In this document: piece by piece, positions 1 to 64,000 of the stretch
How the letters are laid out: the number at the start of each line of letters is the position of its first letter
Numbering within the stretch: position 1 is the first letter of the stretch
Origin: Octopus vulgaris
Taxonomy: Eukaryota
Assembly (NCBI GenBank): GCA_951406725.2
Contig: OX597827.1
Location: 8,122,001 to 8,186,000 of the forward strand
Direction of reading: 5' to 3'
Length of the DNA stretch: 64,000 nt
Notes under the pieces: generated by a model
What the model was told of the DNA's origin: nothing
The model's database searches: none
What the model saw: only the letters and a program-made list of their open reading frames with translations
Made by a program: the position numbers and the translations under genes

Positions 1-1240
1 AATATTGCGGGTAAGTAACACGAAAACTAATATAAATGCTTGGAAGACAGATTCGAAGGATTATTCAGTGTGTGATGATGTATTTATTATATGCACAAAG
101 GGTGGAAATACCCGAAGCACTGCAAAACAGGATATTGAAAGACTTCCATGTAGGACATCCAGGGATTTCCCAGATGAAAAGCCTCATGAGGGGTTTCATG
201 TATTGGCTGAATATGGACAAGCAAATTGAGAGACTAGTAAAACAATGCAGGGGATGCTCTATAGCAGCAAATGCACCCCCAGTGCAGATACAGCCATGGC
301 CAAAAATGGATTCAGTATGGTGTAGACTGCATGTAGATTTTGCAGGGCTAATAAATGGCTCTCATTATATTATCATGGTGGATAGCTATTCGAAATGGCC
401 TGAAGTGTGTAAATTAAATGTTCAAGGCCAACCACAAATGTGATTATTGAATTCTTGGAAGAATTGTTCACCCGTTATGGAGTGCCAAATACTATCAAGT
501 CAGATAATGGCACACAATTCACAGTGAAGGAGTTCGAAAGATTCTGTAAGTCGGTCCAGATGAAGCATCGGTTAACTCCACCATACCATCCAAGGTCAAA
601 TGGGTTAGGGGAAAGATTTGTCGACACATTCAAGAGAACCTTAAAAAAGACCAGACGGGAAGCCCTTGAGGATAGAAATATGACAAAGTTCTTACAGGTG
701 TACAGAATAACACCAAATCTAAATGCAGAGTTGGGTAGATCACCCGCAGATTTGATGTTCTCCAGAAAGATACGTTCTGTGTTTAATAAATTGTTGCCGA
801 GTAGAAAATGGAAAATACAAAATTCAGGAAGTAGAACTAAATTTAATAACACCGGTGATGAAGTGTATTTTAAAATATATAAAAACAGAAAATAGCACTG
901 GGTACAATGTAATATAACTGGACGTCTGAGTAACATAATGCACATGGTAAAACGACTAAAATATGAACATAAAAGGCATTTTAACCAATTACAGGAAAGA
1001 TATACCAAAAATAAAGGAAGGCAAGAGGAGCCAATTGATATATGGTATGACATGTTTGAGGTCCCAGAACCATAAGTGAAAGCAGAATTGACACGTAGGT
1101 TGAACAGGAAACGAAAACCTACAGAAATGATGGAAATTAATGCCAAGAGGAAGAGGTATGCCAGTTTCTCACTGAGGGAATAAAACTGATAAAAATAAAG
1201 AATAAACAAATTAGAAAAAAAGAATAAAGCCAATCTCAAA
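1..1240 (+). mobile_element. Ty3/Gypsy LTR retrotransposon pol 3' end (integrase), degenerate, runs off the left edge
   Basis: ORFs 36-443 and 440-895 carry the integrase HHCC finger (FHVGHPG...CRGC) and DDE core (LHVDFAG, SDNGTQF, YHPRSNGLGERFV). The frame is broken near 440 and there are stops after 895. Confidence 0.93.
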
Positions 1241-1249
1241 AAGGGGAGG

Positions 1250-1455
1250 TGCTGTGTGGAATTACAACACCCCTATTGGTAGGTTCCTAATGGACTGTGC
1301 CACAATATAAATGGACATATGCAGAGGGCCCTCAGCGCAGTGTAAAGCCAAAAGTTGCGTATTGTCGAGGGTTATTACCAGTATCTTGAGTAGAATGATT
1401 TGCGAGGACATTATTACTATTCTGTTATCTCATACATTGAATGTGCAACACAACA
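1250..1455 (+). mobile_element. 3' LTR of the Gypsy element
   Basis: Polypurine tract AAAAAGGGGAGG (1238-1249) directly precedes TGCTGTGT. The segment ends ACACAACA at 1455, giving TG...CA termini with an imperfect inverted repeat. Confidence 0.7.
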
Positions 1456-1466
1456 TATACATACAT

Positions 1467-1518
<52 letters not shown>

Positions 1519-1532
1519 TTATATATATATAT

Positions 1533-1984
<452 letters not shown>

Positions 1985-2040
1985 ATATATATATATATCA
2001 ATATATATGTATATATATCAATATATATATACAAGGTATA

Positions 2041-2373
2041 CTGTGTGGCACCTTGGGCAAGGGTCTTCTACTCTAGCCTCAGCCCAACCAAAGCCTTGCA
2101 AGTGGACTTGGAAGACGGAAACTGAAAGAAGCCTATCATACACATATATGTATATATTTATGTGTGTGTGTGTCAGTGTTTGTCCCCCCTTATCGCTTGA
2201 CAACCTATGTTGGTCTGTTTACATCCCTGTAACTTAGCGTTTCAACAAAATAGATTGATAGAATAAGTACTGAGCTTACAAAGAATAAGATCTGGGGGTC
2301 AATTTCTTCAACTAAATGTGGTGCTCCAGCATAGCCGTACTCAAATGACTGAAACAAGTTAAAGAATAAAAGA
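2041..2373 (+). mobile_element. tRNA-derived SINE family A, 5'-truncated
   Basis: Matches the body and tail of the full copies (e.g. 30144-30573), including the tail GGTGCTCCAGCAT...TGACTGAAAC. Confidence 0.8.
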
Positions 2374-2392
2374 ATATATACACATACAGATA

Positions 2393-2423
<31 letters not shown>

Positions 2424-2574
2424 ATACAAATGATTTTCTTTCAGTTTCCATCTACCAAATCTACTCACAACACTTTCCTCTGACTGAGGCTACTACAGAA
2501 CAAAACTGAACCCAATAATTCTACACTTGAAACATGAACTTCTTAATACCACAAGCATGAATACTCCTCTGTGT

Positions 2575-3875
<1,301 letters not shown>

Positions 3876-3907
<32 letters not shown>

Positions 3908-4190
3908 GTTTAACGTCTGTTTTCCATGCTAACATAGGCTGGACTGTTCGACCGGGGTCTGGGAAGCCAGGAGGCTGCTCCAGGCTCCAGTCTGATCTGG
4001 CAGTGTTTCTACAGCTGGATGCTCTTCCTAGCGCCAACCACTCCGTAAGTGTAGTGGGTGCTTTTTACGTGCCACCAGCACAGGTGCCAGGGGAGGCTGG
4101 CGACGGCCACAATCGCTTGGTGGTTTTTACATGCTACCGACACGGAAGCCAGTCAAGGCAATGCTGGCATCGGCCACATACGGATGGTGC
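3876..4190 (-). mobile_element. RTE LINE 3' UTR fragment with (GAT)n tail
   Basis: Same sequence as the 3' end of the RTE copy at 18217-19300 (GGATGCCCTTCCTAACGCCAACCACTCC-like motif). Confidence 0.8.
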
Positions 4191-4301
4191 TATATATGTA
4201 TGTATATACTGTTGTGTCTGGGGAGAGTCATTCTCTTTTTGTGCCTTATTATTTAACACACTCACCAGTAAAATTTCCACTTATTTCTTATTTTTATTTT
4301 C

Positions 4302-4338
4302 CTAAAACTTTCGTTGCGTCTTGCAACCTTTTCAATAG
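4302..4338 (-). ncRNA. Hammerhead-like motif, U3-A8 core variant, in a Penelope-like fragment
   Basis: Minus strand reads CUA-UUGAAAA-G-GUUGC aagac GCAAC-GAAA-gu-UU-UAG. Stem II is a perfect 5 bp; stem I is only 3 bp and stem III is minimal. Confidence 0.45.
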
Positions 4339-5132
4339 TCTTGACTCTGTCCGTTATTTACACTGCGTTCCTTTTTGTTTGTTTGTGTGCATGTATGTGG
4401 GTCAGTGTGTGCGTGTGTGTGTGTGTGTGCCTATACCTGCATACATGAATGTATGTATGTGTGTGTGTGTTTGCATGTGTATATATATATGTGTGTGTGC
4501 ATCTGTATGTACGTATCCTGCATATTTATGTGCTTGCATGTCCGTGTTTGTGTATTTTCTATGTATGTGTGTGTGAGTATTGGTTTGTATATGTATGCAC
4601 CTCTGTCTCCTTGTGTGTGCATATCTGTGTGTGTGTTATGTAACTATGTACCATGTTTGTATGTATGGATGTGCATCTTTATAAGTGTGGATCCGTGTCT
4701 CCATATGTGTCTGTTCTTGTAACCTATGTACCTATCTGTCTGTATGTTGATCTGTTTATTAACATATCTAAATGCTTACATGCAGAAATTTAAAAAACTA
4801 AAAAATAAGAAACAAGTGGAAATTTTGCCAGTGAGTGTGTTAAATAATAAGGCACTAAAAGAGAATGACCCTCCCCAGACACAACAAAATATGCTTCAAC
4901 ACACGAACTCATATAAAGAATCTTGCAAACCAAATCCAAAAACGAAATGTATGTATATATACACATACATATACAAACATACATACATACATACATACAT
5001 ACATACATACATACATACATACATACATACATACATACATACATACATACATACATACATACATACATACATACATACATACATACATACATACACACAT
5101 ACATGTATGTGTGTATGTATATAAACATGTAT

Positions 5133-6254
<1,122 letters not shown>

Positions 6255-6367
6255 TATACACATGTATTAGAATTTTCTCTGATTTTTCAGATTTTTGTAT
6301 GCTAGGCTACTGGTTTTAAATTGATATTAATTAAATTAATATTAAATTTATCTCCCTCATTATTTAA

Positions 6368-6460
<93 letters not shown>

Positions 6461-6576
6461 TGTATGTATGTATGTATGTATGTATGGGTGTGTGTGTGTG
6501 TTTGTCTATGTATGCATGTATGTGTGTGAGTGTAGCTGATATGGGCAGGCAGGCAGGCAGGCAGGCAGACATACAT

Positions 6577-6613
<37 letters not shown>

Positions 6614-6691
6614 TAGATAGATAGATAGATAGGTAGGTAGATAGATAGATAGATGTAATTCATTCATTTGTTAATTAATTCCAGTCTTTAG

Positions 6692-6776
6692 GTTTTGTAA
6701 TGGAAGTGAACCCTTCAAAATGTTTACTAAATTACACTCTGACTCCAGTACTTCATCAAGTAGAAATATCAAAGAG
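6692..6776 (+). CDS. Candidate internal exon of an unidentified plus-strand gene
   Basis: ccagtctttAG|...AAAGAG|GTgaat, 85 bp, open in two frames. Both frames are phase-compatible with the acceptor at 7474/7475. No homology recognised. Confidence 0.25.
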
Positions 6777-6903
6777 GTGAATTCTTCGAATTGCTAATAT
6801 CAACTTCAGCATAAACAGAAAGGGACATAACTTAAAGTACTTCAACACAGCAATTTACACCATTATACTCATACACACATTTTCAGTTATATATATAAAT
6901 GTG

Positions 6904-7210
6904 TGGAGGCGCAATGGCCTAGTGGTTAGGGCAGCGGACTCGCGGTCACAGGATTGCGGTTTCAATTCCCAGACCGGGCGTTGCGTATGTTTATTGAGCG
7001 AAAACACCTAAAAAGCTCCACGAGGCTCCGGCAGGGGGTGGTGATCCCTGCTGTACTCTTTCACCACTCTTTCTCCCACTCTTTCTTCTGTTGGCCTGCT
7101 CACTTAGGCAGCGGGGTGGCGTCATTCGAAGGCTAAAAAACAATGTGAACGCATTGGGACCAGCGATGTGTAACAACGTCTGATGGTCTGGTCGGTCACG
7201 TGATCACATG
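6904..7210 (+). mobile_element. tRNA-derived SINE family C
   Basis: tRNA-like head GGAGGCGCAATGGCCTAGTGGTTAGGGCAGCGGACTCGCGGTC...GGTTTCAATTCCC, shared with copies at 22229, 44714 (minus) and 61216. Confidence 0.8.
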
Positions 7211-7279
7211 ATATATAAATGTATTTGTATACGTGAGTGTGTGTGTGTGTGTGCATTTGTGTGTGTGTGTGTGAATATG

Positions 7280-7318
<39 letters not shown>

Positions 7319-7474
7319 CCGTGTGTGTGTGTGTTAGTATCTGTGTCAGTGTAAATGAGTTTATATGTGTGAATCCGTGTGTGTACATATGCATGTGAGT
7401 ACGTGTGTCTATGTATATGTATATGTATAAATGTACGTTTCTTTGAGATATATTTTTTGTATTTTCCTTTGCAG

Positions 7475-7550
7475 AATTCAAGCCAGTTACAAAGAGAGTG
7501 TCAAGGCTCTTCTGTTTAGCTCAAAGTTTGATGTTGTCTGGAATGGCTAA
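7475..7550 (+). CDS. Candidate terminal exon of an unidentified plus-strand gene
   Basis: Strong acceptor tattttttgtattttcctttgcAG. Reads NSSQLQRECQGSSV* in phase 0 or IQASYKESVKALLFSSKFDVVWNG* in phase 2. Confidence 0.25.
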
Positions 7551-8013
7551 CCCTTTTGTTACCATATTTCTGTTGAAGTACTCTATCTTTACTTCAATTA
7601 ATTTTTAAAATAATGAAGAATTCAGCAAAATAGCTTTATCATTATTAATGGGATTTTGGAACATAAATTGACGCTATGTTCTGATGGAAGATTTTAATTC
7701 AAAACTCTTGAAAACAAGACATTTGTAACACAGAGCAAGGCGGCGAGCTGGCAGAAACGTTAGCACGCCGGGCAAAATGCTTAGCGGTATTTCGTCTGCC
7801 ATTGCGTTCTGAGTTCAAATTCTGCCGAGGTCAACTTTGCCTTTCATCCTTTCGGGGTCGATAAATTAAGTACCAGTTATGCACTGGGGTTGATGTAATC
7901 GACTTAACCCCTTTGTCTGTCATTGTTTGTCCCCTCTATGTTTAGCCCCTTGTGGGCAATAAAGAAATAAGAGCAAGAGGCAGTCTTAGGTAGGTTGGTA
8001 CCAAAAGGGTTAA
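7548..8013. mobile_element. piggyBac-like MITE interrupted by a SINE
   Basis: (T)TAA-CCCTTTTG...CAAAAGGG-TTAA termini; same family as 34666-34896. Confidence 0.7.
7740..7969 (+). mobile_element. SINE family B (Nin/Deu-domain-like) with target-site duplication
   Basis: Core CTTTGCCTTTCATCCTTTCGGGGTCGATAAATTAAGTACCAG resembles the Nin/DeuSINE central domain. TSD AGAGCAAG at 7732-7739 and 7970-7977. Confidence 0.8.
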
Positions 8014-10792
8014 TATAGGTTTCAAATTTTGGCAGTTTTAGGGAAGAGAGTAAGTCAATTTCATGGACACCAGTGCCCAACTGGTACTTATCTTATTGAC
8101 CCTGAAAGATTGAAAGGCAAACCTTGGTAGATTGTTGAACTCAGAATGTAAAAACAGACGAAATATTGATAAGCAATATTTATCAACCCCGAAAGGATGA
8201 AAGGCAAAGTCGACCTCGGCGGAATTTGAACTCAGAAGGTAACGACAGACAAAATACCGCTAAGCATTTCGCCTGGCGTGCTAACGTTTCTGCCAGCTCG
8301 CCGCCTTATCAGCTAAAATGTGTTAACAACAAACAAGATGAGGACAAATATCTGTCAAATGTAAATAACAAAAATAACCCCTTAAATGTTTTACAAATTT
8401 TTACTCTTCTTCTAATCAAATAACAAGGAGAATGCAAATCAGTCTGATCCGTCCTTTCCTATTAGATTTGGAGAATCCAAGTATTTTCTGGATATGGTGT
8501 TTATTATTATCACTGTATAAAGTGCAACAGAAAGTGTAGGCATCTGAAACAAAACATTAAATTTAACACTGCCCATCAAATTTTAGTCGTGTTGGCTATA
8601 AGCATTCAATGTTGTTTATTGAAAACTATCTTATTATCTGATTGATTTGAGGCTAATCAACAACAACAATGATGTCAACATGAACAACAATAAAACCACT
8701 AAAAAAGTAAAAAAATTAAGACACATAAAATTTGACATGTTAATTGTAAATATAATTAAAGTTCTTTGCAATATGATAAATAATGCTGGAAATATACTCT
8801 TTACATTGAGACTAATATCAGGTAATGTTACATATACAGAATGAATATAATATTGCTTTTTTGAAATTTCATGGGTTTATATATAATTATGAAATGAAAA
8901 TTACTATTCAAAATGAGGAATAAATTATTTTCAGGCATGGCCAAGTGTTTAAGAATCTTACTTTGCAACCACAGGGCTTCAGATTTAATCCCTCTGCATG
9001 GCACCTTGGGCAAGCATCTTCTATTATTGCCCTGGGTCAATCAATGCCATGTAAGTGAATTTCATTGACAGAAATTCACAATTTCTGTTGGTTTGTTTAT
9101 GTCCATATAACTTAGCAGTTCAGCAAAGCGGCCACTTGAATAAGTAACAAAGTTTAAAAGAAAAAAAAATGGATTATGGTCAATTTGTTTGACTAAAGCC
9201 TTTGAAGGCAGTATCCCAGCATGGCTGCAGTCCAATGACTGAAACAAGTAAAAGATAAAAAATTAAAATTATATTAAAGCAATTCTTTTCATTTCTACAT
9301 TTGCAATAAATATACATCAAATATAACAATAGTGTTTAAATATCAATTAATTACAGATGTGAATCTCTCTGTAATTAGTTCTAGTAGCATAAGTATATTT
9401 CCAACATTACCTATCATATGATAAGTAATCCCATAATTAATACAAGTAACCAAGGGAGATAAATCCAGTAAGATCAGAGTTATTTCCCTTGAGAGAGAAA
9501 CCAATAGAGAGAGATGGATACACACTGCCAATTATATTAAAAGAAAAGTATAATACATATTATGGAATTCATTAATCATTGCCAATCATTCTCTCCAACC
9601 ACCTGAATATAAACGATGGTTATTTTCCATAAAAACCGAAAACAAATAAAAACAGTATAATTCATAGTGTAAAACAATATAAAAACCGTACAAATTAACA
9701 CAGTTGTAAATAACAAGGTTTAAACAGTTGTCATCATAATTCGTCTCCTACAATAAAAATGTTGCATATTCCTTCATTGGCAATGCATGTGCCAGCTAAT
9801 TAAATAGAACATTTAATGAATAAAGGCAATAAATAAAGCAGCATTTTAATATTACGGTCGTAGATAGATATAAGAGAAGGCAAATAATTGAGAAATTGTA
9901 CCAATGCAAACGAGACACTCAACATTTTAACAAACAAATCATATATAATGAAGTGAACTTAATTGAACTGCATTGCATTAAACGCCAGTTTGAGAGCTGA
10001 AATACATCATTTATAATAGTTGAACATGACATAAATATTAATATCATACACACACAATCTATATGATGATAACAGCAAGTCAACAAACAGTATTTCCACT
10101 GAGAAAACAACAAAAATGTATATACATGTATATACGTATATTCTCGAAAGAGAAATATGATTCGGGATAAGATGGGAGATCCACTGTAAAGTAATAAACG
10201 GATATGAAGGTCAGACTAGACATCTTAAACATCACATTACTAGGAAGTCTTGTGATGGGAACAATCAGAAAAACAAAGAACGGTCAACTTGGCATAAACA
10301 TTGAGAAATGGTATGGCATGGATTGCTTTATTTCAATTAAAAAATATTCATAAATTTCTCTTAAAGTAGAGAGGATGTCAACAAAAGAACCAGCAAAATA
10401 AATTTAATCTCTTCAAAATTAGCAACCAATGTAAAAAAAAAAGAATCCATAGCATCGCAGTAGAAGCTTCACATAAGGATGATTTTATTTGAAACTACGA
10501 TCATGTTGATGTTGACAAATAAGGTGTGAATGTACTTCAGTAAATACATATATATACATAAAGACATACATACATATACATATGTTCTCATATATATATA
10601 TATGCATTTATGTATATATGTATGTATATATGTATATATGTATGTATATATGTATATATACATACATAAATATACATATATATATACATATATATATATA
10701 TATACATACATATATATATATACGCATATATATATACACACACATATGTATGTATGTGAATGTGTATGTAGGTATGTATGTGTGTGTATATT

Positions 10793-10825
<33 letters not shown>

Positions 10826-11133
10826 TTATATATATATGTATGTATGTAATATATATATGTGTGTGTGTATGTATGTATGTATGTATGTATGTATGTATAT
10901 ATGCATGCATTTAGCTACAAAAACCAGAAGTAAAATATAGTACTCAACATGAAATGTGGAGTCAGATATAAAATTTTAATGAAGCTGAAAAAACTTCAAA
11001 ACCAATTATTCTGAGTTTTATGTTTCCTGCAGATCAGAGACATGAAACTCAAAAGTAATGACTTGCAGAGTTTTTTTTTTTCCTGCTGCAATAAAATCAT
11101 ATATATGTATCTGCCTGTGTATGAACATATAAA

Positions 11134-11205
<72 letters not shown>

Positions 11206-11234
11206 TATATATATACATATATATATACATATAT

Positions 11235-11272
<38 letters not shown>

Positions 11273-11306
11273 GTTCGTGTATGTGTCTGCGTGTGTGAAT
11301 AAGTAC

Positions 11307-11344
<38 letters not shown>

Positions 11345-11480
11345 ATGTGTTTGTGCATATATGTTTGAGTCCTTGCTTATGCTGCTAAGTACTCTACAGG
11401 TATCAAGCCAATGGATATTCTCTGACTGACCATAAAAGAGGACCTTCTAAATACATTTACACACACACACACTCACACAT

Positions 11481-11515
<35 letters not shown>

Positions 11516-12054
11516 TACAGATATTCACAATATTCACCTCTACCCCATCACTAACTCTCTGTTGCCCTTCTCTCGCACCCTCATGTACCTACCAACCCAC
11601 TCAGAGAGTTGTGGGTGTTGATTTTATGGCACCTGCATTAGGAGAGTAACTTATACCTCGGATGAGTAAAAAGGAAACCCCTTAGACTAAAAGAATAGAA
11701 CTTAAATTATGTTTGAAGAAACAGATTTAGTGTTGTGAGAGAATGAAAGTAGAGTGAGTAACAGAGAGAATAGTGTTGGTGATAAATAATGGAGATGAAC
11801 TCACCCACCAGCTGTGCTATTGTGCAATGTTTGAGAAGAGTTGGATGGAGGTGGGTTAAAGTTTTCCAATTTAGTTGAAATAGGCACAGGCATGGCTGTG
11901 TGGTAAGAAGCTTGCTTCCCAACCACATGATTCTGGGTTCAGTCCCACTGTGTGGCACCTTTGGCAAATGTCCTACTACTATAGCCTCAGGCTGACCAAA
12001 GCCTTGTGGCTGGATTTGGTAGACAGAAACTGAAAGTAGTTTGTCATATATATG

Positions 12055-12093
<39 letters not shown>

Positions 12094-12821
12094 GGGGGGG
12101 GTCTTTCCCCCACCGCATACATAACAACAGATGCATATGAAATCAAACAGACACACATAACTACACACATGCACACACACATAACTCCCCTCACTTACAC
12201 ACACATCCATAAGCACATAATCACTCAAAAACATGTATAGACATGCATACATCTACATATACAAGTCAATGATGAAGCCTGTACACATTCACTTGATTGG
12301 CTAGAAACAACAGCCGAATTACACCTGTGTCAGAGTGAGTAATAAAACAAACAACACAGAAAAGGAACACTCTAAAATCAAATGTCTACTGACTTGTAGG
12401 TATCATTTTATTGACGAAGTCTTTAGAAAGAGATTTCTGGTATAAAACCTAAGGTTGAAATACTAGTCAGGCTGCTTGTGACAAGATATTTGACAAGAGT
12501 CACTTAGAGAGGTTTGGGATATGTATTGTACAAGCATATAGGACAATTATCCAATGATGTACAATTTGCTCAGAATTTCATCTTATTCTGTTTTCTCTTT
12601 AGATTGATTGAATGAAAATAATAAAACTACAAACTTAAGTGCAAGTCTCAATATGTGAAATAGTAGAGTTTAGAATTTTGGTATTTATTTCTTCCTTTTA
12701 GCTGTAAGCATTTGTGTGTCTATACATGCATTCGTACACACACAACACACATATACACATATAAATATATGCAAATACATATTTATATATATATATATAT
12801 ATATATATTTTCAATCACATG

Positions 12822-12877
<56 letters not shown>

Positions 12878-13479
12878 GTATATGAATATGTGTATATATA
12901 TATTTATATATACACACATGTGTGCATATGTGTGTGGATGTGCATACCTGCATATCTTAGAATGTTTAAATATAAATGTGAAAGAAATATAACTAAATCT
13001 TGTTTGTTAATTAACTGATGTTCTGTAAAGAAGGATAAAAACAGTTTACAAAGCCCAAATTTTAATTTGACATGAAATGAAATAATAAAAGGTAACAAAA
13101 TTTAGAAACGGAATAAATAATGTTGTTATTCAGTCAATAAAAAGAAATCATCTTATAAAGGGATCAATTTTCTCTTATATTGTTAAAGCAAAATATTTGC
13201 ATGTTTTTGCAGATATTCATTATGCCTATTGTGATTGGCTTTATTAACAAATTGTCACAAACAATGTCACAATATCTAGTCATGCTATACCAGGCTTCAG
13301 TATTCAGTCATTAGAGTGCATTTCATATTTAGTGAAGATGATAAATTTGCTGAACCCATAGACTTATACTCGGTGTTCAAATCCTAACATTGCCTTTTAC
13401 ATACTTGGTGTATTATTGATTAAGAATTAGTATTATTTGGCTAATTATTTGACTAAAAGGCAGTGAGCGGACAGAATAC

Positions 13480-13975
13480 TCTCCATCAGGCATTTGCCAT
13501 ATTCTGAATGCCTTACTTCCCTGGGCATGGACACATTGAAACTCCGACATCTGGCAGCTGACTTGGCAGACACACATAAAATTATCAACCATCGTACAAA
13601 CAATAACTCTGAGCACCTTTTCAAACTCCACCTGTCTAACACTCATGGACATGATTACAAAGTCAGAAAACGGCATGGCTCCCATGACTTTCGGAAACAT
13701 TTTTTCACGCTAAGAGTTGCTGAAGCATGGAACAAACTGCCGGCATCAGTTGTTAGTTGTCGGAGCACTGCATCCTTCAAAACTTCCATGCTTCCTGAGA
13801 GATTCGCCAACACTACACCTGATTTTCTCCCCTCCATACACACGCAAGCATGTATCTGACTCATACACTGTTCGCTTCCCAGACATTTGTACATTACTGC
13901 ATATACTTTATACACACTTTTTGACAAATTATGGAGCACCTGAGTACTGTATACAATAATTTCATTATTATTATT
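13480..13975 (+). mobile_element. CR1-group LINE 3' fragment
   Basis: ORF 13494-13859 YSECLTSLGMDTLKLR...GHDYKVRK...RKHFFTLRVAEAWNKLP is a typical CR1 ORF2 C-terminus; ends in (ATT)n. Confidence 0.85.
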
Positions 13976-14289
13976 TTAATGATTGCCATACCAGACAAAA
14001 TGCTAAGTAACATTTCTTCTGGTTTTACATTCTCAGTTCAAATACCACCAACGTTGATTGCTTTTCATTCTTTTGGGGTCGATGAAATAAGTACCACCCT
14101 CAAAATTTCTGGCCTCGTGTCAATAGTAGAAAGGATCATTACTATTGTTGGTTTACTTCTCAGAGGGCTCAGTCTTCTTTGCTTCAGTTGATTCTGTGAG
14201 AGTAGACAGCAGTCTGTTATCAAAGGTCTTACAGAGTCTCTTCTGCATATTATGAGCTTTGATAATTATTATGGAAGACAGGTGTAGTG

Positions 14290-14362
14290 TAGCCTCGGGC
14301 CGACCAATGCCATGTGAGTGGATTTGGTAGACGGAAACTGAAAGAAGCCTGTCGTATATATG

Positions 14363-14395
<33 letters not shown>

Positions 14396-14609
14396 GTTTG
14401 TGTGTCTGTGTTTGTCCCACTAGCATTGCTTGACAACCGATGCTGGTGTGTTTATGTCCCCGTTACTTAGCGGTTCGGCAAAAGAGACCGATAGAATAAG
14501 TACTGGGCTTACAAAAAGAATAAGTCCCGGGGTCGATTTGCTTGGCTAAAGGTGGTGCTCCAGCATGGCCGCAGTCAAATGACTGAAACAAGTAAAAGAG
14601 AAAGAGAGT
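14290..14609 (+). mobile_element. SINE family A, 5'-truncated
   Basis: Body and tail match the full-length family A copies. Confidence 0.85.
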
Positions 14610-15597
14610 ATTAGATCACAGTGAGTCTGCAGAAACATTAGCAATGCCAAACAACATGCTTAGCGATATTTCTGCAGGTTCTTTATATTCTCAGTTTAAA
14701 TCTTGTTGAGGTCAACTTTACCCTTTGTCTTTAAAGGGTCAATAAAATGAGTACCAGTTGAGCACTGGGGTCAATGAAATTCACTTACCCCCTTCCCCTA
14801 TTACTGGCTTATTATTATTGAGTGAGAGAGCAGTGCATGCCATCAAAGGGACACTGGGGTACAATTATACAAAGCCCAGTATACCCATCATGACTACCCG
14901 TCTGATAAGGGTACACTACACACATGCATCACAACCATATGTACACAGCATGGTGATCTTATATCAAGATAAGCAGTGCAAGACCTTGCAGGTGAGGCCA
15001 GTTAGAATTTTTTTCAGGTTGAGTAGCCCATTCTGCTCAAAAGGTCCCTGAATAAGGTGTGTTTAAGGATGATGAGCAAGACACCTGTTTTCTAGAGGTG
15101 AATTATTCAAACCCCACAAAATTCTTCTCATGGCTATGATACTCCCCCACTACTTCTGCTCATGATCAAGGATGCACATATTATCAGCCACCAAGGGACA
15201 TGCTCAACTGGTTAAGGTCAAACAACTGACAAGCAAATCTGTGATATTGAGCAGAATATTTGCTGTAGCCCATCTTTTACACCAAGACAAAATATATACA
15301 TGGTAACACTTCCAGTCAGAAGCCATGAGAGCCATTGCCTGGTACTGCATCAGGGAATTTATTATTTATATTATTATTATTATTATTATTACTGTTATTA
15401 TTATTATTAACATATGTTTGACTTTTGCTTTGTATTTGTGCAAGTCGGCTCCAAGTCTCACCCAGAGACCTCAGGAGACAACAAGTTAGAAGTTCATGTT
15501 GATGTTATGCCTAGAGTGTCATATATTTTGTTTTGTACACTGTGTTCTAAAGAATGTTTGTTTTAAAATCTGAGATTACTATTATTATTATTGTTGA

Positions 15598-15630
<33 letters not shown>

Positions 15631-16111
15631 CGTTATTATTGTCTAATATATTTATTCACATTGCCAAATACGAATTAAAAGATTGAGTTTCAGACAAATT
15701 AATTTTGATGACATTTAAATGAAAGTATCTTAGTAAGGTCTATAGTAGCCAATTTACTGTAAATGTAGTAATATTTAGTAAAAAGCGTAACCAAAACAAA
15801 TACTTTGAATACTACCCTTGTAATAGGATGTGGATAGCTACGAAAATTGACCATTTCTACTCATAGTTTTATCTTAAACATACCAGTAAATGGATATGTA
15901 ATATTACATTTTATCCAAAATCTGTTTCAAAATAAATCTCTTTATTTAGTTTTGAGAATTCTCAGACTGAAAAAGAAAACAGTGCAAAATTTTAGGTTTT
16001 TGTCTTAAAACAATGCAAACAGACCATAGACATAACATATAAATGTATCTTGTGTGTAATGTTTCCACAAGAATGGTATGTTCATCAATGGAGGTAGAAG
16101 TGACTAACACA

Positions 16112-16257
<146 letters not shown>

Positions 16258-16311
16258 TTATATACACATATATATATACATATATATATACATATATACA
16301 TATATATATAC

Positions 16312-16376
<65 letters not shown>

Positions 16377-16388
16377 TATATATCTGTT

Positions 16389-16421
<33 letters not shown>

Positions 16422-16838
16422 ATATATATTTGTTTCTTTAAAATTAAAATATAACATCATCAGTATGTGGTCTTTTTAAAATACTGTTATGAAATAATAG
16501 ATTCCATAGAATTTTCCATAATAAATATTTGATACTTTTTTTCTTTATTTTTATGTATAGAAAATGAAAATATGAAAATATTAAATATATATATTTACCA
16601 ATAGCATGAATTATTGCAGCTTGTTCTGGATCATGTGTAGCCATAACTTCAAGACGAGTTTATGTTTATGTTTTTCAGAAGCTCACAGTTTTATGAAGTT
16701 AGATACAGTTTTGCACTTATAAATTTTGGACAAATATCAACTGACATTACACACACTTTGATAATATGCTTTTTTGCATGATCTAGCATGATCATGACTT
16801 TGATTGTTTAGTCAAATATATATATATATATAAAGTCA

Positions 16839-16944
<106 letters not shown>

Positions 16945-16993
16945 ATATGTATAAAATAATGAGCTAGAGTTTGATACCTGGATATTTTTATTT

Positions 16994-17274
16994 TTATGGT
17001 TCTCGTCTCTTTGGTAGAGCTGGCAATGGCTTGGAGTAAGCTGTGAAACTATTCCTCATGGGTAGATTCCATGGATGTCTTGACTTCTTGGAATTGGCAT
17101 TGTTTACTCGTATTGATTTGAGATCAATGATATCTTTACTGTTAGTGCTTAAACCAACGTCAGTCTTATAAGAACACCTGGTAGTAATTTTACTTTCCTT
17201 TGGTTGATTAATTACCTGAGGTAAAGACTTTCGCCCTGTATCTTGGATTGGTTCTAGTTTAACTAATTTGATAC
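16994..17274 (-). CDS. Terminal coding exon of an uncharacterised gene
   Basis: Acceptor ttttgtttttttgcAG. Phase-1 frame is open for 92 codons: [28 protein letters not shown]...[34 protein letters not shown] follows the stop immediately. Confidence 0.72.
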
Positions 17275-17918
17275 CTGCAAAAAAACAAAAATTAAAATTG
17301 AGTGCAAGGTAATGTAATTAACAAAAGTCTTAATTCTGTTGAGAGAATATTTTGATACTTGCAGAAATGGTATTGTCTGCACATGCGCCCAAACACACAA
17401 ATGCACAAAGGCATACACACATGCATTCATGCATGCATACACACGTGCATACATACATATACCCATACTCACATACACCTATGCATACATGCATACATAC
17501 GCACATACACACGCACACATACATACATACATACATACATACATACATACATACATACATACATACATACATACACACATACACATGCATACATACATAC
17601 ATACATACATACATACATACATACATACATACATACAAACAAAAATACCCTGGTATTAATGTTGAAATTCCAATGAAGGAGCCTTGGGTCTAGGTTATAA
17701 ACCATCTCTTTCTCTATTAGCAAGAAATCTTGATACAAAACTGAACAATGTACATACATACAAGCATGCATGCATTGATAGATAGATAATGGTTTGTAGA
17801 ATGAATTTCAACAAAAGAGACGAAGTATATGAAATATCATGTAAGATGAATTCTAGCTTTGCTGAAACCATCTCTGTTTCCAGAAAAGTTAAACAAACAC
17901 ATAATAGTAATAGCCATT

Positions 17919-17957
<39 letters not shown>

Positions 17958-17963
<6 letters not shown>

Positions 17964-18185
17964 TAATCCAAACAAGAAAACACAAAAAAAAACAAAAAAA
18001 AAAAACAAAAAAACGCAACGCGAGGACGTGGAACAAATAAAGTATTATTGGACGCTCAGGAAAGAAGGAAAGAAGGAGGGTTTAACGTTACGAGCGGAGC
18101 TCTTCGTTGGAAACATAGGAGAAGGAAAGGTCCTGAGAAGGGAAGACAGAGGAAAGAAATCGTCAGCGGTACTCACGAGGTCATA
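17958..18185 (-). mobile_element. Penelope-like pLTR fragment with decayed hammerhead (18080-18114)
   Basis: Reverse complement of 41880-42080 and (TA)n-flanked. Motif GUUU-CCAACGA-A-GAGC ucc GCUC-GUAA-CG-UU-AAAC. Confidence 0.55.
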
Positions 18186-18216
18186 TATATATATATATAC
18201 ATACATGTATGGGTAT

Positions 18217-19300
18217 CATCATAATCATCATTATCATTTAACGTCCTTTTTTCATGCTAGCATGGGTTGGACGGTTCGACTGAGGTCTGGGAAGCCAGGA
18301 AGCTGCACCAGACTCCAGTCTTATCTGGCAATGTCTCTACAGCTGGATGCCCTTCCTAATGCTAACCACTCCATGAGTGTAGTGGGTGCTTTTTACGAGT
18401 CACCAGCACAGGGGCCAGAGGAGGCCGGCAACAGCAATAATCAGTTGGTGCTTTTTATGTGCCACCAGTACAGAAGCCAGTCAAGATGGCACTGGCATTG
18501 GCCATGTTTGGATGGTGCTTCTTACGTGCCACTGGCACGGTTATCACAACTACAATTTCCATTTGATTTTCAGTTTGACATTGATGTACTTGACTCAATA
18601 GGTCTCCTCAAGCACAGCTGGTTGCCCTATGATCCATGGTACTTTTGAATGGGCTGGGCCTGGTTATACGAAATTGATGAAGGATACAGCCATGAACTCA
18701 CTTTATTTGCTGGGTCTTCGCAGTCACAGCATATCTCCAGAGGTCTCAGTCTTTCGTCAATGCCTCTGTGAGGCCCAACGTTTGAAGGTCATGCTTGACC
18801 ACCTCATCCCATGTCTTTCTGGATCTGGCACTACTCTGGATTCCTTCAACTGTTTAGGAGTGGCACTTCTTCACACACCTCTCCTCATCCATCCATAGTA
18901 CATAACCATACCAGCACAAACATCTCTCTTGCACACCACATCCAATGCTTCTTATGTCCAACATTTCTCTCAGGGTGCTTACACTCTATCGTGTGTACAC
19001 ACTGACATTACACATCCAGCAGATCATGCTAGCTTCATTTCTTTTGAGCCTACGCATGTCTTCAGCAGTCACAGCCCATGTTTCATTGCCATGAAGCATG
19101 GCAGTTCGCACACATGCATCATGCAATCTACCTTTCACTCTGAGCGAGAGGCCCTTTGTCACCACTAGAGGTAGAAGCTGTCTGAACATTTCCCAGGCAA
19201 TTCTTATTCTAGTGGTAACATTCTCTGAGCATCCACACACACAATTAACTTGGTCACTTAGGTAGCGGAAGCTATCAATTACTTCTGGTTTCTACTCCTG
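18217..19300 (-). mobile_element. RTE-clade LINE, 5'-truncated
   Basis: ORF 18986-19240 RIRIAWEMFRQLLPL...KGRLHDACVRTAMLHGNETW is a typical post-RT RTE region, followed by a 3' UTR and (GAT)n tail. Confidence 0.88.
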
Positions 19301-19439
19301 GAGTATACATACATACATCACCGTGATCACCATGACCGACCAGGTTATCAGATGTTGCTACACATCGCTGGTCACAATGCGCTTCACATTGTTTTAGCCT
19401 TCAACTGGCGCCACCCCGCTGGCTAAGCGAGCAGGCCAC

Positions 19440-19517
<78 letters not shown>

Positions 19518-20533
19518 GTGTGTGTGTGTTAGCAATGTAGGTGTTTCTAACACCCTAATTGCATTTAGTGACAATTATAGTTATACTTTTTGGTGAAATG
19601 TTGCAAACTGCTGTCTACATTAATTATACACACACACACATACATACATGCATAGTTAATCTTTTATCTTTTCCTTATTTCATTTAGTCATTCATCTGTG
19701 GCCTTGCCAGAAAATGCCTTGAAGAATTTTAATTGAGTTCAATCGACTCCAGTACTTATTTTTTGAGCCTGGTACTTATTCTACAGGTCTCTTTTGCTGA
19801 GCTGCCAAATTAGCAGTGTGAGATGTGAGGAGTATTAAACTTTTGGTTACTATTTCTATCAGGTCTAGTGGCCATGTAGGGGTTTTCTTACCACAGAATG
19901 TGAAGTTTTTGACCCCTTTCGGCTACAAGTTCCTCCAATACCTCTATATTTCATTTGTAGAAATAACCATCACAACAATTAAATCACTGAAAGAAGTTTT
20001 GTTTTGTGCTTTAGTATTTTTTTTTTTAATTTCATGGAAGTAATATTATTGCATAGCTAAAATTAATGTAATTAAATAAAATAAGAGGGGAAATATGTAA
20101 AAAAAAAAAAAAAAAAAAAAAAAATGTAATAAATAAATATATAAATAAATAAAAGATGAAAGAAAAATTTGTAACCTAATATGAGTATTTTATTGATTCC
20201 TGAAAATAATTCCTACTAGAAAACCATTTGGATTGAGAAAATAATTAGTAACAATCCTGTAATTGTGTAGATGGTACTTCATAAAAATTTCTGATCAATC
20301 ATAGAAGCCGTCAATACAGCAATATGTTATAGATATTGCGATAGATTTGATCAATACGCAATACTGATCAGAAGTTAATGCTACTGTTATTAGCTATGGT
20401 GCGTAGTTATTACAGCAGAAGCAAATAATATCCAAAGCTTGGATCGCAAACGAAAGCTGTCACTACTGCCATTAACCTGATTTTCCATAATTTTCTCACA
20501 CCACAAACATACATATATGTAATATATACATAT

Positions 20534-20564
<31 letters not shown>

Positions 20565-20565
20565 A

Positions 20566-20597
<32 letters not shown>

Positions 20598-20726
20598 ACG
20601 ATTATGATTATACACACAAACGAGCACTTGCATCATTGTTTGTATGTCTTTGTATGCATGTGCATGCATATAGGCTTGTATATGTGTGTGTATATATATA
20701 TATATACATACACACACGCATATATA

Positions 20727-20777
<51 letters not shown>

Positions 20778-21047
20778 ATACATATATGCATATATGTACG
20801 TATGACAATATATGCACACAAACGAGCACATACATTGTTTGTATGTTCTGGAAGCATGTGCATGCATGTATATATGTGTGTGTGTGTGTATACATACATA
20901 TATATATATATATATATATTTGCACACACACTCACACACAAATATAATACATACATGCACACATATTCTTATGTAGCCAAGTTCCATGAAATTTGACCTA
21001 GTTTTTACATCATCTCCCTCGTTCCTCACAACTTCATTTATACCATT

Positions 21048-21103
<56 letters not shown>

Positions 21104-21130
21104 TGAGAGAGTGTATGGGTGTATATATTC

Positions 21131-21547
21131 TTACTCTTTACTCTTTTACTCTTTTACTTGTTTCAGTCATTTGACTGCGGCCATGCTGGAGCACCGCCTT
21201 TAGTCGAGCAAATCGACCCCGGGACTTATTCTTTGTAAGCCCAGTACTCATTCTATCGGTCTCTTTTGCCGAACCACTAAGTGACGGGGACGTAAACACA
21301 CCAGCATCGGTTGTCAAGCAATGCTAGGGGGACAAACACAGACACACAAACACACACATACATATATGTATATGTACATATATACGACAGGCTTCTTTCA
21401 GTTTCCGGCTACCAAATCCACTCACAAGGCATTGGTCAGTCCGGGGCTATAGCAGAAGACACTTGCCCAAGATGCCACGCAGTGGGACTGAACCCGGAAC
21501 CATGTGGTTGATTATCATGCTACTTACTACACAGCCACTCCTGCACC
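21131..21547 (-). mobile_element. SINE family A, full length
   Basis: tRNA-like head (A box TGGCTGTGTAGT, B box GGTTCAGTCCC), internal (TA/TG)n and (GTAAAAGA)n tail. Confidence 0.9.
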
Positions 21548-22020
21548 TAATTATATTCTTATTTATATAAAATTATCTTTCATTTGATTTTCTGTAATAC
21601 AAGAATTCATATGTCTGAATTTGAAATTACATCCAAAAAGTTAGACACAAAATTTGGCATCAAATATAATCTTTAGCTATAAGTCTTTAAAGAAATCTAT
21701 AGGTTCTTTTCTAAACCTATCTGTATCATGATCATTTGTACAATACAATGCAGTTAGACCAACACCTTGACTAAATTGAATGGAGACATGTTTGATGTTT
21801 GCATGGGCTCATATAACAGAGATGAATTATACAAAATTATCGTAAACTATGTTTTGAACCCTTGTTAAAAGATTTCCATGCCTTTCTAGAAGGTTTATAC
21901 AGAGTCAATGACCTAATAACCACACATAATAACCTCACATTCATAATATAAAGTGATTTCAAAAAAGCTTTACAAAATTACTCAAAATATTATGTTTAAG
22001 GACTATGAATGATACCAGTC

Positions 22021-22578
22021 TTAACCCTTTAGCATTTAAACTTACTATATATCCGGCCAAAATATTCTGTTTGCTTCATGCTTAAACTGGCCAAATCCTG
22101 CCTTTCACATCTACCCCACAATCTCATGCTAAAAATAAACAATCCCATAATCGAAATTTCAAAGCTACAAGATAGTGCATGATTAATTCAAAACAATATG
22201 AATAAATAAGCATTACATTTGACAGAAGTGGAGGCGCAATGACCCAGTGGTTAGGGCAGCGGACTCATGGTCGGAGGATTGTGGTTTCGATTCCCAGACT
22301 GGGCGTTGTGTGTGTTTATTGGACGAAAACACCCAAAGCTCCACGAGGAGGTGGTGGCGACCCCTGTTGTACTCTTTCACCCTAACTTTCTCTCCCACTT
22401 TCTTCCTGCTTCTTCAGTAACATTGCGATAGACTGGCGTCCTGTCCAGCTGGGGGGGGGGGGACACATACACCACAGAAACCAGGAAACCGGGCCCATGA
22501 GCCTGGCTAGGCTTGAAAAGGGCGCATAAATAAATAAGCATTACATTTGACAGAATAATCTGAATGCTAAAGGGTTAA
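22021..22578. mobile_element. piggyBac-like MITE containing a SINE insertion
   Basis: TTAA-CCCTTTAGCATT...AATGCTAAAGGG-TTAA termini; an uninterrupted relative lies at 25039-25266. Confidence 0.8.
22229..22528 (+). mobile_element. SINE family C (V-domain-like body) with 27-bp target-site duplication
   Basis: tRNA head as at 6904; body contains GCGATAGACTGGCGTCCTGTCCAG. AATAAATAAGCATTACATTTGACAGAA is duplicated at 22201-22227 and 22529-22555. Confidence 0.85.
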
Positions 22579-23013
22579 TGTAGGTAACTATTCAGATGTT
22601 ACATTAAATATGTATATATGCTACCTATATAGAAATCCAAACTGTATAGATAAAAATTTAAACCACCCTTCTATAATCCTAAGAAATCATCATACTCATC
22701 ATTGTTATACATTTTGTTCCATTGAAGAATGGGTTGGACAAATTTTCTGAGACTGTTTTATGGTTAGTTGCCTCTCACCTGCCTTTTTAAATAATCTGCT
22801 ATGGCACACAGAAAACATATTTTAAGCGGTTGATCTAATAAATCAAAGGTTTCATAAGCAAATTAAATGGAAGGCACTCCTCTCTGGTAATTTCCACTCA
22901 GAAGCACTTCTAATGAACTGAAAATGCCCACTCACAGAAGCAGTTTGTTCTAGAATTGTTCAACATCAACAAAAGGATACACTGCTAGTTTGCAACAGAC
23001 AAAGTGAAATATT

Positions 23014-23531
23014 TTAACAGTGACTCCTGTGCAGGTGGCAAGTGAAGAAACACCATTTCGACCCTGTGCTTGAGGAGATCCATTGAGTCAAGTAAACCAA
23101 CATCAAAATCAATGGAAACTGCAGTTGTGATCCGTGTGCCAGTGGCATGTAAAAAGCACCATCTGAACGTGGCCGATGCCAGCGCCGCCTAGACTGGCTT
23201 CCGTGCCGGTGGCTCGTAAAAAGCACTATCCAAATCGTGGCCGATGCCAGTGCCGCCTTGACTGGCTTCCGTGCCGGTGGCATGTAAAATGCACCAATCT
23301 GATCGTGGCCGATGCCAGCCTTGTCTGGCACCTGTGCAGGTGGCACGTAAAAAGCACCCACTACACTCACGGAGTGGTTGGCGTTAGGAAGGGCATCCAG
23401 CTGTAGAAACACTGCCAGATCAGACTGGAGCCCGGTGCAGCCTTCTGGCTTCCCAGATCCCTGGTCGAACCGTCCAACCCATGCTAGCATGGAGAATGGA
23501 CGTTAAACGATGATGCTGATGATGATGATGA
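23014..23531 (+). mobile_element. RTE LINE 3' UTR with internal tandem units of about 65 bp
   Basis: Repeated GGCA(T/C)GTAAAA(A)GCACC...CGTGGCCGATGCCAG units and a (GAT)n tail. Confidence 0.82.
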
Positions 23532-24030
23532 TCCCCGAATGTTTTTACCCCTTCTGACAAAACCCAAAGTTGCAACTGATGCTCACAGACATTCAAGAGA
23601 TTTCACTCCGGTTCCACAACCAATATAAAAAAACAAACAAACATGTTCTACTCAGTAAAAACTATGAATACAAGAGCTTGAGTTAAATATAGTAGACAAA
23701 ATCGAACACTAGCCCTTCATAATTTTCATAACCTCAACCTAATATTTTAAAGACCACAAACAAATCTTCTTTGGTATCCTTACATGAAAACCACAAAACC
23801 ACATTAAAATACAATCAGGCACAGTAAGCAAACATATTTTAGTCAAGATCATCCTAAAACAAGTATTTAAGTCTTTAATCTCTCCTTATGGGACAACAAA
23901 ACATTTATCTAAATGGTTTAATAATAAACATACAGAGAATACAATTTGATTTTTTACCCATCAATATCCAAATGTTTACTTCTTAATGTATTAAACATTA
24001 CAAATAGAACTGGCCAAGTAAGTGACTCAC

Positions 24031-24200
24031 GGAGATCTTGTTCTTCAACACTTGAGAAAAAACAAAATGGCAACTGAAATTCCTGCTTACTGATGGGAAG
24101 TAAAGATTTTAACTGTGATATTAAAAGAATCACAGGCCTCTGCATTCTTTGCTCATAGTATGTCATGTCTGGCAATTTACAATGAGGTGTTTCTAATAAT
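24031..24200 (-). CDS. Internal coding exon, phase-compatible with the terminal exon at 16994-17274
   Basis: tttctcacacccacAG|...GATCTCC|GTgagt, 170 bp, phase 2 to 1. Reads LLETPHCKLPDMTYYEQRMQRPVILLISQLKSLLPISKQEFQLPFCFFSSVEEQDL; the junction forms CGT (Arg). Confidence 0.68.
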
Positions 24201-24410
24201 CTGTGGGTGTGAGAAATAGGTGAAGGTAAGTGGCTTAGTGGTTAGGGTGTTGGACTCATGATCATAAGGTTGTGATTTTGATTCCTGGATCAGACAATGC
24301 ATTGCGTTCTTGAGCAAGACACTTCATTTCACATTGCTCCAGTCCATTCAGCTGGCAAAAACAAGTAATCATGCAACAGGCCAGCATCCCATCCAGTTAG
24401 GGAATATATA

Positions 24411-24639
24411 TTTCTTTATTGCCCACAAGGGGCTAAACATAAAAGGGACAAACAAGGACAGACAAAGGGATTAAGTCAATTACATCGACCACAGTGCGTA
24501 ACTGGTACTTAATTTATCGACCCCGAAAGGATGAAAGGCAAAGTCAACCTCAGTGGAATTTGAACTCGGAACGTAACGACAGACGAAATACTGCTACGAA
24601 TTTCGCCCGGCGTGCTAACGTTTCTACCAGCTTGCCGCC
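24411..24639 (-). mobile_element. SINE family B (Nin-like)
   Basis: Reverse complement of the 7740-7969 family. Confidence 0.85.
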
Positions 24640-25038
24640 CTATAGGGAATATATGTGTCATGAAACTGGGAAACTGACCCTTATGAGTTGACATCACCCG
24701 AGAAGGTAACTTTTCTTTACTATGAGTGATAGATAATTCCTGCAAATATCTCATTCAAGCTTCCAAAAACTTGGGTAAAAGAATCACAGTGGGCATCAAC
24801 TTAAACATATACAAGCTCCCCTGGCATCACACAAGATTTAGACAATGCTAGTTACTGCCTGTTAGAAATCCAAATGAAAAATATCTAATGTATAACTACA
24901 CAGACTCAAAATACCTCTTTACATTATCAATAACTTAGTGAAATATATAAGAATGCTCCTGTCTATCATCCCTGCTATATGAAGAGACAATTTACAAAAT
25001 ATCGCAATAGTTTAAGGTTGCCCTTTCATTCATCTGTC

Positions 25039-25266
25039 TTAACCCTTTAGCATTTAAACCGTCCATATCCGGCCAAAAGTATTCCACCTGTTTTATGTTC
25101 AAACTGGCCAGATCTGGTCTCTCACACCAACCCTACAATATCGTTTTAAAAATTAACAGCTTCCTCATCAAAATCTCATAGCTACAAGATAATGCATGAT
25201 TAGTTCAAAACAATGTGGATAAAAAAGCATTAATTTTGGCATAATAATGCAAACACTAAAGGGTTA
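25039..25266. mobile_element. piggyBac-like MITE
   Basis: TTAA-CCCTTTAG...CTAAAGGG-TTAA termini, non-coding, homologous to 22021-22578. Confidence 0.8.
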
Positions 25267-25674
25267 AACCCAATCTTCTTCAGTATCAAATGTATGCTCC
25301 AAAATTATTCAGGACTTACCAGGACACACACACATGTACACACACATGCACACACACCACACAGACACAGACACACACATGATTACACAGCCACAAATAC
25401 CATAAAATATTCAAATGGAACAACATATAACTAAGGTATATCTATACACCAAATTTAAGGTTACAATTAGCCAGCAATTAGTTTGTCTCACTTCAAGAAA
25501 ATCTTTATGTGTTCCCATGTCAACTAACATACGGTGAACGCCAGGACTACACTCCAAAATGTCTCCCAAACCCCAGTAGGGTCATCAAATTCTCTAATTT
25601 GTTCACACACTCCTTTCAATCCAACCTCTATTTTAACATTTCTTCAAGCCACAAAACTATGAAAAATATTAACC

Positions 25675-25975
25675 ACATCCGTTCGTGGCCGTTGCCAGCC
25701 TCGCCTGGCCCCCGTGCTGGTGGCACGTAAAAAGCACCATCCGTTCATGGCCGTTTGCCAGCCTCGTCTGGCACCTGTGCCGGTGGAGCGTAAAAAGCAC
25801 CCACTACACTTACGGAGTGGTTGGCGTTAGGAAGGGCATCCATCCGTAGAAACATTGCCAGATCAGACTGGAGCCTGGTGCAGCCTTCTGGCTTCCCAGA
25901 CCCCAGTTGAACCATCCAACCCATGCCAGCATGGAAAGCGGATGCTAAACGATGATGATGATGAGGATGATGATT
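25675..25975 (+). mobile_element. RTE LINE 3' UTR fragment
   Basis: Same motif set and (GAT)n tail as 23014-23531. Confidence 0.8.
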
Positions 25976-26407
25976 GTATGTGCCCACAAATATATATTTA
26001 AAATATACGACACTCCATTATTAACATTTGGCTTGTCGGTATCTCCATCCCTATTAAAGATAGAGTCAGCATCTCCATCTCTTTATCATTTTCACTAATG
26101 TATCATCTTCCATCACATCCACAGCTACTTTTTATGAGCTTCACTTCCCACATTCATTCTTATGTTATTGTTATTTTCCATCTTAACATGTTAATCTTCT
26201 TTATGATTCCTTATTTACTTTTTGAGAATGAAGACTTTTTTTTAGAAAATATTTCCAAAAAATATCATTATTTGAAAGATATTTTTATTAAGACCTACCT
26301 TTAAATTTCAATTTATTTAATCATAATTTTTTGTGAATCATTCAAATATTTTTCTCGGATTTTCAAAACTGTTTTTAATCTAACAACTTTTGGCATTATT
26401 ATTATTA

Positions 26408-26457
<50 letters not shown>

Positions 26458-26497
26458 GTTTTATTATTATTATCATCATTATTATTATTATTATTAT

Positions 26498-26935
26498 TCT
26501 ATGTTTGACTTTTGCTTTATATTTGTACAAGTTGGCTCCAAGTCTCACCCAGAGACCTCAAGAGACAACAGGGTTGTAAGTTCATGTTGTTGTTATGCCT
26601 AGTGTGCCATATATTTGGGGGGTGGGGATGTTGTACTAATGAATGTCTAAAAAGAAAAAAAAAAAGGTTTTTTTTTTTTTTTTTTTTTTTAAACCGAAAA
26701 TTATGTTTGTTTTAAACCTTGAGATTACATAGAGAGTATTTTGCGTAGGATATGAGCAGTTCCCATGAGCACTATCTTTTGAACTTCTGCCATTTTTGGG
26801 TTTCCTGGTATCTGAGTTAGGTAGCTATCAGCCCCTTTTGCTATCATTCCCAGGGCACCTATGACAACAGGTATTGTTTTAGTCTTCAGCTTCCACATTT
26901 TGCTGATTTCTATTTCAAGATCTTTATATTTGCTC
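26498..26935 (-). mobile_element. R4/Dong-like non-LTR retrotransposon 3' fragment within (TAA)n
   Basis: Minus frame KYKDLEIEISKMWKLKTKTIPVVIGALGMI...VQKIVLMGTAHILRKILSM* is a restriction-like endonuclease C-terminus. Both flanks are (TAA)n. Confidence 0.82.
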
Positions 26936-27847
<912 letters not shown>

Positions 27848-28229
27848 GGCAGCAAACACGTAGAATTGTTGGCATGCTAAGCAAAATGTTTAGTGAGATT
27901 TTGTCTGTCTGTCTTGGTGTTCTGAACCCAGATTCCACTAAGGTTGACTTTGCCTTTTCTTTCTTTCGGGCCCATAAATTAAGTACCAGTTGGACACTGG
28001 GGTCAATATAATCAATTTAACCCCTCCCCTGGAATTGCTAGCCTTGTGCCAAAATTTGAAGCCAATATCATTATTAGCATCGTTTTGGTTTGGTTCAGGT
28101 TTGAGCCAAATTCCTGGCAGGATTTATGTGCATAGCAGATTACTACCTGTAAACTTAGGCATACACAAGTTTTCAGCAATCTTTCAAGTGCTTAGAACCC
28201 TTCACATTTCTAATTTATAATAATAATAA

Positions 28230-28568
28230 TAACTTTCAAAATACAAAGACCTGGAAATAGAGGCAACCAGAATGTGGAATCTAAAAACAGAAACAATTCC
28301 TATCATAGTAGGTGCATTAGACACGATAAAAAAATATTCAGACAAATACATAACAAAAACACCAGGACTTACAAACACATATAACATACAGAAAATTGCA
28401 CTACTAGGCACTGCACACATCCTATGCAGAACACTTTCCATACAATAACCATCAGAGTATCACAACAAATCACAGCACATACCCAAAGCACACAGAGCTG
28501 CGTTCGATAGTGAAGTGAAAGCACACTATAAAAATAAAACTACTGAATAATGATAATAATAATAATAA
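28230..28568 (+). mobile_element. R4/Dong-like 3' fragment (second family) within (TAA)n
   Basis: KYKDLEIEATRMWNLKTETIPIIVGALDTIKK...NIQKIALLGTAHILCRTLSIQ*, flanked by (TAA)n. Confidence 0.82.
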
Positions 28569-28937
28569 TCCTTTCTACTCTAGGCACAAGGCCCGAAATT
28601 TTGGGGAAGGGTCCAGTTAATTAGATCGACCCCCGTATACAACAGGTACTTAATTTGATCACTCCAAAAGGATGAAAGGCAAAGTTGACCTCGGTGGAAT
28701 TTGAGCTCAGAACATAAAGACAGACAAAATACCACTAAGCATTTCGCCCGGCGTGCTAATGATTCTGCCAGCTCACCACGTTGATAATTATAATGATAAT
28801 CATAAGCAAAGATATTGACAAATGGCTGAAGGAGACTGAAATAGAATGCCCAGAAGAGCTCATACTGAAATTAGAAATTAATAATATATTATATTAAAAA
28901 TTTTCATCATTGTAATGTCCCCTTATCCATTATTGCT

Positions 28938-29304
28938 TTTACTCTTTTACTTGTTTCAGTCATTTGACTGTGGCCATGCAGGAGCACCACCTTTAGTTGA
29001 GCAAATCAACCCCAGGACTTATTTTTTGTAAGCCCAGTATTTATTCTATCGGTCTCTTTTGCCGAACTGCTAAGTTACAGGAATGTAAACACACCAGCAT
29101 TGGTTATCAAGCGATGTTGGGGGAACAAACACAGACACACAAACATACACACACACACACACACATATATATTTACATATACACGACAGGCTTTGGTCGG
29201 CCCGAGGCTATAGTAGAAGACACTTGCCCAAGGTGCCACACTGTGGGACTGAACCCAGAGCCATGTGGCTGGTAAGCAAGCTATTTACCACACAGCCACT
29301 CCTA
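28938..29304 (-). mobile_element. SINE family A
   Basis: Reverse complement of the family A sequence with an internal deletion. Confidence 0.85.
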
Positions 29305-30143
29305 TCCCTGATGAGCTGGCAGAATCATTAGCACATCAGATAAAATGCTTAACAGCATTTCATTCATCTTTACATTTTGAGATCAAATTCCACCAATGTC
29401 GACTTTGCTTTCATCATTTCTGGGTTGATATTATAAGTACCGGCCAAATACTGGGGCCATGCAATCTACTATTCCGCCCCCTACAAAATTTAAGGTTTGT
29501 GCCTATAGTACAAAGGACTACTACTACTACTACTACTACTTTGACTATATTTATATTTTTACATTTATCTTTCTTCATTTCCTTGCATTTTTATTCCTCA
29601 TTCATATTTTTAAATTAGTTTTCATCCTTCTAATCCATATTATATATTCCTGCACAGAATTTAAATTTATTGCTTTTTCCATTTTTATATTTATTTTTAT
29701 TTACCATTTTTATTTGTGTACAGTATTTACTCATGTATAACATGCAAGACCCAGTTTTAGGCAATGATATCTTTGAAAAACATCTCACATGTATAACAAA
29801 CATTGACTTATCTCCAGTATTATGGTGAGTGGAAAAGGGAGATTTTAGTTAGTTTTATTACAACTGCTGTACAGAATATATGAAAATGTTCATATATCCT
29901 AAAAAAAATGCGAATTGAATTGTGACTTTTGAACTTTGCTAGTGTAGGCTGTAAATGTTCATCTATTGTAAAGACACAATTGTAAAATTACAAAATCAGT
30001 CCTATTGATATAGCTATTCAATTTTGTTAATAGAATATTGTGTCATTTTTAATTGACTTGGAATTAAACAACAGCAAATACAACAAAGATGAAACCAGTG
30101 AGTTCAAAATTATAAGTATCTACACGAAAAATTATAAACAATC

Positions 30144-30308
30144 GGCGCAGGAGTAGCTGTGTGGTAAGTAGCTTGCTAACCAGCCACATGGTTCCGGGTT
30201 CAGTCCCACTGCGTGGCATCTTCGGCAAGTGTCTTCTGCTATAGCCCCGGGCCGACCAATGCCTTGTGAGTGGATTTGGTAGATGGAAACTGAAAGAAGC
30301 CTGTCATA

Positions 30309-30348
<40 letters not shown>

Positions 30349-30573
30349 TGTGTGTGTTTGTGTCTGTGTTTGTCCCCCTAGCATTGCTTGACAATCGATG
30401 CTGGTGTGTTTACGTCCCCGTTACTTAACGGTTCGGCAAAAGAGACCAATGGAATAAGTACTGGGCTTACAAAAGAATAAATCCCGGGGTCGAGTTGCTT
30501 GACTAAAGGCGGTGCTCCAGCATGGCCACAGTCAAATGACTGAAACGAGTAAAAGAGTAAAAGAGTAAAAGAG
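30144..30573 (+). mobile_element. SINE family A, full length
   Basis: GGCGCAGGAGTAGCTGTGTGGTAAG head through the (GAGTAAAA)n tail. Confidence 0.9.
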
Positions 30574-30639
30574 GAATCAACCTGAACAAGAAACTCTACT
30601 TTTAAATATTGAAACCTGTTACATACGAAACTGAATAAA

Positions 30640-31300
30640 TAGCAACAGTAAGTAATGTTTACATTCTGAAAGTTTTTTAAAATAGCATCATGCAAATAAA
30701 AGACCCCTTTTAATAATGTAACTCTGGGATGTTCTTTGATGCTAGTGCATATCGTTTGCGCAAACAAAGTTCTTGAAAGCTTGATAAATATCATGTTTTT
30801 TTTTTTCCTTTTTTGAGGAATGTGACTTGAAATTTTCTTCGTGTGAGAAAATTCAATGCATAGAATTACACAGTGGGGAACAGCCACAATATGAATTGAC
30901 TCATCAAACTACAAATTAACAAAAAAAAAATTTGTGATCAAATTTTACGTGGTTCTTTACATTTTTGAATGTAGTTTGTATTTTGTAAGAAACTGTATTC
31001 CTTACAAGTGACATAGATTTCATTACAGAAATAATATTTACTTTTTGGTCTTTTTCTTTTTGTGAGAATAGTCTTTTACCAAGCAGCCAACTCATTTTTC
31101 AGTTGCTTTACTTTGGCCATTCTCAAACCACTTAGGATATGATATTTACCAATGTAATCTTTGTGATAGTTTGAAAATGGCATTCTGCTTTATATATTGC
31201 AATTCTTAGCATGTTCAAGAGCACTGTGGTATATCATGCAAACACACTTTTCTTTAAAACTTGTGGAAAATGTAATCATCTGCTCATTCCTCCAGATAAA
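30640..31300 (-). pseudogene. hAT (Charlie/SPIN/GTF2IRD2-like) transposase relic
   Basis: Broken translation YLEE*ADDYIF / KEKCVCMIY...KNCNI / RMAKVKQLKNEL / KSMSLVRNTVSYKI / NL*FDESIH follows the order BED-like finger, SLSRNTV, LDESTD seen in this family. Confidence 0.6.
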
Positions 31301-32240
31301 CATAGCTATGAGTCTATCTCTTTGATATTATTATGACCTTAGATACATGAAAATACACCGCTTGTACACCACAAACATGACTACACAACTGTATCTTTCT
31401 TATGACACTTTCAGTAATAAGATAGTCTGAGGGCAGCAGGGAAGTTTACATGCATTGCAATATCACAAACGTTTGTTGTTTTATAATTTACTTAATACAG
31501 AGTAAAATTTTTTCATTCTTACTGTACCATGTGACTTACTTTCATATCATCAAATATTTTGAATCATTTATCTTTTGTTTTTATTTGTTTTAGTCACTAG
31601 AGTGTGGTCATACTGGGGTACCATCTTAAAGACTTTTTAGCTTGAGTCAACCCCAATAGTAACTTTTTTTTAAAGCCTGGTACTTATTCTATTGATCTCT
31701 TTTGCTGAACTGCTAAGTTATAAGAATGTAAACACACCACCACTGGTTGTTGAGTGGTGGGGGAGGACAAACACAGATACAAGAAGCGCACACATGCATA
31801 CATACAAACATAAACATGCATGCATGCACACACACACACACTCATGAAAGACTTCTTTCAGTTTCCATCTGCCAAATCTTCTCACAAGGCATTGGTCAGC
31901 CCAAGGCTGTAGTAGAAGACACTTGCTCAAGGTGCCATACCGTAGGATTGAACCCAGAAACATGTGGTTGGGAAGTAAATCACTGCATCTATTTCATTAT
32001 TAGCTCTTCTCCTTTTAGGATTACTTGTAAACAGTATGACACAACCAATGGTGATGCTTACATCCAGCATAAAGTCTGTGATGCGCCACCTGATATTTTG
32101 CACATATTAGTAATGATGGTCAGGAAAGGGCTTAAATGAAAGGGTTTGTGAGATATATGATACTAAGTGCAAACTGACAAAATATACCCACTCTGTAGAT
32201 GAGTATCATTAATATTGTGAAATGGTTACTAAAGAATATT

Positions 32241-32836
32241 GGCGAGCTGGCAGAATTGTTAGCACACCGGGCGAAATGCTTAGCGGTATTTCGTCTGCCA
32301 TTACGTTCTGAGTTCAAATTCTGCTGAGGTCGACTTTGCCTTTCATCCTTTCGGGGTCGATTAAATAAGTATCAGTTATGCACTGGGGTTGATATGATCC
32401 ACTAAATCCGTTTGTCTATCCTTGTTTGTCCCCTCTGTGTATAGCCCCTTGTGGGTAGTAAAGAAATAGGTATTTCATCTGTCTTTATGTTCTGAGTTCA
32501 AATTCTGCTGAGGTCGACTTTACCTTTCATCCTTTCGGGGTCGATTAAATAAGTACCACTTACGCACTGGGGTTGATATGATCCACTAAATCCGTTTGTC
32601 TGTCCTTGTTTGTCCCCTCTATGTTTAGCCCCTTGTGGGTAGTAAAGAAATAGGTATTTCATCTGTCTTTATGTTCTGAGTTCAAATTCTGCTGAGGTCG
32701 ACTTTACCTTTCATCCTTTCGGGGTCGATTAAATAAGTACCACTTACGCACTGGGGTTGATATGATCCCCTAAATCCGTTTGTCTATCCTTGTTTGTCCC
32801 CTCTGTGTATAGCCCCTTGTGGGCAGCAAAGAAATA
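32241..32836 (+). mobile_element. SINE family B with tandemly triplicated body
   Basis: One head followed by three units of about 180 bp, joined at AAAGAAATAGGTATTTC. Confidence 0.88.
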
Positions 32837-33078
32837 AATATTATATTTACCTTTCCTTTCCTTTCCACTTTATCTTTTCATCTTTATTTATTTGTTTACC
32901 TATTTGTGATGTTACCTATTGTTAAAACGATTGCTTGATGTGATGTATTTTCAAAGCACCGATACTTATTCAATAAAAATTGCTAAAGAGTGCAAAATAA
33001 ACAAAACCTGAACAGTTATAGTTTGGGTTTTTTTCTTTTTCATAATAGATGTGTCCTTAATTTCAAAACAATCCAATG

Positions 33079-33440
33079 CATATTGGTGGAATCAGTCCAG
33101 ATACAAATGAATCTCTTATGGTGGAAATTATAGAAATATGAAGAATCTCAACAGAAAGTATGCAAAAGACCATTAAAGGGATGGCCAGTGGGTATTTAAG
33201 GATATAGTTGAAGGAAACACAAAGAGATGTTTCTTTGAAGAACCTACTGCTCAATATTTACAAGTGGATCAATAGTATGTTCTGACAATTGGTATTCTAT
33301 AATAGAGAGAACCACAGTAAAAATTTCATCAATCCTGCTAACCTTGATGCGCATATGCGAAGTATGGAGACATTTTGGTCTTATGCCATGAAAAAAATTG
33401 AACCTGATGAATAGTATATCTCAAGAATTTTTCTGTAGTT
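33079..33440 (+). pseudogene. Merlin (IS1595/ISXO2-like) transposase relic
   Basis: HIGG...MVEI / RKYAKDH*RDGQWVFKDIVEGNTKRCFF / NHSKNFINPANLDAHMRSMETFWSYAMKK match the IGG..VEIDE, RKY..G.WVFG and NHS..FV.P...H...IE..W motifs. Confidence 0.68.
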
Positions 33441-33443
33441 ATA

Positions 33444-33848
33444 GGCATAGGAGTAGCTGTGTGGTAAGTAGCTTGCTTATGAACCACATGATTCCGGGTT
33501 CAGTCACATTGCGTGGCACCTTGGGCAAATGTCTTCTACTATAGCCTCAGACCAACCAAAGCCTTGTGAGTGGATTTAGTAGATGGAAAGTGAAAGAAGC
33601 CCGTCGTATATATGTATATATATATATGTATGTGTGTGTGTATGTTTGTGTGTCTGTGTTTGTTCCCCCAACATCACTTGACAACCGATGCTGGTGTGTT
33701 TACATCCCTGTAACTTAGCAGTTCAGCAAAAGAGACCGATAGAATAAGTACTAGGCTTACAAAGAATAAGTCCTGGCATCGATTTACTCGATTAAAGGCG
33801 GTGCTCTAGCATGGCCACAGTCAAATGACTGAAACAAGCAAATGAGTT
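33444..33848 (+). mobile_element. SINE family A, full length
   Basis: Matches the family A sequence. Confidence 0.9.
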
Positions 33849-34294
33849 ACTTGATAGAATTTTACTGGAGATGGTATGATATATATATGAACATAGTGAT
33901 GATCAATTAGTTTTAAAAAACTAATTATTATTTGGCAAGAGCAAGTTCTATAATTCATTCTATCTTTTACTTGTTTCAGTCACTGGAATGTCAACCCCTT
34001 TTACTGAAGGGGGATAAAAACAACCCAGCACCATTTATCCAGAGAGGGGTGGGTGGGGGACAGACACAGACACAAAGACACACAGATATAAACATATATA
34101 TGTATACAAAGGGATTCTTTCAGTTTCCATCAACCAAAGCCATTTACAAGAATTTTGGGTGGCTTGGGGCTTTAGTAGAAGGCACTTGGCCAAGGTCCCA
34201 CAGCACTTGGACTGAACATGTAACCATGTGGTTGGGAAGCAAACTTCTAACTACACAGCCACCTCTGTGCCTGTATATTTATTTTTTGAATTTA

Positions 34295-34325
<31 letters not shown>

Positions 34326-34427
34326 TCTTTTACTTGCTTCAGTCATTTGACTGTGGTTATGCTGGAGCACCACCTTGAACTTTCTTCACAAAACAACTGA
34401 TCCAAAAAGTTTCATACCCATTCTATA

Positions 34428-34896
34428 TTAATCCTTTCATTACCAACCCGGCTGAAACCAGCTCTGGCTCTGAGTACAAATGTCTTGTTTTCATAAGTTT
34501 TGAATTAAAATCTTCCACCAAACCTTAGTCACAATTTATGTTCCTACCACTAGCTTAATGATAACTTTATTTTTTTATTAAATTCTTTGTTATATTTAGA
34601 CTAATTGGAAGAAACACAGAGCATCTGTAACAAAAGGCTTAAAAATATATAATAGAGAAACAATTCTTAACCCTTTTGATACCAACCCAGCTGAAACCGG
34701 CTCTGGCTCTATAGTACAAATGTTTTGTTTTCATAAGTTTTTGAATTAAAATCTTCCACCAAACCTTAGTAACAATTTATGTCCCTAACACTTGCTTAAT
34801 GATAACCAAGTTATTTTACTAAATTCTTTGTTATATTTAGAATAATTGGAAGAAACACAGAGTATCTCAACAGAAATATGGTAACAAAAGGGTTAA
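34428..34896. mobile_element. Two adjacent piggyBac-like MITEs (34428-34642 and 34666-34896)
   Basis: Direct-repeat pair; the second has TTAA-CCCTTTTG...CAAAAGGG-TTAA termini. Confidence 0.75.
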
Positions 34897-35986
34897 TCAC
34901 TTGTTATTTTGATACCTAAAATAAGACCCAACACAAATTGTTCCCTAAAAGTTGAGGTAAAAACGATGAGGACAATGATGATAGTAGTGGTGGTGATGGT
35001 GGTGGTGGCAGCAGCAATTTTGGCCATGGTGACAACGATGACAATAATGATATACCAAAGTGTTCATGATAGCAATGAACTGCTTAAACTTTTTCACTTT
35101 ATACAAACCAAATTCACATAGAATAACTATATCTTTTTTTTTTTTAATATATTGACCAATCTTTCTATTGTCTACAAACTGTGTATGACTGTTAATTATT
35201 GATTTATATCTTTACACTAAAATCGATTATATTAATTAATTTATTAATTTTGTGGGATTTTGTGTCATTATACAATTTTGATATCTACCATCAATTTTTC
35301 TGTCATGTTTCATAATGTACTGCAATTCCATCTTATTGTAAATGCATGCCTGATCGACTAGTGGATTAATTTGATGCCTGTGTGTTTAATATAACAGTTA
35401 GAAGAATGAAATTAACAGCTTTTATGTTTGAAATTAAAATGTTATATTGCACTGGTTATTTGAAATAATTTTGTCATCTATTATTGATAATTAAGTTACT
35501 ATTATTTATGTCTTCATTATGAAATTTCTACTATTAGTTTTATCATTAGAATTAATATATTTAGTATTCTGTTTTATCAGCTCTTAAAAGACAAATTTAT
35601 CAAACCTATATCCAATATTCAATTCAATTAGTTCAAGCATATATTGCCAATTAGCTGCGTGTTGCTACATTTTCTCTGAAATGTTGCATCTGTTACTGTA
35701 TGATATCATAAGAATGAATATCATTTAGAATTATCTCCGTTATGGTTATTTCTTGGAACAGTGAAGAATTTAAAAGAGAACTGAAAGGTTAGTCCCCTCC
35801 CCACTAAATACAGTTCTTATGTTTTAGAGAAAATGAGTGGCTGGTTGTAAAGAGACTGAAATGACAGAGAGCTGGATTAAATAGAGTATATAGTTTCACC
35901 GAATGTACATTGTAAATTCCTATCCTGCTAGATTCCATAAAATATTCACCAGGCATATACTGCGTTGTGAAACTGTGTGGTCTAAT

Positions 35987-36218
35987 GGGCGGGGAGCTGG
36001 AAGAAATGTTAGCACGTCGGGCTAAAAGCATAGAGGTATTTCGTCTGCCGTTACGGTGTGAGTTCAAATTCTGCCGAGGTCGACTTTGCCTTTCATCCTT
36101 TTGGGGTCGATAAATTAAGTACCAGTTACGCACTGGGGTCGATGTAATCGACTTAATACTTATGTCTGTCTTTGTTTGTCTCCTCTGTGTTTAGCCCCTT
36201 GTGGGTAGTAAAGAAATA
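35987..36218 (+). mobile_element. SINE family B (Nin-like)
   Basis: Matches 7740-7969. Confidence 0.87.
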
Positions 36219-38251
36219 GGTTACAGCGTAGAGCTTTTAATTGTTACGTCATGAGTTCAATTGTTGAACTGGGCTGCACATTGCATTCTTGAGCAAGTCA
36301 CTTTGTTACACATTACTCGAATACAGTAAGCTGCAGATGAATACTAGTGGCACCTAGAAATTAGCCTTGCAATAGAATTGTCCCCATTCCGCTAGTAGAC
36401 TTATACTCTCTGCCTAAATTCCTTTAAGATCCGAATAAGCTCTGATGTCATGAACCTGTAGGCTTTGAATTAGTTATACTGAGTTTATTTTTATCGATTT
36501 ATTTATTTTATACCACATTTATATATTACAATTAGCATTATTGGTTACAACTTTCCAACAGGCTAAATCTCAATAACTCTCTTCCTACACAACAGTGGCC
36601 TTCTGCCAATATGAGAAATAATAAAATATGGAACCTACCAGCAGGATCCAAGGAGACAAGTTTTAGTCTGCATATGTAATTAGTGAGCATAAACAGTTTT
36701 AAAGTGGTGTAAATTAGTTTGTCATGAGAAAGAAGGAAAAGTCTAATATTTGAGCTTTAGAGGAATTGAGTAATTTACTAAATTTCAACTAGCAGGAGGA
36801 AATTTAGGTATCTGGTGCTTTGTTGTTATGGAAACAATTTTCTACTCATCTAAACTTCAAGCTGCAAATTGTATTTGTAATAAAATTTTGTACAGCTGTA
36901 AGACAATTATACGAAATGATGCAAATAGTTGTTTCCAGAAAAATGTGCATCTGTGTTGGTGTGTGTGTGCATGCATTTGTGTATATGTGTGTTTGTGTGT
37001 TGGTGTGTGTGTGTGTGTGCATGCATCTGTGTATGTGTGTGTGTGTTGGTGTGTGTGTTGGTGTCTGTGTGTATATGTGTGTTTGTGTGTGTGAGTGTGT
37101 GTGCATGCATTTGTGCATATGTGTGTTTGTGTGTGTGTTGGTGTGTGTGCATGTGTGCATGCATCTGTTTTAGTGTGTGTTTGTGTGTGTGAGTGTGTGC
37201 GAATGCATTTGTGTATAGGTGTGTGTGTTGGTGTGTGTGCATGTGCATGCATCTGTGTATGTGTGTTTGTGTGTTGGTGTGTGTGTGTATGTGCGTGTGT
37301 GTTGGTGTCTGTGTGTATATGTGTGTTTGTGTGTATGTGTTTATTTGTGTGTGCATGTGTATGTGCATGTATGTGTACATACATGTGTTTGTGTGTGTAT
37401 GTGTGTGTGTGTGTGTGTCTGTGTGTCTGTGTGTGTGTGCATGCATTCACATGTGTGTGAACATAGAAATTCATGGAATGCACCAGCAAGGTTCTTTGGA
37501 GTAGTCCAAAAACTCTATTGTCAATTCTACAGAAATCATTATCAACAACGTGTATAAGAAATAAATTTATCACAATTAACTTGACGACTCTTCATACTAC
37601 ATTACCTTACAAATATCTAATTTGTGTTTTGCTTGAAATAATTGGATTGGCATTCAGCAGTATAAAGAAAAAAAGTAATATAAAACAAACCACTAAATAA
37701 CTAAATAAATAAATAGATAAATAAGCCATTCAGATGTAATACAACATTCAGAATATTGAAAATATTTGGCATTACAGCATTTGGCAAAACATTTGCAGAA
37801 AAAATTAAGTAACCAAAGTAATTTTCACATTGGAAATTATGCTGTCTATTGCATTAAAAGAGTTGTCAACTTCATTCCATCAGTTATAAAAGAGTGATCC
37901 CTTTATAAGTAATACAATTTGACTGTGGTTGTATGGTAAGAGGTTCGCTTCCCAAGCACTTGGCTCCAGGTTCAGTCTCATAGCAGATAGCATCGTGGGT
38001 GAGTGCTGCCTATGATAGCCCTGGGCTGACCAAAGCCTTGTGAGTGGACTTGGTTGATGAAAACTGAGAGAAAACCATGGTATATATAGCTCGGTGATAT
38101 CCTCACTGTTTGAGAGATATATTTGACCTATGCTACATATATATATATATATATTTGAATATAACTGTGAATATAATAGGCCGAACTGCTCGTATTTTTG
38201 ACCTCGTGTTAATATCTAGTGTGCAGTTCGACAAATTATATTTTATGACGT

Positions 38252-38328
38252 ACCTCACCGATGATCTGAGGATTAATTATGTAAGTAAAATTGCATAATT
38301 TATTAACAGTGAAACAATTGTATGGGGT
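38252..38328 (+). ncRNA. Type I hammerhead-like motif with long stem II (U4C variant)
   Basis: ACCUCA-CCGAUGA-uCUG...AAUUAUGUAA guaaaa UUGCAUAAUU...CAGu-GAAA-CAAUUG-UA-UGGGGU. Stem I is 6 bp, stem III is the palindrome ACAAUUGU and the site is GUA. Confidence 0.6.
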
Positions 38329-38480
38329 TAATCTATATTTTTGTTATTTTTCATTTGTCCTGCTCGCTTACGTTCATAGTGTGCTAAATTTTTCTTGAGA
38401 ACAATTCTTAGTGGTTGAGACCCTTGTGGATCTATCTTTAGCGTAAGAACGTCCACATAGTGGATTCTCTCTCATATTTG

Positions 38481-38519
<39 letters not shown>

Positions 38520-38764
38520 GTATATAGGGAGACAACAACCATTTGTACTTAACCTTACTTCTTTGTCCATGCATTCAACTAGCCACAAGGTATTTTCTTC
38601 CCCCACTTTGAAGAGAGGTTATAGGCCACTAGCCTTTAGGGTCTGAAGAGATGCTGTGAAGCTAAGTGCTTTATGGAAGTGAAACCCAAATAACCCAACA
38701 GACTAACCATAACTATCTTTATCTAATTATATATGTGAGTGTGTGTATACACATATATACATAC

Positions 38765-39050
38765 TTTATTATTAAACCTGCAAAAGCATCACAAAATTAT
38801 TACAAAAAACCGTTACTCAGAGTTTTACATTGCCATTCATTGGGCAGTAATGCTGAAGAATGGGATAAAAAGTTTTATATTCCATTCTTGATCACAACTG
38901 CCTGATGAATGGGAACGTGAAACTCTGAGATATTTTGTGATATTTTTGTGATGTTCTTCCAGCTTGAATAATAAAGCATATTACTCTACCTCCAGTATTC
39001 AAGCACTATTTTATTACCACCTTGTTTCACATTTATGTGCTTACTCAGGT
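38765..39050. mobile_element. Penelope-like pLTR foldback with two opposed, decayed hammerheads
   Basis: 38816-38872 is an imperfect reverse complement of 38873-38929. The plus copy reads CUGAUGA-AUG ggaa CGU-GAAA-CUC u GAG; the minus copy retains CUC u GAG-UA-ACGGUU. Confidence 0.6.
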
Positions 39051-39057
39051 GTATATA

Positions 39058-39310
39058 TCATCATCATCATCATTTAACGTCCGCTTTCCATGCTAGCATG
39101 GATTGGACGATTTGACTGAGGGCTGGCAAACCAGATGGCTGCACCAGACTCCAGTCTGATCTGGCAGAGTTTCTACAGCTGGATGCCCTTCCTAACGCCA
39201 CCCACTCCGAGAGTGTAATAGGTGCTTTTACATGCCACCGGCATGAGTGCCAGTCAGGCAGTACTGGTAACAGCAACGCTCAAATGGTGCTTTTTATGTG
39301 CCACCTGCAC
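39058..39310 (-). mobile_element. RTE LINE 3' UTR fragment
   Basis: Same family as 18217-19300. Confidence 0.8.
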
Positions 39311-39313
39311 ACA

Positions 39314-39352
<39 letters not shown>

Positions 39353-40099
39353 TTGTGTCTGTTTTTGTCTATGTTGATCCACTACCTGCATTTGGTTTAT
39401 TTACATCTTTGTAGCTTAGTGATTTGACAGAAAAAAAGACAGATAGAATAAGTACTAGTCTTAGAAAAAAAAAAACTGTGGTCAATTTGTTTGACTAAAA
39501 TCTTCAAGCTTGTCTCCAGCATGGTTGCAGACCAATGTTTGCTAAAGTTCAAGGATTTCTAGGGAAGTGACTTAGAAGTTGATGAATACAATTCCATTTT
39601 GTTAAATTAGTTGAATCTGCATGGAGGTGTGTTTTCAATTATGAAAATAGCTCCTACTTACTATAACACTGTAAATATAGAAGTAAACTCTGTGGGGATC
39701 ACCTTGCTATGCACAAACCCTAAATTACTTTTAAGGATGACAAAGGCAATTTCCTATCCTACCCAGTCCTGAATAAAGATTAATCAACCAATTCCAAAAC
39801 GAATTGGGAATTGTTAGGTTAGCAAGTGTATTTTCAATACAATTAACTCTAAAATCACGACTCTTATGAAACTAGAACAATGGTGCTGCAGCACTGAATA
39901 CACACACACACACACACACACACACAAATACACACACACACACTCATATATATATATATTTACACACACACACACACACATACATACATACATACATACA
40001 TACATACATACATACATACATACATACATACATACATACATACATACATACACTAGATGGAGTACTATTTTTGTTGATCTTTCTATCACGGAACAGTAC

Positions 40100-40147
<48 letters not shown>

Positions 40148-41239
40148 GTACTGTTCTGTGATAAAAGGGTTTATAACACTTATTTCTAGCAATATAGGTA
40201 GTAGTTAACACTGTCAGTCACAGTTAGTGACATTTGAATTTTTCCTTTTTGGTTTTATATTTTGGGGTTTTATATAGCTGCCTTCATTATTTCATTCGTG
40301 TGTGTGTGTGTGTGTGTATAATCCGAGAATTTGATCAGGATTATTTGGTTCATCTTTAAGAATAAAAAAATTGAATGGATTAAATGTGATATGTATTTAC
40401 ACAAACCAAATGTAGACTAAATGTAGATTACTTGATATATATATATATATATAAATGTAGAATAAAGTATTTCTACTATGATATAGTCCATTAAAAATAA
40501 TACATCATTACTTCTAGTTTCATATCTAGTTTCTGATTTAGCAGTCTACAAATGATAAAGAAAATCATCAGCTGTATAATAAAAGACACATATACAAAAA
40601 TTTATTGCATTTTATGCTAGTTAGAAATATCATAAGGGAAATAACCTGCTGATTATAAATATATTTGTCTGTCTGTCTGTCTTTCTGTCATTTTATGTAT
40701 CTAGCTTTCTGTTTTAGTATCATTGTGTTTCTCCTATTTCTGTTTTACTCACTCCCAGCTGAATATGTACTGTTATCACTCTCTCCCTTTCTCTCTCTCC
40801 TTCCCCTTCTCTGTCACTCTCCCCTTTATTTTTTTTCTTTCTCTCTCCCTCTTCTTCTCTCTCCCCCTCTATATTTCTATATTTCTAAAATTCTCCACTC
40901 AGCTTTCTACTTATATTCATTTTCTTTGCACCCACCCTTATCAATATGCAAACAGTTGCACATGTTTGTATGTGCAAACATGCATATACACACATACACA
41001 CATAACTCGTATTTTATCATACAACAAACTTCATTAAACCAGTATGGTAGCCTCTATGTGGTCATTCAACCTCCTTGAAGTAATGCTGCGATGGAACACA
41101 TACGCCATTGAAACCGGGAAACCAGGCCCATGAGCCTGCCTAGGCTTTAAAAGGGTGCATTTAATTTTTAATTATTATGTGTCTACCTATCTATCAGTCT
41201 ATCTATCAAACTATAGAGATAAATTGACAGATATATATA

Positions 41240-41442
41240 AGTTGGATCGTTAGCTCCTACACGCATTTTTTTTCTCTCCTTGTTTCTCCCCTTGTCTCTT
41301 TTCTGTGTATCTTTCTGTCAAAGAGCGTAGGCTTGAAACGTAAAAGACTTGTTTTATTTCTATTCCTGAGCGCCATACTAATACAATTGTTTGTTTGTAC
41401 TCCACCTGCCTTCGTCTTTTGTTTATTTACGAAAAACCTTCC

Positions 41443-41448
<6 letters not shown>
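41240..41448 (+). mobile_element. Penelope-like pLTR fragment with decayed hammerhead (41311-41346)
   Basis: CUUU-CUGUCAA-A-GAGC guag GCUU-GAAA-CG-UA-AAAG; the fragment ends in (TA)n. Confidence 0.55.
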
Positions 41449-41517
<69 letters not shown>

Positions 41518-41879
41518 CATACATACAGAGTGATAGACTGACAGACTGACTGGCAGACAGACAGGCAGACAGACAGAGAGATAGTCAGATAAATATCCCT
41601 TTCTCTCACTGTTGTAATCTCTGCGACTTATTCACTGCTTCTCTGCCAAGAGTAGCATCTTATTTTTGACTTGGATTCCCTATAAAATTAGTTGAAACAA
41701 ACCCTTGAGAAAGTAGAGAAGTTTGTATACATAAGTAAAATGCTTGAAAGCAATACTCCAGCATTGCCATATTCTACTAATTAAAACCAGAAAATCACAC
41801 ACACATCAAAGAAAACACACACACACATACACATGTATATGTATATGTATGTGTATGCCCGAGTGTGTGTATATATATG

Positions 41880-42080
41880 CCGTTGGCGATTTTTTTTTTT
41901 TTCCTCTGTCTTCCCTTCTCTGGATCTTTCCTTCTCCTATGTTTCCGACGAAGAGCTCCGCTCAAAATGTTAAACCCTCCTTCTTTCCTTCTTTCCTGAG
42001 CATCCAATAATACCATATTTGTTTCACGTCCTCGCGTTGTTGTGTTTTTTTAGTGCTTTCTTGTTTGGATTAACTTTTAT
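41880..42080 (+). mobile_element. Penelope-like pLTR fragment with decayed hammerhead (41941-41975)
   Basis: GUUU-CCGACGA-A-GAGC ucc GCUC-AAAA-UG-UU-AAAC; same family as 17958-18185. Confidence 0.55.
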
Positions 42081-42089
42081 ATATATATA

Positions 42090-42167
<78 letters not shown>

Positions 42168-42172
42168 TATAC

Positions 42173-42220
<48 letters not shown>

Positions 42221-42605
42221 ATGAAGTCACTTGGAATGGATCCAAAGGCCATAGAAACCCTTGCTTCAGGTTGAGTTGGATGGCGAACAAAAGTGTGGAG
42301 TGGAGTGAAAGCTTTTGAGGAGGCCAGGAGGACACATGCAAGACTCAAGAGAGATTTAAAGAAGGATGTTTCAATCAAGAAGGTGAATCTCAGTGACCTT
42401 TTTGTGTGCAAAATTTGTGTAAGACCATGCCTTTCTTTTGCTGGGCTCAAATCTCATTGTGGACCCATAAAAAACAAACTTCCACCCTCTACTCCGGCTA
42501 TATATATCTGTGCACCCTTTTCAATGCTGTGGATGCCATAAGGTCTGCAAACCTAACTGGGGCTTCAAAAGACATTTTAAGACCCACAAAGATCAGAACT
42601 TAACT
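42221..42605 (+). mobile_element. RTE-like LINE C-terminal fragment (second family, with C2H2-like fingers)
   Basis: [26 protein letters not shown]...[19 protein letters not shown] resembles the RTE ORF C-terminus. Confidence 0.7.
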
Positions 42606-42629
42606 GCAGCTCTTGGTTGTCCAAATTAG

Positions 42630-42748
<119 letters not shown>

Positions 42749-42791
42749 TATGTGTGCAAATGTGTGTACTTATGTATTTCATACATACATA

Positions 42792-42917
<126 letters not shown>

Positions 42918-42938
42918 TAGATATATGTATATATATAT

Positions 42939-42974
<36 letters not shown>

Positions 42975-43452
42975 GTCAAAGTGTGTTTTGTCCAGTTTTC
43001 ACTTAATAAACATTAAATATATAATTTGTTAGATTTTTATAAGAAAAACATATATTCTGAAATGATTTTTCATAACATATTTGATTTAATAAATCATAAT
43101 TTAAGAAAGAAAAAAACAGCAACTTTCTTTTTTTATTCTAATAATATGAATTAAACATACTTATTTAATATCTTGATACATAATAGGATTTGAATAAATT
43201 GACCATAATCACAATTAAGTTATTTTTATCATAAATTAATATATTCACGTAAACAAGAATCTGATAGCAAAATGTTACATTCAATGATGGAATTGAATAC
43301 ACACTTCTCCAGCTGTGTATTACTTTATATTTGATTTAAAATTTAAAATATATATACCATCCATAATTGTGTCCAATTTCATTCGTGTTTCTTTAGTATC
43401 TATTCCTGTTTATGTAGCAGTTTCCAATTTGATTTATTTCCTAAGCTCCACT

Positions 43453-43455
<3 letters not shown>

Positions 43456-43484
<29 letters not shown>

Positions 43485-43862
43485 TTAACGTCCGATTTTT
43501 CCATGCTAGCATGGGTTGGACGGTTCGACCGGGATCTGGTAAGCCATGGAGGCTGCACCAGGCTCTAGTCTGATTTGGCAGTGTTTCTACAGCTGGATGC
43601 CCTTCCTAACGCCAACCACTCCACGAGTGTAGTGGGTGTTTTTTACGTGCCACCGGCATAGGGGCCAGAGCAGGCTGGCAAACGGTCACGATCAGTTGGT
43701 GCTTTTATGTGTCACCGACACGGACTCCAGTAAGGTGGTGCTAGTATCTGCCACGTTCGGATGGTTCTTTTTACATATCACCGGCATGGGTGTCTTAACT
43801 GCAATTTTCCTTTGAATTTTTATTTTGATGTTGACGTACTTGACTCAACAGGTCTCCCCAAG
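43456..43862 (-). mobile_element. RTE LINE 3' UTR fragment
   Basis: Same family as 18217-19300. Confidence 0.82.
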
Positions 43863-43970
43863 AACTCAACAGGTCTCATCAAGATAACTCAACAGTTCTC
43901 CTCAAGAACTCAACAGGTCTTGTCAAGATAACTCAAAAGGTCTCCTCAAGATAACACAACAGGTTTCCTC
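43843..43970. repeat. 21/23-bp minisatellite, about 6 units
   Basis: ACTCAACAGGTCTCCTCAAGA(TA) repeated head to tail. Confidence 0.9.
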
Positions 43971-44334
43971 ATTTTGTATCTGTTAAATTTGTTATGAGAT
44001 GTTTGATGAATCTATATGTAATTGGTATTTATACTTGATATCATAGAAACGTATTATGTTCAGTGCCATCTGAAAGCATGGGCACACAAGGCACTTGCTT
44101 GATTGCCTCTTGGGTCTGTGAACACAATGCAAACCTATGTTTGTTTTAGTTGTGTTCATAGAGGCCCCAATATATCAATTTGCTTAGGAGCCGGTAGATC
44201 TATTAAGGCAGCCCCAATTATGTCTTTTGCTAGGACATAAGCTTTGCATGCTTTCACAAAGAAAGCAATAAATGAAATCAATGGTTAAAATGTGTAGAAT
44301 CATGTCAGTCCTATAATTTTTGACTTGAAAACTG

Positions 44335-44714
44335 TGGAAGCACTCCATCGGTTACGACGACAAGGGTTCCGGTTGATCCGAATCAACGGAACAGCCTGCT
44401 CTTGAAATTAACGTGCCAGTTGGTGAGCACTCCACAGACACGTGTACCCTTAACGTAGTTCTCGGGGATATTCAGCGTGACACAGAGAGTGACAAGGCCG
44501 GCCCTTTGAAATACAGGTACAACAGAAACAGGAAGTAAGAGTGAAAGAAAGTTGTGGTGAAAGAGTACAGCAGGGATCACCACCATCCCTGCCGGAGCCT
44601 CGTGGAGCTTTAGGTGTTTTCGCTCAATAAACACTCACAACGCCCGGTCTGGGAATTGAAACTGCGATCCTATGACCGCGAGTCCGCTGCCCTAACCACT
44701 GGGCCATTGCGCTT
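44335..44714 (-). mobile_element. SINE family C (third body type)
   Basis: tRNA head as at 6904 on the minus strand, with a different 3' body. Confidence 0.82.
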
Positions 44715-44884
44715 CCCCACTTGAAGACTGTAAACAACCAGGAAAAGAGGCTGAGTAAAATATACAGATATTGGAGTTTCATAATATGTCTCTAGTGCTG
44801 AATTATGAACTTGGACACAAGAATAGTTCTGCAGTTTTGCATAATAAATTGGGTCATGCAGTATAGAAAGGGAAAGAAACACAC

Positions 44885-44989
44885 GAGTTAGTAGAACAAG
44901 GATTAAAGGCAATTGAGAGAACAACGCTGCCGGGAAAATTCAAATGTTGGATACTGCAATTTGGGCTGCACCCAAGAATAATGTGGCCA
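44885..44989 (+). mobile_element. Hero/NeSL-like non-LTR reverse transcriptase fragment
   Basis: ELVEQGLKAIERTTLPGKFKCWILQFGLHPRIMWP matches the GL..ID...LPGKFK.W..Q....PR..WP post-RT motif. Confidence 0.7.
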
Positions 44990-45131
44990 GAACAAACAAT
45001 AGAGCCTGGTGCAACACCTGACCCCACCAGCTCCAGTAAAACTGCCTAACTCATACCAGCATGGAAAACAGACGTTAAACGATGATGATGATGGTGGTGA
45101 TGATGATGGTGATGATGATGATGATGATGAA

Positions 45132-45169
<38 letters not shown>

Positions 45170-45663
45170 CGATGATACATAAACACATACACACGTACAC
45201 ATACATGAAAACATGCGTACATGTAAACATATATATGCAGACACATAAGCACACACACATACACATGTAACATAATTTTATGATTATTCTTTTGACATCT
45301 TCTGTCAATTTGCATCAGATTTGATGATGGACCCATCGCATTTCCCATTATTTACAGAATTTATTTGTCGTTATATTTCACAAATTAATAATATCTAGAG
45401 GCAGTTCACTGCTTCTCACTTGATTACTGCGGCTATCTGGAGTTATAACTTCATTTGCACTTAATGTCTAAGCAATACTAAGCAGATACATCTGCAATTT
45501 TCAGCTGTTGTCATCTTGCTTGAAGAAGCCTGAGACACACACTTATATCAATTGAATAAATCAACCCCCAGTACTTTTACTGATATCTTAACATAATAGC
45601 ATAATGCGTCCTGTGTTTAGATATAAACTCAATGGTTTTTGACAAAGATATAGATGAAGTCTC

Positions 45664-46050
45664 CAGGAGTGGCTGTGTGGTAAGTAGCTTGTTTACCAAC
45701 CACATGGTTCCGGGTTCAGTCTTCTGCTATAGCCCCGGGCCGACCAATGCCTTGTGAGTGGATTTGGTAGACGGAAACTGAAAGAAGCCCGTCATATATA
45801 TATATATATATGTATGTATGTGTTTGTGTGTTTGTGTGTCTGTGTTTGTCCCCCTAGCATTGCTTGACAACCGATGCTGGTGTGTTTATGTCCCCGTCAC
45901 TTAGCGGTTCAGCAAAAGAGACCGATAGAATAAGTACTGGGCTTACAAAGAATAAGTCCCGGGGTCGAGTTGCTCGATTAAAGGCGGTGCTCCAGCATAA
46001 CCGCAGTCAAATGACTGAAACAAGTAAAAGAGTAAAAGAGAAAAGAGAGT
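45664..46050 (+). mobile_element. SINE family A
   Basis: Family A sequence with a short deletion after the B box. Confidence 0.88.
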
Positions 46051-46465
46051 ATGTAAAATTATGGCGGATGTACAACTGTTGATTAGTAAAATGCAAATGA
46101 GCAGTAAGGAAGGCTGAAGTAATATGATACCAGTAGGTGGCTTTAGGTGTTGAGGCTTTGTTTCTTGTCTCTGGTATTGGATTGTGCATTTGAAAACACA
46201 AACAAGGTTGTTCATTGCAGATTCAATTACACCACATAGTAACTTGGGGAAATGTCTTCTATGAAAATCTCAGGTTTACTATTGTCTGCTAGTGGAATTT
46301 GGTTGGTAGACAGAAACAGTATGAAAGCCAGTCATACACATACATACATATATATATATATATATTTAAAAAGGAGATGTGGATACACACACATATACAT
46401 ACATATATATATATATAGGTGAAAGTTCTTTTTACCGGTTGCGCATTTGTTATGGTTATCAAAAT

Positions 46466-46572
46466 ATATTTTTTTAAGAGAGATAGAGTTCCTTTCTGAT
46501 AGATTTTTTTCTCTTATCAGATAAGAGAAAAAAATCTATCAGAAAGGAACTCTATCTCTCTTAAAAAAATAT
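46466..46572. repeat. Perfect palindrome with 53-bp arms and a 1-nt spacer
   Basis: ATATTTTTTTAAGAGAGATAGAGTTCC...CTCTTATC-A-GATAAGAG...GGAACTCTATCTCTCTTAAAAAAATAT, centred on 46519. Confidence 0.93.
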
Positions 46573-47257
46573 CTTTTTTGTGTGTATGTCTGTCCCACCA
46601 CCACCACCATCACCATCTCTTGACAACCGATGTTGGAGTGCTTACGTCCTCATAACCTAACAGTTCAACAAAAGAGAATAATAGAATTAGTACTAGGCTT
46701 ACAAGGAATAAGTCCTGGGGTCGATTTCTTCGACTAATACCCTTTAAGGTGGTGCTCCAGCTGGACCACAATCAAATGACTGAAACAAGTAAAAGAATAA
46801 CAGAAGAAAAGAATATATGTATGGGTGTATTTCAGTAACAGAAGTAAAATTTAAAGAGATCATTAAACCGGTGCTTTGAAAAGAAAGCCATTTGTGATAT
46901 TTGTTCCACCCTAGTTCCAGAGACAATTTATTGCCTCTTTTATTATTGTAAAGTAATGAACTAATCGTCTGTCTTTTGGAATCCTGTAACTGATGACACC
47001 CTTGCTCACCAAGTATGGCATTTGATAAAACAGATAAATAAATAAATGAATAAATGAATAGGTGTAGGAATAGTTGTATGGTGAAGAATTTTGTTTCTCA
47101 ACCATCTGGTTTTGAGTTCAGTCCCTTGGTTCCATTATAGCCTAAATCCAACCGATGCTTTCTGAGTGATTTATCTTGGTAAAATAAAAACTCCATTGAA
47201 GCCTGTTGCATGTTTGTGTGTGTGTGTATGCATGAGCAAGTATCTGTGAATGCTTAC

Positions 47258-47390
47258 TTGGAAAGTGTTGAGCTATAAACAGTAATGGTCGTTGATATTC
47301 AGGGCTAACGAAGTTGTTTAAATTTGAAAGTAAGTAAAATGAGAAATCTCTTGCAAAACAGGTAAGGTTTAGTGACATTAAGAGAATCTG
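47258..47390 (-). CDS. Candidate internal coding exon
   Basis: attctcttacAG|CAG...TTTCCAA|GTaagc, 133 bp, phase 0 to 1, only one frame open: QILLMSLNLTCFARDFSFYLLSNLNNFVSPEYQRPLLFIAQHFP. Confidence 0.45.
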
Positions 47391-47419
47391 CTGTAAGAGA
47401 ATACCTCAATGATATATTT

Positions 47420-47892
47420 AATTTAATTTAATTTAATTTAATTTAATTTATATTGGCTCAAAAAGCAAATCCAAAGCCATGTAGGGGGACAGGGAGTCAT
47501 GTACAGGGAGGATGGTCAAACAAACAGCTCAGGCCATTTCCGGTCAAGAGAGACTTTTAACCGAGCGATCGTCGGCATCTTCACTATCTCGTCAGGCAGC
47601 TTATTCCACGGATCTGCAACCTGGACGGAGAAAGCCCCTCTCCTTTGATTGAGATGAAATTGTCATAGATAGAGCTTTTCGGAGTGACACCGCAGCCCAG
47701 GCTCTGGAGCAGGAGTGAAGAACAGCTCTTTCGAGAGGTTACACTTTCCGCTTATCATGTTGTGAGCGAGAATGAGATCACCACGGCGGCGATGTTTTTT
47801 TGAGAGAAAAAAGGTCGAGCGTCTTCAGCCTTTCTTCATGAGACAAATGCTTGAGACCAAGAACCATGCGGGTAGCCAGCTTCTGGACTCTG
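47420..47892 (-). mobile_element. CR1-group LINE 3' fragment
   Basis: RVQKLATRMVLGLKHLSHEERLKTLDLFSL...; ends in a (TAAAT)n tail. Confidence 0.82.
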
Positions 47893-48224
47893 TATTTATC
47901 TAATCTATACTGCATTGAAAATAATATACATAAAACATATGTATGAATAAAAGAATAAAAAAGGACAGTTGACTTTCTAATGGCCCAGTCTGTCTGATAC
48001 CCCAAAATATGAGGTAGAGGAAAACGTTTGTGTGCTGTGCTAAAATAATGCTGTTTTTATATATTTTTGTGGTATGTGTGGTCATTCAGTTCATTATTTT
48101 AACATGGCGTATGAACTTTTTCCTCAAACTAGTAATAACAAATTCCAAGTGTTAGTAATGGATACACTGTAAAATTGATAAATTATTTGATAACTTTCAA
48201 TATTAAGTTCGATTCTTCCTTGAA

Positions 48225-48381
48225 AGTGGCTGTGTGGTAAGTAGCTTGCTAACCAACCACATGGTTCTGGGTTCAGTCCCACTGCATGGCATCTTGGGCA
48301 AGTGTCTTCTGCTATAGCCCCGGGCCAACCAAAGCCTTGTGAGTGGATTTGGTAGACGGAAACTGAAAGAAGCCTGTCGTA

Positions 48382-48424
<43 letters not shown>

Positions 48425-48646
48425 TTGTTTGTGTGTCTGTGTTTGTTCCCCTAGCATTGTTTGACAACCGATGCTGGTGTGTTTACGTCCCCGTTACTTA
48501 GCGGTTCGGCAAAAGAGACCGATAGAATAAGTACTGGGCTTACAAAGAATAAGTCCTAGGGTCGATTTGCTCGACTAAAGGCGGTGCTCCAGCATGGCTG
48601 CAGTCAAATGACTGAAACAAGTGAAAGAGAAAGAGAGAAAGAGAGA
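48225..48646 (+). mobile_element. SINE family A
   Basis: Matches the family A sequence. Confidence 0.9.
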
Positions 48647-48914
48647 GTTTGGTAAGCTAAGGGTATCACAAAGCTGACTTATCTTGCATACACTACTTGA
48701 AGACGATCGGGTTTTTAATAGTTCACTTATGACTCAAAGTGTTATAGACTCAAATGCAAAGCGTTAGTGTTATACCAGCCAACATCTCAATGAATCCAAC
48801 TTTGCTAATCTCTATTCTATCCTTCTTAAAGAAAATTTATTTCAGTCATAACGATAAAGCTAGATATTGCAGTAGTTTAAGCACTTAGCCAGGGTTCTCA
48901 TATTAACACTGTAG

Positions 48915-49320
48915 CTGCCGCCGCCACTGCCGCCGCCACCACCATCACCATCACCACTACCACCACCGCCACCACCACCACCACCACCACCACCACCACC
49001 ACCACCACCACCACCACCACCACCACCACCACCACCACCACCACCACCACCACCACCACCACCACCACCACCACCGCCACCGCCACCACCACCACCACCG
49101 CCGCCACCGCCACCACCGCCGCTGCCGCCACCACCACCGCAACTACCACCACCGTCACCACCGCTACCACTACCACCACTGCCACACCACCATCTCCGCC
49201 ACCACCACCGCCACCACCACCACCACCACCACCACCACCACCGCCACAACCACTGCCACCACCATCACCGCCACCACCACCACCGCCACCACCACCACCA
49301 CCATTGCCACTGCCACCACC
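48915..49320. repeat. (CCA/CCG)n trinucleotide repeat
   Basis: Directly visible, about 400 bp. Confidence 0.95.
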
Positions 49321-49521
49321 AGGGCAAGCAATCCAAAGGCTCCCCACCGTTTATTTATTAACAGCAAACCACAGCTTATATAGATTACCATTGGGCTTCC
49401 AATAGCTACGCAGGGTCCTGTGAGGACCCTGAGTGCGTATGGCTTAATGTGGCGTCGCACTTAATCAGAAACTGAATGTTTTTGATTCATATAGTTTATA
49501 GACTTTGCATATATAATCATC

Positions 49522-49948
49522 TACTCTTTTACTCTTTACTCTTTTACTTGTTTCAGTCATTTGACTGCGGCCATGCCGGAGCACCGCCTTTAATCGAGCA
49601 ACTCGACCCCGGGACTTATTCTTTTGTAAGCCCAGTACTTATTCTATCGGTCTCTTTTGCCGAATTGCTAAGTAACGGGGACATGAACACACCAGCATCG
49701 GTTGTCAAGCAATGCTAGGGGGACAAACACAGACACACAAACATATACACACAAACACATATATATATATATATATACATATATACGACAGGCTTCTTTC
49801 AGTTTCCATCTACCAAATCCACTCACAAGGCTTTGGTCGGCCCGAGGTTATAGTAGAAGACACTTGCTCAAGGTGCCACGCAGTGGGACTGAACCCGGAA
49901 CCATGTGGTTGGTAAACAAGCTACTTACCACACAGCTAATCCTGCGCC
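49522..49948 (-). mobile_element. SINE family A, full length
   Basis: Reverse complement of the family A sequence. Confidence 0.9.
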
Positions 49949-50428
49949 TTACTAATAATTTATAGACTTTGTAATTAGGCTTTGCATATACAATTATTTA
50001 CAAAGGATTAATTAACACATATATACATATAAGCTACATTAACCAAAAAATATATTTACCAAACATATTTACAAGGCAAGAACGAAAAACACACAACAAC
50101 AACAACAACAATGGAAATTTTTGGATTGAACTACAAAAACCATGCGTGTACAAAAACATAAAACTTTCACAGAGAATATTAATATTTGCTAAACTGGCTG
50201 ATCTTTGAGGAGAGAATCTAGCTGCTCCATAATCTTAGTCCATAATACTCTTTTACTCTTTTACTTGCTTCCGTCATCTGACTGTGGCCATGCTGGAGTG
50301 CTGCCTTTAGTTGGACAAATCGTCCACAGGACTTATTCTTTGTAAGCCTAGTACTTATTCTATCGGTCTTTTTTGACGAACTGCTAAGTTATGGGGACTT
50401 AAAAACACACACAAATACATACATACAT

Positions 50429-50461
<33 letters not shown>

Positions 50462-50646
50462 TACATACATACATACACACACACATACATACATACATAC
50501 ATACATACATACATACATACATACATACATACATGCCTAAGTAAGGCATGTGTAAAATTTGAACGAAATTGGTTGTGCAGTTCTCAAGTTTTAGGGAAAC
50601 ACACAGACAGACAGACACACATTCTCAGTTTTATATATATATAAAG

Positions 50647-50687
<41 letters not shown>

Positions 50688-51122
50688 GAGAGAGAGAAAG
50701 ACGGAGAGAGAGAGAGAGAGAGCTAGGACAATAGCTTATCAGGATATACCATTTCAAAAAACAAATAAATCATTTGGCCACATAGTTAATTAGAAAACAT
50801 ATATTCATTTAAAGCACTCTGTGCTCTATAAAAATATGTACAATTTAAATAATTGATAAAATATTATCCCTGAACATTTCGAAGAAATATCATTGAAATT
50901 AATTCATGTACAAATAATAATTCCTACTATCAAAATAACTTTAAAAAAAAAGAATATCCTAAAATAATAAGCATTAATCTGAATATCACCTGCCTACTGA
51001 AAATTAATATATTAGCATCTTCAAATTAAATTAGTTGTTTCCTTATTTCAAGATTTAAAGAAGACGTTGAACTATAATAAATTATTTATAATAAATTAGT
51101 TTCAGTCTAAATGTCTATAGAA

Positions 51123-51518
51123 TACTAGCAGTATCGCCTGGCGTTGCTCAGGTTTGTAAGGGAAATAACTATATAAGCATTTTTAGAGATGTAAAGTATA
51201 ATAGCCATCTCAATATGGTTAACCACAAAGGGGGGTGTTACTGCTTTTTACGTTCTGAGATTTAATAATAAATTTTTAGAGAGTTACTTCCCTTATATAT
51301 GCGAAAAAATGCATTAAAAATGGGAAAAAATGATGGTAAATTTGTTTTAAATCGTAGACTCATTGTAGACGCGCGCTAATACCCAGAAGGGCTCGATATG
51401 AATCACGACTATAAGATACCCGGTTTTGGTTAAACTGCACCGCAAAATGTGGGAGTAGTTAGGAATCTAAATCGTAGGAGACAAACACTCACACAACTTC
51501 ACTTTTATATATAAAGAT
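51123..51518. mobile_element. Non-autonomous Helitron/Helentron-like element
   Basis: One end is TACTAGCAGTATCGCCTGGCGTTGCTCAGG (CTAG plus GC hairpin) and the other TTTTATATATAAAGAT. Related ends occur at 50535-50648 and from about 63692. Confidence 0.55.
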
Positions 51519-51770
51519 ATGAATAAATTGTTAGGAAATCCTAAAATAAATTACTGCTCAAATATTATCTGCAAAATAAGTGCCAGTATTTATGCTAATA
51601 TAGAGTAAATATACTTAGTGTGTGTGCTTGTTGGCATATGCATATGTAAACACACACACACACATACACACACACACACATACATACACATACATACACA
51701 CACATACACACACACATACACACATACACACACATACACACACACATACACACACATACACACACATACA

Positions 51771-51811
<41 letters not shown>

Positions 51812-51854
51812 ACACACATACACAAATACACACATATATACACATACACACACA

Positions 51855-51922
<68 letters not shown>

Positions 51923-51946
51923 TACACACATTATATGTGTATATAT

Positions 51947-52179
51947 ACTCTTTTACCCTTTTACTCTTTTACTTGTTTCAGTCATGTGACTGTGGCCATG
52001 CTGGAGCACCGCCCACCTTTAGTCGAGCAAATCGACCCCAGGACACATTCTTTGTAAGCCTAGTACTTATTTTATCGGTCTCTTTTTTGCCGAACTGCTA
52101 AGTTACGGGGACGTAAACACACCAGCATCAGTTGTCAAGCAATGTTGGGAGGACAAATACATACAAACAAACACGCACA

Positions 52180-52221
<42 letters not shown>

Positions 52222-52619
52222 CGACGGGCTTTTTTCAGTTTCCATCTATCAAGTAGCTTGCTTACCAACCACATGGTTCCAGGTTCAGTCCCACTGCATG
52301 GCACCTCGGGCTGGCCAAAGCCTTGTGAGTGGATTTGGTAGACGGAAACTGAAAGAAGCCCGTCGTATATATGTATATATATGTATGTGTGCGTGTATGT
52401 TTGTGTGTCTGTGTTTGTCCCCCTAGCATTGCTTGACAACCGATGCTGGTGTGTTTATGTCCCCATCACTTAGCGGTTCAGCAAAAGAGACCGATAGAAT
52501 AAGTACTGGGCTTACAAAGAATATGTCCCGAGGTCGAGTTGTTCGACTAAAGGCGGTGCTCCAGCATGGCCGCAGTCAAATGACTGAAAGAAGTAAAAGA
52601 CTAAAAGAGAGTAAAGAGT
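51947..52619. mobile_element. Head-to-head inverted pair of family A SINEs
   Basis: Minus copy 51947-52248 directly abuts plus copy 52251-52619. Confidence 0.85.
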
Positions 52620-52636
52620 ATTTAGATTAGGACTAA

Positions 52637-52932
52637 TTTGGAGTAAAGATTATTTGCCAACATAACATGGCAGTCCTGGTTTAGGACGAATGTTGCTGTA
52701 ATTTAGCCCCAGGAGACATCGTCTCCAGCTGGCTATATGACATGATCTGTGTCCTTATGTTATCAAACAAGGAAATCTAGTACCCCATTCAGCTCAAAAT
52801 AATATCTGTGTATTGTGATTTGTGGGTTATTTCCCTTCATCAGCACAGAATAATTGTTTGGTTAGAGGTGGCACTGGCAAATTCCTAAACCAAGACTGCC
52901 ATGTTTTGTTGGCAAATAATCTTTACTTCAAA
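52637..52932 (-). mobile_element. Penelope-like fragment with 50-bp inverted ends and a decayed hammerhead (52805-52849)
   Basis: 52637-52686 is the reverse complement of 52882-52932. Minus motif UCUGUG-CUGAUGA-A-GGG aaauaa CCC-acAAA-UCACAA-UA-CACAGA lacks G12. Confidence 0.6.
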
Positions 52933-53064
52933 GTATTGTTGCTGAATATCTCTCGTTGTGAGATTTACAAATAGTAATTTATTATTGTTCAATGTCTGCT
53001 TTAAATCTTGAAATAAAACAGCCAATTTAATCTGAAGATGCTAACATTAATTTTCTCTAGGCAA

Positions 53065-53725
53065 GTGAAAGGCAGATTGCATGATGCCTGTGTACGAACA
53101 GCTATGATACATGGCAGTGAAACATAGGTTGTAATCGCTGAGGACATGTGTAGGCTTGAAAAGAATGAAGCTAGTATGCTTCACTGGATGTGCAATGTCA
53201 GTGTGCAGGTATGACAAAATGTAAGCATCTTATGAGAAAAGTTGGGCATAAGAGGCATTAAATATGGTGTACAAGGAAGATGACTGAACTGGTATGGTCA
53301 TGTGATATGTATTGATGTGGACAGCTGCTTAAAGAAGTGCTGATCTCTAACTGTGGAGGGAACCTGTGAAAGACGTAGACCCAGAAAGACAAGGGACTAG
53401 GTGGTGAAGCATGATATTTGAACATTAGTCCTTATGGAGGCAATGACTAGTGACCAAGACCTTTAGCAATATGCATTGTTTGAAAAGACTCGTCAAGCCA
53501 AGGGAAATCATAGTTGTGACTGATGCCGGTGTCACGTAACTGGACATGCAAGAAGCACCCATTGCACTCTTGGAATGGTTGGTGTTAGGAAGGGAATCCA
53601 GCCATAGAAACCATGCCACATCAGTCTGGAATTTGGTGCAGTTCTCTAGCTTACCAGTTTCAGACAAACCATCTAACCCATGCCAGCATGTAAAGCAGAC
53701 ACTAAATGGTGAAGTTGATGATGAT
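53065..53725 (+). mobile_element. RTE LINE fragment
   Basis: VKGRLHDACVRTAMIHGSET*...RLEKNEASMLHWMC, same family as 18986-19240. Confidence 0.85.
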
Positions 53726-54133
53726 ATATGTGTATGTATATATCATCATCATCATCATCATGCTGGCATAGGTTTGATGGTTTTACTGGCTTGGCATGCT
53801 GGAAAGCTGCTCCGGTCTGGTTTGGCATGGTTTTCTACGGCTGGATACCCTTCCTAACGCCAATCACTCTGACAGTGTAATGGGTGCTTTTACATGCCAC
53901 TGGGATGGGATGAAAGGCAAAGTCAACTGCTAAGCATTTCGACTGGCGCACTAATAATTCTGCCAGCTTGCCGCCCTATATATATATAAAAGTACATATA
54001 TAGTGACTTGATATAAAGTGACTTGATCTGAGATCGTGTGCTGGAATGAAAACAATTGCAGCGTGGAAGGTGTTTATAAGTCATTTAAGAAACACACAAA
54101 AACCGTTAGATTCACTTCAACATTTAAATTTAA

Positions 54134-54184
54134 TTTGTCAAAATATTTTCGTCACTTTGAGACTGCGACCTGTTCACTGACAAA
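54134..54184 (-). ncRNA. Type I hammerhead-like motif, G3-C8 core variant, in a Penelope-like fragment (about 54020-54215)
   Basis: UUUGUCA-GUGAACA-G-GUCGC agucucaaa GUGAC-GAAA-AUAU-UU-UGACAAA. Stem I is a perfect 7 bp, stem II is 5 bp and stem III is the palindrome AAUAUU. Confidence 0.62.
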
Positions 54185-54212
54185 GCTTCGTGCTGCATCT
54201 CTTCGTGTTGTC

Positions 54213-54243
<31 letters not shown>

Positions 54244-54248
54244 CGTGT

Positions 54249-54330
<82 letters not shown>

Positions 54331-54535
54331 GTATATATTATAGTTATAGGAAGTTAATTATATGACCGGTCACAGAGCGACCAATGGTTTCACACTCATA
54401 AAGCAAATAACCTTATAGACAGCCGGTAAAACTCCAATGGCTGTGGGCATATAACGTCTTAAATACATTACTGCTCTAACATTTAGGTTGTACTTCTTTC
54501 CAAGATACACGTATACATATTATGTATATATTTGT

Positions 54536-54934
54536 AGGAGTGGCTGTGTGGTAAGTAGCTTGCTAACCAACCACATGGTTCCAGGTTCAGTCCCACTGCG
54601 TGGCATCTTGGGCAAGTGTCTTCTGCTATAGCCCCGTGCCGACCAATGCCTTGTGAGTTGATTTGGTAGACGGAAACTGAAAGAAGCCTGTCGTATATAT
54701 GTATATATATATATGTGTGTGTGTGTTTGTGTGTCTGTGTTTGTCTCCCTAGCATTGCTTGACAGCTGATGCTGGTGTGTTTACATCCCTGTCACTTAGC
54801 GGTTCGGCAAAAGAGACCGATAGAATAAGTACTGGGCTTACAAAGAATAAGTCCCGGGGTCGATTTGCTCAACTAAAGGCAGTGCTTCAGCATGGCTGCA
54901 GTCAAATGACTGATACAAGTAAAAGAGTAAAGAG
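54536..54934 (+). mobile_element. SINE family A
   Basis: Matches the family A sequence. Confidence 0.9.
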
Positions 54935-54973
54935 TATATACATATATATATACACACATGCACACACACTCAC

Positions 54974-55007
<34 letters not shown>

Positions 55008-55197
55008 ATGTAAGAAGTGACTAGCAGTTTTTCCATTCACTAACTTCAGTCAGAGGGCACTGGTTGGCCTTTAGATGTAATAACAGACATTTGGCAAGGG
55101 TGCCACAATGTGGGCTTGAACTGAAAGTAAGTGGTTGCAAAGCAAACTACTTGACCATAGAGCTACATACACCTATATATATTCATACATAATTGTA

Positions 55198-55291
<94 letters not shown>

Positions 55292-55506
55292 TACATATAC
55301 ATTTTATAATTATTACTGTTTTACTAATATATGTATATCTAAATTATATTTTAATGGTTAATGGCTAAAATTTTTTCCAAACATACGTATTCTTTATTAT
55401 TACTCCTATGCAAACAAAGAAAGATGTATAGTTCAAAAACCCATTAATGGATTTGTTTTTCATTAGAGTTTTATACAGAATTGATGTTTAAAAATATTTT
55501 ATGTGT

Positions 55507-55537
<31 letters not shown>

Positions 55538-55634
55538 TCACACAAATACATGTGCACACCTATATACACCCACATATATATATATATGTATATTAATGCA
55601 TATATGCATACATGTATATACATAACTATATATA

Positions 55635-55682
<48 letters not shown>

Positions 55683-55724
55683 ATATATATGTATGTATAT
55701 GTGTATGTATGTATGGATACATAC

Positions 55725-55770
<46 letters not shown>

Positions 55771-55894
55771 ATGTGTATGTATGTATGGATACATATATAT
55801 ATATACATATATATATATGTATGTATATATGTATGTATGTATGAATACATATATATATATATATATATATATGTATATGTGTGTGTATGGATAC

Positions 55895-55950
<56 letters not shown>

Positions 55951-56167
55951 ATAAATATGTTTATACTCAGTCAATGTGTTTATATATGTGTATTTATGTA
56001 CATGTAATATACATTTGTGTATGTGTGTGTGTGTACAAACACACTTTTTCTTTTTGCTTATTTTGTGGAATAGACTCATAAAAGTGATCAATACTACCCT
56101 GTGTTAGAAGTGTGTACGGTCTTGTATATGTTTATTCATGTGTAAGGTGAACAGGAATTACATTCAA

Positions 56168-56277
56168 TCAGTCTCCTGTTGGTTGATTGTACACATCAAC
56201 AGATTGAAAAGATGTATACGGTTGATGTATGGGCAGATTGAATGAAGTTGTTGTTTGAAAGTGTAATACCTGTTTAC
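56168..56277 (-). CDS. Candidate terminal exon following 57595-57754
   Basis: tatatgtcAG|GT AAA CAG..., phase 1, reads (G)KQVLHFQTTTSFNLPIHQPYTSFQSVDVYNQPTGD*. AATAAA at 56131-56136 (minus). The pyrimidine tract is weak. Confidence 0.45.
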
Positions 56278-56422
56278 CTGACATATAGATAAATCTCTAC
56301 GTATGTATATGTGAATGCAAACAAGCAGAAACACACACACACACTAGCATACAGACACACGTACAGACGAACATAAATGAATATATGTATGTATGTGTGT
56401 GCTTGTATGTGTGTGCTTGTAT

Positions 56423-56641
56423 TGGTAGAAACGTTAGCACGCCGGGCAAAATTCGTAGTCGTATTTCGTCTGTCGTTACGTTCCGAGTTCAAATTCCGCC
56501 GAGGTCGACTTTGCCTTTCATCCTTTCGGGGTCGATAAATTAAGTACCAGTTGCGCACTGGGGTCGATGTAGTCGACTTAATCCCTTTGTCTGTCCTTGT
56601 TTGTCCCCTCTGTGTTTAGCCCCTTGTGGGTAGTAAAGAAA
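56423..56641 (+). mobile_element. SINE family B (Nin-like)
   Basis: Matches 7740-7969. Confidence 0.87.
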
Positions 56642-56806
56642 TATATATAAGTATATGTATGTGTATAAATAAATGTACATAAATCTATATATATATGTGT
56701 ATTGGTGTGTGTATACATATATATACATACATATAAATGTACACATACGTGTATATAGATTTATAGGAAAACACGCACACTTGTATATATATATGTATAT
56801 ATATAT

Positions 56807-57003
56807 ATGAGGGAGTGCTGAAAAGTACCTGGCTTTAGGGTATCACCCAACTTTCTGAGTTCTTTTACAGGGCCTAGAAAAACAAGGACCACTGTAATAA
56901 GTGTTTGAATATGAGAAGAGAAATAAGTTGACTAAAATCATAATTAACTGATTCTCATGTATTTTCTTTTATCAAGGGCCAGGAGCTATTCAGTGCCCCT
57001 TGT
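56807..57003. mobile_element. Mariner-type MITE
   Basis: Imperfect TIRs GAGGGAGTGCTGAAAAGTACCTGGC / GCCAGGAGCTATTCAGTGCCCCTT in a TA context. Confidence 0.6.
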
Positions 57004-57091
57004 TTGTATCTATCTATCTTTCTGTCTGTATGTATGTCTGTCTGTCTCTGTCAGTCTGTCTGTCTCTGTCTTTCTGTCTGTCAGTCTGTCC

Positions 57092-57217
<126 letters not shown>

Positions 57218-57224
57218 TTATTTA

Positions 57225-57313
<89 letters not shown>

Positions 57314-57407
57314 ATATATATATATATACACACACACATGCATATATATACAACTGTATGTGTGTGCATATAAATCTATATACACATGTATAAGTACATC
57401 TATATGA

Positions 57408-57453
<46 letters not shown>

Positions 57454-57594
57454 ACACATATATGCACATAGATTCTTATAGACAAATGTGTATATATACA
57501 CACACCCACACATGCACACACTTACACACACACATACACCAAAGTGCATAATAGATCTCTGTCTTGAAGTTAATTTTTTTATTTTCGTACCTAC

Positions 57595-57754
57595 CTCTTT
57601 GCTCTTCATAATGTTGCAGGTTCCCCTCACTGAAGGCACGGCCACTATCAGCACAAGATACCATTGACATCTCACTATAACAGTAAGGGAGTTTAGCTGT
57701 CGTCTCTTTATCCCTCTCGTTAACAGATGTTTCAGCAGTCTTTTGAAAATATTT
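57595..57754 (-). CDS. Candidate internal exon with a protocadherin-like cytoplasmic motif
   Basis: tttctgctgtacacAG|...CAAAGAG|GTaggt, 160 bp, phase 0 to 1: KYFQKTAETSVNERDKETTAKLPYCYSEMSMVSCADSGRAFSEGNLQHYEEQR. DSGRxxSE resembles the protocadherin DSG(H/R)GxSE motif. Confidence 0.55.
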
Positions 57755-58177
57755 CTGTGTACAGCAGAAATAAGTAGTCAAAATGGGACAAAGTAGAAAA
57801 AAAGGTAAACTCATAGAGAAAACACATGTATGAAACACCAACACATCGCAATGTTGGAATGAATATATATATATATTTATATACCCCTTTGTAACCCGTC
57901 TTCCTCTTTTCTCTTTGTATCTATCCATCTTTTCCTCTCTCTCTCCCCCATGCACTCACCATTCGCTCAGTGTTCTGCCGCGTTATAACCAGAAATGTCT
58001 CTGACAAAAGTAGCATCAATTTTTTTGGATCATTCAATTTTTCTCAACTGCTCAGTAAACCAAGTGAGTAAACCTGTCAGTAACGTACCTATAATGATTA
58101 CTGGAAACAACTGTAAGCCAAATTTGCCAATAAAGGAAAAATATGTAATGACCATTAATTTTAACTTGTTTTATATG

Positions 58178-58217
<40 letters not shown>

Positions 58218-58399
58218 AGGGCACTATTACACATAGATGCCTCATGCTAGGAGGTACTCTCAAAGTCAAAACTACTAAAATAAATAAACACATCGTACCG
58301 AAACAATTCTCGAAGCAGGTCATTTAAAAACAGAATTTAGCAGCATATCTCAGTGATTTTGTAATCGGTGCAATTTTATGCACTTTTTACTCTTCAGTG

Positions 58400-58740
58400 T
58401 AAACACTTGGTAAACACCCACAAGGTTATCAACCACCTCACCAACAACAACACTGAACACCTTTTTGATCTCCATGTGTCTAACACACGTGGACATGCCT
58501 ACAAAGTCAGAAAACAACACAGCTCCCATGACTTTCGGAAACATTTTTTCACGCTCAGAGTTGCTGAAGCATGGAATAAACTGCCTGCGTCAGTTGTTGA
58601 CTGCCATGACACTGCATCCTTTAAGGCCCTCATGCTTTCCGAAATCCGCCGAAACTACACCTGATTATATATACACTTTAGATGAGTTGTAGTGCACCTG
58701 AGCACTGTACACAATTATTATTATTATTATTATTATTATT
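58400..58740 (+). mobile_element. CR1-group LINE 3' fragment
   Basis: Paralogous to 13480-13975 (TRGHAYKVRK...RKHFFTLRVAEAWNKLP). Confidence 0.85.
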
Positions 58741-59013
58741 ATAAGCATCATTCAAGATATATAATGAATAAAAAAAAAACATACCAACCGAACAGCTATC
58801 GTATTCAACGCAGCATGTAGGAATGTTTACCCTTTACACATCTATGTAAATGGCGGTGTTTTTTTAACAGCATTTCGGTAACAACATGCTTATTCGGAAT
58901 AAAAATTCATTATTGAATATACTCCTATTTTTAAATTGTATGTATATATATATATATATATATACATATATAGATGCATAGACTATATAGATAGAGAGAT
59001 AATATATATTATA

Positions 59014-59425
59014 GGAACAGGATTGGCTGTGTAATAAGAAGCTTTCTTCGCAGCCACATGGTTCCAGGTTCAGTCCCACTGCATGATGGCACCTTGGGCA
59101 AGTGTCTCCTACTGTAGCCTCAGGCTGACCAAAGCCTTGTGAGTGGATTTGGTAGGCAGAAACTGAAAGAAGCTCATTGCACACACACTCACATATGTAT
59201 GTATGTATGTATGTATTTGTATGTCTGTGCTTGTCCCCCCATCATCACTTGACAACCGATGTTGGTGTGTTTACGTCCTCGTAACTTAGCGGTTCAGTAA
59301 AAGAGACTGATAGAATAAGTACTAGACTTCCAAAGAATAAGTCCTAGGGTTGATTTGTTCAACTAAAGGTGGTGCTCCATCATGGTCACAGCCAAATGAC
59401 TGAAACAAATAAAAGAGTAAAAAGA
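59014..59425 (+). mobile_element. SINE family A
   Basis: Diverged match to family A. Confidence 0.85.
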
Positions 59426-59476
59426 ATAATATATTTATATATACGCCCGCACACACGTATACACGCACATACACAC

Positions 59477-59528
<52 letters not shown>

Positions 59529-60076
59529 ACACATGATGGTTGGTGTTAAGAAGGGCATCAAGCTATAAAAACCACACCAAAACAAAAGTCTGGTGCTGTC
59601 CCCTCCTTTACCAGCTCATGTCAAACTGTCCAACCTATGCCAGCATAGAAGGTGGGTGTTAAATGATGATGATGATGATATGTATGTATGTATATGTGGG
59701 TATAGGTGTGTATGTATATATATATATATATATAATAAATTAATAAATAAATAAAACATATGCATATATACATACATATATGTACGTACCTACCTCTACA
59801 TGTATATATACAGGCATATATGGGTACAGGACACCAAAAAACGTCGAACACAATGAGAAACGAAAACATAAACATAAAACCAAGGAAATGGACATTTCTC
59901 TTAAACAACGAAAAAAATAGAGTACAGGACATACAAAACAAGGAAAATTCCTCTTCTTCAGTCGCCTTTGTTTCATCTACTCCACGTTTCGAAGGTCAAG
60001 GCGATACATGACTTTGAGATTTTTTTGCAGAGGGGTAAAAATGGTAACAAAAACAGGACAGTAACGACAGTACGAA

Positions 60077-60117
<41 letters not shown>

Positions 60118-61215
60118 CGTTATTTACATGTGTGTGGGAAGGGGAGTGTTGTATCAGTTGTTACATAAGAAAATAATTGTAAACAAGAGTCACCATCATA
60201 CACATAGTGTACTTCATCTCCGGTCATCTGTAAAAAACATGTCTGACCATTGAGAAATATAAGTTTGCTTCGGAACAGGCGAGGGTTGGTGACAGAAAGG
60301 GCACCTGACCATAGAAAAATCAACCTCAACAAACTTTGTCCCATGCAGGCATTATTGAAAAGTAGACATTAAAACGATGATGATGATGAGGAGGAGGATG
60401 GGGTGCTGATGAAGAGGGGAGGGGAGGAGGAGGAAGATGAGGAGGGGGAGGGAGGAGGGATGGAAGGGGATGAAGAAGAGGAGGAAGGGGAGGGGATGGA
60501 AGGGGGAGGAGCTGGAAGAGGAGGAGGAGAAGGAAGAGGAGGAGGAGAAGGAAGAGGAGGAGGATAGGGGTGATGATGATGATGATGAGAACAACGAAGA
60601 AGGTACATTATGAAGGAAGACTTTATTCTCTTGATCATATGGCACCATTGAAAAGTGACAGCATTATTAAATTCTTTAAGCCTGTTTCATTAAGTTCTCC
60701 TATGAATAATTAGTAACATAACGGTAATAATTAGTAACATACCATTCATTATTATTATTATTACTAAAACGACAATTACTAACATAGCTGCTTCTGTTTC
60801 TAATACCAATATCTAAAGCATTCTCATTATGGTTAGTCTCACCATCTCTCTTTCTTTTGCTACTTTTATTTTTAATCATTTTTTTCTTCTATCCTTTTCC
60901 TTTTATTTGTTTCTGTCTATAAACTGAAGCCTTGCTGGAGCACTGCCTGGAAGAATGTTAGATGAATGAACCAACCCCAGTATTTATTACTTTAAGCCTG
61001 ATCCTCATTCTATCAGTTTCATTTTTGGTGATCCACTAAGTCATAATGCGCCGGCGCCACTTCTCAAGTGGTGATAGGAATCAAACACTAACACAAAAAC
61101 ACACAGAGACATAAATATAAATATATATACGCGCGCGTGTGTGTGTGTGTCTGTGTGTGTGTGTGTGTGAGTGTGTGTGCGTGTGTGTGTATGTGTGTGT
61201 GTTTGTGTGTGTGTA

Positions 61216-61510
61216 AGCATATGGCCTACTGGTTAGAGCAGTGGACTCGCAATCGAGGGATCGCAGGTTTGAATCTCAGGCAGGGCGATGTGTGTGCTTA
61301 TGTGCAAAACACCTAAGCACCACATGGCTCTGGCAGAAGGTTATGGTGAACTTCTGCTGACTCCTTCGCCACAACTTTCTCTCACTTTTTCCTCCTGCAT
61401 CTTGCAGCTCACCTGCGATGGACCAGCATCCCATCCAGGTGAGGAAACTATATGCCAAGGAAACTAGGGAACTGGCCCTAATGAGCCAAGTGTGGCTCGA
61501 GAAAGAACAA
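61216..61510 (+). mobile_element. SINE family C, diverged (V-domain-like body)
   Basis: tRNA-like head and GCGATGGACCAGCATCCCATCCAGG body, as at 22229. Confidence 0.72.
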
Positions 61511-61516
61511 TCACAT

Positions 61517-61565
<49 letters not shown>

Positions 61566-61986
61566 AGCAGCAAAATTATTCAGAAGCAAATATTTATATA
61601 GATATTAATATTTTTGCTGCTGATTAGTACGTCTCACACTGAGACTGTCTGCATTTTGGCGCTAAGCAATTCTGGACACCATCAGATTTCAACATGAAGG
61701 ATTGACAAGGTGTTTCAAAGGGTTAAGGTGTGCTGAAGAGGGTAAGATTTTTATTTCAAACCAAAAACCAGTCCACATAATATACCTGTACCATTAAATA
61801 CATAGCTTTATGCTATATAGGTATGTGAGAGATTTTTTCACTCTGCTTGCTCATATACGGTTGAATCTGTTATTTTACAGTGTTAATTTTTGGGTGGTCC
61901 AAATGAAGATTTTAACTCTTATTTCTAGCAGGTGGACACTTTAATGTGTCCTTATGATTAATACATATATATATATATATATATAT

Positions 61987-61988
<2 letters not shown>

Positions 61989-62022
<34 letters not shown>

Positions 62023-62240
62023 GTTTAACATCAGCTTTCCATGCTAGCATGGGTTGGACGATTTTGACTGAGGGCTGGCGAACCAGATGGCTGCACCAGG
62101 CTCCAATCTTGATCTGGCAGAGTTTCTACATCTGGATGCCCTTCCTAACGCCAACCACTCCGAGAGTGTAGTGGGTGCTTTTTACGTGCCACCGGCACAG
62201 AAGCCAGTTGGCTGCTCTGGCAACGATCATGCTCGGATGT
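61989..62240 (-). mobile_element. RTE LINE 3' UTR fragment
   Basis: Same family as 18217-19300. Confidence 0.8.
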
Positions 62241-62571
62241 ATGTATGTATGCATGTATGTATGTATGTATGTATGTATGTATGTATGTATGTATGCATGT
62301 ATGTATGTATGTATGTATGTATGTATGTATGTATGTATGTATGTAGTGTGTGTGTATATGCATGCATACAAAGGTCTTCTTTCAGTTTCTATCAACAAAA
62401 TCCACTCACAAGTTATTAGACAGCCGAAGGCTATGGTAGAAGACACTTGCCCAAGGTGTGACACATTGAGACAGAATCTAGAGCCATGTGGTTAGGAAGC
62501 AAACTTCTCTTTATAAACTTTCATCTCTTCCAAGATGGCAATGTGCATTGTTACTCTCTTTAGTGATATAT

Positions 62572-63025
62572 CCCGATATGTCTGGAAGATTCTGGAAGGA
62601 ATTGTGCCAAATTTTGGCATTGTAAGCTACACCAATGCTAGAACGGGACGACACTGCATAGTGCCAAAGATCCCAGCAATGCCATCACGCTTCAGGACCA
62701 GCTTCTGCAACAGCCTGGGTTTCAAGAGCCCACAGCTTTTTAATATTCTCCCAGAGAGTCTGAGGAACTTGCACAAGGTAGATGTAGCAGTTTTTAAATC
62801 AAAGCTGGATATCTTCCTGTCAAGAGTCCCAGATGAACCTACCTCACGGCAAGAGGTGCAAATGAGAGTAGCTATATCAAACTCCATTCTTCACCAAGTG
62901 CCACATATTAGATGAGGTTCGTCGCAATAACAGAGTAGCACAAAACGGCGATGCATCAGCATGGCCGCAGCTCTGAGCTGAAACTAGAAAAAGAAAAGAA
63001 AAAAGAAGAAAGAAAGAAAAAAAAT
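62572..63025 (+). mobile_element. CR1-group LINE 3' end
   Basis: YVWKILEGIVPNFG...RTGRHC...SLGFKSPQLFNILPESLRN...FKSKLDIFLSRVPDEP, followed by a short 3' UTR and A-rich tail. Confidence 0.85.
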
Positions 63026-63159
63026 AGGCACTGACACAAGTGGGGTCCATGTTGTGAGCATCTTATGTGTCTGGCATATTTTTTAGGTTCTTATTGACTG
63101 TCCAGAAGGAACATGCATAATTTGCAAGGACCAAAAGCATGTTGAGATCAAAATCTCCA

Positions 63160-63371
63160 CTAGTTTCAGTCATTTAACTGAGGCCATGCTGGAGTACCAC
63201 CTTGAAAGTTTTAGCCTAACAAATTGACCCCAGGACTTATTTCTTAAGCCTATTACTTACTTATTCTATCGGTCCCTTTTTCCTGAACTGCTAAATTATG
63301 GGGATGTAAACACTCCAACACTGGTTATCAAGTTGTGATGGAAGGACAAACACACACACACACACACTTAT

Positions 63372-63406
<35 letters not shown>

Positions 63407-63680
63407 TATACATACATACATATAAAATTAAATAATAAGGGTACATTTGATATTAATCAATTAAAACCAGTGGCTTAGCATATTTAAAAAATCCGAAGAT
63501 TAAAATTTATATATACATACAACAGGTTTCTTTCAGTTTTTGTCTACCAAATCCACTCACAAGTCTTTTCTTGGCTTAAGGCCACAGAAGAAGACACTTG
63601 CCCAAGGTGCCATGTAGTGGGACTAACCTGGAACCATATCGTTGGGAAGCAAGCTTCTTACCATACAGCCATGCCTGTGC
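63160..63680 (-). mobile_element. SINE family A, diverged, with internal insertion
   Basis: Reverse complement of family A, interrupted at about 63420-63510. Confidence 0.75.
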
Positions 63681-64000
63681 TTATATAAATATACAAGCAG
63701 TGCTTCCTGGCATTGCTCAGGTGTTATGACCTACAGCCACATTGTATTATTTCTTTCTTTCCTATGGGCAGAATCAGTCACAGTTGATATATAGTGAACT
63801 GGACTACTGGTGTAATGGAAGTTATTGTTTGTTTAAATGGGAAGGTGGAGAGGGTACAATTTGCATGGGTTTGCATGAAAGTGCTTTCTGCACTTAAGAA
63901 GGATCACAAACTATGTATTGTTTCATCGTATAAAAGGGGATTAATATGAATTTCTCCAGAAAGCACGTTTTCAAAATTTTAATTTCTTCCCTGCCCCATT

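Follow-up and report, generated by a model that had tools for sequence, protein, structure and literature searches.

The 64,000-nucleotide stretch of Octopus vulgaris DNA analysed here (the window) contains a candidate type I minimal hammerhead whose core carries G3-C8 in place of the canonical C3-G8 pair. We consider it probable that this motif lies inside a truncated high-copy repeat of the Penelope-like element (PLE) type, that the swap was fixed in a master element, that dimers of the motif would be cut slowly, and that the solo copy in the window would be inert. The motif and its surroundings were delimited as follows:

53977 to 54027, no strand: other junction of the fragment, with short (TA)n and, at 53996-54027, a tandem duplication of 15 bases (sequence, repeat listing)
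54016 to 54200, minus strand: truncated fragment of a very high-copy repeat, likely a PLE terminal repeat (pLTR) (depth, loose ends, run search)
54134 to 54184, minus strand: type I minimal hammerhead motif with G3-C8 core (sequence, pattern scan, fold)
54134 to 54140, minus strand: 3' strand of stem I, UGACAAA (sequence, family variant table)
54141 to 54150, minus strand: G12 A13 A14 (54150-54148), palindrome AAUAUU (54147-54142) and U17 (54141) (sequence, pattern scan)
54151 to 54169, minus strand: stem II of 5 bp (G10.1-C11.1) with a 9-base loop II (fold, family variant table)
54170, minus strand: extra unpaired G between A9 and G10.1 (pattern scan), an added base that is a hallmark of PLE minimal hammerheads, in which it is mostly one of A, C and U (Fig. 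S3 and text of PMC4209133)
54171 to 54177, minus strand: core G3 U4 G5 A6 A7 C8 A9, with G3 at 54177, C8 at 54172 and A9 at 54171 (sequence, pattern scan)
54178 to 54184, minus strand: 5' strand of stem I, UUUGUCA (sequence, pattern scan)
54198 to 54200, minus strand: predicted 3' splice site, AG plus first exon base, 14 bases upstream of stem I (suggested by loose ends behind 54200 in three of three DNA-type runs)
54213 to 54342, no strand: (TA)n tract flanking the fragment (repeat listing)

On the minus strand, stem I joins UUUGUCA (54184-54178) to UGACAAA (54140-54134) by seven of seven Watson-Crick pairs. Stem II (GUCGC/GUGAC, 54169-54165 with 54155-54151) has four Watson-Crick pairs and one G-U pair in the 54134-54184 copy. 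The cleavage-site triplet is UUU, with U17 at 54141, and standard hammerhead numbering predicts a cut between 54141 and 54140. Nine of the 11 canonical invariant letters are present; at the other two, C3/G8 has become G3/C8 with the Watson-Crick pair kept. The motif thus departs from the canonical core letters at positions 3 and 8, and it has the stems I and II and the G10.1-C11.1 pair of a canonical hammerhead. The extra nucleotide of PLE minimal hammerheads (consensus H) is present at 54170, though as a G, and their palindromic helix III has its counterpart in AAUAUU (54147-54142), from which a helix III of 6 bp can form in a dimer only. The initial annotation had read the core as GUGAACA replacing CUGANGA and the rest of the motif as well formed, and on the minus strand we confirmed the core as well as the 7/7 stem I, the 5-bp stem II, GAAA, AAUAUU and the UUU site. 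Its parts and coordinates were right, but it had overlooked the unpaired extra G at 54170.

The motif was compared with chance expectation by using a strict pattern composed after the motif had been seen (it required GAAA, the palindrome, UH, a stem I of at least 7 and a stem II of at least 5, accepted every Watson-Crick combination at 3-8 and tolerated at most one extra base). This pattern matched once in the 64-kb window versus never in 4,440 block-shuffled 64-kb windows, and a relaxed pattern matched three times. The folding energy of the motif was unremarkable (z = -1.65; 15 of 200 shuffles equally good). No Rfam family reached its gathering score in the window, and hammerhead families were absent from the 25 Rfam matches around the motif at E up to 10. 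The motif was unique within the 64-kb window when this was searched against itself by BLAST. A 17-base partial match at 41621-41637 was dropped as a possible second copy, as it was without hammerhead context. Non-LTR retrozymes are built of units repeated in tandem, with a type I hammerhead in every unit (bioRxiv 10.64898/2026.07.22.740005). The 54134-54184 hammerhead stands solo in the window.

The window is AT-rich and dense in microsatellites and repeat fragments. Two overlapping frames at 36-892 had Pfam matches to an integrase zinc-binding domain (PF17921) and an rve core (PF00665), together making up a broken LTR-retrotransposon integrase. Tandem arrays were present at 23136-23358, 25676-25801 and 32285-32836, with related units of 63-68 bases and a 184-base unit in three copies. 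The frames at 13467-13856 and 62517-62912, which we take to resemble the C-terminal ends of LINE reverse transcriptases, had no Pfam match.

The repeat fragment that contains the motif is 185 bases long and lies between (TA)n tracts. The segment 54010-54212 was found in 21 of 24 listed sequencing runs, 18 of which, under six organism labels, shared 0.65-0.88 of its 17 words. The two insect-metagenome RNA runs X19 and X20 shared only 0.18 and 0.12 of the words, for which contamination or chance is possible, and they are no evidence. In all four runs with aligned contigs, which bear three organism labels, 20,191, 7,264, 5,878 and 1,359 contigs aligned over 54016-54200. Summed contig depth, which is not a copy number, peaked at ~4.4 million in run X2 versus ~40-60 for single long pieces. 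Because the depth in X2 stays large after division by the 31-fold overlap of short contigs, the repeat should have thousands of copies. The family extends past both ends of 54016-54200, and the copy in the window is therefore a 185-base fragment. Two metagenome loci (L001, L002) and three viral loci (L003-L005) had only 21-25 bases in common with the queried sequence and were dropped as chance. Further scans of sequence collections gave no match, and another gave 58 candidates, none of which was confirmed.

Judged from its letters, the motif resembles the minimal hammerheads of PLEs in the structural features tested; this class has been known since 2014, and the motif departs from it in its G3-C8 core. 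Both are of type I with an extra base between positions 9 and 10.1 and G10.1-C11.1, and both have a palindromic minimal helix III with a 2-base loop of the Drosophila type (Cervera and De la Pena 2014, PMC4209133). Many solo truncated copies, an intron end near helix I (a prediction for the octopus repeat), a common U17, and U-rich and AU-rich flanks are likewise features of PLE minimal hammerheads, whereas stem I has 7 bp in the octopus motif and usually 3-5 in that class (PMC4209133). At position 3, 53 of the 56 rows of Fig. S3 of that paper have C, 3 have U and none has G; at position 8, 54 rows have G, 2 have A and none has C. Two rows lack the extra base, one has G there, and the other 53 have A, C or U. 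It should be noted that the zero for G3-C8 arises partly by construction, since the core letters were fixed in that search (PMC4209133) and it could not have found this combination.

The repeat is likely the terminal repeat (pLTR) of a PLE. We infer this origin, because no RT or endonuclease frame was linked to the repeat family: no RT or GIY-YIG coding region was found near the fragment in the window or via protein searches with the translated frames. Of four protein matches, P0001 and P0002 were repetitive unrelated proteins and were dropped; P0003 and P0004 are translated copies of the repeat. Pfam gave no family for the two frames over the repeat, for P0003 or for P0004. Among the 15 listed of 63 joints, 11 connect opposite strands, and 10 of these 11 have one end at 54184-54202. 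Furthermore, P0003 translates a head-to-head pair of repeats. The opposite-strand joints fit head-to-head inverted, 5'-truncated copies, with an inverted copy beside the pLTR as in PLEs, for which a head-to-head inverted layout has been reported (PMC8557442). PLEs make up 6.83% of the Octopus vulgaris genome (PMC13282606). In regard to Naiad PLEs, four short motifs had no match in one supplement of PMC8557442.

In each of the three DNA-type runs, the loose ends behind 54200 carry, on the hammerhead strand, a branch-point-like CUAAC, a pyrimidine tract and CAG, with CUAAC and the tract occurring in other copies only. The 3' splice site at 54198-54200 is predicted from these acceptor-like letters in the loose ends; no donor or spliced read was seen. 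In Penelope of D. virilis, the intron ends at helix I (PMC4209133). The exon that would begin at the predicted acceptor starts with ATG and has a 22-codon frame through the hammerhead, and it is near this acceptor that the consensus drawn from the loose ends of many copies fades. Another ATG frame on the minus strand runs from 54084 down, starting 50 bases downstream of the hammerhead and running off the truncated end. This frame could be the start of the element's ORF, and its 28 codons had no Pfam match.

Variation within the family gives modest support for conservation of the hammerhead structure. The majority letter at 54154, with 87-94% of depth in four of four runs, makes stem II fully Watson-Crick. 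Compared with the family majority, the 54134-54184 copy has undergone two CpG transitions, one at 54154, where G-C became G-U, and one at 54164 in the loop. All listed CpGs decay, mostly at 3-11% (3-4% at G12, 4-7% at C11.1), and we therefore conclude that inserted copies decay neutrally and that any selection acts on the masters. Non-CpG variants that reach at least 2% in a DNA-type run affect 15 of the 83 positions downstream of the motif, 3 of the 8 in loop II and a single one of the 7 in the 3' strand of stem I; none falls on the nine positions from U17 to A13 (54141-54149) or on the two in stem II. Unstructured and structured positions compared as 18/91 versus 1/18 (Fisher p = 0.13). Structure-breaking subfamily variants occurred at none of the 18 testable paired or core positions (Fisher p = 0.028), in a test with few positions and summed contig depth. 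The sole structured variant, at 54138 (10-42% of depth), turns U-A into U-G with pairing kept. As is characteristic of PLE minimal hammerheads, the motif belongs to a multi-copy family with structure-compatible variation.

The subfamily variants at 54076, 54108, 54128 and 54159 reach 17-39% in runs X2 and X9 and stay below 2% in X11, indicating that the master lineages differ between organism labels; the hammerhead positions that could be tested do not change. The initial annotation had ascribed the swap to selection on ribozyme structure rather than decay. This proposal stands in part: the 3-8 swap is no arbitrary double change and the family keeps the fold, but selection would act on an active master and not on a solo truncated copy with two CpG transitions. 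In run X8, guessed to be RNA, T>C changes as read on the plus strand, equivalent to A>G in the hammerhead sense, reach 6.2% at 54086, 7.3% at 54106 and 3.5% at 54125; three DNA-type runs do not exceed 0.6%, 0.2% and 0.5% at these positions. The pattern in X8 looks like A-to-I editing of hammerhead-sense transcripts.

The functional meaning of the 3-8 pair is known from mutants. G8 is held by pairing with C3 and its 2'-OH is essential; the G8C change lowers the rate ~100,000-fold, and C3G partly restores it (PMC8495972). Partial rescue by G3-C8 was also reported for the PAc PLE hammerhead of Anolis (PMC11167929), and when every single and double mutant was scanned, rescue among the double mutants of the CUGA region was confined to the change from C-G to G-C at 3-8 (PMC9901934). 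A remark in PMC3884650, with data not shown there, holds that G3-C8 works better without C17. These engineered C3G/G8C ribozymes (PMC11167929, PMC8495972, PMC9901934, PMC3884650) have core letters identical to those of the octopus motif; they are laboratory mutants of canonical ribozymes, whereas the octopus motif is genomic and likely amplified thousands of times. In the literature searched, with most subscription papers outside the search, the G3-C8 core was found in engineered mutants only. Natural covariation to U3-A8 was reported by Perreault et al. 2011 (PMC3088659), and Cercyon PLEs of Schistosoma carry U3-A8 in ~1,300 copies (PMC4209133). The U3-A8 hammerheads likewise have a compensatory 3-8 change, which takes two transitions and keeps the pyrimidine-purine order; in contrast, G3-C8 takes two transversions and reverses it. 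Only ~3 of the 495 possible double changes among the 11 invariant core positions are Watson-Crick 3-8 swaps, so drift is an unlikely source of the swap.

In cofold predictions (MFE), a crossed dimer lay below two monomers by 2.6 kcal/mol for the 54134-54184 copy and by 3.0 kcal/mol with the family stem II. The MFE state has no helix III and pairs G3 with U17, and the full hammerhead dimer lies ~5 kcal/mol above it. The predicted probability that G3 pairs with base 17 and extends stem I is 0.67 if that base is U, 0.98 if it is C and 0.00 if it is A. According to these folds, and in agreement with the remark on C17 in PMC3884650, U17 may be favoured over C17, as C17 would lock G3 into stem I. 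A special coupling between U17 and G3 is unproven, because U17 also occurs in 24 of the 56 canonical rows (PMC4209133). The same rows do not bear out the initial annotation in singling out the UUU triplet as suboptimal: with U17 in 24/56 and UUU in 1/56 published PLE-type hammerheads, the latter in a mollusc row, the triplet is not exceptional in the class.

We propose that the G3-C8 swap was likely fixed in an active master element. Two tandem copies on one transcript would cross-pair their stem I strands, the AAUAUU palindromes of both copies would build the 6-bp helix III, and a slow cut would follow after U17, as in PLE minimal hammerheads. The solo copy at 54134-54184, with no partner within 64 kb, is likely inert. 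Under this model the cleavage activity of the motif is likely low; canonical PLE minimal hammerheads also cut poorly in vitro (PMC4209133).

Four indirect readings (codons of other copies, a junction contig, alignment ends and word shares) together make it very probable that G3/C8 is family-wide. Differences in the read table are listed only for 54044-54167. Since differences must also occur outside this range (CpG 54035-36; 54185-88), an edge filter of ~30 bases is indicated; 54177 (position 3) falls outside the range that the table covers and 54172 (position 8) on the border of that range. The lack of table rows at 54172 and 54177 was for this reason rejected as proof of a family-wide G3/C8. 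Instead, the open plus-strand frame allows codons to report bases 3 and 8. P0004 reads Cys-Ser-Leu, so that base 8 must be C and base 3 cannot be. In P0003, the forward arm reads Tyr-Ser-Leu, giving U8 and a base other than C at position 3; the inverted arm shows Ser at the place where C3 would yield Thr, with position 8 ambiguous. One junction contig has G3 with G8, plus two more changes within five bases. C3 is therefore absent from all four of these copies, and C8 is present in one of the three that can be resolved (C in P0004, U in the forward arm of P0003, G in the junction contig). It should be noted that the four were picked up as divergent copies, that the junction contig was listed for failing to align, and that U8 is one transition from C8.

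Alternatively, the family core could be canonical or mixed, with G3 and C8 as private or minor-subfamily changes of the 54134-54184 copy. The edge filter hides position 3, and nearly so position 8, from the read table, the junction contig and one protein-derived arm carry G8 and U8, respectively, and the copy has other private changes at 54047, 54081, 54154, 54164 and 54185-88. However, the four private changes listed in the table are all transitions, three of them at CpG, whereas G3 and C8 require two transversions; moreover, C3 was seen in none of the other copies and C8 was found in an independent one (P0004). Alignments often reach exactly 54184, where 119, 86, 62 and 13 contigs have loose ends in the four runs. 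Such ends fit the 20-base exact run present under G3/C8 better than the runs of 7, 4 and 7 under C3/G8, a comparison that depends on the rules of the aligner. Sharing of 15 of 17 words in five runs has P = 0.74 if the flanks alone are private, versus 0.12 if G3/C8 is private too. A private origin of the swap is thus quite improbable. Still less probable, to a degree that we regard as very slight, is a fortuitous resemblance to a hammerhead within a repeat of other than PLE type, for instance a SINE or the inverted-repeat end of a DNA transposon. The absence of an Rfam hammerhead match, the ordinary folding z-score and the absent link to a PLE protein are compatible with a look-alike, yet no shuffled window among the 4,440 matched the strict pattern, and four PLE-specific details (the extra base, the palindrome, the upstream acceptor and the head-to-head junctions) would be superfluous for a generic one.

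A family-wide G3-C8 core could also be catalytically dead, with cleavage lost in the ancestor of a non-autonomous family and the fold persisting as a relic or a protein-binding signal. This would accord with three departures of the motif, namely the swapped core, the G as extra base (1/56) and the predicted G3-U17 trap (0.67), and with the behaviour of other elements, as an Anolis PLE inserts in vitro without the need for hammerhead cleavage (PMC11167929) and Naiad PLEs thrive without canonical hammerheads (PMC8557442). Against it, a dead core is not expected to hit upon a compensatory swap (~3/495 double changes) or to avoid structure-breaking subfamily variants (0/18), and we consider such a loss unlikely. 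The fixed swap in a PLE master with slowly cut dimers is accordingly retained as the probable reading.

Whether this amounts to a catalytically active natural G3-C8 hammerhead lineage, fixed in a PLE master and present in thousands of copies across several species, is a more tentative matter; we regard it as possible, somewhat short of an even chance. The 3-8 pair carries the nucleotide whose 2'-OH serves catalysis, and the laboratory swaps indicate that the base can be changed if the pair is kept, but in the literature examined nature shows only C-G and U-A at this place. If the lineage is real, the G3-C8 family would complete the natural covariation and would show a ribozyme crossing a two-transversion valley. 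It would also argue for selection on cleavage or on the active fold in PLEs, where cleavage is dispensable in vitro (PMC11167929). Because standard patterns and Rfam miss the G3-C8 motif, hammerheads in animal genomes may have been undercounted. Such a lineage would be invisible to CUGANGA searches, and some PLE families reported as hammerhead-free may carry variants of this kind.
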